Shown here one piece after another: positions 1 to 64,000 of a DNA stretch of 64,000 nucleotides (the stretch's first letter is position 1; each line of letters opens with the position of its first letter). The notes beneath the pieces were generated by a model, which did no database searches, was not told the origin of the DNA, and worked only from the letters and a program-made list of their open reading frames with translations. A program made the translations under genes and the position numbers. Location of the stretch: positions 992,001 through 1,056,000 of the forward strand of contig CP158635.1 of the NCBI GenBank assembly GCA_050273025.1. The letters run 5' to 3'. Source of the DNA: Cenococcum geophilum (Eukaryota).

Positions 1-360
1 CAAAGACACTCAGGAATTTAGCTAAAATTGTGAAAAGTGTTGAAAACCTGACTGAGTGTCCATTACCGCAGCGGTGCTGCTTCATTAAATACAGTTAATA
101 TCCCCTGAGGCTTAGGAAAAGGTCTCCAGTATCGCAGTCGTTTTCCGCGGGTAAGCCCGAAATAGATAACGGCGCGGCGAGGTGGTACGATTCATCTTGA
201 TGAGTCCGGGTAGCCTCTGGGATCGCGGATAGCTATCGGGACCCTGTTGCAAGAGGGAGATCTATATGCAGAATATTCCAAGAGGTGTAGTTGTTGGAGG
301 AGTAACAAGTGAAGGCCATCCCCACATAATGCCGTATACTGACTAGGGGGGAGATATACT

Positions 361-410
361 TGCCGAAGATGCCGAAGATGCCGAGGGTGCCGAAGACGCC
401 GACGATGCCG
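361..410. repeat. Degenerate 9-bp tandem repeat (TGCCGAAGA, about 5.5 copies)
   Basis: tgccgaaga tgccgaaga tgccgaggg tgccgaaga cgccgacga tgccg read directly. It would encode (AED)n in one frame, but no gene model could be supported. Confidence 0.75.
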
Positions 411-635
411 CTGCAAGTCTGCCGCTATGCCGATCGCGCCAACACGCGGGGAAGCGACATGCAAGAAACCATTCACAGGTGTGTCTCAAGCCATCGCAAG
501 ATCATAACGGTGGCCGGAAGATGGTCGCTACATTTTCTTGTGGCATGACCATGCAATTTTTGTATGGTTGCATGTGTAGCGGATCTACATCCCAGCACCG
601 CCACCACTGCCACTGACGTCGACCATACAGGAAAG

Positions 636-2816
636 TCAGTTATAGCCGACCTCTCCTGGGAAAGAAGCCCAGAATCCTTGCGTGGCATTAACCGTTATGT
701 TGTCGAAGTCGGCGCTGGCGAAATCGAAATCCGAGTCGAATGAGTTATCGTTACTGACAGGGAACGTCTGCCCAGGGCTGACGAGTGATCCGGCAGACCC
801 GAAAGGCGTAGACGTTGGAGAAATCGGAGCGAGACCGGCTACTGTAGTCTGTGATGCGGTTAGTGTTTACCCGTGGCTTTGATAATAGAATTAAGCTTAC
901 GTCTTGAGTAGGCTCTGCTACTGGAGTTTGCTCGTCCTGGGGTTTCTGGACTGGAGATGGTTGCAGTGCGCCATAATCAACCAACGCACTACGAAGTGCC
1001 CGTCGCTCATCCGGTGAGACGGGTCCATCCTCGCCATGAATCGTCCTATAGAATGCTTGCATGCGTTTAATTGTTTCGAACTGCAAGAAAAGGCCATTAG
1101 GAAGTGACACTGCTAAAGAGGGAAGAGGAATTGTTTAATCGAATAAGAGTTGATCCTTACCCAGTGCTGCGCCATTGGCCACTGGCCTTTCATCTCCTTC
1201 AAAAATACACAGCCCTGGATCACAAGGTTGAGTGATTTTTGAGAGTCACTCGGGCCATCCTCCTCGCCGGGAAAATTGTAGCTGTAAAGCATTACACCAA
1301 CTGCTGTATAAATGGTAAATCCTATCCAGGGAACCAGTCCTCTGAGGAAGAAAACACCAAATGTACGCATCTCTTCGAGCATTTCACAGACCGTAGTGGC
1401 TTCTCGGACAAGCTCGGTCCTAGATAACTTCTGCCAATGCTTCCATGTATCAGGATGATCCTGATATGACCTAGGGACTTCAGACTGGTCGTTTTGAGGT
1501 CCAAGCACAGGCAGATAGGCACGATGAAGGAACATAGAAGACATGAAATGAATCGAGTGCATATAGCAAAAGGCCTGACCTTGATCAATAGCATTGTGGG
1601 CGCGCAGGGAGAATATGTCGTATTGTAACCTTTGAGGCAATGAATTCTTCCATGAATTGAGCGCATAGACTAATCGTTGAAATTCAGACGGCGCCCACGG
1701 GAACTCACTGTTGACTGTATTCGAGCACGCCCATCGAGCAACTAATCCCCAAATATTTGCAGCTCGGAGGCTGTAGGCTATAATTCCCAATTCCCCAACA
1801 GGAAGAGATGGGAGAGGCATCTGCAGGTCCCCATTTAAATTCTCACAGCGCACTGCTTCACCAAACACGAAATGGTCTTTTTCGCACGGGAGTTGAATCG
1901 AAATGTCAGAAGCATCAAGTGAGCGCTTCCGTCCTTTGCCGCCACTGAGCAGACTATCCATCAGGAAACAAGTCCAAGCGGTTCGTCGTCTCTCCTCCAT
2001 TTCAATGAACTCCTCTCGGGACAGGGGGCGATCCTTGGGATAGGAAGGTTCCTGGCAGAGGTCCATGATTTGAACCATTCGTATAGCCATGCCCAGGTAT
2101 ATCCAGGCTCTTCGACCATTTCCAGCACCCCAGTCGTGTCCTGTGAGCATTAGAAGTGCTTGAACGCGACTGATGCTAGGTGTCTCAAGATCGGACTGGA
2201 GGATTTGCCTGGCGTGCGCCGCGAAGGCATTGCTGGCTTCTGTTTGCGATTTGTATGGCTTTGGGGCTTCTTTGACAAATCTACTTCGAGTTATGACCGT
2301 CTCTATGTCTGGCGGATTTATACCTGATTAGCACCCGACCTACCTTATGGCCAGTGCCAGTATTGCCCAAACCACCCATCTCTCAAGTGTTCGGTCGTGA
2401 ATGCGTAGTAGAAGCGTCGGAATATGGTGAAAGCACCATTTGTATGAACACCTGAGGAAGCTATTCTTCACCTCGTCCGTCAGCAGGTCGAAAGGATCCA
2501 CGCTAGCCAATTGGACAGCCGGTAGACTCTCGAGTGCAGGTAGAGGTGGAACGGGAGGAGCAGAAGGATTGGTAGGAATAGAGGTGTCGGCACGCCGGGA
2601 AGGCGAAGGATTAGACGGTGATGTACTACTAGACACCTGTGGAGAGTCACAACGAGGCCTTTTAGGCTGTCGGTGGATAGAAGAGGTGCCAGGTGGAGGG
2701 AATTGACAAGAATCGGCGCGTGAGGTTACTTTGCAGCGTTCGCACGGTGGCTTGTCGTTGTGTATGCATTTTTGCTTCGCGCTACGACATGAGACGCATG
2801 CCACTGGATTCCTCAT
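636..2816 (-). CDS. Zn(II)2Cys6 fungal transcription factor with Fungal_trans (middle homology) domain; 4 exons 2816-2344, 2280-1161, 1080-901, 848-636; about 661 aa
   Basis: N-terminal CVSC..KQKC...PPCERC...C cluster; AWIYLGMAIRM and EERRRTAWTCFLMD motifs. Three GT-AG introns (donors GTAGGT, GTAAGG, GTAAGC) rejoin in frame and end in an acidic/aromatic tail (DSDFDFASADFDN...FWASFPGE). An extra 5' exon cannot be excluded. Confidence 0.9.
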
Positions 2817-3173
2817 TATGACCTGCAGTCGAGAAAAGATTATTTAGGGCGCACCTTAGTGGGCAAACGTTACGGCGGAGTTGATTGTGGCCGCCCTCTG
2901 CGCCTAAAATCTGTTTCGGAGGATAAGCCTCGAGTTTGCCGGATGCTAAAGCCACCTATTACCAAAGGAGGCCCCATACTGCTTAATCAGACCTACCCAG
3001 GAACAAATAACCCAACTCTTTGCTTGAGCCATCATCAAGCTATCAATTATGTATTAATCCCTCCTGTGAGGGTGCCCCGCCTTGGTAGACTACGGGCTTC
3101 TTATATTCTCCTGCAACTTTGGCAACATCTCTCGGGACGCCAATATCCACGCTTTTTCCCATCACAGACAAAA
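2817..3173. promoter_or_regulatory. Shared divergent promoter between the TF and AKR genes
   Basis: 357-bp head-to-head intergenic region with several CGG/CCG triplets, including inverted GGCGG(2874-2878)...CCGCC(2891-2895). Confidence 0.5.
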
Positions 3174-4125
3174 ATGACGTCTAATAACACTCACTCAACG
3201 CTTCTTCCAGCAGGCTCAGAACCCGCTTTCATCTATGGCACTGCATGGAAGAAAGATGAAACCTCACGGCTTGTCAAAGAAGCGCTAGCAGCAGGCTTTC
3301 GGGGCATTGATACCGCAGCGCAGCCTCGACATTACCGCGAGGAGTTAGTAGGAATCGCACTTCGAGAGGCTTTCAAAGAGGGCAAGGTTCAAAGGAGCGA
3401 CATATATGTGCGCAACTAGATGGCCCAGTATGCGAGCGTGGCTTATTTAGTGGCAGCTTCAAACAAAGTTCACATCGCCTCGCGGACAAGATCCGAATAA
3501 CATGCCATACAACCTTGGAGATGGATTGAAGACTCAAATTCACGCCTCGGTATCATCCTCACTGCATAATCTACGGCATTCAGAAGATCAAAACGCCGAT
3601 AACGAGTCTTACATTGATTGTCTCCTTTTGCATTCCCCGTATCCGACCAGTCATGCAACCTTGGAAGCCTGGAAAATCCTTGAATCATACGTGCCCCACA
3701 AAATCCTTAGGCTAGGAATCTCCAACGTCCCCCCGGGAATGCTAGAAGATCTTTTTGAAAACTCGTCCGTAAAGCCCTCAGTGGTTCAGAACAGATTCTA
3801 TCCTTCGACAGGTTACGATGTCGAACTCAGGGGATTTTGCATCGAGAGAGGCATCATGTACCAGTCTTTCTGGACGTTGACTGGAAATCCCCGCCTCTTG
3901 GCATCCGAGACAGTTGCTAAGCTCGCTGATTCAGTAAAAGTCTCTAATGCCTCCGCTTTGTATAGTCTTGTGATGAATTTGGGAGTTGTTGTTCTCAATG
4001 GAACAACCTCCACCCAACACATGCAAGATGACCTTACAGAGATCAAGGAAGTTCAGAAATGGGCAACCTCTTATCCCGACGACTGGAAGATGATTACGGA
4101 AGGCTTCGCAAGCCTCCTAGAGTGA
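3174..4125 (+). CDS. Aldo-keto reductase family protein; exons 3174-3407 and 3457-4125; about 300 aa
   Basis: FIYGTAW, GFRGIDTA..HYRE, LQTKFT, LLLHSP, LGISN and PSVVQNRF motifs carry the AKR catalytic Asp/Tyr/Lys/His. A 49-nt intron (GTGCGC...GCAG) joins the two track ORFs in frame. Confidence 0.92.
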
Positions 4126-4529
4126 TAAAAATCCGAGCAAGAAAGAGCAAATTCATCTTTCATCCCAGACTGTGGGACCAATTCTCAGATCCTCAGTCCA
4201 TATTCTGTGATCAATCAAGAAAAGAATAACTGAATCAAATGCGAATTCCTCTCATTGGAAGCATTTGATAGGAGGTTTCGATTACATTGACTACTCAACA
4301 AATACCTCCACTCTTTCACGGATTCTCAGATTGGTGACGAGTCCTCGTGACCTTGTTCATCAATCGTTGCGATATTTGTAATCAGGACTTCTACCTGGGA
4401 GCCTGCAATCCATGTATGCAACCCTTGTGTTAGCTCATAACTCCCAATTCCGAATATTACCAATCCCCTAAGTACAGGCTATGAACTGCACAGCGCGCTT
4501 ATGTGACTAAAAGAAGATCCACCTTAATC

Positions 4530-6821
4530 CTACACTAAGGTGAGAGTTTTCATCCCACTCGAGTACGCTTTCCCCTTTGGTGAATTTGTCCTACCCCAGG
4601 ACCCTTTGATCTCTCCTACTCCGATTCGAGTAAACTCACCCATATCAAATCCAGCCTCTTCGAAGTCCACAAATGAGCTCGGAGTACCCCGCTGAACAAG
4701 GAAATCCACATCAACCAAACCATTATTTTGGCTGGCGCATTCTGCCAAAAGTGTTTTGTTGCAGTTCACCCAGTCGTCTCGTAATTTATGCTTCTCTTTA
4801 CCCTCCAACAACAGAACGTTTTGTCTTATTAACTCTTTCGAATTGGGGTCTTTTTGCTCGTTTGTTGAGATGCGCAGGCACCATACATTGCGCGTCAATA
4901 GCTTGGATGCTTTTCCAAGGCTGCCAGCTGGCTGAGTACGGGGAACGCGTGTACTCAAGGAACAGACCCCGGTGGGTTGCCAGTGTGAAGAGCCGTTCAG
5001 GATTCCATAACGATTACATCGCACGCCATGTGCTGCTCCGCGGTACCACGTAAGCGGGGTCAAAATTTGTGTCGGGCTCTCTTCTTGCCACATCAGAGTT
5101 GCCAACGTTAAAAGCCCACGCACTTTAATATCAGCATGCGTAATACGGGAGCTCAGCCACTGACTCGACCACGAAACGACCTGGCTGATTATTTCAAGCT
5201 TGTTTTCTGCCTGCTGAAGCTCGTCTTTGGGTGCTTGTACCGGGCCGTCTATTGATAGCCAGGACCAGGATGGGATGTCATGTAAATGCTCTGGTCGTGA
5301 CTTACCTTTGACATCTAGGGCTTCGGATACTGGTTGTCTGGTTGTCCAGAGAAGGCCGAAATGCAAATCCTGGACCCACAATCCTGCTAGAGGAGCACCA
5401 ATGGATCTTTCATGGAAAAAGGTTGTTATACCCGCCAGTGCAGCGAGTTTGTCAGTCTTTCGTGATAACTGGCGGGACGAGTAGTCTTCCACAAGTTTCC
5501 ACCAAATATTGCGAAGGCTAGTCTGAACGCTTGGGTCATGTGAGTTCCTCCTCCTATTCTGTGATTTGAACTTCCACAGTTCCTTCGCAGTACGGTATTG
5601 CAGGTCCAGAGTACCGTCTTCGGAAACGGTTCGTCGAGCACATTGCCAGAAGATTTGATCTTGTGCAAAGTAGATGGTTCTCCGGGATAAAAGCGCTTCC
5701 TGTAGCGCCCATCCACGCCGACCCAGGGAGGACTGGGCGATGGATCGATTCTCGGACGCTTGGATCCTAAGGTAAACTATAGGAGTATCTGTTCCTGGTT
5801 TGGCTGATCGTTGAGGAGATTTCGGACTTTCGAGCTCGAGCTTCACGGCTGGTTTGCGAGGGAATAAACATCCTCCGTGACCGTCCTGTGCAGCTGCAGC
5901 TGCGATGGTGAATTGAGCGCCTTGATAAATCGATGCCATCTTCACGGACTCAATCTCCCAATCGATAGTATCATCTTGAATGATGCACAGCGAATCTATC
6001 CACAGATATTGGAGCCCAAGTTGCCTGGTTATGAGGACCGCATCCTGGAATGTTCTCGGGAGGGATGATAGAGGGATTCCTTGAAGACGATTCTTGAGTG
6101 TAGCCTTTGTAGTTGTCAGCGGAGAGCTATCACCCCACCTATGGCTTAGAGTGGCGTAAAGCCCCGAGAGGTTATCAGATTTGCGTAAACGTGGACCTTT
6201 GGACTCGCTGCCAACGTCGATGACCCGTTTTGGCAATCTCGGCAAAGGCGTATCAAGAGACAGCGAGCATTCAGCATGTTGAGAGACACAGACGTCCAGC
6301 CAGTTTTTGATATTGGGAAAAGTATTGTCTATCGAACCATCGAGCCATAACTGTGTGCCGATTAGAGCACCTATTTCACTAGCGTCAGCTTGCATAGAGC
6401 CGCATAACACCAAAATTCCCAAATGGGCAAGCTCAACAATGAACTATCGCAGATCCGCACCTAGCAGTCCACATTGACGGCGACCGAGTTACATACTTTC
6501 ACTTGAGCACAGGACGATTTTCGCAGCTTGCTTGATTCTTTGCGCTTTCTTCGACGACGATAGGTCGCACTCGGCTTCAATATATGTGTATGCCTCTGGG
6601 TATCCTGGAGGCACCTTGGAGAAAGAGATGCGAGTCGGCGAAGCCCTGCCTTCACTAATATGCTTGAGGATCTCCTCCTTGTGGCCTGCATCCTCAAACG
6701 CGCGCAGAAACAAGACGCAGAGGTCGCATTTCTTGCTGCAGTTGATGAACTTTCGGAGGTCAACACAGTGCGTCTTGCGCTGTGCTGTAAACATACGTCG
6801 ACAGGTTTCGCAGACGGGCAT
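4530..6821 (-). CDS. HET-domain (PF06985-type, TOL/PIN-C-like) heterokaryon incompatibility protein; exons 6821-6497 and 6370-4530; about 721 aa
   Basis: YATLSHRWG, LPRTFQDAV, YLWIDSLCIIQDD..DW..ES..M..IY, RGWALQE, W..LVEDYS.R.LS...DKL.ALAGI and PSWSW motifs; N-terminal CxxC pairs; phase-1 intron GTATGT...GCTGAC...ATAG. Confidence 0.9.
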
Positions 6822-7262
6822 ATTAGTTGTTGTATGAATTACTATCGGCAGGATCGCCGTGAGAATCTGAAGATTCTCGTCGTTTGACGTGCCAACATGC
6901 AGGGCTGCGCTGTTCACGCATGCACGTGCTAGGATTGGTTGAGTTTAAATCGTAAGCGCGTCCTAAAGGCATTCTGAAAATTCCCTGAGTTTGCTCTGAC
7001 ATGTCTATTCCAGGACTAACTCCCGACCAAAATTTTCACAAGATTTAAGATTATTTCATATGCAAATTCCCGTGCTCTTATCGTGTCGTTTTCCTAGTCA
7101 CCATGAGAGCGAACTTCTACGGTAAGGGAATTACAGCATCTGACATTTCCCATGCTCCCGAATAGGCTCTATCGCATTCCTGAAGCTTATTGCTGGAGGA
7201 TCTGCCCATCGTTGTACCAACGTCTTGCCGGAAAGCGTAGGAGACGTTATCTCAGTAAGCGA

Positions 7263-7400
7263 CTCAGACGGCAAACGAGATAAGTCTCGCTAGTACTTAA
7301 TTAGTATAGCTTTATATAAAACCCCTACTAGCTTTATTAAACCCCTGCTAGCGTTATATAACCCCTGTACTTGAAAGCGCGGTCTCGTTTGCCGTCTGAG
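7263..7400. repeat. Perfect 18-bp inverted repeat CTCAGACGGCAAACGAGA (7263-7280 / 7383-7400) enclosing three ~21-bp direct repeats
   Basis: Read directly. Internal units are tagctttatataaaacccctac / tagctttattaaacccctgc / tagcgttatataacccctgtac. Confidence 0.9.
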
Positions 7401-8883
7401 GGCCTTTGGTGCGAAAATGTATAAAGGTCTACTCATTAATCAAACGCGATACTGCTAAAGAGCGATATATCTCCACTAGTTAACCAGTTAACCACTTTAA
7501 AAGGTAATTAATTATATTTTAAGGGTTACTTTATTTATCTATATACTTATTTATGCATTTTAGCTAATATAAAGTTCTAAAGTTATAGGTCGAAAATTTT
7601 TTATAAGTCTTGTTAGGTCTACTTATAAATCCTCTTTAGATGCCTTAAAGCAAGCGGTATTACTAACGGCAACGTAGTAACTTACGCTATTTAACTCCTC
7701 CTAAGGCCTAGTTATATACTTCCTAAAGAAAATATATACTAACCTTAACTATTCTATAGCTTTAGAGGCTTGTATTAAATAGTTCCAACCCCTAAAATAT
7801 AAAGCATTAGATGGAAATACTTACCTATATTATATGCTAACTCCTTAGGGGAAAGAATCCCTATACTTAATAGGTTGGGGTGCTTCGCTAACTAGTTTAT
7901 AAAATAGGGGATACTATACTTATTATAAAAACTAGCTTTAGTAAAAGTATTATATTCTATACTTTCTTAGTCTTAACTAGCTAAATTATAATATAGCTTA
8001 TCCTATTAAGTAAGCTAAAGGGGAAATAGGTTAAGTTAATTTATTAATATCCTAGTATAAACCTATATTTAATATTAACGGATATAAAATTCCAGAACCC
8101 TTAACTGCTTAAGAATATTAAGAATAGTATATATACCTATATACTACTTAGGCTAGAGTAAGCTATATCTCCTAAATTCTAGAAGATTCTATAGGATCTA
8201 TTCTTCTAATATTAAGTTAGACTGGTAGCTATTAATAAGTATTATATACTCTACTAGTAGAAGGAGTTTTAGAGTAACTTTATCTTAATCTATAAGCTAC
8301 GCCGGTCTCTCCTATTAAGTATTGTTTTCTTTAGCTGCTCTATAACTATAGACATTAAGACAGAGTAAGTAGTAAAAAAAAATAGTAGGTTTTAGCCAGA
8401 GGGAACTAAACTAGGTATATTAAAGATTATCCGTACGTCTATTAACTAACTAGATATCTTAATATATATGTTTCCGATACTAAAAAGAAAAACAAACTAC
8501 TATAAGTAGTTACACTTCTTACTTAACTAAGTAGTTAAGTCTTTAGGCGGTGGCTTAACCCCTTAGAAAATCCTAAAAATAATTATATTTCTTAACGGTA
8601 GAAGATATATCGCGGTAGTCTCTTAGTACCTTAAGGAGTCTCTTATCTAAAAGGGCTACTTAGCGTATTTTATAAACTAAATAGTTAGGATATATATATC
8701 TTATATAGCGAAGCATAATTAGGATAGAATATATAATATTTTCCGCAATAAGCAGTTAGATATTTGGATTATAGTAGCTATAACTACTCTTAGAATAGGC
8801 ATAGATATTCTAAATATTTATATAGTTATCTAATAGAATATCCTAATTATAGATAATATTAGAGATTTATAGCAGAGGTTTAG

Positions 8884-9143
8884 TATAAGGTAGTATTACT
8901 AGGGTATACGGTAGGGAGCAGGCAAGCCGAGCATAAGTCATATAGGGAGTCGATGGAAGAGGACGATATAGTAATGAGGGTAGGCAATAGCCTCGTACTA
9001 AGAGACGAACCAATAAGGAGGGAAAGGGCTGCAAGCTTAAGGTGCTTATAAGGAGATGCTAAGGGCTAGCCGAAGGCTAGCCTTGGCGACCCCTAAGAGC
9101 CCCTAGGCAATGCAGCTAAGTAAGGGCCAAAATAACCCTTACA
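8884..9143. mobile_element. Solo LTR (260 bp) inserted in helicase motif VI
   Basis: Ends TATAAGG (RIP of TGTAAGG)...CCTTACA; 5-bp TSD TTTAG at 8879-8883 and 9144-9148. Removal restores QRFGRA-like coding. Confidence 0.85.
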
Positions 9144-9301
9144 TTTAGTTATATAGTAAGGGGTTATAATAAAATTAGAGTAGCTGTGTTCTTTATACCG
9201 TATTAGGCGTTTAATTAATTGGGATATTAGAAGGAGTTAACTTAAGAAAAAGTTACTAGTTAAATAATATTTAAGCCAAAACGTAGACGTAATATACTCT
9301 T

Positions 9302-12300
9302 TATAACGGCGCTATCGCATATTACCTGCCAAATTCTGCCATATTCTGCCAACCTGCGATTGGCCCGCCTAAAGCTAGCGCCTTAGCGGCTTACCCTATA
9401 TATTTGTTTACATCGGTCCTAGCGACCCCTTTTCCTTCTTTTTAGCTTAGTATCTTGGTAATATAGCATTCGTTTAAGCTTTGGTTCAGAGGCATTTATT
9501 TAAGCCGTGACATTATACTAAGCTCTCCCTACCTTGCCTGGGAAGGCCTTAATAATATCCTACCCTAAAGAAACTTCGTCTGCAACGACGCATTAATACG
9601 CTATACTTAGACACTAAAACAACTCTATATTACCTAGGAAGGCCTAGATAATATCCCACCTTATAAGCTAGATAGGACTAGACCTATACCCCTGGAATTG
9701 AAACTAAAGCGTATAATTCTAACGAACCTTAGGAAGCTAACGATGGCACCTAAAGTAAGCTTATCTAAGAGAGCTGCCTTTACCTAAGAGGAACCTAAGA
9801 TCCAATTAGGATCAGAAATTGAAGATAATAATAATGTCGTAGACATACGCGAGTAGATTCGCGCCCTTGTAGCTAGCTAGGAAGCCGATCGTCTTAAAGC
9901 GAGAAATATACAAGAGACTCTATAAGAGATCCTAAAAAGCCTTATAGCCCTATAAAATAGCCTGGCTTCCTCTTCTTAAAGCCCTAGTTAACCTATTTAC
10001 TTTATTAAATGTAATACACTAGGGAGTACGGATACAATAATAAAGTAATTAAAGTCCGTTAAGCTCCCTAACCCCCTACTACTGTCTAATAGGATAGACC
10101 CTACCTTTATGAATTGGAGGATTTAAGTATAAGGAAAGCTCTGTGTTAACTATAACTATTTCCTTTCTAAAGAAGCTAAAATACTCTACCTCTTTGGTTA
10201 AACCACTGGGGACGCCTAACGGCACCTTTAAGCCAAGTTTGAGGATAACTCCCCTGTCCGATTTATATCTGTTAATAAAATAATATGGCACCTAGCGGCT
10301 ATTTATATTAACCTAAATAAAGTATAGGATACCTGTTATAACTATAATTACCTAATAATAAAACCGAACTAACCCTTTACCGAATTCTAGACTTAATTCC
10401 TATACCTTATAGGAGAAGGCTAGGTTCCCCTTAAGAACTACTAATTAGACCTATACGATAAGCTAATAATCCGGCTATAAGAAAAGATCGCTGTAACCTT
10501 AGATAACCTACTAACCTACGAAAAACTTACAGCTTATTGCCTATTATTAGACTTAGAACTAAAGCGGATTAACGCCCGCCCTAATTAGTAGAAGCGACTC
10601 CGTAATAATTAGAACTCGCTAGCTATACCTATAGGAGCTAGAGTAGGAAGATAAGTTACGACTGCTCTTATACTAAAGGTGGTTACAACTACGTACTAGT
10701 AAGCCTCGCCCGACTAGCTACGTACTACGCTATTAACTAGTATTTGCCGTAATACTCCAATCAACCCTACCTTAGCTATGTGCTTTAACTGCGATAAGTA
10801 AGATTACTTTACCTCGTCCTACCCGGAGCTAAAGGATATAGGCGATATTAAGGAGATAGAGGAAGGAGAAACGTCTAATAAGTTAGGAAAAGAAGAACCC
10901 TAGGGAAAGACTCCCCTTTAGGGTACTCTATTGATCTTGAAGAGATTAATCTTAGTTAGTTAATAGGTGGAAAGTATTTTACGGTTCTATATATAGTATC
11001 TTAAAATGGATATAGAGTTAATACTATGGTGGGGTAAAATGGGCCACTGCTTAGTGCCTTGGCATTTTCCTGTATATATCGAGCCTTCGGCTTCTCTCCT
11101 TCTCTCCATCACGACCTACCGGGAATACATTCTTTCCTTTCTTCTTACTGACTGCTTTCCTACTGATTGATTACGACTGACGACTGACCGACCGACCGAC
11201 CGACCGACCGACAGACAGACAGACAGCACTGTGACTTTCCTATCTGAGAGTGGTCGTACCCTCCCACAATACAACCGCCCTTATTAACACTAGAGTAAAT
11301 GGCTTCGCCTTTATAAATACTGCCTATGTAAATAATGTTGCTAAGTTTCTAAATGCAGAAGCTATCTAACTAGAGAAGCCTGTCTAGGTAAAGGGCTATA
11401 ATAGCTAAGCCGGTTAGCCCGTTACCTACGTCTTAAAGTTATATATCACTTTTAACGGACAACACTAATATGGTATCCCCTTTTGCATCCTAGACCTAGG
11501 GTCCTATAATATAATCCTTAGACGAAAATAGATGTCCTATTTTAATATTTAGTTAAATATATAAAAAAGACGGTTTATTTAGCCGGAGGATAGACTAAGG
11601 TTGCCCTCCTTTATTAGGGAGATCCGAACTAACCATAAGACACTAGCTGTAAGGGCTAACTTTACCTACTAGTAGGATGTCCGGGCCTGTGACCTAGCCT
11701 TTACCTAAGAGAACGCCCGCCGCGAAGCTAGAAAGAACTCCGTACCGATAAAGATACTCTCCTAAAGCGCTACGTTTAAAAAGGACTCTACGTATAGAAG
11801 CGGGATAGATAATAATATAGATAACGTCTAAATCGCATAGATTTAACTGTTATAGAAAAGAACGTATTAACAGGATATAAGGGATAACCTCCGAAAGATA
11901 TAACAGGAGCTAAAAGGAGTAATAATGACGCTAGTACCCTAGAAGTCCCTAAAGTTATATACGCCCCTATTGTTAGTTAACCCCCCTACTATAGATATCG
12001 CTATAATTAGCGCTGTAGTGTTCTACTTTAATATATACCGGAAGGATAATAAGGTCTTTACAACGAGCCTATATAAGATTAACCGAATTATTAATAATAG
12101 AGAGGAAAGGCTAGATAAGGAAACCGATGAGGAACTAGTTAAATACCTCCTTTTTACTATTTATATAGGCTACAAGGATATATTCTTAAAGGCGGCCTTA
12201 GATAAGTTACCCCCCTACTAAACGTATGATTATAAGATTTAATTAAAGGCCCATAACTCGCTAGGCTATAGCCCCCTCTACTATTAATTAATGGATAAGC

Positions 12301-15300
12301 TAAAAGCAATAAAGTAGTACTTAATTGATAACCTAGATAAAGGGTTTATCGAGCTAAGTTAAGCCCCTTTTGCTTCCCCTATTCTGTTTATAAAAAAGCC
12401 TAATAGAGGCCTTTGTTTTTATATTAACTATTAAAAGCTAAACGCTATTACTTAAAAGGACCAGTATCCTATTTCTTTAATTAATAAGACCCTTGTACGT
12501 TTAAGCTAGGCAAAGATCTTTATTAAACTTAATATCCGCTAAGCTTTTTACCGAATTAGGATAAACCCTATATCTAAAGATTTAACAACGTTCTATACCT
12601 ACTATAGTTCCTATAAATATAAAGTTCTTCCTTTTAGACTAATAAACGGACCGGCTATATACTAAAGGTATATAAATAACGTTCTTTTTAATTACCTTAA
12701 CGAATTCTGTATGGCATACCTAGACGACATTCTTATATACTTAGACGACGAACTTAAGTATTAAGTTTATATTAAGAAGGTCCTGGAGAGACTACGGAAC
12801 GCGGGCTTATAAGTTGATATTAAGAAATGCGAGTTTGGGGTAAAACGTATAAAATACCTTAGGTTTATTATAACTACGGAAGGAATTAAGGTCGACCCTA
12901 AAAAGGTAGAGGCAATCCGTAACTAAAAGCCCCTTTATATAGTAAAAGGAATCCAGTTTTTCCTTAGTTTTTATAATTTCTACTACTGGTTTATTTATAA
13001 CTACGGAATTATGGTAAAACCTCTCGTACGACTAACTAGGAAGGATACACCTTTTATTTTTAATAATAGCTATATAGAGGCCTTTGAAGAGGTAAAGGAT
13101 TGGCTTATCTCTTCCCTAATTCTTTATCACTATAACCTAGACCTTAAATTAATGCTAGAAACAGACGCCTCTAATAGGGTCGTAGCGGGAATTCTATTAT
13201 AGTTATATCTAGACGGCGAATAGTACCCTATGGCTTTCTTCTTAAAGATAATAGACCTAGCTAAGTATAACTATAAAGTATATAATAAAGAAATGCTAGC
13301 TATTATTTGATTACTCTTCTAATAGCGTGTAAAGCTTAAAGGTACGAACTCCTAGATTAAGATATATACAGATTATAAAGCCCTAGAGTACTTTATAATT
13401 ATAAAGCAGCTTATAGGGCGATAAGCCTAGTGGGCTAAAATACTCTCCTAATTCTTCTTTATAATTATATATTGTTCTAGTAAGTAAAACTCTAAGGCTA
13501 ATACCCTAACCTAAAGAGAATAAGACGTAGGACCTTAGGATAAGCTAAAGACCTAATATTAGACGCGCGCCCTTTTTTATCTAGAACAGCTCGACCCGCG
13601 GATCCTTAAGGAGCTAGACTCCTAGTAAAATGAGCTAGTACTAATAGAGGAGTCCTTAAATAAGCTAATAGGGCTAATTAACCGCCTTCTAACTGCAAAC
13701 CGCACGGTTAATGCCCTAAGGGCCCTCTACGAATAAGCTATAAAAGGAGACCCCGATTTTAAGACGGAGGAAGGATTGCTCCTATACTAGGAGCGGCTTA
13801 TAGTCCCTAATATTAATAATCTATAGACCGAACTAATCCGCGAAGCTTATTGCTAAGTCTTTATAGTATACCCTAGTAAGAATAAGACCCGTAAAATTAT
13901 TAACTGCCGCTATTACTAGCTAAGAATGGTTATAGATATTAATCAATATATACGGAACTGCGAAGACTGCTAGAGAGCTATAATCCTATGGGATAAAACC
14001 CTAGGACTACTTAAGCCACTCCTAATACTAGAGCGCCCTTAGTAGCATATCTTTATAGACTTTTATAAACTACCTAGGGACCGTGACGGATACGATATAG
14101 TTATGGTTATAGTTAACCGCTTTAGTAAACGCCCGTTCTTAATTCTATATTATAAGAATATTAATGCCAAAGAGGCAGCCCGGCTATATGTCTATTACAT
14201 CTACTAAATCTACGGACTATTAGATACTATTATATCTAATTACGGGCCGTAGTTTATATCGGCCTTCTAGAATAAGTTTACCCGGATCCTAGGCATTAAG
14301 CTAAAGCTTTCTATAGCTTATTACCCCCAGATAGACGGTTAGATAGAGATTGTAAATTAGTACCTAGACTAGAGGCTTAGGCCCTTTATTAACTATTTCT
14401 AGGATAACTGGTCTAAACTACTACCCTTAATAGACTACGCGCAAGCAACCCTACCCCATAACTCTATAGGGTTTGCCCCAATTTAGCTAGAAATGGGATA
14501 CTTACCCCATATAAGCTTTAACTAGAAAAGGCTAGAAAAACCCTAGACTGTATAAGAGAAGCTATCCTATACTAAGGCCCAACAGTACGCTAAATAATTG
14601 GAGGAGGCTTAGACGGTAGCCCGCGAGAACCTAGAAAAAGCTTAGAGGTTAATGAAACAGTAGGCGAATAAACACTATTAAGAGCCCGATTTTGCCTCTA
14701 GTAATATAGTCTAGGTTATAATAAGGAATTGGAGGATCAAACGACCTAGCCATAAGCTGGACTACTAGATAGCAGGACCGTATAAGGTTCTTAAGAAGAT
14801 AGGCAACTTATATAAAATAAAGCTCCTAGACTTAATTAGGGTTTACCCTATCTTCTTACTAGATAAGTTATGGAAAGCTATAAACGACCTATTGTCTAGA
14901 CAAAAGAATGAGCCTCCCCTACCAGTTTAAGTAAACAGTAATAATAAATAGGAGGTTAACGAAATACTAGCCTATAAGATAGTATGGGGAGCGCTAAAAT
15001 ACCGTATCTAATAGAAGGGCTATAATCTTAACCTAACCTAGTACCCTGCGTGGAACTTTATAGGCTACCCCTAGAAGCTTAAAGAATTCTATAACTAATA
15101 CCCTAATACGCCTGGACCCCCGAAGTACCTAGACGAATAGATAAAATACTGGCATAATAAAGATAATAAGTTACTAGAAGAATATAGGGACAAAAACGCC
15201 CCAAAGCCCTAATATAGCTGTCTGCCAAATTCTGCCATATTCTGCCGTTTTCTGCTAGTACCGTAAAATTTCAGATATCTAGGAACTTTGACCGCCGGTT

Positions 15301-15739
15301 AAAGTTATCTAATTGGTTAAATCCGTGCTAAGACTTTTAGCGGCTACTCTTTCTGGCCTAGTGCTTCCACTTAGCCTATAATTGCCCTTTGTACTTAGTT
15401 AGGACGGACTTATATCCCCTTTTATCTCCTTATCTTATATTTTTGTAATCCTACATTTATAAGCCTAGTGCTACCCTATTTTTTCTAACTAAGCCTAAGG
15501 GCAGGCTTTCTTTTAAAGAGGGGGGTGATGTAACGGCGCTATCGCACGTTACCTGCCAAATTCTGCCATATTCTGCCGACCTACGATTAGCCCGCCTAAA
15601 GCTAGCGCCTTAGCGGCTTACCCTATATATTTGTTTATATCGGTCCTAGCGACCCCTTTTCCTTCTTTTTAGCTTAGTATCTTGGTAATACAGTATTTGT
15701 TTAAGCTTCGGTTTAAAGGCATTTATTTAAGCCGTGACA
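9302..15739 (+). mobile_element. Element A: full-length Ty3/Gypsy chromovirus, RIP-inactivated
   Basis: 211-bp LTRs 9302-9512 and 15529-15739; TSD CTCTT; PPT aaagaggggggtga; gag CCHC ~10780; RT YLDD ~12717; RNase H ETDAS ~13158; integrase; chromodomain ~14950-15110. Confidence 0.95.
11025..11268 (+). mobile_element. Solo LTR of element B family, inserted in the protease region of element A
   Basis: Reverse complement of the LTRs at 16960/23303; 4-bp TSD ATAC (11021-11024, 11269-11272); contains a (GACC)n(GACA)n microsatellite. Confidence 0.92.
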
Positions 15740-16867
15740 CTCTTACGCAATTACTAGGCGAGTTAGTTATAGCAATTATTTTTTTAGGGGAGTAGTCGCG
15801 AGTCCAATTTAGATTATAATAGTAACTTATTAAATTAGTACCCTTATTTAAACTAGGAACTTAATAGTATAACTACTAACTAGTTAACTAATAAGAATAA
15901 AGTTCGTCCCTAGATAAAGTAGAAAATTAAAAGTAGGGACTCTATAAGCGACTATTAGAGGGCTATATTAAACAGAAACTGCTACTATAAATACCTACTT
16001 AAGTTTCTCTAAGAGGATAAATGTAATCCTAAGACGTAAACTCTAAAGGCACTATAAGAGAGTTGTTGTAACGGTATAAGTTATAACCCTAATTTTCTTA
16101 TTATAACTACTGCGCTAACTACTCCTATCTTCCTTTAAAAACCAACCTTAGGCTTAAAGTAAGGTATTACTCTCTAATAGCTAATTAAGTGGTGTTAAGT
16201 ATAAGTGGATAAGTTGGTCCTAATAGAAGAGAGATTTACTTTAATGCCTTTTTTATATTTCTTACCTAGTTATTACTAATAGGTAATTATACGCGCCTTT
16301 AGTAAGGTTACCTTAGCTGCTAAGTTTCTAATATAAACTATAAAAGATCTTTATAAGTATTTCCTATTAGATAAATAGAAGCATACTATAGCTTAAGGGA
16401 AGTAGCTAGTTTAGTTCCTTTGCTAGAATATAGACAGTATATTAGCTAAGTAGTTAAAGTCTAAAAAACCTAAGAAACTAATATCTAGTACTAGTAACTC
16501 ATTATCTATAGCTAGTAGCGCTAGTAATAGTAAGCTTATAGCCGATAAATAAAGGGCGTAGGTTATAGAAAAATAAACTAAGATTAATAATAAGACTGCT
16601 TTACTAGTTATATTATAGTAGAAGAAGCTTATAAAGAACTATATACGCTTATTTAGCTTAGTATTAAAATCCCCTTTCTTAACGGCGGTGCCATCTTTAG
16701 CTAAAGGAGTCACTCTATCTCCCCTTAACTAGTGTAGTATACTATCCCTTTTGCTATAGTATAACTAGTCGCCAGGATAAGGTTATAGTGGTTTATACTA
16801 GTTATAGTAATAAGAAATTAAATATAGGAAGTTGCAGAAACTAGAATTATAGAGTAAAAAGAGCGTG

Positions 16868-16935
16868 GTGCTAAAGACTAAACTGCTAGTGCTAAAGACT
16901 TAACTAATAGTACTAGAGACTTAACTAGTAGACTT
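16868..16935. repeat. 21-bp tandem repeat (about 3 copies) in the scaffold helicase C-terminal region
   Basis: gtgctaaagactaaactgcta / gtgctaaagacttaactaata / gtactagagacttaactagta. Confidence 0.75.
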
Positions 16936-16959
16936 ATAGACTGCTTCGCTAACTAATAG

Positions 16960-19900
16960 TGTGGGAGGGTACAACCACTCTTAGATAGGAAAGTCACAGT
17001 GCTATCTGTTTGTCGGTTGGTCGGTTAGTCGGTCGGTCGGTCAGTTGGTTAGTTAGTTATAATCAATTAGTAGGAAAGCAGTTAGTAAGAAGAAAGGAAA
17101 GAATATATTCCCGGTCGGTTGTAATTAAGAGAAAGAAAGAAGCCGAAGGCTCGATATATATAGGAAAATGCTAAGGCACTAAGTAGTGGCCCATTTTACC
17201 CTACTATATACCTCCCCTACTAAGAACGTTGTCCCCTAACATTTTATACTATAGAAGAATAGCTAAACAAAAGAATAGTAAAAGCAGAATAGAAAAAGGA
17301 AAGCGTATCCCTAAGAGAATGCAGATAACCTTATCCTTAGCCCTCCTATAGAACTGTTCTATAGCGTTCTTCTATTACCTATAGCTAAGATTTAATCTAG
17401 CAACTAGGACAGCAGTAAACTAGAAATAATAACGGTAGCAGTAATGGTAGTAACGGTAGCGGTAATAGTAATAGCAATAATAATAAAAGTAAATAGTTAG
17501 CGCGGTAAAATAAAATAGAATAGTTAGCGGTAGAACAGTCGGCAGAAAAACTCGCTAACAGTTAATAAGCAGTAGGACATCCAGTAGTAGAACTTTTAGT
17601 AGCAGAAATCTTAGTAGCGGTAGACGGTCGATGGTAGTTAGTTAGTAGCAGTCGGTTAATACAGTAGTAGTAGTAGTAGTAGTAGCAGTGACAGAACGGT
17701 TAATAACAAAACGGTCGGTAGCAGTCGGTTAGAGGCAGCTAGTTAGGCGGCGGCGGGGCGATTGAAATGGTAGGGTCTGGTGGTTAGGAAAGCCATAGTA
17801 GAACAGCTAAAACAGCATTAGGCCTAGAACAGGTCGGTTAGAACAGTTGGATAATATAGCAGATCCGGTAGATCTAGCAGTGGTACAGATCCGGCGTAGT
17901 AAGATAGAACAGTAGAGACGGAACAGTCGGTATAGTAATAGCAGTAGTGGCAGCGGTAGAACAGCTAGTCGGCAGTAGTAGAACGGATTAGTTAGAATAG
18001 TAGTATAAAACGGTATAATAGACCTAGTAGATCTAGCAGTAAATAGACCTAGCAGCGGTACAGATTTAGGACGGTAGAGATAGCAGTTGGTTAAGATAGC
18101 AAGGACGAAATAGCTAGACGGAATAGCGGCAGCAGTAGCGGCGATAGTAGGCCAGTTGATTAAACTGGCAGAGACTACGGCCTAACTAGGTGGTTCGGCT
18201 GGTTGTTTAATATTAGGACTCTATATCTAGCTCTATATCGGTCTATATTATATACAGCTCTTAATTAAAGCTCTATTGGTGGCTTTGCATTAGGTCCTAT
18301 ATTATTAGGCTTTATATCCGCATTATTCTACATCTGGCTGTGCATTAGGCTGCGCATTAGGCTGTATATTAGTAGCTCTGCATTATATACTCTGTGTCCG
18401 TGTTCGCACCTATAGTTCTAAAACGTCGACTAGCAATACTTCCGATAATCTACTAACTGTATACTGATTTCCTATATAGGCCTAGTCTCTGCGTATATGT
18501 CTGCGTGCGTGCCTTTATACCTGCTTTAACGGCTAGACAAAGACTGCCTAATTAGTTAGCGACGACGTGCTGTAACTAATCAGTCGGTAGTTTAATTAAG
18601 GTAGAAAGTCGGCCCGGTTAAAGGCCCTAATTGTCCTAATTTAAATATAGAGACGGCGTTTAGCTAATCTAGACTTAATGAGGCCCTAGCTTAACTTAAG
18701 GTGTCTTTTACTACATATATGACTAGGGCTTTGCATTTGTAGATAGTTAATTAAAGCTTCCGTGTAGACGTCCGATTGGTTAAGGTTCCGTATCTGCCGT
18801 TTAATTAAGGCTTTGCATCTATAGGCATCTAGTTAAGCTACTATACTATTGTCTAATTGGGGCTCTGCACCTATATGCTTTATATCTATAGGGTCTATAT
18901 AAGACTCTATATAAAGCTCCGTATTTATATTTATAGGAAAGATTGTTCTGGTTAACTAATCTATAGGCGTTAAGATGGGCGGTAATTGATTAATAAGGGG
19001 GGCTAAAGGGAGAGACTCTCGCAGAGGCTTTAAGATGCTAATTAGCCGTGTTTCTAACGTTCTTTTGGCCGTATACTGGCTTCCTAATTAGGTCTAGTGC
19101 CTACATGCCTACTATTATAGAATCTTTAACTGCTAATTAAAGATATCTAACGGCGACGGTAACTAATTTAATTTAACTGTGACAACGTATAATTAACTAA
19201 TATTTAAATAGGGTATTAGGTTGGCCTAACCGAAGGCTCTAATTTAACGACTTAACTGTAGAGGCAGCGTTTGACTAATTAGGATTTAATAGAGGCTCTG
19301 GCTTAACTTAAGGTGTCTTCTACTATATATACGATTAAGGCTCTATATCCGTAGGTTCGGCATCTACAGATAATTAATTAAAACTCTAGCTGTATAGTCG
19401 TTCAATTAAAGCCTTATATCTATGTAGTTAATTAAGGCTCCGCATTATATAATTAGGGCTCTTAGTATCTACTAGACGTCTAATCCAGAGACCCGTCTTA
19501 AGACTTCCTTCTTTGTAAGTACTAACGGTAGCTTCCTCTAAACCACTATAATAGGCCTAGCGCTTTTATAGGACGTCCTTAACAGCTACTTTCTTTCTTT
19601 TTTAAGCCGTCCTTGCTCTTGGCTTCTTTAGTACATCCTTAGGCTTTTATAGCTGCTTCTTTATTCCCGCTACTAGTAGTATACTTACGTATCTTTAATC
19701 TTCTTCCGGCTTAAAAACCCTCTTAAGATTGTCTTCTGCTTCTAGTCTTTTTGTTGCTGTCCTGCTAACTCTATGCTTTGTCTAAGTTATCCTTTAAAAC
19801 CATCCGGTGGCAGCTTCTTGGCTATTATAACTACCTTTGTTGCATATCCCTTGGCCTTATATTTATAATACAGCCCTTTATTAGATAACCTTTAAGGAAA

Positions 19901-22900
19901 AGCGCTGGTTCCTGTACGTCCAATTTCTATTCCCCTTATAATCCCTAACAAGGTCCTTTACTAGCTTAGCCAGACATGGCTTAGTCCTATCTTTAGTCGC
20001 ATAAGGATGGCTTAGGCTTAATGTAGTTAGCTGTACCCTGTGTACAATCTCTTGCAAAGTATCTTTGTTAGTACCTCTTCGTATACTGCTTTACGGTTCC
20101 ACGGTGCTTGTTTCTAATATCGTGCTGCTGTCCTTGTATATAGGTCCCTTCCTTACCGCGGTATCTGTTCTCGTCGTGCAGCTAGTGTAGTACTAAATTC
20201 GGGTAGTAGGGCAGAGCTGTGATTAGCTGTTGTTTAAATAAGGAACAAAGTCGGCCCGGTTGAAGGCTCTAATTTAATAACATTTAACTAATACGATTTA
20301 GTAACGGCGACGTACTAATATTGAGGCTCTGGCTTAATTCGTTCCTTTGACTAACTATAGCTTTTATACGGTTATTTAAGACCAAGGCTTCTGTATAGTC
20401 GTTCGATCAAGGCTCCGCGTATAGCTCTGTATCTGGCTCTGCATTATATAATTAGCTCTATATCCATGCAATTAATTAAGGCTCTTAGTGCCGTTCTCGT
20501 TATATAGCTAGCGTATTATTAAATTTTAGGGGCGGTGTAGAGTTCTGCCGGTTCTACTGCTAAATAGACTAATTAGGATTTTTTGTGCCGGGTATAGAAA
20601 ATTGCTATTGGCTTAGTAATAGGCGGTAAGCTAAACTAACATCTTTGCAGTAGGACGTGTTAACACGTCGCGATTAAGAAAGTAAATAAGAAAGGAGCTT
20701 TAGGAAATATAGTAAATAAGCAGATAAATAGAAATCTTTTACCGGCCGTTACCTACGTTCTCTCCCCCACCTTAGAACTTAACTGTCCCCTAGTCGAAAA
20801 TCCTACACCTACTGCGGAGCCTGCTATAGTGCTTGCTGCGGAGCCTAGTTATATAGTCGTCTCTAAAGTCGCGGCCAAGGGTCAGATAATCCGTCTATAG
20901 GTACTACTTAATAATAGTCTTCCCTAGCTTTAGCTGCCTTATCTATAGGCCATAACCTAATCTGGACGTAATCTCCTGGTTGTATATTATTCTCCTACGG
21001 CTTTATAGCTGTCCTAGTTGTACGGCTGTCTTTAAGGGTTAGGTAATTCTAATAGTAGTCCCCCTAGTTTATACTTTTCTCGTCACTAATCTTTAGCGCT
21101 ACTCCGTTATAGAAGGCCCGCTGCTGTATCTGTTCTTTCTTTAGTCTATCTAGGTTTACTCCTTAGTATATACGGAGCCAGTTCTTAATACCTTTTAGTT
21201 ATCCTTTATTGCCGAGCCATGGGAGTTTAGGTCTAGGTTAATTGTATATCCCGGCTACCAGTCTTCCTTAATCGGATAGATATATAAGTCCTTGCTAAAT
21301 AAGATCCTTTAAGCCTTAACATTCATGCTTAATAAAATGGTGACTCCCTCCGCATCCAAAACAGGTCCGTCGGCCTTGTCCTCGCGTACCCCGTGCGTCC
21401 CGTTACGGCAGTCTAAAGGTAGTAGAACCTTGCGGATATTAGAAGTCCTATAGATATTAAGAGTCTTACGGAGGTTAGGTGCTATTCTGCTAGTCTTTAT
21501 ATCCTAGTGCTAGGCTATATTTTTATACTAGGCTTTAAACTATAGCTTAATTTATAGTAGGCGACTGCTGCTATACTAGGGCTCCTCTGTATATACCTGG
21601 TCTAACTAGGTTAAGAAGTCTTCCTTCTCTATTACGGTTAACCTTATCCCTTTAAACCGGCTGCTAATTGCGGAATTATTTAACCAGCTGACGAAGGCTC
21701 TGCTCCTTAGGGTCTATTTTTAATAGATAATCTGCGCCCTTATATAAACTAAGTCTGTCCTCTACGGCTTTTTGCAGCTGATAGAAGTTAAAGGACTTTT
21801 ATCTATCTAGGTTAGCTCCCGTTTTGGCTATAGCGTATCTTTAATATTTAAGCGGAAGTCCTTTTATAAACCAGTATCCTTACTAACCGTTGTCTAAATT
21901 GCTAGCTTTAGTAGCCTTTTAAGAGATTAATGCGAACTGTTTACAGTACTCGCGTATGCTGTTTGGCGGATTGTCCCTATACTACTATATATAGGCTTCT
22001 AAGAATTCTACCGTTTTCATTTGTTGAAATTGGTTACTTTTTTAGTATTTTGCCCTAAGCTTTCTTATAAGCTCTATCTAGTTACTAGCTATAAATTTAG
22101 GCAAGCTTTAGATCTATATCTCTATCTAGTAATTATAGTACTCCGGAAGGCCCTGGTGCTTCTCCTTACTTATTATATAGTGTTGGACATATAGCCGTTT
22201 ATACTGCTTAATAAACTATAATACGTCCTACCCTATAAAGTACGGAGTTCTAATAGTTCCTAGGGCTAGTATAGGCTAGACTATAATATAGACCTTATCT
22301 TAAGTTGTTAACCGCTAGTTACGTGCATCTAGCGCTTCCTTAGGAGCTTATAGGCGGTCCTTGCGGTTTTTATCCTTTGTCTACGGAGGATTAGTCCTAG
22401 GTGTCGCGGGTAAATACTATAGTAGGTCTGCTTGCATTACCGCCTAAGGTAATAGTGTCCTAGATAGCTATCCTAGTATTAGTTTATACTTAGTAAAAGA
22501 AGTATAGGCTTTAGTTCCTTCTAGCTACTTCTTAACGCCTAGAGGTTGGTCTTCCTAGGAGAGCACAGAATTGCTATCTTCTACTACTGCCGGGTCTCGA
22601 TACGTCCGTCTATTTTAGCCTGCCGTTGCTCCGCGCGGTAGGGTACTGCTACGCCTTAGGCTTCTGCTTATATCTGCTTCTTTATAAAACGCCTCTAGAG
22701 CCGCTACTAATATAATCCGGATAACTTAAAAAAAGATAAAGCTAAGCCAGAATAGGAAGCTTTTAAGGAGAGACCCGATCTCGTATGCTTGTAACCTTGC
22801 TTGGTATTCTCTCTTCTGTTCCTAAAGGCTAGCGCTAACTTCCTCTGCCGCCAGATGCCTTAGATCTTGTTTCTATCTAATTAATTAGTTCTTAGCTTGT

Positions 22901-23551
22901 CGTCTTTACGTTTTTAATAAAGCTCTGGCCATGCTTATGCGCAGGTAGGAGAAATATCGGCCGCCGTCGAAGTTGTTTAATTGGCTCACTGGTTTGCCCA
23001 ACGTCCTTACTTATAACTTTCCGAGATACTCTTTTTACCACTCTTTAGCCTTTGCGTCAAGTCTAATGTCCATCTTTTCCGCTGTCTTTCTGTTTAGGGA
23101 CTACCTGGTTCCCCTTGCTGTCCGATACTGCCTGGTTCTCTGCTTTCGTCTCGTCTATCTAGCTGGCGGTTCTTCTATAGCTAGTCGTTCTTCTACAGCT
23201 GGTATATTCCTGCGTATCTCCTATATATATAGTTGTGTGTAGAATGCCAGACTTCTAATCTGAAGAGCTTGCCGTCGTCCCTACGTGGAATGCTATAAAA
23301 TATGTAGGAGGGTACGACCACTCTTAGATAGGAAAGTTATAGTGCTATCTATCTGTCGGTCGGTTGGTCGGTTGGTCGGTTGGTTGGTCGGTCAGTTAGT
23401 TATAATTAATTAGTAGGAAAGCAGTTAGTAAGAAGAAAGGAAAGAATATATTCCCGGTTGGTCGTGATTAAGAGAAGGAGAGAAGCCGAAGGCTTGATAT
23501 ATACAGGAAAATGCTAAGGCACTAAGTAGTGGCCTATTTTACCCCACCATA
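16960..23551 (-). mobile_element. Element B: LTR retrotransposon with Gypsy-type gag but no recognisable pol (probably non-autonomous)
   Basis: 249-bp LTRs 16960-17208 and 23303-23551; 4-bp TSD ATAG; minus-strand PPT ggggaggta; gag capsid-like region ~21850-22230 and CCHC CFGCGGSHHFIKHEC ~21320-21365; 17400-20520 is repeat-rich and shows no RT/RNase H/integrase motifs. Confidence 0.85.
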
Positions 23552-24021
23552 ATAGTATAGAGCCTAGCTTAGAACTACTTATAACTCCTAGTAATAAAAC
23601 TTATAGAGGTAGAAAAAGAAGGGTAAAGACTGTAGATTTTACTGCTAATAAGATACAGTAGAGTTTAGAAGGTATAGCTTCTATCTTATATAGGCAGTTT
23701 TTTTTTTATTTTTTTTTTTATATCCATTGTATTATACTACGTACAATACTGCGCATGCAGCCTCTAGGCTATGGCGCTATAGTCCTATATATATAAATCC
23801 CTTAGGGCAGCTTAACATGTACTAGTAACTATGTCCTAGTAGTTTATAAGCCCCTAAACTAGGGGTTTATAGTTCCTTAGTAAAATACTAAGTTATAAGC
23901 AACTACTAGGGAATGAGAAAACGGTAGAAAACTATAAGAAATAAGAAATCCTAACGCCTTTCCCTATCCTTTTGTAATTTATTTCTGTCCTTTTACTTAC
24001 TAATATCTCTTTTCTAGGAGC

Positions 24022-27000
24022 CTAGTAGGAGTTACCTCCTATAGATCCTGCTGTTATTAGCCACTTTCTAGTAGCTATCCCTGTCCTACTTAGAAATAGG
24101 AAAAGCGCCTCTCTTCCTTTTTGTGTACAAAATAGCTTCTTTAGAGAGAGAGAAGAGCCTAGTTTCTTTCGCATTTCTCTTCTTTCTTCCCTATATAGGT
24201 TGCAGTCTAGTAGTAGATGTCTAGGGGTTTGTAGTGCTTTACATTCCCTAAAGCATCTACCTTCTTTATCCTCTCCTATTACTTTAGTAAAGGATTTGAA
24301 ATAGCCTTTTCCTAGCTTTAGCTGGAAGAAAGCCGATTGTAGCCTTTTAGGATATTTATCCTTAGGGGCTTTAAGAGAAAAGGAATGGCTTCCTTTACAG
24401 ATCCTAGTATAGTGTTTTCCTTTATTCCTATTCTGCTGCCAGTTATTTTTCCACTGTTCTAGTATCTCTTCTCTTGCCGCTCTCCCTATATAGGCTAAGG
24501 AGGTATAAGAAGATTGTAGTTTTCTTCTAGAAAGGCCCTTTTTTGCTAGCTTATCTGCTATTTCGTTCCTATAGATTCCTAGATGGCTAGGAACCCAGTA
24601 GAAGTTAATAGAGATCCCCTTACTAGCTAAGTAGGAACAGCTTTGCGTAATTTTAAAGACTAGTTCTTGCCCCCCTGTAAGAGAATTAAGCTGTAATCTC
24701 TTAATAGCCGCTTGGCTATCTATAAAGATATAGACTTGTTTCTCTTCTAGTCTTTGTTGTTTTAGGTGTTCTAGGGCCCTATAGACTGCATAGAGCTCTA
24801 CGTCCATAATTTCCATATAGGGTCCTAGATTCCAGTTCGTTGCATATTTAATCCTATTTCTCTCCCCTATTTTACATATAGCAGCTGCATTTAATTTATT
24901 GTCTTTAGAGCCATCTGTATAGTATATATCTACTAGGTCCCACTCTAGGGATTCTTATAAACTTTCTACTAGTCTTAGATGTTCTTGTGCAGCTTCTTCT
25001 TTACTACCCCTTAAGATAGAAAAGAATGCAGAGATAGGAGGAGACCACGGTTTTTGCCATTCTAGAGAGATTCTCTCTATTTTCCAGTTTTGAATTAGCT
25101 GCTGAACTCTAGAGGCTAAAGATAGTAGCTGTGTCTTTGGCTGTAAGAGGTACTTTATAGTAGAGTTTTTAGGGCTAGAACTAGAGCTAGAATTAGCTGC
25201 TAATTCGTCCCTATCTTTGTTGATCTCTTCTATATAGACCTTCTTAATTACGTGGTTTTCCTTAAATTTTAGGATTCTTAATGCGTAGTTATTGCAAAGC
25301 TTTTTAAATCTAATTCTAGGAGGAGGAATAGAGGCTTCGATCTCTACAGCTTGGCTAGGAGATCCTTTAAACGCTCCTAGAACTAGTTTTAGGGCCTCGT
25401 TTTGTAGAGATTGGTACCTATCTAGTAGGTAGTCTCTAGATTTGCTTTTCCACCAGCATTGTACACCGTAGTCTGCTATAGTGGTAACGCAAGCTATATA
25501 GAGCTGTCGTAGGGCTTGTAGAGATAGACCTCTTTGTGTATTACCTAGTCTTCTAATTAAATAGAAGGCTGTTTTTGCTTTAGAGATTTGTATTTCTATA
25601 TATTATTTAAAAGTAAGCTTAGAGTCTAGAAATACCCCTAACTACCTAACTAGGGGTTTAGGGGATATTTCTACGTCTCCTAGCTTTAACCCTTCTTCTA
25701 TAGTAGTGCGTTTACTATGGAAGTGTATAAGCTCTGTTTTGCTAACGTTGAAACTAATAGCAGCTTCCTTAGCTCTAGACATTAGCTCTAGCGCTATTCT
25801 CTCTAGCTTTTTACAATTAGACTTGGCTGAATTTGAGGTAACCGTAATTGCAAAATCGTCCATATAGCTAAGAGAGTAGGCTCCTTCTGTCTGTATGCTG
25901 CAGATATTGCGTATATATAGTAGAAATAAAATAGGGGATATAGGCGATCCCTGTGGTATCCCTGTTTCTAGTTCTACTTTTTCTTGTATTTGCCCATTAA
26001 AGGAAAGCTGTAGCTTTCTATTGCTAAGGAAAGTAGCTACCCATTGTGTAAACGCTATAGGTAGTCCTAGTTCCTTACAGATAGATAAAAGCTGGTTTTT
26101 AGAGACATGGTTAAAAGCCCCTCTTACGTCTAGGAATAACGTAGTGGCTATCCTTTGTCTAGCTTTTTTCCTACTATTTTTAGATTGGATATTATTTAGA
26201 AGTAATAAGACTGCGTCTATTGCAGACCGCTGTCTTCTTCCTCCTAGTTGAGAATCTTGAAGTAAGCTAGTAGTACTAGCTAGATATCCTAATCTAGTAG
26301 CAAAGATCTTTTCTAAAGTCTTTCCTAGGTAGTTTAGTAAGGAGATAGGTCTATAGGACTTTGGTAAGGAATAGTCCTCCTTATTTGCTTTAGGGAGAAT
26401 AACTCCTCGAGCTTCTCTCCAGACCTTTGGCTGATAGCCTAGGATAAACAAAATCCTATAGATTCTATACAGAAGATCTTCTATAGTAGGGTAGGCCTTT
26501 TGTAGAATTGTAAAAGATATCCCATCTGGTCCTGGAGCCTTTTTATTAGAGCTAGAGAAAATTGCTTATTTGACTTCTATTTTCTCTAGTTCTAGCCATT
26601 CCTATTTATTGTCTATTATATAGTCCTTCCACTCTATAGGGCTAGTAGAAGGGGGGGGTTTAGGGAATAGAGTAGTTGTAAAAGCTTTATACTGGTCCTC
26701 GAAGCTTTCTACTAGTCTAGTATTTCCGTCTTTGCTATACTGTAGACTAGGGATTATTCGCAATGTTCTCTCCTTTGTGTATTTTAGGGCAGTAAAGACT
26801 TCCTTTCCTTGTGCTTTTTCTAGGAAGCTATTCCAGCAGCTAGTCTTGGCTTCTCTTATTGCGTGGAAGTATTGATTTTTGGCTTCTTTATAGGCTTCTA
26901 GTCTAGAACTTCTAGTAGGTTGTTCTTCTTAAAGTCTTCCTAGTTTTACCATTTTTTGTCTTTTCTTTAGAAGCTCTTTATTCCACCATGGTTTAGAGAA

Positions 27001-28110
27001 TTCGCAGGTTCTAGATCTAGGGATAGCTTTCTCTGCTGCTAGCTTTATACCTCTAGTAAGATCTATTACTAGATTATCTACTAGTGTACTTAAGCTTCTA
27101 TCCCTAGGTCTATAGGAATCTTCTAGAGAGGCTAGGGGACCTTTTTCTCCTATCTCTATATAGGGGTTTTCTCCTACTAGTTCTTCTAGTACTAAAAGTT
27201 TCGCTTCTAGTTCTAGCTCTAGAACTTGCTCTTTTAAAGAGGTAGAGAAAAGCTCCTAGTTTGCCTTTTTTATAGAGAAAGGAGTTTCTTGAAGAGGGTT
27301 TAGGTATCTTTACGTCTCTCTAGTAAATAAAGAGAATGCTATAGTCTTGTGATTAGATCCTATTTCTTCTATTATAGTCCAATTATCCCAGGTATTTTCT
27401 TAGAAGTTTCCTAAGTAGAAGGCTAGGTCTATAATAGACTTTTCCCTTATATTAGATCTATAGAAGGTCCCTTCCTGTTCGTCTGAATTTAGTAGTTGGC
27501 AGTTATATTTGTCTAGCCAGTCTACTAGTTCCTTAGCCTCCCTAGTTGGGTTCCTAGCTAGCGCGTTCCACCGTTTATGGTGTAGGTTATAGTCTCCTAT
27601 TAGTACAAAAGGGAGATCTATTTCCAGTTCTAGAATGGCCCTAGAGATAGTAGTTATACTACTTCTTTGGGTTCTAGAGTTTTCGTCCAGTTATCTCTCA
27701 TTATAGATGTTAAATAGTAGAAATCTTTCAAGTTGGCCATAGATTTCTAATACTATAATATCTGTATCTTTGCAGATATCCTCCCTATTTCTATATTATA
27801 GAATACTAGAAACAGTTTTCCTTATATAGATAGCTACTCTAGGTCAAATAGCTAGATTACTAGGGAGGATTAGGTTAAATGCAGGATGTGGAATAGAAAA
27901 GTAGGATTCTTTTTGTCTATCTTTCCAGGTACTAGGCTCTTGTACTAGAATAATATCTATTTTTTTTCTAAATCCTATTTCTAGTAGGGTTTGCTGTACT
28001 TCTTGTCTTTTTCCTACATTGTGTTGTATAAAGGAGATTTCTCCCCTAGTTTTAGAAACTAGAGAGATCTCTTCTTCTTCCTATATAGAACCTTCTAAGC
28101 TTATACTCAT
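24022..28110 (-). pseudogene. LINE ORF2: AP endonuclease, reverse transcriptase, RNase H (scattered RIP stops)
   Basis: Track ORFs contain YRPISLL, LDVRGAF, GIPQGSPISP, YMDD and RNase H DSQAAI/WVPSH; APE motifs LVQEP, GDYNLHH and SDH appear upstream. Confidence 0.92.
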
Positions 28111-28122
28111 TGATATACTAGC

Positions 28123-29687
28123 TTAGCTGCTTTAAGAGACTCGCAATCTTTGCTATTAGCAAAGTGATTTTCTTTACAATTGCTGCAAAGAGGGGTAGTA
28201 TGCTCGCAAGGTCTTCCTATTATATTACAAGTAGAACAGGAGTGGTCCTTAGATAAATATACCGCTGCATAAAATCGACAGGCCTTGGTAGAGCATCTAT
28301 CTCCTATATAGCCAAATTTTTGGCAACTTGTACACTGTGTAGTAGGAGAGACTTTTAGGTATTTAACTACCTTAGCAGCTACCCCTGCAATTAGGATTTC
28401 CTTCTGCTTAAGGATTTCCTATCTTTTCTCCTTATTTTCTATAGCAAAGACTATAGAGCCAAACCTAGTTTATGGATTATATCTCTTTTCCCTAGATAAG
28501 ATCCATCTAGGTAATCCCTGTATTCTAATAGGATTAAAAGTCTCTATTTCTTCTTTTAGAAGTTTAGAGCCTCCTTCTCCTAGGAAAGGGGAGATAGGGA
28601 CGCCATAAGCTACTACCTGAGCCTAGGGCTCTAGTTTTTGTTCCCTTTTAAAAGAGAAGCAGTTAGACCAGATTTCCTTATGTTTAACTAAATACTCTGC
28701 ATTATATTCTTCTGTGGTTATAAGGAGAATATTCTGCTTTTCTCTAGTTCTAGCTATAGTAGCTATTACTGGCTTCTCTATTTGCAGTTTAGATCTAAAT
28801 AGTTGATTAACTTGATTTCGTAGAGAGAAGATATCTAGAGGCTGGTCCTTTTGGTCTGTAACTAGGACTAGTCTCCTTTCTTATAACTGCTTCTTTTTTC
28901 CTCTAGTAGAGGTAGAGCTAGTAGAACTAGTAGGGGGAGATAAGGAGGGAGGGGGAGAGGGAGAGGTAGTAGAGGAAGAGGTAGTAGAAGAATGAGCAAA
29001 AGTAGAAGAAGAGAGGCCCTTCTTTAGCTTCTCTGCGTAGGTTTGTGTTTTTGGGGCTACCTCCTTACGGAGAGCTCTTACTTCTTCTACTAGTCCTTTT
29101 AGGACATCTCTTTCTTTTCTTTCCTTTTCTTTTATAAAGGGATTTTCTCCTCCTAGGACACTCTGTACGTAGTCCCCTAGTAATTTAACTTACTCTTTTT
29201 CTTCTTCTTCTTCTTTTAGCCCTATATAGGCCTGGTTTAGGTTATATAGAGCCATTTATAGGTACTATTTTGGAGAAGAGGTAGAGGAAGGTATACTAGC
29301 CGAAATAGGCTTAGGTATTAGTAGCCTTCTTCTTTGGTTTTGGTTCTCTTTTCTATTTTCAGAAGAAGATTGCCTTCTTTTCCTTCTATTCTCTTTCTTT
29401 ACGTCCTCCCTAGATGGGCAGGGAGAAGGCGGGAGAGAAGAGGAAGAGAAGGTAGGTAAGGTAGGTGAGGTAGGTGAGGTAGGTAAGGCAGGTAAGGCAG
29501 CTAAGAGTTCGTCCTCGCTTGTCTCTATAGTGTCTTTACCTCTAGAAGGCTTAGTAGCCTAAGGTTCTCCTGTCCCAAATAGGCTAGAGTAAGAGGGAAA
29601 AGGGAAAGTGAATTCGTTATCCCTTGTCTCTATATTGTTGTCTTTAGGAGGCTTTTTAGGCTTAGTAGCCTAAGGATTCTTTGACAT
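28123..29687 (-). pseudogene. LINE ORF1 (gag-like, CCHC knuckles)
   Basis: ATG at 29687; QCTSCQKFG(H)IGDRC and further Cys/His motifs at 28150-28340; 9-bp Pro/Thr repeats at 29450-29500. Confidence 0.85.
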
Positions 29688-32600
29688 TTTATAGGGGGGG
29701 TTTCCTAGTTTTTTCAGTAGATAATAACCTCCTTAGGTCTCTTATCTCCTAGTCCCAGAGGTGAAAAACTAGGCAAAAAGCCTTGCTAGTTTTTACTATC
29801 CTTTTTTACCTTTTCTCCTTACTAATCCTACTAGAGGATTTCTAGGGAGACTAGGCTAGAAGGTAGTAGAAAAACTAGCTAAAAAAGACTAGCGTAGTTA
29901 TTTTCTTTTCCTTTTAGAAGTAGAAAAAACTACTAAAAAAAAAGGACTTGTTAGGCTTTTGCTAGCAGAAAAGCCCTAAAGGCAATCCTCCTCTTACTAA
30001 GGAAAGTCTGACTAAAAGAGATATAGAAAAGTACCTACACCCCCTATTTTATTAGGCTTTTACTTTCTATAGAAGAAAAACCTAGGAAAAGTCTATATTT
30101 TATAGTTTTGGTATTAGTAGTAGTAGTAGTAGTAGTTTTGGTGTTCTTGTCCGTGCTTCGCTTATACGCTAGGACCCCTTTTGCCAAGGCCTCTATCGCA
30201 GAATAAAGGGGGTAATGAGGGGAACAAGTCTACCTCTAGCTCGCTAGGTAGGCAGAATTAGGTCTTAGGAGTTAGGAAAACGATAGTTTTTGATGGTAAG
30301 ATGGGTATGCGTAAGTTTGGAAGTGCGGCGCCACCTTTTAGTAAGGTTGCATGTTATATAGGCAGTTAGAATTAGCACCTATTAGTAAGAATATTAGCGG
30401 CCTAGTATTAAAAAACTATAGTAAAGATATAAGAAATAATAGGCGGGATAGGCATAAGCGGTTGTTAATACTAAAAGCTATATGTTTAGAAATATGGGAG
30501 GTATAAATAAGAAGAGCTTAGCATTTCTAAATAGTTTACCTTTATTACGTGCTAGTAGGGTATAAGCAGTTAATCTCTAAGTAAACTTTTATATTGAATT
30601 AAACTAGTTAAGGAATTAATTGGCCTATTTATTTAACTATTCCAAAGGCTATAAGTTACTACTTATTTATCCTAAAAAGGAAACTATAGACCTATAATCT
30701 ACTAGTTATATATATAATTTTTAGGTAGCTTATAAAATATACTCATTATTATATACGTTTATAAATATAGGCCTAGGCTAACGAGTTAATTAGGGAGGAG
30801 CCTAAGTAGTTAATAATAGAGGATTTTAAGTAGCCTAATTATAAGGAGTAAACCGCTAGGAAAGAGGCTGGCGAGTTAAAGTAAAAGGAGTTTAAGGGGT
30901 TAAAGCTAAAGGAGTAGAGCGTTAGGAGGGAGTTTAAGGAGTTAAATAAGGATTTATAAATATGCGCGAGAGCGGCTAGATTAAGGAGTTAGGAGAAGCT
31001 AGTTAATCTACTAGCGGAGGTATACTATTATACCGCTTTATCTAGTCTAAAAACTAAGCTACCTATTTTTTAGAGTTACTAGTAAACCGGCTAACCAGTT
31101 AACTAAGACTTAAGATATTACTAAAGGAAATTAATAACGTGCGTATTATATTACTATATAGTAGTAACTTATTAGAGAATAGATTAAGTAGTTATACTTA
31201 ATAGTTTAGTTAATTATAAATATTAAGACTCGCTACTACTATATATTAAGGTAAAAGGAACGCTAAAGTAGTTAACCCACGTATAATACTAATTATAATA
31301 GCACCTTAATAACTCGCTATATTAAGAAAATTAGTCTAACGTTCCTCTATTAGATAGATTAGTAGTAGTTAGGTAGATATACTCAAGGCTACGCTATAAA
31401 ACGCTGGAGCACTATAACTATAACCAGTTAATATTAGAGTACTCTTACTAGTTAATATTTAACCTGCGGAGAAGATATATAGCTATTATTACCTCTCCTT
31501 AAGAGGCGTGGGCTCCTTATTATCTAACAGCTTAATAGGGTTAAATTGCTGTAACTCCTATAAGGTATATAAACGTTATTATTTCTCCCTAAAAAGTAGG
31601 GACTGCTTATTATCTAACTACTATAACTGCCGCGACTGCTAAGACTGCTAAGACTGCTCTTAGCTAGTATTACCCTTATCCTTATTACTGCTAATTATAA
31701 TTAATTTACCGGTATTCTTACCACTCTTATTACTACTAATTTAAGTTAGCTTACTTAAGAGGCTAAAGCGGATAGCATATAACTAAAGAGGCTAATAGTG
31801 GTTAACTAGGTCGCGGTTTATATCCTAGGTTAACTACTAACCTACTTAACCCCTATAAGTAACTGCTACCTACCTACCTATAGCAATAGTATTAGAGGGG
31901 CCTATTAACTAGTCCTTAATATTATTTAGAGTCACTATATCTACGCCCTTAGGTAGAGTCTAGTTGCGGAGCCTATTAGGGTAAAGGTAAAGTAATAGCT
32001 GTTAAATCTATAACTTTAGAAACCTAGTAGTATATATCTTAAACGGGTTAAGATAGAGAATGTTATAGCACTGACCTAACGTATACTGTTTTATACTGTC
32101 TCGTACTATTTCCTACTATTAGCTAGCCTACCACTAGTGACTTAGCGGCTGGCCCTACTATTTATATACAATACCCCCTTTCTACCTTCTTCCCCTCTTT
32201 ATACTATAACGTAGTTATTTAGTCTACTTTATTACAGCACTGTAACAGTTTATGGTATCTTTAATTTGCGCCCTATTATAATTACTAATTCCCTATACCC
32301 TAGTTAATTAACCTCTACTTTAAAGTAATCGCGATTTAAGCGCGCCTCTGCTAAAACTAATACGTCCCTAGTATAGTCCTAAAATAATCCTTAGTTTTTA
32401 CCTAGCGCCTAGATACGCGACACTAATAACGCCGAAATAGCTAAAACCTAGAACCCCTGCAACGTTTTTATAGACCTCTTTATAGAGATATACCCTAATA
32501 TTAAGTAGATAATCCGCCGCTCCCTACTATACTATAAGACCTTTAAGCCTAGCAAAGCTTACCTTACCCTTATTAACTATACTAATAAGTTCCTTAATAA

Positions 32601-35600
32601 TATTAAAGTAAAACTATAGTATATATATAATATAAACACTACCAATAAGAAAGCTAATAAAAACCTTAGTGCCCTTATTGCTCCCTAGATAGGAACTATT
32701 AACTCTTAGGTAAAGACTATTACCATTTTAAAATAATTAACCCCTATAATAACAGTAGTAACCTAGTAGAAAAAACGGAGATTTAAAGACCCGCTAATAT
32801 TTAGCGGAAAAGGTACCCCGCTAGAATAATAAGCTAATTTTAAGACCTAGCATATTAAGATTAAGGGAGTCTTTAACTAGGACTAGGATTACTTTAATAT
32901 AGTTTAGTCCTAGATCCTTTATATCTTAAATATACTAGAGGATAAGGCCTATAAGTTTATTAAGTAGGGCCTAGAGCTTATATATAAGAACCTAAATAAT
33001 ATATCTATATAAAAATAGCCTACTAAGAAAGATATACTTAAAGACCTTACTACTTATTATAAGGTCCTTAATATAACCCAGGTTATAAAGAATAAGCTTA
33101 ACTATTTTCCTTAAGGCGAGCGTAATTACTAGTTCTAAAAGGGAGAGCCTAATAAGCTAATAGTCCGCGCTGGGGGGGTGGGTAGATAGGGGGTAGACCT
33201 ACGCTAAAAGTTTATTTCTCTAAAGATAGAAGAGCTGGTACTTAGACTTACCTATAAAATTAATAACAGCGACTATATAGGTTAGAGAAAGTAGATAAAT
33301 ATATTTATTAAAAACCTTATAAACTATATATACTAAGCTAACCTTAAGAAGAATGCTAACTACCGCCTACCTACCTAAGCCCCTGCCTTTATATTAACCC
33401 TAACCCTAATAATAACTAGAGAACCTATAGACCTTAATAAAATCTTAAATACGAAGTATAAGCGCCGCGTTAATAATAAACTATACCTTACCTATAGCCT
33501 ATTTAGCTATTAAAAGGACGCCTATAACCCCGTTAAGATAGTAAACCTAGTCCTAATACCACCCTATTAAATAATATAAACTAATAACTACGGACGCGGC
33601 AATTATAGAGTCTATTATAGACACGGCGACCGTGGAGCCTATTATAGCTACGGCGGATAACCCCCCCCTTTAACTTTACGACTTAGTTACTTTAAATAAT
33701 GCCCTATATACGAGCCTAACCCGTTAATAACGCCTAGTATTAGTGACTCCGCGCTAGCAAATATAAATACGGCTATATTATTAGTAAGGTATTATCTTTT
33801 TATACCCTAACTAAGACTAAGACTAATACCGCTAGCTAGATAGATACTAGACCGCCCTACTAAAATAGCCCTATACCCTAGTTATTAAAAGGTAAACTTT
33901 TAAACTAAGTCGCGTTTAAGGGTTTAAACTATATAAGGAGGAAAACAAAAAGATTAGGTCCCTATTACTAGATTAATTAGTCCTTTCTATTAGTAAGCTG
34001 CTACTTAATCTTAGATTAGTAAATAGTAATAAGAAATTAATCCTTATTTAAACCTAACTCTTCTTATTACGTAACCTATACCCCTAAGTTTATATTAATA
34101 TAGTAAGCCTAGTAGACTCCAGTAGTACTATAATAGCATTTACTAATGCAGAGTCTATTATAAGAAAGTATAATATTATAATTAAGAAGCTGCTAGTACC
34201 TAGGCCACTGCGCCTTATAGATAATATCCTAACTTTACTTATTACGGACTACTTTACCACCTAAATATTAATTAACCTTTATACTAAAGCTATGCTCTTT
34301 TTTATTACTAAACTCTTACCTACTACCCTAATTATCTTAGGTATACCTTAGCTTTAGAAGTATAAGCCCTATCCTAGCTTTAGGAAACTTAAGATTCGCT
34401 TTAACTTAGACTACTACTTTAGGCATTACCTCCCGTAGGGGATAACCAATAGTAGTAGGGACGCCCTATATAAATACTTAGTACTACTAAGCCTAGTGCC
34501 TAGGACTATATATAAAGCCTTAATAGTAAAAGACGTTCTTAATAAAGGGGAGCCTATATAGCTATAAAGTAACGAGATAGTAGAAGATTAGACTACTCTA
34601 AGACTTAAGACTAAAATAATAGGCTAGCTAGCCCTACTAAGACTAAGGAAGAAGGTCCGCTTTATACTGCTACTATTAAAATTTTAACCCTAGCCGCCTA
34701 GCCTAATACTTAGAACTAAGCTATATACTATATATACACACTATAGCTCGCGTTATAGTAAGGATTAGTAATAGAACTACTAAGATCTAGATAATAGAAA
34801 CCGCGCTACTATAACGCCTAACCTTATACCCGTCTCCCGTGCGTACTATATAGGGCTACCACCTTATTTCCGCCTCCCTAGACTAACTAAGTTATACTAG
34901 CCTAGCTATAGCACCAGAGAACTAGACACGCCCTAACCTAAACAATATTAAATATACTTATACTATTAAATTTACCTAGTTCTATAAATAAAAAGATGTA
35001 AAGGTAATAAGGATTTATATAGTGGAGTTAGTAAAACTAGTTAAATAAGATAAGCACTAACAGCTGCTTAAAGAGCTGCCTATAGGCCTAATAGAAGTAC
35101 TAAACCTATTAAAAAGGTCTTTTTACTAGCTAGTGGAAGGCGACTATATAATAAAGGAAGCTTATAAAGTGCTTCCCCCCTATTTTTATAACTTCTTTAA
35201 GATAAGTTTAAAAACTAAGCCTAAGCTTTTATATTAGAAGATAGTTAATACTAATATTAAAAAAATTCCTAAAAGGCAAACTAGGATTAACCCGCGAAGA
35301 CATTTTATAACGCCTACTAAAGGAGTTATATAAATATATTAAGCACTTCCTCTCTAAAAATGTAAATAAGCTGCCCCCTTACCGACTATAAGACTATAAA
35401 ATTAAGATTATCCCTAGAAACTAGGCCCCGTACTATAAAAATAGACCACTTTTACCTACTAAACTTAGATATATAAAGAAGTGGATTAATAAGATACTAG
35501 ATAAGGGTTTTATCCGTAAATTAACCTTACTAGCTACTATACTACTTCTCCTCGCTACTAAGCCTAGCGGCGATATATAAATTTACTATAACTACTAAGG

Positions 35601-37443
35601 CCTAAATATAGTTACTATTAAGAATTAGTACTTACTACTACTAATCTATAAAATACTTAACGTACTTTATAGTGCTAAGTACTTTACTAAACTTAATATA
35701 ATTACTGCGTTTAACTAGATTCGGATTATAAAGGGCTATAAGTAGCTTATAGTATTTATTACCCGGTTCGGACTCTATAAAATACTAGTTATACTATTTA
35801 GCCTCTATAATATACCCGCTATATTTTAAAACTATATTAACTATATTTTATATAACGCCCTTAATAACTACTATACTGCCTACCTTAATAACGTCTTTAT
35901 CTTTTCTAAAATACGCGCTAAGTATACTAAGTATATAAATAAAGTTATCTAAAGACTTAGTAATACTGGACTTTAGATTAATATTAATAAGTTTAAGTTT
36001 TACGCTACTAAAACAAAATACCTTAGCTTAATTATCTTAACTAATAGTATAACTATAGACCCTAAAGAGGTATAGGCCTTATAGGAATAAAAGGACCCAA
36101 TATTAATTAAAAAACTAAAAAAATTTCTTAGCTTCGCGAACTTCTACTAATAATTTATCTAAGGCTACTTTGCCATCGCTATACCTATAATAAAACTCCT
36201 AAAGAAGGATATTAGATGGCTATAGGGACTAGAATAAGTTAAATCGTTTAAGGCCCTTAAGGGAGCCTTTACTTTAGCACTAGTACTAGCATACTATAAC
36301 TATATAAAGAAAACAGTGGTAGAGATAAATGTATTAAATTAGGCTTTTAGTGGAGTTCTTTCCTAGTATAATAATAATAGTAAATTAAAACTGGTTGTAT
36401 TCTTCTCCGTAAAGCACTTTATATTAAAGTATAACTATAAAATCTATAATAAAGAACTCTTAGTTATTATTAAGGCTTTAAAGAAATAGCGTTCTAAGCT
36501 ATAAGGGACTAAGAAGCTTTTTAAAATTATTACCGACTATAAAAACCTATAGACGTTTATAACTATTAAGTAGCTAAATTAGCGCTAAGTCTAGTAAGCA
36601 GAGTTTTTTTTTATAGTTTAACTTTATAATTATATACAGACCTAGTAGTAAAGCTACGCTCCCTACTGCCCTAAGCTAGCTACTAGGAATAAGGCCTAAG
36701 GACACTAATAATAAACGCCTTTATTACTAAGCCTAAGTTATTATACTACCCTAAAAAGTTAACCCTATAATCTTAAAAGAATTACTATATAAGTCCCGTA
36801 ACTTTAATAATATAGAGTTTATAGCCGCTCTAAACCCTAAAATAGCCGAAAAGTTACTAGATAAGTTAATTTAGCTAAGATACTAGGAGAATAAACTTAT
36901 AAGAGATATAGTGGCGGCCCTATATAATTAGAAAGCTCGCTATTAGCTAAAGAAGATTAGGAAATTACTTTATTATAATAAGTTAGAATATAGTATTATT
37001 AATAAATAGATCTACTTCCGCTAATATCTTTTTATCCCTAACGCCCTAAACCTCTACCTAGAAGTTACCTATCGCTCTTATAGTAGCGGCCCCGCTAATT
37101 ACCCTAGCTAGGTTAAAACTCTTAACCTCTTAAACTAAATATACTAGTAGCTAGGAATTTCCTAGTTTACGGCTACCTTTATTAAAGACTATACCCTATA
37201 CTTTTGTACTAAGACCCCCTATTCTACCCCGCCTAGTTTTTTAAAGCTATTAAAATTACCCACCTGCCTATAAACTAATATCTTAATTAACTATATTATA
37301 ATACTGCTGGTATACTAACGCTATAGTAAGGTATATAAATATATCCTTATTATTATAGACCGCCTAACTAAAATATAATACCTTATTCTAGTAATAGGAC
37401 TCTTAATAAAGGAGCTAGTTAATAGCTTTATTAATAACATATA

Positions 37444-40400
37444 TATATAATTACAGCACCTATTGTACCAACCGCGTGCTTACACGTTCGGTACGCCGAG
37501 TACGCATTTACGCGTTTAGTGCACCAACCACCCGCTTACGCGTCTAGTGCACTTCTAAAGCACTAACTAATTAGGGGGGAGGCGCATCAGTATATAGACT
37601 ACGTAGTCTGCATTATATAATTAACAGTCACCATCTAAACAAGCATACGATACTATATATATTTCGTGCCCGTGGATACAACTCACTCGTGCTATTAAAT
37701 TAGTATAAATACTAATCAGTAAGCGCACACAGATCAGCAATCACTTAATACCTCCCTCCAAGCAATACTCGACAGCAACCACCCGTTTAGACTCCTAGTA
37801 CGACCTACTAGAAGGTTAGAAGTTGGGGATTACGGACTATCACCAACTCTATATACTTATTTAAGTCTTAATACGGTTTATTAAAAGTTATAAACACGAA
37901 TACAGACCTTTATGGAACCCCCTATCCTTAACCCCCTTAAACCTTAAACCTCTTCGGACCTTACGGAAACCCCCTACCCTTCTATAAACTGTTACGGACC
38001 CATTAATCGCCTTTACGGACCACTATAAGACCCCTTAAACTGTTATAGACCCGCTAATTAATTTTACGGACCGTTATAAGACCTCCTCTACCCGCTATAA
38101 GCTACTATAACCCGCCACAGCTTATACAGATATATAACGCTATATAATATAGCAGATATAAGCAAGCAAATTAGTGAAGGTCAAAAGAAGTAGAGCTAAG
38201 GAGTCGACCTTACGTCTACGGACAATATTAACGACTATATTAATTTTAAAAACCTTAAATACGGACACTATAAGCTTCTAAATAACGACCTATAGGAGCA
38301 ATATAAGGAAGACTTTACGGACTTTACGGAAGCTATTCTTAAGGCTTATAACCCTACTACCATCTATAACCTACGAACCCTTTTACGTCACTAAGGTATA
38401 TAGGTTAAAAAGAATAAACGAGTTACTGTTATATAGTCCTTATACAACATAATATAGGAGGAGAACCAAATGGAATAGACTAAAGAGAAAATCCTAGACT
38501 AGGTTAAAGCCACTAATAATCTCTCTACTTCTCCTAAACTTAATGGCATCGCTAGCCTTATACCTAACCTACTTAACCAAATTTGTCCTATAAACCTAAG
38601 TAATTTCAGAATTGATTTTACGGGCTAAAGCACACCCAGTACCCAAGTTACGGACCGTAATACCCCCGTAAACCAAAATATGGACTAAAACCCTTCCGTC
38701 GCCAAAGCTATAGATCCGCAACCTACGTAAGCCACATATCCGCAAACCATATATCCGCAAGCCATATATCCGCAAGCTACAGATCCGTAAGTTATAGATC
38801 CGTAACGTACCTAAGTAAAGACCTATAGTAAGGAGCTAGCTAACCTAGCTAAGCTCTACACCAACAAATCTAAGTACAGCGGTGAAAACGATAACTTTAA
38901 CTTTAAACTAACTATCTTTACGGACCTCTGCCAGAAGGCTAATATTTCTAAATAGGAATTCAGCCAAGCCTACTCTACCATACTACGCGGCCTAGCACTT
39001 AACTACTACTACACTAACCTTAAGAGTAACCCCTTTGGTGTTCCCTTTAATAAGCTATATAAAGCTACCCGCAACTACTTTAAAGGACTAGAATATAAGC
39101 GTAATATCCTTACCTAATAGAATACGATTAAGCTACGGACCGTAATTAATAAGAATACTAAAAAATCGACTATAGAGTGCCTGCAAATTCTTATTAAAGA
39201 CCTCTAGCACCTATAGCACGGCCTTAACACTAAGCTTCGAATAGACGACTTCCTATATAATAAACTTATTACGGCCTGCCAGGAAGTAGAGCCCTATAAG
39301 TACACCTACTACAAACCTATAGATACCTTAGCTGGCCTTATTAACGATCTACGCTCCTCTATTATAATATACGAAGTCTTAAACCCACTAGGCAGCACTT
39401 AAGCCTTTATTACGGATATTCAATATCCATAAACAAACTTAGACGTCTACTTTACGGACCGCCGCTACCGCTAGCAGCACCCGTACCGACTAAGCCCTAC
39501 CCGCAACCCCTATAGTAACCCCCGTATAAAAATATACCCCTATAAATAAACCAGCCAGAAGTGCTTTATATATAGTAAGGAAGGATATTGGTCTATAAGG
39601 CATACCTAAAAAGAACGTAATAAGTCTAGGAAGAGACTTAATAACCATATTAACCAGTTCATTTTGGAATATAAAGAAGAGGAAGTAGAAGAGCCCCCTA
39701 ATAAGTTAATAGAAGCCCTTATAATTAACTTTAACTTAGACGCTTAGGAATAAGAGACCTTAAAGACATTCCTAACTACTTTTAGACCTTTTACGGACAG
39801 CCAAGCCTTTAATATTACGACCGTATTAGCCAACCGTTCCTTTATACACTTAGTTACGCCCAAAAACCATTCCATAAGCACCCCCGTTATAAACGTTATA
39901 GATTATAAGCAGGACCCATTTACATATATCACCACTAAACGCTATACCCCTAAAGAATTCTACGGCGTTATAATTAATATAGGTGCCTTTAAGAAGTCTA
40001 CTACAGGTTACGGACAATATCTTATATATAAGACCACCACAAATAACAATACGGACATTAATACTATGCAAACTGGGGCCGTAAACGTCCAATTTGGCAT
40101 TAGCTTAACCGCATTAATTAGATTAGTTAAAGTTAAGACTCCAATTAGCCTAGTTAACTTCCATATAGTAAAAGCGGACACCCCTTTCCTACTCTGCCTT
40201 ACAAACATAGACAGACTATAGGTTTACTACAACAATATTACGGATACCCTAATTAGCCCCACAACTGCCCTAAAAAGTAAGAATATTACCCTACTAATTA
40301 CACAACAATTTGGACACCTGTTCCTTATATAGGGAAAGACTTTACAGACCTATATTTAGGAATCTTTCGACTATAACCCATGCTACCTCACTAGTACGGA

Positions 40401-43400
40401 AATCCACCGCCTATAGCAGCTCTACGTAGCCGAAATAAGTGTCGGTTTGGGGCACGTGCGCACCCACCAAAATCATGCTTCACGATCATCGTTTACAACA
40501 CCATAATACAGCCAAATCAATTCAATATCGAGTTATCTGCCCGTCAGCCCTAATGCACTCATGCAGGCGCTTCGTATACCAGCTGTATATCTCTATAATC
40601 TTCTCCTAATCCACTTAATTCTCCTAAACATCTATAAAACGCTCCAATGCTGTATCCTCCTCTTCTACGCGCTTTAAATGGAACTTCTTCTTAATAGGAT
40701 GGGCTAAGGACTCCACAATTAATAGATCTGGTGATAGACCAGGCAATATTAGAAGCTTTAAGTCCCATTCCTTTGCCTAGGCTAAAGACTCCCTTAATTT
40801 ATGCGCTGAATCTACATCCTGACATAAAGTAATTCCCTTAATATTAAACTTTAAAAGAAGCCATGGCAACACCTGCTTGGTGTAGGCTTTTAAGCTTATT
40901 TTACCCACCTAGTTATCTACCTTATATAAGAAGAACTTCTTCTAGGTCCTGCCAATAACAACAAAGACATTAAATAGTTTAAGATGCTTCTTCTCTCGGG
41001 CCTTCTCCTTTTTATCCTTTTTAGTAACTCCCTTCTTCCTATAAACATTCTGTGGTAAATAGCGGTAAAGATTACTACTCCTTCTCTTAATTCTATGGGT
41101 TTCTTCTGCACCTAAACCAAAGTGATATTTATTGCAAAAAGCAATATTATTCCAGTCCTTGGGATAGGGTCTTTCTTTTAGCTATAAATAGCACCAATTC
41201 TTCCTTTTATCTGCCTGCTCTGGGTTAAGCCACTTCTCTTCCTCTATCTTTGCATTAATATATCCTTTATCCTCTTTTATAGCTCTTTAAATTGGCTTAT
41301 TTCTAAGAGGTTAGCGACCTATTCTCTAAGTTAGAACCATTAAAAGATCTTTATAATTTGGGGCCTCTTAAACAATAGTCTATTATAGGGCTAATTTTAA
41401 GTCTTAATTGAGATTAGGGTCGTCCAAATACACAGCAATAGCGTGGGTGTCTTCCTTTATAAGGGCTCGATTTCTCCCTCTTGTTTTTAGCCTAGAATTA
41501 TATATAGTTTTACATTACTTTAAGGCTACAATATATTATTAAAAGCGCTTAGCAATTCCAGTAGCCTGCTATATAATAGCTAGAGGAATAGCCTTGCCCA
41601 GTAATTGGCCAAAGATTTTGGCGTAGAGAACTCCTGTGCGTAGAGGAGTCTTTAGATGCTTATTTTCCCCAGCGTTATAGTATAATTCTAGGGGTGGGGT
41701 AAAGTATTTGGCCCGCATCTTTCGGGATGTAGGCTCCTTAGTAACTTAGGTTATAATTAGTAATTGCACCGAACGAATTTGGGTGCGAAATGGTGGTGTC
41801 GTGAGGTTTGTTATGATTGAGGCATACTTAGGGGCTTTGTTTGGGTGGGGCGTGCACGTGCCCCAAACCGACACTTATTTCGGCAGTCCATTTCGGCCAC
41901 CTATTAGCCGAAAAGCTGTATAGAGTCCTTAAACATTCTAGACATGACAACGTTAATAGGAAGGCAATTAACCACCTAACTAAATACTGCTCCTTCTGCT
42001 AGAAATACGGACGTTCCCTAGGCCGATTTAAGTTTACTCTTTATAAAGACCTTAATTTTAACCACTTAGTATACGTAGATATTATATATATTAACGGCAG
42101 CCTAGTATTACACATAATTAACGAGGCAACCCGCTATTAAGCCGCCCGTTAGTTGCAAAATATATCCGCAAAATATACTTAGGACATTTTACGGACCTAC
42201 TGGATTAATATATACGTTGGACCCCCTAAGTACATTACCCACGACGCTAGTAGGAACTTTATTAGTAAGGAATTCCAATAGTATGCTATAGCTATAGCTA
42301 TTTCAACAAAAGCTGTTCTAGTTAAGGCGTACTAATCTATTAGGCTTGTTAAGCGAGCTTACCTAGCTCTATAAAGAGCTTACTAGATTATTACGGACGA
42401 GTATAAAGATATCTAAAAGGAACTAGCTTTACAGATGGCTGTAAAAGCCGTTAATAATACCGCTAGCCCTAACGGGCTAGTACCTACCCTCTTAGTTTAC
42501 GGAGCTTACCTAAGGATAAGTAACCTAGGCCCTCCTACCCCGTCTATTACGGAATAAGCAGCTATAATACAAAAGGCAATGGCCAAAATAGTCAAATTAC
42601 GGGCTAAATAAACTATTAATAACGCTCTACACTACCGTAACGGACCTAATATAACCTTAGTATACAACCTCCCGCTTAATTCTAAAGTCCTTATATGGCG
42701 TAAAAGCGGTAATTAGACTAGACCTTACCGTCTACTAGCCGTAGAAGACGAGACCTACTATATATAGCTCCCTAGTGGACCAACAAGCTTCAAAAGCACG
42801 TCCATAAAACCCTATTTTTGGTCCAAAAACACCCATAACATTAAGCTAGACAAACTAGAAGCACCCGCCGAATTAGGTAAACTAGAAACACCTACCAAAT
42901 TAAACAAACTAAAAGCACCCTTGCCTACCCTAGAGGTCCCCTAGAAACCCACTAAACCTACTAAACCTGCTATAAAGCGTGGCCGAGGACGCCCCCGTAA
43001 GAACCCTATAATAGAGAATTACCTAACCTCCGCAGGTATATCCGCAAGGCAATCTCCGCTTACGGATATATCAGTTCTAATACAGAAAACCCCTTTTACG
43101 GACTTATAACGCAAAGAGATTAACGGACTACTTAAAAAGGGCGTCTTTACAGTTATAATGGAGAAAGACGTTCCGCAAGGCGTCCGTATATTTAACTTAC
43201 GCTTTATTAATAAAATTAAGCACCCTAATACTAATAAAGCTTTTAAAAAATTAAGGCTTATTATACAAGCCTATAATAACTAAGGGAAGGGCTTAGTCCT
43301 TACGTAATTGCCTATAATCCAATAAGTCAGCCAACGGATTATATTTGCACTTACGCCCAGCCTACAGTAAAGTAAACCCGTAGCTCTTTACCTACGGGAC

Positions 43401-45114
43401 ATCTCGTAAGCCTATATACAGTCTAACACCTACCTAAGTAGGGAAATCTTTATACAACTACCCTATGAGCTTAACCTATAACTAGGAACAATTTTATAGG
43501 TTATAAAACCTCTTTATAAAGTACCAGAAGCCGGAAACCATTAGTTTAAGACGTACTACTAGTATTATATTAGTAAACTTAAAATAGAATAGTTAACCTA
43601 CAACCCCTACCTCTTATATACCCCATTAAACGGCCTTAGCATTATTAGACTCTAAACTAATAATACCCTTTTCCTAGTAGACCAAACCTTTACGGACGCT
43701 AAAGAAACTAAACTATAAAAGGCAAAGTTCTTAGCAAAGCCGCGAAAGTAGTTAACTAAGTAAACTCTAATTAAGTTTAATAGAGGCTTAATTATATAAA
43801 AGGGCAACCTAATTAAGCTAACTTAGGAACGCCAAGCTTAAAACCTAAAGCCCGTTATAGTAAAACCTACGGACCTTACTAGTTCCCGTAGAGAAACCCA
43901 TAAGACCGTAAATATAAAGGACTAATACACTGCATAGCGTGCAAGAGGCGCCTATATTACCATAGTCTGTTAACCTAAATCTGCCTATAATCTGTCCTTT
44001 ACGGCCTAAGCAGTAGACCCGCAAAAAGAAAATATTAAGTAGCTTAATAAGCGCATCTAGTGGCAAATCAACAATGTAGTAAGGGGACTTACTTTTATAC
44101 CACTAGACCTAAATTCCCTTAGCCTACTAGTATTTACAAACGCATCTTTTGCTAATAATAAAGACCTATTATTATAAATCGGCTTTATAATTGTACTTAC
44201 GGACTATAATTAGGACGTAAATATACTATACTAGTCTTTAATTAAGTGTAAATAAGTAACCCGTAGTATACTAGCTTCTAAACTATATATACTAGCTTAT
44301 GGATTTAATATAGCAGCCGCAATCAAATTAACGGTCTAGAAGATTCTATAACTGGAGTAGTTACCCCTAGTTTTATACACTAATTTAAAGTCCCTTTACG
44401 ACTGCCTAGTTAAACTAGGTATAACATAAGAGAAGAGGCTTATAGTCGACCTAATGTGCTTATATCAGGCCTATAAACGACGTGAGATTACGGAAGTTAA
44501 ATGGATTAGCAGCGGAGACAACCTAGTAGACGCCATAACTAAGGCAAAGCTGTGTTAAGCTCTTAAAACCCTAATTAATATAAATAAGCTTAACCTAAAG
44601 GTTATAGAATGGGTAGAGCGAGACTAACAAAGCATTTACGGTTTAGTTACGGCCCGTTAAAAGGCCGTACAGTTTATTTTACGGACTGTAAGCAGGACTT
44701 ACGGCCAGCTTAGAGCACCATTTAGAAGGCAACCTAGAGGGCACCTTAGGAGGGATTTCCTATGTATTTTCTTATGTGTTTTGTAGTTCTATTAAGATAA
44801 TTACAGAGGCTATACATAAGTGGTTTCATTTTCCAAGTACCGCTAGTATATAATTACAGCACCTATCGTACCAACCGCGTGCTTACGCGTTCGGTACGCC
44901 GAGTACGCATTTACGCGTTTAGTGCACTAACCACCCGCTTACGCGTCTGGTGCACTTCTGAAGCACTAACTAATTAGGGGGGAGGCGCATCAGTATATAG
45001 ACTACGTAGTCTGCTTTATATAATTGACAGTCACCATCCAAACAAGCATACGATACTACATGTATTTCGTGCCCGTGGATACGACTTACTCGTGCTATTA
45101 AATTAGTACGAACA
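37444..45114 (+). mobile_element. Element E: Ty1/Copia retrotransposon (GalEa-like fungal type) inserted in the integrase of D
   Basis: 268-bp LTRs 37444-37711 and 44847-45114; TSD ATATA; order protease (IDTGA ~39975), integrase (HRxFGH), RT (KSRLVVQ, QTDD ~43655), RNase H (FTDASFA, TDSKSL). Confidence 0.92.
40429..41884 (-). mobile_element. Tc1-like DD34E DNA transposon inserted in element E
   Basis: 31-bp TIR GCCGAAATAAGTGTCGGTTTGGGGCACGTGC at both ends; minus-strand transposase with FC(DE)YHF and QD-34 aa-E (SPDLxIVE). Confidence 0.9.
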
Positions 45115-47001
45115 ATATATAAGCTCTACGGTGTATTAAGTATAATTATCTCTAATTATAGTATATAATTTATTAGCGACTTCTAGTAATAACTAAGTAA
45201 ATACCTTAAGACAACCTTATAACTAAGCTTAGCCTAATACCTAGAAATAAATAGCTAAACTAAAATTATTAACGCTGCCGTAAATAAATACCTTTATACT
45301 TTTATTAGCTTTATATAGGATAACTAAGTTAACTACTTACCGCTTACTAAGTTTGCTATAAATAACTAAGTTAATAAGAGTATAGGCATCTCCCTATTTT
45401 TTATAAACTATAGCTTTAACCCTCGCCTTAGAATTAAGCCTACTAGCCCTTACCTACTAATACTATTAGTATAAGTAAAGAAGAAGTTCTTCTACGCGGA
45501 CTTTATAGCTAACCGCTTTAAGCGGATATTAATATAGCTTAAGGCCCTATCCCGGATTTTATAGTAACGCTATAAAAATAATACTAATACCTATAGGAAT
45601 AAGAGCGCGTTATTCTATAAAGGTGATATAGTTATAGTTAGCTTAGAAAATATAAAGATAAACAGACTTAAAAAGAAATGGGACGATAAATAGGACGGCC
45701 TGTACCCCGTCCTCGTAGTATACTAAGGGGTAGTTATAGTAGACCTCCTAGACTATATCTAAGTAAATAAATCCTTTTATATATCTAAGGTCCGCCTTTA
45801 GGCTGCTAAAGAAATCCCTAGCTAAGCAAATATTAATACCGTAGAGCGCTATAATATATAAGGACAAGTGGCAGAGAGAGATAATAACGGCAATATAGAA
45901 GATAAATAGGAGTTTAAAATAATCCTTAATATATATAATAAAGACCCCTAAGGACTAACTTATAAGATTAAATGGAAATATTATAAGGATATAATCTAGC
46001 AGCTAAAGGAAGACCTAAAGGGTTATAAATGGGCTGTATAGCGCTTTTATAAGCAATACCCTAAAAAGCTAAAACCCCTAGACTAGGTATAAGATAAGGA
46101 AAAGTTACTCTAAGGTCACAGCCGACCACCGTATTAAAATTTATGGTAGTTAAGATGTTATAAAACTTTAACTAGTAGTTAAAGTTGTTTAATTAGCTAA
46201 ATTCTTACTAAGAAACGCCACGCGGATCGATTTAGGTAGCGGTATAGAGTTCTACTAACCTTACTTATTGAACTAACTAATTAGGATTTTCTATACCCAG
46301 TATAGAAAATTACTATTAGCTTAGTTAAAGGTGGTAAGCGGAACTAATATCTTTATAGTAAAAAACAGGCAACCCTATATACTGCCTATTTTTAAGTTAT
46401 ATATTTAGTTTAGGGACTAAACTATCTAGGGGAGAGGAGTACTGTTACGGCACTGACCTAATATATACTGTTTTATACTATCTTATACTATTTCCTACTA
46501 TTAGCTAGCCCTACTATTTATATACAATACCCCCTTTCCACCTTCTTTCCCTCTTTATACTATAACGTAGTTATTTAGTCTACTTTATTACAGTACTATG
46601 ACAGAGAATATTAAAAAAGTTAATATTAAGGAAAGAGGATTTAGGACGGCTAGTAAAGCTATTAGGATTATAAATGCTAATTATAATAAGTAATCTACTA
46701 TAAGCAGTTAGTAAGATGGTTTTCTTAAAATAATAATATAAGAGATATTAGGTATAAACCGTGTAGTGACTTAAAGGGGTGGACTATAAGGGGTAAGGAG
46801 TTAGTAAGTAGTTATTAACTATAATAAATAAGGCGAAGAGAGTAGAAATAAGGGTAGTCTTTAACTAGTAGTTATAGAAGAAGTAGTTAACGATAAGCTA
46901 AATAAGTAGTTAGGGGGGGTAGTAAGCAATAAGCTAAATAGGTAGTTAAGGGGGTAAAGTATAGCAGTAAAGTTAAGTGAAGTTAAAGTAAAGCAGTTAA
47001 T

Positions 47002-49068
47002 AACCTTTATCTTTAGTATAAAATATATTATTAATTACCTCTATATAATCTCTAAATGCTAATAGCTTAGTAGTAGTAGTAGATTATTCCTTATCTTTAG
47101 ACGAAATAGAAATAATCTTATTAGGTATAGTAATATTTTAAAGATTAAATAAGTAAATCTTTTCTTTAAGAAGCTCTATACTATTAGTAAGAATATTAAT
47201 AGACTTAAATTAACCGTTATAATTACTATTAACTACTTAGATATATATATAACCCTTAGCTTAAAGATAGTATATAAGACTAAATATATTAGCAAGTGCT
47301 AACTTTTTACTATATTTGGAATCGGCTCTTTAATTAAATAAAGTCTCCAGTATAGGATGCAGTTAAGAAATATACGAACTAGCAAGCGCAACCTATTTAA
47401 ATATCTTTTTAACATTATAAGTGGAGTTCTTATATAGTTTTATATTAACAGTATAGTAGCAGTTAATATACTCTAGGGCAAAATTAATTACTTTAAAGGT
47501 ATTTAGTTAACCTATTAGATTTACTAAACTTAACATAAAAATTAATTATTAAAGCTTAGTAGTCGCAATCTAATCTATAAAAAGCTATTAAAGATAAAGT
47601 ATCTTATACCCGTACCGTAACTACTTAGCCCTATAGAACTAGATAGAGAGTAGATTAATAAGTTAGCGGATTAGACTAATATTGCTATAACGGATAGTAT
47701 GCCATAGGACTATAAAAGCTTTAACCTATTAGAGATACCAATATATACTAAAAAACTCCTTATTATTATATCTTAACCGGTTTAAGCGGAGTAGGTAAAT
47801 GCTTATTATTATACATGCTTAATTAATTTAAGAAATTAAAATAAAGTTAGCTATATAATAGCATTATTATAAAACTCTTTCCTATTATTTTCCTTACTAT
47901 TAACCCCTTAGAACTACCCCTTAGTACTAAGTACGTTATACTAGAGTATAACTACTTAAGCTATCTAGCTTTATATAATTAATAGCTTAATAAGATAAAA
48001 TTTAGTATTCTCTTATAAGATTTTATGCCGGTCTTAGTAGCCAATATTATAAAGGAGTGTGGCCTTTAAGTAAGTACTAGGAGGACTTTTTTAGTAAGTA
48101 TAAACTATAAGGTAGAGGAAACTTTAAAGGATATAAAAGAATATAGGTAGCCTAAGTAACCAGTCCTAACGGTTAAAAGCTTAACCAGTAAGAGATTACT
48201 TAGTTTTAACGCTCCTAATATATTAAACGGTCTTTTAATCTCCCTAGGTAAGCCAAAGGCGCTAGGTAAAATGGCCTAACTTATTATCCTCTTTAAGGCT
48301 AAGTTTATAAATCTAGATATCCTAATAAACACTATATATACCTTTAATTATACCCTTATTATAAAAGATTGCACCTAGCTGCTATAGAGTGGTTTTTTTT
48401 TATAAAAGAGATAGCAGGTTAAGCTTTAATACTATAGGAAAAAGACCTAGCTTATTACTAAAAACATATTTAACTACTTATAAATAAAGCTTGCGGATAG
48501 TAGTTATAATAAAGTATATTAATAACTGCTATAAGATATAGTCTTGTTAAAGACCTAAAAATAAGATAATATTATTAAAAAGAAGTAGTTGTGATAGGTT
48601 AAATATTAACTGCTTAAGGCTAGTAGTTGGAATCTTAGGATAAAGGACAAGAAGCGTAGTAGTTATATTATATATTCTTATTCCAAAAAACCTAAATACT
48701 TAATCTCTAATATCGTCTTTAAAATTAAAGTTATCGTAGACTAGTAGCGCTTAAGGATTAACTATAAGGCTTAGTAGCTTATTCTTTTTATTAGTTAGCT
48801 ATATAAAATATAGGCTAAGGGGTTAAACCATCCTTTATATTATTAGCAATATCTATAAGGTATTAATTAATATATTTATAACTATTATAGAGACCTAGCC
48901 TAGCTAATACCTTAATAACTTAACGCTTAATACTATTTCTAAGTAGGTAAATTCCTAACATTTTTATAAAGAAATTGGCAGTATACCGTATACGACTTCT
49001 ATAAATAATAGAAGTAATTAAATATAACTACTACTAGACTATCTTGGAATTGCCTAACCCTTTATAAC
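47002..49068 (-). pseudogene. DUF6589/Academ-type DDE transposase, RIP-mutated; N-terminus displaced beyond element F
   Basis: After reverting RIP: LGIYLLGNGVKRRVIEVLAGLGLC (~48890-48960), LVYDNFNF (~48720-48745), EGTIEG, WGDQKT (~48232-48246), PAFFH (~48135) and LVNxxGRPNTFKAIDFALEHIN (~47462-47530). Confidence 0.75.
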
Positions 49069-52000
49069 TGTTAGTTACATAGGGTGACTTACTAATAACG
49101 ACTACTTAAGTAGGTTATAGTGATGTTGGTTAATAAAGCTTATTAATTAGAATGAGGAAGGGCGAGAAGCTTAAAACCCCTCACCACGCTAGTGCGGCGG
49201 CGTCACGTGATAACCGCTTGCCTTATTCCCGACACTAGTAACTCTTCTTTTATAGTTACCATCTATATATAAATACTGCTTAACTAGCGTAATAAATATT
49301 AATCCTTCTTATTTACTATTACCATTATAATATAAGTCTCGCTGTCCTAAAATTGCCTCTTAGTATATAGTGCTTTCTTGCTTAGGAGTTATAGGTAGAT
49401 ATTATATTAGGGCCGCTAAGGCGCCAGTTATAAGCGAGCTAATAGCAATTTTTTATGCTGGGTATAGAAAATCCTAATTAGCTAGTTAAAATTAGAGTCT
49501 GTAAAATATTATACTTTTACTCCCTTTTAACCTAACCTTTAACTCGCATATATAGAGTATTTGTGTTAATAAACGTTTCTAGAGCCTTATTTAGTTTTGC
49601 CTTTATTATTATATCTACTAGGTTATCTTAACTATTAATCTATTAAATCTTAAAGAGTTCTCGCCGTTTATAGGATTATTGAAGTGCTATAATGTTAATT
49701 ATAAGGCGCTTCTTCTTTATAGTACTAAGCTTAACTAAATACTTATAGAGGGAATATAAGTTGGTATATATAATTATAGGAATAGCGGGAAGTTCGAGTT
49801 AATCTATAATTATCTTTAGGGTAGTTCTAATTGCAATAGCTATATTAACTCTGCCAACTATTCTATATATCTTTAACGCTAAAACGCTTTAAGTAATGCG
49901 CTTATTTTTTTGTTAAGCTCTAATAAATAAGGTTATTGTAAATTATAAAGTTATTCTCTTTAGTAGATTTATTTGTAATAATAATCTTATATTTTAGCTA
50001 GGAGCTAAAATCTTTATTATTTATAAACGATCTATTAATAAATACGAAGAGCTTAGTAGTGGGAAGATTAATAGGTATATAGAGTAGTCCCTAATTAAGA
50101 TAGTTTATTTATTAAAAAAGACGTTTATTTAGGGCAAGAATGTCGTCCTTAGTTAGTTCCTAGTATTAGGCGGTAACAGAGAGATTAAATAAAGCCTTAG
50201 GTTAATAAATAGAGGTAATATAAGCTCCGCGGGCGCGTTACTCCATATATCTTTACTTTAGAGAATTAACGTTAATAACGTTAATCTTTTTACCTTAGTC
50301 CTTCTGGCGTAAAGTAATAGAATCCTTATTTAGGGAGAGGATATATCTATTAAAAAGCAATAGTGTTATTAAATTAAGCTTTTCCTTTAGCTTTGCTATA
50401 AGATTTGCCTTTACTAGCTTATTTTCTTTAAGAGCTAAAATTTAGTCGTCTCTTAAGATAATTATATTATTAGTTTATATACCGACAATTCTAAATAGGA
50501 TCCCTATAGTTATAATAAGGAAGTATAAATTAAATATAGAAGTAGTTATTATAAGTTTCTCTTTATAGTGCTTACTATAGGTAGCCCACTAATAAGTTTC
50601 TACCTCTGTAATTCCGTATAATAGCTTAAGTATAACTATAATTATATCTTTGGGGTATTAGTAGCGAATTTACTCTAGAAGGTATACTAATATTAAGTAC
50701 TAAAGGTGCGTCTCTAATTAGGTATAGGCCTAAGTAATATCTTATAAATAGACCGCTATTTTATTCTTTATTAAAGAGGGAGCTAGCGTAATAATAACTC
50801 GCTAACTAGCTTGTTAAATTATAGGAGATTACATAAGAATTACCTCCTTACTATTATCGTTATAACCTTAGATAATAAGCCTTAATTTCTTAAATAGGGC
50901 GTTAGTAGCTTTGCCCTTAATCTTATTAACCATTCTTAACTTAAAGATATAAACTCTATTAAACTTAATAGGGTTATACTTTTTGAATTTAAAGACTCCT
51001 CTTATAATAAGACCATCGATCTCCTACTTATTAAATGCTTAGAAAGGAGCTCTAGAAGTTATAATATGACCTTCCTTTTAAAGCTGTTTTGCAAGCTTAA
51101 AGTTAGCCTTCTCCTTAGCTATTATAAAGGTTATTAATAACTTAACTCTATTCTTAATAGTGGCAATAAATTGCTCTTTAAAATTAATAAGATATTAGTA
51201 ATTTTGTAATCCTTTTAGGCAACCTCTACCGCGTCATAGTTGCGGCACCTCTACTATAATTATATTAGAATTATAGTCGCCTTCTAGAGCACGTTAATTA
51301 TAGTTTTCCTTTAGGGTATTTTATAAAGGTTTAGAACTGTTATCTTTATAATAAGGCTTAATAACAGTTAAACGGAATTAAGTGGGTCTGTAAGGCATCT
51401 AAATAGTATAAGTTTAACTATTAATTATAATAAGTTAATGTGGGCCTAACTATCCTCCCTTTTACGCTATACGCGTACCTTAGACTAAAGTGGTAAATTA
51501 AGTATAGTTAAGGTATTTAGGCTATTTCTTATTCCTAGTGCGTTTTTAACCTAGTATATAGCGTAGAGACGTTATACTTCCTTTATTACCTTATAAATAG
51601 CCTTAGCTTATTATATAATAGAGGGATATAGTAGAGAATTATTAGTTATTTAAGGGTAGGCGCTAAAGACTAGTAATGTAGGTATAAGTCCATCCGGGCT
51701 AGCGGAATTATTAATAGCTTTAATAGCTATTTATAAGGTAAGTTTTTTACTAGTATCCTCTAGTTCTAAAAAGATAATCTTATATACATGGTGTAATGGC
51801 GCGTAATATCGCTCTACTTTTTTAATACTATTATATGCCTTAATAGGGACTTCCTTAACCTTAATTACTATTGCCTTTATCTATTATTAAAACTCTATAG
51901 ATAAGAAGTTCTTTTCTATATTATAGACGATTTAATTAGGGGGTTTTAGGTAAATATTAATCTAGTATAATTATAGGGTATCCTATATATTCCTAGCTAA

Positions 52001-53350
52001 TATATCCTTTAAGAAACGTACGGCTTAAAAGGAAGTTAAGAAGTTAATAACTTAGAGTACTAGCTTACTATTAAGATATATAACATTAACAATAATATAG
52101 AAGTTAAAGTTGTAGTTATCTTTAAGGGTAAACTTAAATCGGCTAGGGGACTTCTGGTTTATTTAGTAGTAATAGTAATACTTTATAAGATACTTAATTG
52201 CCTTAACCTTGACTTTATAGCCTGCTTATTAAAGAACCCTAAGCAATTAATAAACGGATAGGTGGCTAAAATGACGGTGTAGTTAATATAACTCTAACTT
52301 AGTTAGGTAGCTTTAAGCAATACTCTTTTCTAGTTAATAAAGGAGCAACTAAGGGTAACCCTACTTGCGCATAACGGGTACCTAATTATCTCCCTAAATA
52401 GGTACATTCTTAAGGTTATTAAGCTTAATACCTAATTTATTTATATCTTTAATGTAAAATAAAAATAGGGTGTTTATAGGAATAATATAAAAAGTAATAT
52501 ACCCTAAGGGGGTTTAGACCCTAATTGTGCTAAAAGAGATTATAGTACCCTTACTAAAACGAATTGTATATTAGCCTGCCGTTAAATAGTTAATTTAAAT
52601 AGAGTTATTAAGCTACTAAAGGGCTTAAACTTAAGGTTCTCCTACTATAGATACTCCTACGGCTCTAGTATCTGGCATAATACCGTAAAAGATATTCGCT
52701 AAGTATTTATTATTAAAGAAGAACGCGGAGCTCTCCTTTAGCTTATTAAAGATATTTAACTTTATAATAGAATAGAGCGTAGATTAGTTATTAAGAATAG
52801 TAACGGTTTATATACTATCTACCTTACTATACTTAGTAAAGTATTAGTCGGGTAAGTAGTTCTTAATTTCTATATCTATAAGAAGTTATTTGGCCTTATT
52901 AACCTTACCCTTAAGATCTTTTACGCCTTTACACTAAACCAGGAAGCTTTAGAAGTAGGCTATAGTGGTTTTATAATTTTTAACATTTCCTATACTTTAG
53001 CGAAACTTATTATATACCTCCTTTTATTTATTAAAAAAATACCTAGTTAACTAGTAATCTGGTTTCTTACAAATATAGCACTTTTTTTAGCAATTACTTT
53101 AAAATAAACCTCTATAAGGACCTCCACCTTTACCTTATAGTCGTTAATTATACCCTTTACTATATTACCTACTACGGCTACTATATATTTAATTAGTCTA
53201 GTTATAATTATATTAGTTAAGCAGGTTAATTAAAGTAGGTTAGAGCTAGGCGTTAAATTACTATACTTCTTAAGAGCGTAAAGTAGTGCTAATAGAAGAT
53301 TTTAATTAAATATATATACCTTTATAAGTATTTACAGGATTAAAGAGAGT
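49069..53350 (-). mobile_element. Element F: second GalEa-like Ty1/Copia; 3' LTR plus pol and part of gag, interrupted by G; 5' end outside the window
   Basis: 3' LTR 49069-49234 (TG...CA); minus-strand RNase H ending ...VEGWVKRE* ~49518; QTDD ~50470; HRxFGH ~52265; protease PDTGAA ~52665. Only one LTR is visible. Confidence 0.85.
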
Positions 53351-55498
53351 TATTACGGCATTAGCAGAACTTTGCGGTCACGTAACTAGAGATATCTGCA
53401 TAAAAAAACCCTTTTTTAACTGGCGCTGCTCTCCTTCTCCTTTCCTTTCTCTAGCTTTAGATTCTTGTTTATAGACAATTTAATTATATAGGCTTGCGCG
53501 TCCCTTTTGCTATACCCATGCCTTAATTAACTAAGTCGCTAATATTATCTAAAGCTCTCTCTACTTTTTCTTCCTAAGAAGGAACTTAAATATATCTATA
53601 AAACTATAAATAGGACAAGAACATAAAATAGGACCCTAAGGATATTACTAGGACCATAAGGATAGGACATAAAAGAAAAGAATAAAACCCTAAGGAAAGG
53701 ACCTATAAGACACGCACAGACTAGAACCCCTAAAGAAATTACCTAGAATTACCTAATACCCCTACTACTATGCCACGAAATATAGTAGCAGGTAAAGCAG
53801 CTATAGGACCCTTAAATACTTCAGATAAAGAAACAATTAACGTTTTAACCCCCTAGGTGGAGCTTGCGGCTACTAATACTAAAATTAAATAACTGTAAGA
53901 GCTACTTAAAGCTAGAGATACCCCTATATCTAATAATAAGTTATTATTAAATAACTAAAGACTTGCTATAGTCCTTTAGGCCCTATTTTAGCGCCTTAGT
54001 GGATTTACTAAGGCCTATATAGTACCAAAGCAGTCGGTAAAGATTATAGATCCCCTACTACTTACAGACGGAACTGACCCTATATTTAATAATTAGAAGC
54101 TTTAATTACGGGATAAGCTTAAAGTTAATATAGACTACTTCCCTAACGCCTAAGCTAGAATAGCCTATATCTTTAGCTATATTAGTGGAGATGCTTAGAC
54201 GCATTTACGCCTGCAATATACTAAAGACTCAGCAGACCCCTTTATCTCTAAAGAAGAAATAATTAAATACTTATCTTCTATTTATAAAGACCCTTTTAAA
54301 GTATAAAACACCCGCCTTAGCTATAAAAGCCTAAACATAAAAATAACGGAGACCTTTTTAGCCTTCTAAACCCGCTTTTTATACCTAGCCAGATAGGCCT
54401 AAATCCCCTAAAAAGACCTACTACTAGACCTCTTTAATAAGCTTACCCTAGACCTATAGCGGGCCGTATTACCAGCTTATATTACGGCTTAGACATTAAA
54501 GGAACTTATAGACTATTACCTAGCTATTAACTAAGGCCTTTATTAAATTAAGGCACGCGCTAATTAGCTAAAAACTAGAAACCTTGCAAACTAGGCCGTA
54601 AGTACTATAAGTACGGCCCATAGTGCCCTAGTATAATTAGCAACTCCTATAATTAACCTAGTAGCTAGCTGTGCAGCTACCCCTACTACGGGCCTAGTAT
54701 ATACCCAGCCTATATATAGCGACCCCTATATATAGGCCTTTAGCAATTAAGGAGCTTACTTTTTATACGGTTAAATAGGCTACCCTATAAGGAACTACCT
54801 AATAAAGGTAAAGATAAATAAGGTCCTATTAATTTAGGAGGATATTACAGAGCTAGAAAAAGAGGAACCCTAAAGAAAGACTCTTCTCTAGGGTTAAAAG
54901 GGATTAATATATTATATATTAATTTAGATCAGCTAGTTAGTAAAAAAAGCTGCACTATCTCTTATACTTTATTCCGCAATAGATATTAAGTTTTAACTTT
55001 TGCTTTAGCTAACTTAGGAGTAAATGCCTTTACCTTAATTAACATAAAGTACGCTGTAAAACTAGCTAACTTTTTAAATATACCCCTTAAAGAACTGCCT
55101 AAACTAATCCCTATTTGCGGTTATAACGGATAAATAGGGCCACCTATTATAACTATCTTACGGATTTACCTCCGCGTTAACGAATAAAGGTAGTTTAATA
55201 TCCCCTTCCTTATTATAGACCTTGGAAGCTATAATATAATCTTAAAAAGAAAATAGCTAGCCTATTTAGGCTTATAGCTTAACGTATAGAATAGGCAGCT
55301 TATTTAGCCTAAAACTATGCCCCTAACGCCTTCCTTTATAAAAGAGATTAGTATTATAATAGAAAACCTTATACGGCCGTAAATAAACACCGTTTACTAG
55401 GCTAATGCAACGCGTAAAAACTAGGATTTTAAGAAGGATATATAGCTTAATCCGCAACAGATTTATATACTACACTGCCCCTAAACTACTTATATTAT

Positions 55499-58400
55499 TG
55501 TAACGGAACCTTATAGCAAGAACTACGATGGGCTCGTTATTAGGCTAGGTGTGTAGGAAATGTAAGTACAAAAGTTAAGAACGTAATAACAACTAGTGGA
55601 GTGGTTGCCTAACAAATTAACTCCAATTATATTCTAAGAATTACTATAAAGAAGGAACTATCTAGGTAGGGACTAAGGGTCCTTAAATACATAACCGTAC
55701 TCCTATAAAATCCTTTTTATATATAATATACGTCTTATACGTAAGGTATATAAGTTCCTCTTATTCCTCTCATTTAATATATAGCATATTATATAACCTT
55801 AGTTACTATTCCTTGTTACATAGTTCTATCGGCTCTATCTTAAACCGTGCCTAAATTAACTAACTAGCTTCTTTTGTCTCTTCTCCAAGTAGTTATAATA
55901 TTGTACTTAAAGCGTCCGTAACACCATCTCCCTCCTCTTTATCTTTGTCCTTAAAGATTTAAAACATCTCTAAGTTATTTACTAGAGGTGTAATATCCGT
56001 CTAATTAATTTGGTTAATATTATTGCTTATTATACCTAAAGTAATTTCTTCTTTATACGCCCAACGTCGTGCCCGCACTATTGCTGCAATATTATCTTTT
56101 AGTAAGATTATGCCGTCTCTATATTCTCGTTGTTTAAAAAAGGGGTTAGTTTATATTGCGTTGGCGAACCTATCTTTATAATAACCGTCCTCTTACTCGG
56201 AGTATACTAAAGCAAATATTTATTCATCCTGTGACGTTCGCTCTACTTCTAATACTAAGTATACGCGACCTATTACTCTTAATAGTTATCTAGTTCCCTA
56301 ATTAATTTATCTTAAGGTCTCGTATTTAATCTGCTGCTACGCGGCTAGATAGTAAACTATTACAAGCTCTTACTAAGTTAAAACATTCCCGTAACGCGGA
56401 ACAGAAGGCTCTAAATACTTAAATTACGGCATCTACTCGTCTGCTTTGTCTTAAGAAGGGTTATAAAAAGGTTTATTTTAAGGAGTAGAAACTTATAAAA
56501 CAAGGTCTATAGGAACTAGGTAATAAAAAAACGGATTCTCCTCTAACAGAGAAAGAAATAGATCCGAGTAGTTTAGTAAATATTCTTCTTAAGTCCCCCT
56601 TAGGTGACTTATTCTTTAGCAATTCTTCTTTATTAATGCTGCCTAACCTAATCTCTTCTAATACTCCTATACCTTTCCCATAGCGTTCTTTAAATTCTCT
56701 AGTAGCTCCTAGGTAGTCTTAGTATAGCCTATCCACTTAACCTCGTACTATGTTTTATTATTAATATCCTTATAATTAACAATCTTTAAAACTTGCCATT
56801 CGTCTTCTTTTTATCCTCTATATATGTCTACTTTATAGACCGGTGGCTTAATATTCCTATATGCTAGCTCTAGCATTGCAATATACTATATAGGGTAGAT
56901 CTTTATTTTGGCTAGTAGGTTTAACTTAAATATAACCGGTAAAATCCTTTATATAATTTCAAAAGGTCCTAGTTTAACGTGGTCCAATTTCTTACTTAGT
57001 CGTTAACTCTTAAAATTTTTGTATAGTAGCCACACTTTATCTCCCTCCTTAAGATCTGGTCCCTTAGATCTCTTAGCATTATAATACCTTTTCATTTTCT
57101 ACTATACTACCTTAGCTGTCTCTATAAGGTCTGCATAAAGATTTATTAAATCCTTTATTCTTTCTTTAGCTATACTACTTATTTTCTTTACTTACTATAA
57201 TAATAACAATATTCTTAGCTTATATCCATAATTTGCCTTAAATAGTAATATGCCTATTCCTTCTTAAGGTGTTGTATTATACGCAAACTATATAACTAGT
57301 AATAGTAATACCTAATTATTCTATGCATAATTAATATAATGCCTTAGATATTATTCTAGTGTCTAGTTTAATCTTTCCGTTTAACCGTCTGTTTATAAAT
57401 AATATATAGTAGAAGTTACTGCTTAAACTCCTTACTCCGCTAAGAATACTTCCTAAAATACTGCTACGAATCTTAGATCTCTATCCAATATAATTTTGCT
57501 TAGTGCTCCATATCTTATAAACACTTTTTTAATATAGATTCTAGCGACATCTTCCGCTAAAATTTCTTCTGTATATGCTATAAAGTATCCCTACTTTATA
57601 AGCTTATCCACTATTACTAAGATCACATTATAATCTTATCCGGTAATAGGGTCCTTTAATTTTAGCAACTTAATAATAAAGTCCCATAATATAACCTCCT
57701 ATAGTCTCTTTAGTATTTTAATAGGTTGTAGCCCTCTATATGGCTTATACCTCATCAGTTTATTCCTTTAGTAGTTTAGATATTCCTTTATAACTTTTCT
57801 AGCTATTCTTTAAATTCTATTAATAATGTATTCCTCCTAAAGTCTTAACACTAAGCCTATAGCCCCATTGTGTCCTTAAGTTAGTCCCTTATAGAAGTCT
57901 TCTATAAACTACTCTGCTATACTTCTTAGGATATACTTTACTTCTCAATTTTTGTATATATCCGTCTATAGATCTTCTAGCTATACTTTTAGAATTCTTT
58001 GTGCCTAAAAGCTTTCTAGTATCTTATAGACTTTCTCTAGTTTATCATCTTCTTAAGTTACTACAATTTTTAGATAATTATACCTAATTAATCTATCTAT
58101 ATCTTTTCGCAATAAAGCCCCCAATAGCTTTTCCTTATTTTATAGTTCAGCTTTACGGCTCAGAGCATCTACCCGCGTATTATCTATACCTTTAGTATAC
58201 TAAATCTTAAAATAGTATTCTATAAGCATCTCTGCCTATCTAACCTATCTTTAGTTAAGTTCCTTCGTCGTTAGAAATCCTATTAGGTTCTTATAATCTG
58301 TCTTAATTATAAATAGTTTCTCTATGCCTTACAAGAATACCCTTTATTCCTTTAATACTGTAACTATACCTAACAACTCCTTATTATAGATGTTATAGTT

Positions 58401-61400
58401 CAGCTCTAGTAGTGTTATCATCCAACTATAGTATGCTACTAGGTGCCATCTATCTTAATACCTTTGCATAAAGCACGCCCCTAGTATATAGTCTAATGCA
58501 TCTATCTTTACAACCATCTTTAGTCCTAGTTAATAGATTTTAAGAACTAGCTCCTAGGTAAATAACTCTTTAACTTTCTTAAAAAGTTCTCTTTACTCCT
58601 CTTCCTATACCTATAGTTCTTCTTTCTTTATTAACCGCGTAAATGGCTTAATATCCTTTAACCACTGCGCTATAAACCTTCTGCAGTAATTATAAAACCC
58701 TAGAAATAATCTTAACTATATAACGTTCTCTAGTTCCTACCAATTTACTATAGCCTTAATCTTTTTTAGATCTATACCAAGTTAGCCTAGTTTAATAATA
58801 AATCTAACAAAATCGGTCTTCCTAGTGAAGAACTCACATTTCTTAATTACTACTAGCATCTGTTCTTCCTATAGTCTCTTTAAGACCCATTTAACGTATT
58901 CCCCGTATTCTTCCTTAGTCATTAAGTAGATAATAATATCGTTAAGATATACTATAACAAATTCATCTAAGTATTCTCCTAATATATTGTTAATACGTTT
59001 TTAGAATATTGCTGGTGCGTTTATAAGCCCAAATTATATAACTAATAGTTTATACAGTCCTTCTTTTAACCTAAAGGCTACCTTATATTTATTACCTTCC
59101 TTAATCCTAATCTAATAATACACCCATCTCAGATTTATCTTTATAAAGATTTGTGTATTACCTATCCTATCTTAAATTTCGCTAATTAAGGGTAAAAAAT
59201 ACCTATCCTTTTTGGTAATACTATTTAACTATCTATAGTTAATACACAGCCTTAATTTACCATTTTTCTTTAATACAAATAGTACTAGATAACCCGCTGA
59301 TAATTGCGATAGTCTAATATATCCCTTTTATAGATTTTCCTAGATAAACTCTTTTAACGCTCTACCTTTTTCTTTAGTAAGCTTATAGATTAGAAAGAAC
59401 TTTAGACTTATCCCTAGTTCCAATTCTATCTTATAATCCCATACTATATATTCTAACAGCCTTTTACTTTCTAGTAACTATAGTTTTTTGCCATACTTAT
59501 AGTATTTCTTTAGTACATAACTTAGTCCTTTTTCTATTTCTTTATAGGTTGCTTCTACTTAGTACCATACCAACTTAGCTTATTATCGCATCTTATAGCG
59601 TTAAGTATTTCTAATATTAACCTAACTTGTAATCTAATTAATCCTTAGATTATATTCCTATAACTAAGGCATGCCTAATACTGCCTTATCCCGTCCTAAT
59701 AGTAGGATATCAAAAGACATCTTAATTTATCTTCCTTTAATAGTTATCTAAATAGGTCCTATTTTAAGATTAATAATCCCTCCTCTATAGGTTATTAGAT
59801 CCCCTAAAATTATAACTAATAGGTAAGGTTACTCCTTTTGTCTATAAGGTAGTCCCATTCTCTTAACTACTGTTAGTAAGATATGGTTTCGCGTTGCTCC
59901 ACTATCTATTAACGCTTCAAACTGCTAATCTTGCCAATTAATTCGTAAATTTAGGTATCATCCTTAAATTCCTTTAAGGGTCTAAGGCTCTACTACTAGC
60001 TCCCTCTAGTCCCGTAGGCCTCTACTTTTCCTAACTATTAGCTGCTTAATCCTAGTATACTTGGCTTACTCTTTAGCTAATACCTAGTTCGCTTTTTATC
60101 TTTAATATACCATAGACATATATTTTCTAGGTATTCCCACCACTATCGTCCATTTAAGTATTCTTCCATAAGGAATCTTCCTAGTTAAAGTACTACGCTT
60201 CCTTCCTCTTAGACCTCTGCTAGATGCCATCCATATATATATTTAGCATTCCTATACTATTACTCGTCTGTTATCTAGTATATTCTTACAAAGTATTTCT
60301 AATTCTTTTCCTTTAGATTCTTATATATTTCGCATATATCGTCTATATACGCAATCTATAATAATGTGTAGTATACTAGGTGCTTTAGGTTAACTCTTAG
60401 CTCGTCTTTATCCCTAAGTTTAAACCTTTATTATACTGATCTAAACGTTATAACTTTATTTGTAGGTACTAAGATGCGTCTTTTACTTCTCTAGTCCTCT
60501 AAATATTCCTCTAGATCCTTTAACGTTATAATTAAGGCTCCTTTAATATATGTTATAGCCTTTTCTATAATTGGGTGGTCCTAGATAACTTTTTCATCTA
60601 ACCATATATAGAAATCTTCCCACTTATTATTATGCCTTTGCCTATACCACTTTTGGTACAGCTGCTAGAGTGTATATAGTCTGTCTATAAGGAAGTATCT
60701 TCTTATTACTATATTATAATAGCCCTTTATGTGTTGTTCTTTGAACCTAGTTAGAATCCCTAGATCCTCTTTACTTTCCAGTTTAATAAGCTACTTAGCT
60801 CTTAGTATGCCTGCTCTCAGCCTATTAATGATTTTTTATACTAGTGCTCTGTCCTTTATACGTCCCAATATGCTAGATCTCTTATCTAGTTTCTGTTCTT
60901 ACCATATAATAATTCTTTGCTTAAACTCTTTTATAGTTTCTTTTAGTTTACACCTTACGCTTTAATCCTTAAAGTTATCTTGCTTCTTAATCCTAGTATT
61001 AAACTTTCGATCTTTAGGCTAAACACTACGTTCCCCTAGTAAGTCTTCTAGGTCTATATATCTGTCTCCTAGTCTAACTGCTATTTATATTACAGATTCT
61101 CTAATCTATAAAGAAGCTTCTTGCCTCTTATCTATGGGTGCCCTTATTTATACTCCAAAATCTTAGTCCCTTAGATTCTTTAATCCTAAGCTTACTTCTA
61201 ACTTAAGTTTAGCTCCCGCCTTAGTCTAACTAAGCATCTATAGTGTTCTCATCTTATCTTAAGAGTCTTAAATCTTACTTATCTCGTCTTAAGAGTCTTA
61301 TATCTGTGGGAAACTTTATCCTAAGCTTATTTATATGTTTCTAAACTAAGCTACTGCCCTGCTCTATCGGTTTTCGTCTGTTATAGGTCCTAGGGTATAC

Positions 61401-63449
61401 CTTATCTCATCTTAAGAATCTTAGTCGTCTCTTATCTCATCTTAAGAATCTCAAGCCTTTAGCCTTTTACCTTTATTAAGTGCCGAAGTAGTTCACTATC
61501 CTACTTCTCTTACGTCTTATAAAGCGATAGACATTATGTCTAGTAGGGTTTCAATCCCTACTAATATTCCTTATTCTATAGTGGAATTATCCTCTGCCTC
61601 TAGTATAATATCTCTAAGGTCTACTTGCTCCCAGTAAGCGGCCCTTATTGCCTTATTATTACGGAATATTTCGCTTAGGTCAAATTTATCGTTCTTAATA
61701 TCCAATCTGCGAACTAGTTTATTAGTTCCTCTATATTCTATAGGTGCTAGCTCTTGTAGCTAATAGCTTACGCCATACTTAGCGTCCTTATAAATTTGGC
61801 ATACGTTATTATAACAAAACATAAAACTTCTAATTAAACATTCTTTTGTTCCTCGTAGCATATTATCGTCCCTCTATACATATATATTATCTGCTAGTCT
61901 TATACCCTTTACTATATAGTAACTCTACCCACTTCTACAGTCTTTAACGTAATAACCCTATTTTCCGCAATTTATATAAGCTCCTTCTTTAAACCATTTC
62001 TCTTGCTATAGAGTCCGCCTAAATGTCTTCTGCTATTAAGATCCCTAATTTAGCCTTTACTCCTTAGACCTTTAATTACTTAATCCTTATCCTCTAGGTT
62101 TTTATAGTTTACTCTATCTTTTATAGGCTTCTTTAGTACCACTTAGGTCTATTAGCTCTGCGCCATACTATAGTTTCTAACTTAGCTTTTATTATTATAT
62201 ATTCTGCGCCTTATATAACTATAGAACTCTATCCTAGCCTCTCTTAGCCTATTCCCTTTAGTAGATCTAATTATTAATCTTAATTACCTAATCTATTAGT
62301 TCCCTTAGGGTGTCCGCATCTTCCATTAGAATAATTACGTCCTAGACTTTAGCCTTAAGTCCCTATTTATACTGTGCCATAAGCGCCCTATTATTCCACT
62401 CTACTTATATTGCTAGCGTCTGGAACTATATTATATACTTAATTACTAAAGTTCGTTATACGAGGTTCTAGAGTTTTCTTTCCGCTATAGTTATTTCTTC
62501 TAGGTCTCTAAATATCTACGTAAGTCGTTCTACAAATCCTTCCCAACTTAAGAATATAAATCGCATATCTTAATTAGTAGTCGTTATTCCGTTTACCTAT
62601 ATCTCCATAAGGTAAGATTTAAACCACTTAAGTGCTTTTCCTAATAAGAATAGTCCTGTATAGGCTATCCAATCCACAGGTATAGGTAACTTTACTCCCT
62701 CCTATAAGACCTTAAAGTACATTTATATAAGAAATCCTTTAAGCTTTAACCTCTCTCCTATAAATCTCTTAATTAATAGTAGCTTAATCTTTACTGCTCC
62801 TATCCTATTAAGTCTTTCTTCCAACACTATATTATTAGCTATTAGCTAGTTAACTATTTCCTATAGCTATCCGATCGTCATAGGTTGCTATAAGTTAGTA
62901 TCTGCTATACTAGTATCACCTCCTGTCCTTAAAGTAGTTGCTGCTGTTAATAGCGTTATAGTAGCTGCTTTTAGTGGCATGTTATTTAACTTCTTATATT
63001 AATACTATAACTAGGTAGTAATTATATAACGGAACCTTATAGCAAGAACTATAATAGGCTCGTTATTAGGCTAGGTATATAGGAAATGCAAGTATAAAAG
63101 TTAAGAACGTAATAATAACTAGTAGAGTGGTTGCCTAATAGATTAACTCCAATTATATTCTAAGAATCACTATAAAGAAGGAACTATCTAGGTAGAGACT
63201 AAGGGTCCTTAAATACATAACCGTACTCCTATGAAATCCTTCTTATACGTGATGTACGTCTTATATATAAGGTATATAAGTTCCTCTCGTTCCTCTCGTT
63301 TAATACGTAGCACATTATATGACCTTAGTTACCATTCCTCGTCACATGGTTCTATCGGCTCTATCCTAGACCGTGCCTAAATTAACCAACTAGCTTCTTC
63401 CGTCTCTTCTCCAAGTAGTCGTAACATCGTACTTAAAGCGTCCGTAATA
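55499..63449 (-). mobile_element. Element H: full-length (7,951 bp) Ty3/Gypsy chromovirus with long gag extension and a 3' antisense ORF
   Basis: 425-bp LTRs 55499-55923 and 63025-63449; TSD ATTAT; PPT aaagaggagggagatgg; gag ATG 62980; CCHC ~61940-61980; protease I(D)SGATRNH ~59885-59910; RT YL(D)D ~58940; chromodomain ~56690-56800; pol stop ~56616. Confidence 0.95.
56032..56683 (+). pseudogene. Antisense accessory gene of element H: Zn2Cys6-type cluster plus coiled coil (RIP-mutated; 3' end approximate)
   Basis: Frame from 56032 reads M-P-S-x-(Y>C)-S-R-C-LKKGLV-(Y>C)-13 aa-(Y>C)-S-E-(Y>C)-TKANIxSS-C-DV. Four Cys codons appear as TAT/TAC, the expected RIP products of TGT/TGC. A helical, charged segment follows after a probable intron. 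Confidence 0.65.
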
Positions 63450-64000
63450 ATTATACCACCCGCACTAGAGACTTAAAAAGTCGGTAATAGCCTAGATAAG
63501 TCCCTAATAGAGAACTTAGGCCCCATACAGCCATAAAGAAAGGCTAGGAATATTAGATAATATACTAAACTAATAGACTAAAAGGACAATTTATAGAAAA
63601 TAGAACGTGAGCTAAGGAAGACTATAAACCCTATACCGTAAAATACGGCCTAATAAATATCCGTAAAGAAACCCAAAAACCTCCCACTAGTTAATATCTA
63701 CTATATTAGCGCTATAGGATTCTACTAGAACCTAGTTTAGCCTAATACCGTTATCTTTATAACTTGCTTATACAAAATTAATTAAATAATTAAAGAGAAA
63801 GAAGCCCTAGCCTAAGAGAAAGGTAAGCTTATAAATAAGGAGCTAGTAAAACAGAAACTGCCCCGTTAATACTAGGAATTTAAAAATACCTTTTTTAAAG
63901 TAGTATCTAATATACTTTCGCCTCACCAACCGTATAATTATAAAATTAAAATTAAGCCGGATAAGGTGGTTACCCTTAGCTATAGCCCCCTCCGATAGCA

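Follow-up and report, generated by a model that had tools for sequence, protein, structure and literature searches.

A RIP-inactivated, intron-containing antisense gene between the chromodomain and polypurine tract of a Ty3/Gypsy chromovirus in Cenococcum geophilum

The window analysed here, a 64,000-nucleotide stretch of the Cenococcum geophilum contig CP158635.1, carries at positions 56032-56683 (plus strand) a dead, RIP-inactivated copy of a real and conserved antisense gene. This gene is a third gene belonging to the Ty3/Gypsy chromovirus lineage in which it is found, LTR retrotransposons being usually taken to need gag and pol only. The reading preferred, with a probability of roughly 0.7, is that of a spliced antisense gene kept by selection, its product being a putative zinc-binding and pairing regulator of the element. 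For the window itself the finding is ordinary, as the copy is dead, and the case for the gene comes from its intact relatives.

The host element, here called element H, occupies positions 55499-63449 on the minus strand and is flanked by an identical 5-nt target-site duplication, ATTAT (55494-55498 and 63450-63454). Its 3′ LTR (55499-55924, minus strand) has the ends TGTTAC...GTAACA when read on that strand and is identical to the 5′ LTR (63024-63449, minus strand) at 380 of 421 aligned bases (55499-55924 against 63027-63447), with only C/T and G/A differences noticed between the two by eye and uncounted. The polypurine tract or PPT (55925-55942, minus strand AAAGAGGAGGGAGATGG) adjoins the 3′ LTR and its sequence is kept in the relatives L001, L002, L003, and L019. 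The remains of gag-pol (56802-63023, minus strand), on X read-through, match the Pfam families Ty3_capsid, gag-asp_proteas (aspartyl protease), RVT_1, RT_RNaseH, and SH3_Tf2-1. The order of gag, protease, RT, RNase H, and integrase followed by a chromodomain, together with the two TG..CA LTRs and the 5-bp duplication, identifies element H as a Ty3/Gypsy chromovirus. The remains of the chromodomain (EWQVLKIVNYK...YEVKWIGY...; 56655-56801, minus strand) were aligned by eye to intact relatives. Pfam Chromo is not among the matches for the RIPed window copy, and is matched by the corresponding sequence in L003, L002, and L019 (E-values 3e-8 to 6e-8). No second copy of 55901-56800 was found in the 64-kb window by blastn.

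The antisense gene lies on the strand opposite to gag-pol, with the chromodomain (to about 56655) on one side and the PPT on the other. It is preceded by a spacer, presumed to be its 5′ UTR (55943-56031, plus strand), which is conserved among the intact relatives, with differences between L003 and L002 at 5 of 67 sites, and through which the open frame of the database protein P0049 extends back into the LTR end. Exon 1 (56032-56260, plus strand; L003 258-498) contains the start, a leader, the six-Cys motif and two stops. The start at 56032 reads ATA and aligns to ATG, and its distance to the inner edge of the LTR (55924) is 108 nt, in keeping with the value of about 110 bp given in the first-pass annotation of this DNA. 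From this position the plus-strand frame translates as IPKVISSLYAQRRARTIAAILSFSKIMPSLYSRCLKKGLVYIALANLSL, then two consecutive stops, then PSSYSEYTKANIYSSCDV. A 55-nt intron follows (56261-56315, plus strand), and exon 2 (56316-56683, plus strand) encodes a long helix and an acidic tail with three in-frame stops, homology extending up to its terminal TAG (56681-56683). There is a tail-to-tail overlap between this tail and the end of the chromodomain-coding sequence, as had been proposed.

The CX2CX6CX13CX2CX8C motif (56122-56232, plus strand) was found with the spacing first described, and with the two Cys codons reported as intact, namely TGT at 56131 and 56230. The other four have been turned to Tyr (TAT at 56122, 56152, and 56203, TAC at 56194), giving the window residues Y, C, Y, Y, Y, C, and all six codons align to TGT or TGC in the intact relative L003. 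The damage is of the RIP kind: of 179 mismatches between window and L003, 128 are C>T or G>A changes on the window side. The copy has lost its start codon, carries five in-frame stops and has both intron borders destroyed (donor GT to AT, acceptor TAG to TAA). Two stop-free pieces of the RIPed gene gave no Pfam family, and a word-based protein search with the RIPed query returned one candidate, with none scored.

Homologues were recovered when 56107-56298 was used with X read-through in phmmer, which detected 46 proteins at E ≤ 1e-3, 7 of them at E ≤ 1e-10 (search space for phmmer and HMMER, 1.84 billion representative proteins). Two of the relatives, P0049 and P0051, are intact and 60% identical to one another. 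P0049 aligns to the window at 55914-55961, 56050-56274, and 56318-56680, the last of these being matched by its residues 102-239 in tblastn. A relative of the antisense gene is also encoded by 243 of 530 candidate metagenome stretches. From this metagenome-DNA scan 79 loci were kept, and 85 copies in all were aligned. In 83 of these 85 an integrase/chromodomain match lies beside the antisense gene on the opposite strand, at a distance of 5-56 nt from its 3′ end with one case at -12. In the intact L002, L003, and L019 the opposite strand encodes gag, PR, RT, RNase H, INT, SH3, and Chromo. The antisense gene is thus carried along by the element in nearly all copies, which upholds the initial proposal of an element-borne gene between chromodomain and PPT. 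Capture of a host gene was considered and dropped, since every relative found has the same place in a Gypsy element. A cluster look-up of 10 proteins yielded names going no further than 'hypothetical protein'.

The same evidence bears on whether the Cys/Tyr pattern arose simply by chance in RIPed DNA rich in Tyr codons. Across the six frames of the 57-kb RIPed part of the window, 6.8% of all codons are Tyr, the exact motif spacing occurs once and a looser [CY] Zn2Cys6 spacing occurs three times. As the [CY] pattern is not beyond chance, it is homology and not the pattern alone that makes the motif real. The homologues, the P0049 alignment and the metagenome relatives refute an origin by chance, the motif having one and the same place in 83 of 85 elements and intact relatives holding all six Cys, and its probability is negligible. 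The six Cys positions of the motif are occupied solely by TGY or TAY in 85 of 85 copies, with Cys in the majority at five of the six. The CX2CX6CX13CX2CX8C spacing is present in all intact copies, and the six Cys are complete in 5 of 5 intact DNA copies as well as in P0049 and P0051.

The intron was at first placed at 56259-56316 from the window alone, and this was replaced by 56261-56315 after alignment of the intact copies, where it corresponds to L003 499-553 (GTGCGC...TAG). An intron with a RIP-damaged donor had been correctly foreseen, GT having become AT, although its end is at 56315 and not at about 56348 as then estimated. The donors GTGCGC, GTACGC, GTACGT, and GTGCGT and the acceptor TAG|GG are found in L003, L002, L001, and L019. 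Splicing joins T|GG to form a Trp codon and gives ...SDAEWSRV..., which is identical to the sequence of P0049 and P0051. These two intron-less database ORFs match the exact spliced junction, and may be derived from cDNA or from intron-less DNA copies. The 79 metagenome loci include none identical to either ORF, and no RNA run was on record for positions 150-1000 of L003. In 81 of 85 genomic copies the intron measures 55 nt, which fits the suggestion that an antisense intron would survive retrotransposition.

Further evidence for a protein-coding gene comes from the phase of substitutions. Between L003 and L002, differences in exon 2 fall on the three codon positions as 40/14/15, with the peak at plus-frame third positions (chi-square p = 8e-5). 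Those in a pol control peak at minus-frame third positions (10/10/38), and those in the intron are flat across phases (4/5/2). The phase moves by +1 exactly across the GT..AG intron, and the same phase is seen for transversion diversity over the full set of 85 copies. The dN/dS values of the plus frame are 0.06-0.25 for the leader and exon 1 and 0.12-0.34 for exon 2 (556-790), compared to 0.88-2.8 for the minus frame across the same stretch of exon 2. These substitution patterns show that the antisense gene evolves under purifying selection in its own spliced plus frame. The conserved residues ...DTPVPFP at the C-terminus share their DNA with the pol codons ...AMGKVQEY, and their conservation may therefore be due to pol.

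These data also address the reading in which the plus-strand ORF is a mere shadow of the minus-strand pol tail and no protein is made from it. Intact copies keep the minus frame open here, and exon 1 does not discriminate in the phase test because the wobble positions of both frames coincide there. In exon 2, however, the substitutions and the dN/dS values both track the plus frame, the +1 shift falls exactly at the intron, and two database ORFs carry the precise spliced junction. When the minus-frame protein was held fixed, moreover, the plus frame of exon 2 stayed open in just 3.6% of resamplings. A shadow ORF is therefore considered highly improbable.

The pol frame itself has an unusual property. 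The continuation past the chromodomain (55943-56654, minus strand) contains at least 17 TAA or TAG codons in the window and is open in intact relatives. Five of these pol-tail stops were read codon by codon; all are TAA or TAG, and three, at 56616-56618, 56643, and 56589, align to Gln codons of the intact relatives. Judging from these alignments, the pol stop at 56616 is a product of RIP and not the element's own stop. The stop at about 56616 and the gap of about 700 bp between it and the PPT, both described in the first-pass annotation, are accordingly artefacts of RIP. In L003 and L002 the pol frame is free of stops from the chromodomain until 120-140 nt into the LTR, and L001 is likewise open apart from a 1-nt indel. 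With synonymous resampling of the antisense gene, the minus frame stayed open over exon 2 by chance in only 2-4% of 5000 trials. Given that the minus frame is open throughout, some constraint on the other strand exists.

One explanation for this is true dual coding, in which pol continues for about 280 residues past the chromodomain and both strands are translated from about 650 nt. It would also account for the intron length classes of 55, 61, and 127 nt, which are all 1 mod 3, a property that matters for the minus frame alone. Against this, the minus-frame dN/dS over exon 2 indicates that the residues are not conserved there, the pol frame also crosses the PPT and enters U3, where coding is unexpected, and just three to four related intact copies are involved. 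The openness could, in our opinion, merely serve to set the stop near the RNA 3′ end. Dual coding is thus possible but is held to be the less probable case, and it would add to the spliced antisense gene as the best explanation and not replace it.

The intact product of the antisense gene is about 197 aa in length and is predicted to consist of a leader (MP..S..RRAR.VA.ILSLGE, conserved among intact products), the six-Cys motif, a single helix some 100 residues long and an acidic tail, so that the helix and tail first read from the damaged frame are indeed found in intact products. In the AlphaFold model of P0049 a helix is called at residues 98-199, with pLDDT values of 94-99 for residues 101-190. 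For the Cys domain the pLDDT values are 44-72 within the full model, and average 53.7 for the domain modelled alone. The helix shows a weak heptad pattern, with a hydrophobic a/d fraction in the best register of 0.54-0.63 versus a background of 0.36-0.38. Foldseek of the full model against the PDB gave no matches, a PDB profile search with the family gave coiled-coil noise only (E ≥ 1), and the VIA wide structure search gave only long-helix chains, all at Z ≤ 7.9, a range called common.

The canonical Zn2Cys6 spacing is CX2CX6CX5-12CX2CX6-8C. Four of the Cys intervals of the antisense product fit this, the middle loop of 13 being one residue beyond the 5-12 range. Among all loci and the window together, only one canonical Zn2Cys6 motif came to light. 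The Zn_clus profile (PF00172) was scored against seven intact products, namely P0049, P0051, and exon 1 of L003, L002, L004, L019, and L001, and gave 8.1-17.3 bits, below the gathering cut-off of 21 in seven of seven. It is worth noting that the window's own host Zn2Cys6 ORF scores 19.0 bits against the same cut-off, so sub-threshold true members do exist. An hhalign comparison of the antisense family with that host gene gave a probability of only 0.5%. With Pfam below cut-off and poor fold models for the Cys domain, its Zn2Cys6 class is putative, as is the Gal4-type identity originally assigned to it.

A second family has to be weighed here. DUF3716 (PF12511) is a fungal cysteine-rich domain of no known function. 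It matches 5 of 5 intact DNA copies with 12.4-20.1 bits, and is not among the matches for P0049 or P0051. On exon 1 of L003 the alignment covers profile positions 3-59 of 59 (20.1 bits, E = 6e-4), Zn_clus by comparison aligning mostly with just one half of its profile. A DUF3716 cluster also appears in the Atlas list with a score of 0.77, as a lead only. The gene could accordingly be real and its protein a member or relative of DUF3716 and not Gal4-type, acting for example as an adaptor, in RNA binding or in particle assembly. From the available passages of one report, DUF3716 proteins also sit in a transposon, REP9 of Zymoseptoria, which as a class II element differs from the Gypsy elements studied here (PMC8232023). 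However, every DUF3716 score lies below the cut-off of 22, and the best Atlas cluster (score 0.90, 77 members) is auto-named 'Zn(2)-C6 fungal-type domain-containing protein'. Assignment to DUF3716 would moreover name a family and give no mechanism, and it is regarded as a tentative alternative with the odds against it.

For the preferred reading of a spliced, selected element regulator, the following mode of action may be proposed. The antisense mRNA would start in or beside the 3′ LTR, read inward and be spliced, and the sense genomic RNA would retain the antisense intron, by which means the intron would be inherited via retrotransposition. The protein would bind zinc through its six Cys and pair through its long helix. 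Its role is suggested to be that of an element-encoded regulator binding nucleic acid or chromatin, the most likely target being the element's own LTR or host silencing.

To our knowledge, the function of brtn-type genes, antisense genes known from the Botrytis element Boty, has been unknown since 2011. In the present family such a function can be approached through intact, testable copies (L002, L003) and a protein of clear architecture. The third gene is maintained by selection, contains an intron and is widespread in ascomycete Gypsy elements, and its predicted small, zinc-binding and pairing product suggests that such elements encode a regulator of their own or a factor that interacts with the host. 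A separate peculiarity is the pol frame that stays open across the antisense gene, which bears on the origin of overlapping genes and on how long 3′ UTRs are avoided in retroelement RNAs.

With the fungal Zn(II)2Cys6 transcription factors the antisense product has in common an N-terminal set of six Cys with the arrangement CX2CX6C...CX2CX8C, and after it a long helix and acidic tail. The product differs from them in being without Fungal_trans, in its length of only about 197 aa, in its middle loop of 13 and in being transposon-borne. HBZ of HTLV-1 is the product of an antisense, spliced gene driven from the 3′ LTR, and is a leucine-zipper regulator of the element's own transcription. The likeness is a functional analogy only, namely an antisense gene read inward from the 3′ LTR, spliced, and encoding a small protein with a pairing helix. 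HBZ belongs to a human retrovirus, is a bZIP and not a Cys-rich protein, and has no sequence relation to the fungal product; regulation has been shown for HBZ and is inferred here. A far-reaching extension would be that many chromoviruses of the Pezizomycotina carry an HBZ-like regulator, that is a spliced, 3′-LTR-driven antisense gene for a dimeric zinc-cluster protein that tunes transcription or silencing via LTR or chromatin, lying wholly inside a pol frame that selection keeps open into the LTR, with a sense/antisense overlap of about 650 nt in a mobile element of a eukaryote. This is put forward as an unlikely, speculative case.

The antisense brtn gene of Boty was reportedly described by Zhao et al. 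in 2011 (Virology 417:248). The suggestion that an antisense gene of this kind would be a component new to fungal chromoviruses is contradicted by what is already in print, as available passages of three papers describe brtn as an antisense gene between pol and the 3′ LTR of Boty, a chromodomain-bearing Gypsy element of Botrytis (PMC7264820, PMC8365987, PMC4227169). By these descriptions, which are the sole basis of the comparison, the two genes are alike in position and in lying on the strand opposite to gag-pol. The same passages mention neither a zinc-cluster/coiled-coil architecture nor an open pol frame across the gene, and the terms 'brtn', 'zinc', and 'additional ORF' are absent from two files of supplementary data of PMC8365987. 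Searches of mainly open-access literature brought up no fungal retrotransposon that encodes a zinc-cluster protein. In Monilinia, according to the passages available, a transcript matches a truncated Pol with chromodomain and BRTN, which fits the tail-to-tail layout of the antisense gene (PMC5987419). The plant Ty3/Gypsy elements Grande, RIRE2, Retand, and PvRetro13 are likewise described in the available text as having antisense additional ORFs between pol and 3′ LTR, which share position and orientation with the fungal gene, are conserved within families and are of unknown function, the likeness being one of layout (PMC7264820). Judged from its position opposite gag-pol and its conservation at the coding level, the antisense gene of element H and its relatives is of the brtn kind.

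On the plus strand, in the frame of 56032, the window reads a leader followed by MPSLYSRCLKKGLVYIALANLSL, two stops and PSSYSEYTKANIYSSCDV, and the six codons TAT, TGT, TAT, TAC, TAT and TGT at 56122, 56131, 56152, 56194, 56203 and 56230 bear out the motif spacing and the two intact Cys codons described in the first-pass annotation. By itself the motif proves nothing, since the 57-kb RIPed part, where Tyr accounts for 6.8% of codons, contains three occurrences of a [CY] version of the general Zn2Cys6 spacing over its six frames. A HMMER scan of 1.84 billion representative proteins, with an X-read-through of window 56107-56298 as query, identified 46 proteins at E<=1e-3 and seven at E<=1e-10. 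These are mostly short ORFs with Tyr at positions where others have Cys, and 42 of the 46 have C or Y at no fewer than five of the six motif positions. Intact relatives were reached by starting from the least damaged match. The database ORFs P0049 (239 aa) and P0051 (152 aa), which are 60% identical, are each continuous with all six Cys present. P0049 aligns at three places, namely residues 8-23 to the LTR end and polypurine tract (PPT; window 55914-55961), residues 32-105 to 56050-56274 and residues 102-239, one frame over, to 56318-56680, so that window 56032-56683 is homologous throughout, to its last residues (...LPNLISSNTPIPFP and stop). Among 85 aligned copies (84 from metagenome loci and that of the window), all six Cys positions are only ever TGY or TAY, Cys being in the majority at five. 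Because of this homology, and not of the Cys pattern, which alone would be insufficient, both the observation and the antisense gene are real.

In the window the gene is dead. Of its 179 mismatches to L003, an intact metagenome element, 128 are C>T or G>A changes with the window carrying T or A; the start codon at 56032 is ATA, aligned to ATG of intact copies, exons 1 (56032-56260) and 2 (56316-56683) carry two and three in-frame stops respectively, four Cys have become Tyr and both splice sites are damaged. The intron lies at 56261-56315 on the plus strand, with the donor GT now AT and the acceptor TAG now TAA. Its start and the RIP damage to its donor had been placed correctly at first pass; alignment to intact copies puts its end some 33 nt before the proposed ~56348.

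A +1 frame change after ...SVSDAE is needed in nearly all genomic copies. The introns of intact copies start with GTGCGC, GTACGC, GTACGT or GTGCGT and end in TAG followed by GG, and those of the intact L019 and near-intact L001 metagenome elements have a CTGAC/CTGAT-like branch site. Of the 85 copies, 81 have an intron of 55 nt, two of 61 nt, one of 127 nt and one of 32 nt; the first three classes are all 1 modulo 3, the 32-nt copy being a remnant. Length modulo 3 should be irrelevant to a spliced intron but is relevant to the frame on the opposite strand. Removal of the intron joins T to GG as a Trp codon, giving ...SDAEWSRV..., exactly the junction read by P0049 and P0051, which are either cDNA-derived or DNA copies that lost the intron; none of the 79 metagenome loci kept is identical to either. 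A sub-group of ORFs (P0020, P0005 and P0022) reads ...SDAEC-TFHVRS-AAARLDSEL without the 55-nt piece and with a junction unlike the spliced one, and may stem from a copy that underwent an internal deletion of the intron.

Element H itself, a Ty3/Gypsy chromovirus, occupies 55499-63449 on the minus strand between 5-bp target-site duplications (ATTAT). Its LTRs (55499-55924 and 63024-63449, minus-strand ends TGTTAC...GTAACA) are identical at 380 of 421 aligned bases, with only C/T and G/A differences seen by eye and left uncounted. The PPT is at 55925-55942, minus-strand read-through with X for stops matches the Pfam families Ty3_capsid, aspartyl protease, RVT_1, RT_RNaseH and SH3_Tf2-1, and a chromodomain-like stretch lies at ~56655-56801. 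The window turns AT-rich at ~7 kb (GC 0.25-0.41 thereafter) and from there is read as RIP-degraded. Its GC-normal left end has ordinary host genes directly adjoining the RIPed repeat block, these being a Zn2Cys6 factor (1113-2843, minus; Fungal_trans E 7e-21, Zn_clus-like N-terminus 19.0 bits), an aldo/keto reductase (3451-4125, plus) and a HET-domain protein (4530-6443, minus). A weak blastn match (69%, 177 nt) links 36433-36603, in opposite orientation, with the RT region of element H and suggests another degraded Gypsy element, in which the antisense gene is absent; no second copy of the segment was found inside the 64-kb window.

The antisense gene belongs to the Gypsy element, opposite gag-pol, as the first-pass annotation had held. 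A metagenome contig scan gave 530 pattern matches, 243 stretches encoding a relative and 79 loci that were kept. Most of these have a low GC (0.31-0.42); the intact elements L002, L003 and L019 have a GC of 0.47-0.48 and long open frames, and encode gag and PR-RT-RNase H-INT-SH3-Chromo on the strand opposite the antisense gene. In 83 of the 85 aligned copies an opposite-strand integrase/chromodomain match (tblastn) adjoins the 3' end of the antisense gene, at a distance of -12 to 56 nt, mostly 5-8 nt; in the other two the flank is present and no such match was found within 600 nt. The database ORFs P0053, P0054, P0056 and P0038 run from LTR sequence directly into the antisense gene. The otherwise undamaged L001 has lost 1 nt from exon 2 (L001:1172-1618), which throws the antisense gene and the pol-frame tail alike out of frame. 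The stretch from the PPT to the antisense start (L003:191-257; window 55965-56031) differs between L003 and L002 at 5 of 67 sites, a higher conservation than that of synonymous sites. It could be a 5' UTR or promoter, a signal for reverse transcription, or where the pol-frame tail ends (...TPLINDLEM..IFEDEDEEEGDG).

Once spliced, the L003 gene encodes 197 aa, made up of a leader, the six Cys, a predicted helix and an acidic variable tail ending ...SMLPD..S.DTPVPFP, in keeping with the helical stretch and acidic tail first read from the window. The helix spans ~100 residues (pLDDT 94-99, AlphaFold, P0049) with a modest heptad signal. The ...DTPVPFP ending overlaps pol codons for ...AMGKVQEY at the chromodomain end, and its conservation may therefore be that of pol. 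Membership of the Zn(II)2Cys6 family (PF00172), as originally proposed, was not borne out by Pfam, Zn_clus scoring 8.1-17.3 bits in 7/7 intact products, below the cut-off of 21; DUF3716, with its full profile covered, scored 12.4-20.1 bits in 5/7, below the cut-off of 22. AlphaFold modelled the Cys domain poorly. PDB sequence and fold searches matched nothing specific, and hhalign against the host Zn2Cys6 factor of the window gave 0.5%. Two ESM Atlas clusters serve as leads only: the nearest, scoring 0.90 (77 members, 204 aa, Ascomycota), bears the automatic name 'Zn(2)-C6 fungal-type domain-containing protein', and a DUF3716 cluster lies at 0.77. According to PMC8232023, a class II transposon of Zymoseptoria has proteins with DUF3716. 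Both the Zn2Cys6 label and a regulator role are hypotheses; for the latter, HBZ of HTLV-1 may serve as an analogy.

As the pol frame is also open across the antisense gene, it is worth asking on which strand selection acts. With an intron of 3n+1 nt, each plus-strand exon has its own phase relative to the one minus frame, and within exon 2 the plus and minus frames have their third positions at different sites. Differences between intact copies were counted by coordinate phase (0/1/2). Between L003 and L002 a pol control gave 10/10/38 (p 1e-6), peaking at the minus-frame third position, and exon 2 gave 40/14/15 (p 8e-5), peaking at the plus-frame third position, as did L003 against L019 (57/18/31, p 1e-5). 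For L003 and L002 the intron was flat (4/5/2, p 0.53), exon 1 peaked at the position common to both frames (3/0/15, p 2.8e-5) and the last ~110 nt showed no peak (6/5/7). Pairwise dN/dS for six pairs of intact copies was, in the plus frame, 0.06-0.25 for the leader and exon 1, 0.12-0.34 for exon 2 (556-790) and 0.27-0.83 for the tail; in the minus frame it was 0.88-2.8 for the same stretch of exon 2 and 0.06-0.14 for the pol control. Transversion diversity, which leaves RIP transitions out of account, was 0.159/0.084/0.083 by phase in exon 2 over all 85 copies, agreeing with the phase test. On these three measures, it is the spliced plus-strand gene that selection sees.

The most unusual feature observed is that the pol frame runs open across the whole antisense gene. 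In L003 and L002 it is stop-free for ~280-300 codons beyond the chromodomain, through both exons, the intron and the PPT and then 120-140 nt of LTR (L003:32-906 and L002:3787-4715, both minus, homologous to window 55943-56654, minus). These intact copies have Gln codons where the window shows 'pol stops' (56643, 56616 and 56589); there is thus no genuine pol stop at 56616, nor the non-coding gap of ~700 bp before the PPT that had been supposed. Only 2-4% of synonymous resamplings keeping the antisense protein leave the minus frame stop-free over exon 2, and something keeps this frame open without conserving its residues there (the dN/dS of 0.88-2.8). It may be real dual coding, or may reflect a mere need to end translation near the RNA 3' end.

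Extra genes on the antisense strand are already known from fungal Gypsy elements, and the novelty in fungal chromoviruses that was first supposed does not stand. The brtn gene of Boty-like elements was published by Zhao et al. in 2011 (Virology 417:248). In the literature searched, with subscription journals mostly outside it, no zinc-cluster/coiled-coil protein was found described as the product of a fungal retrotransposon. By its title and by short accounts elsewhere (PMC7264820, PMC8365987, PMC4227169, PMC5987419), brtn is an 'additional antisense gene' located between pol and the 3' LTR of Boty-like Gypsy elements, both in Botrytis and in Sclerotinia; similar antisense ORFs exist in plant elements (PMC7264820). 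By these accounts, brtn and the antisense gene of element H have their position and orientation in common.
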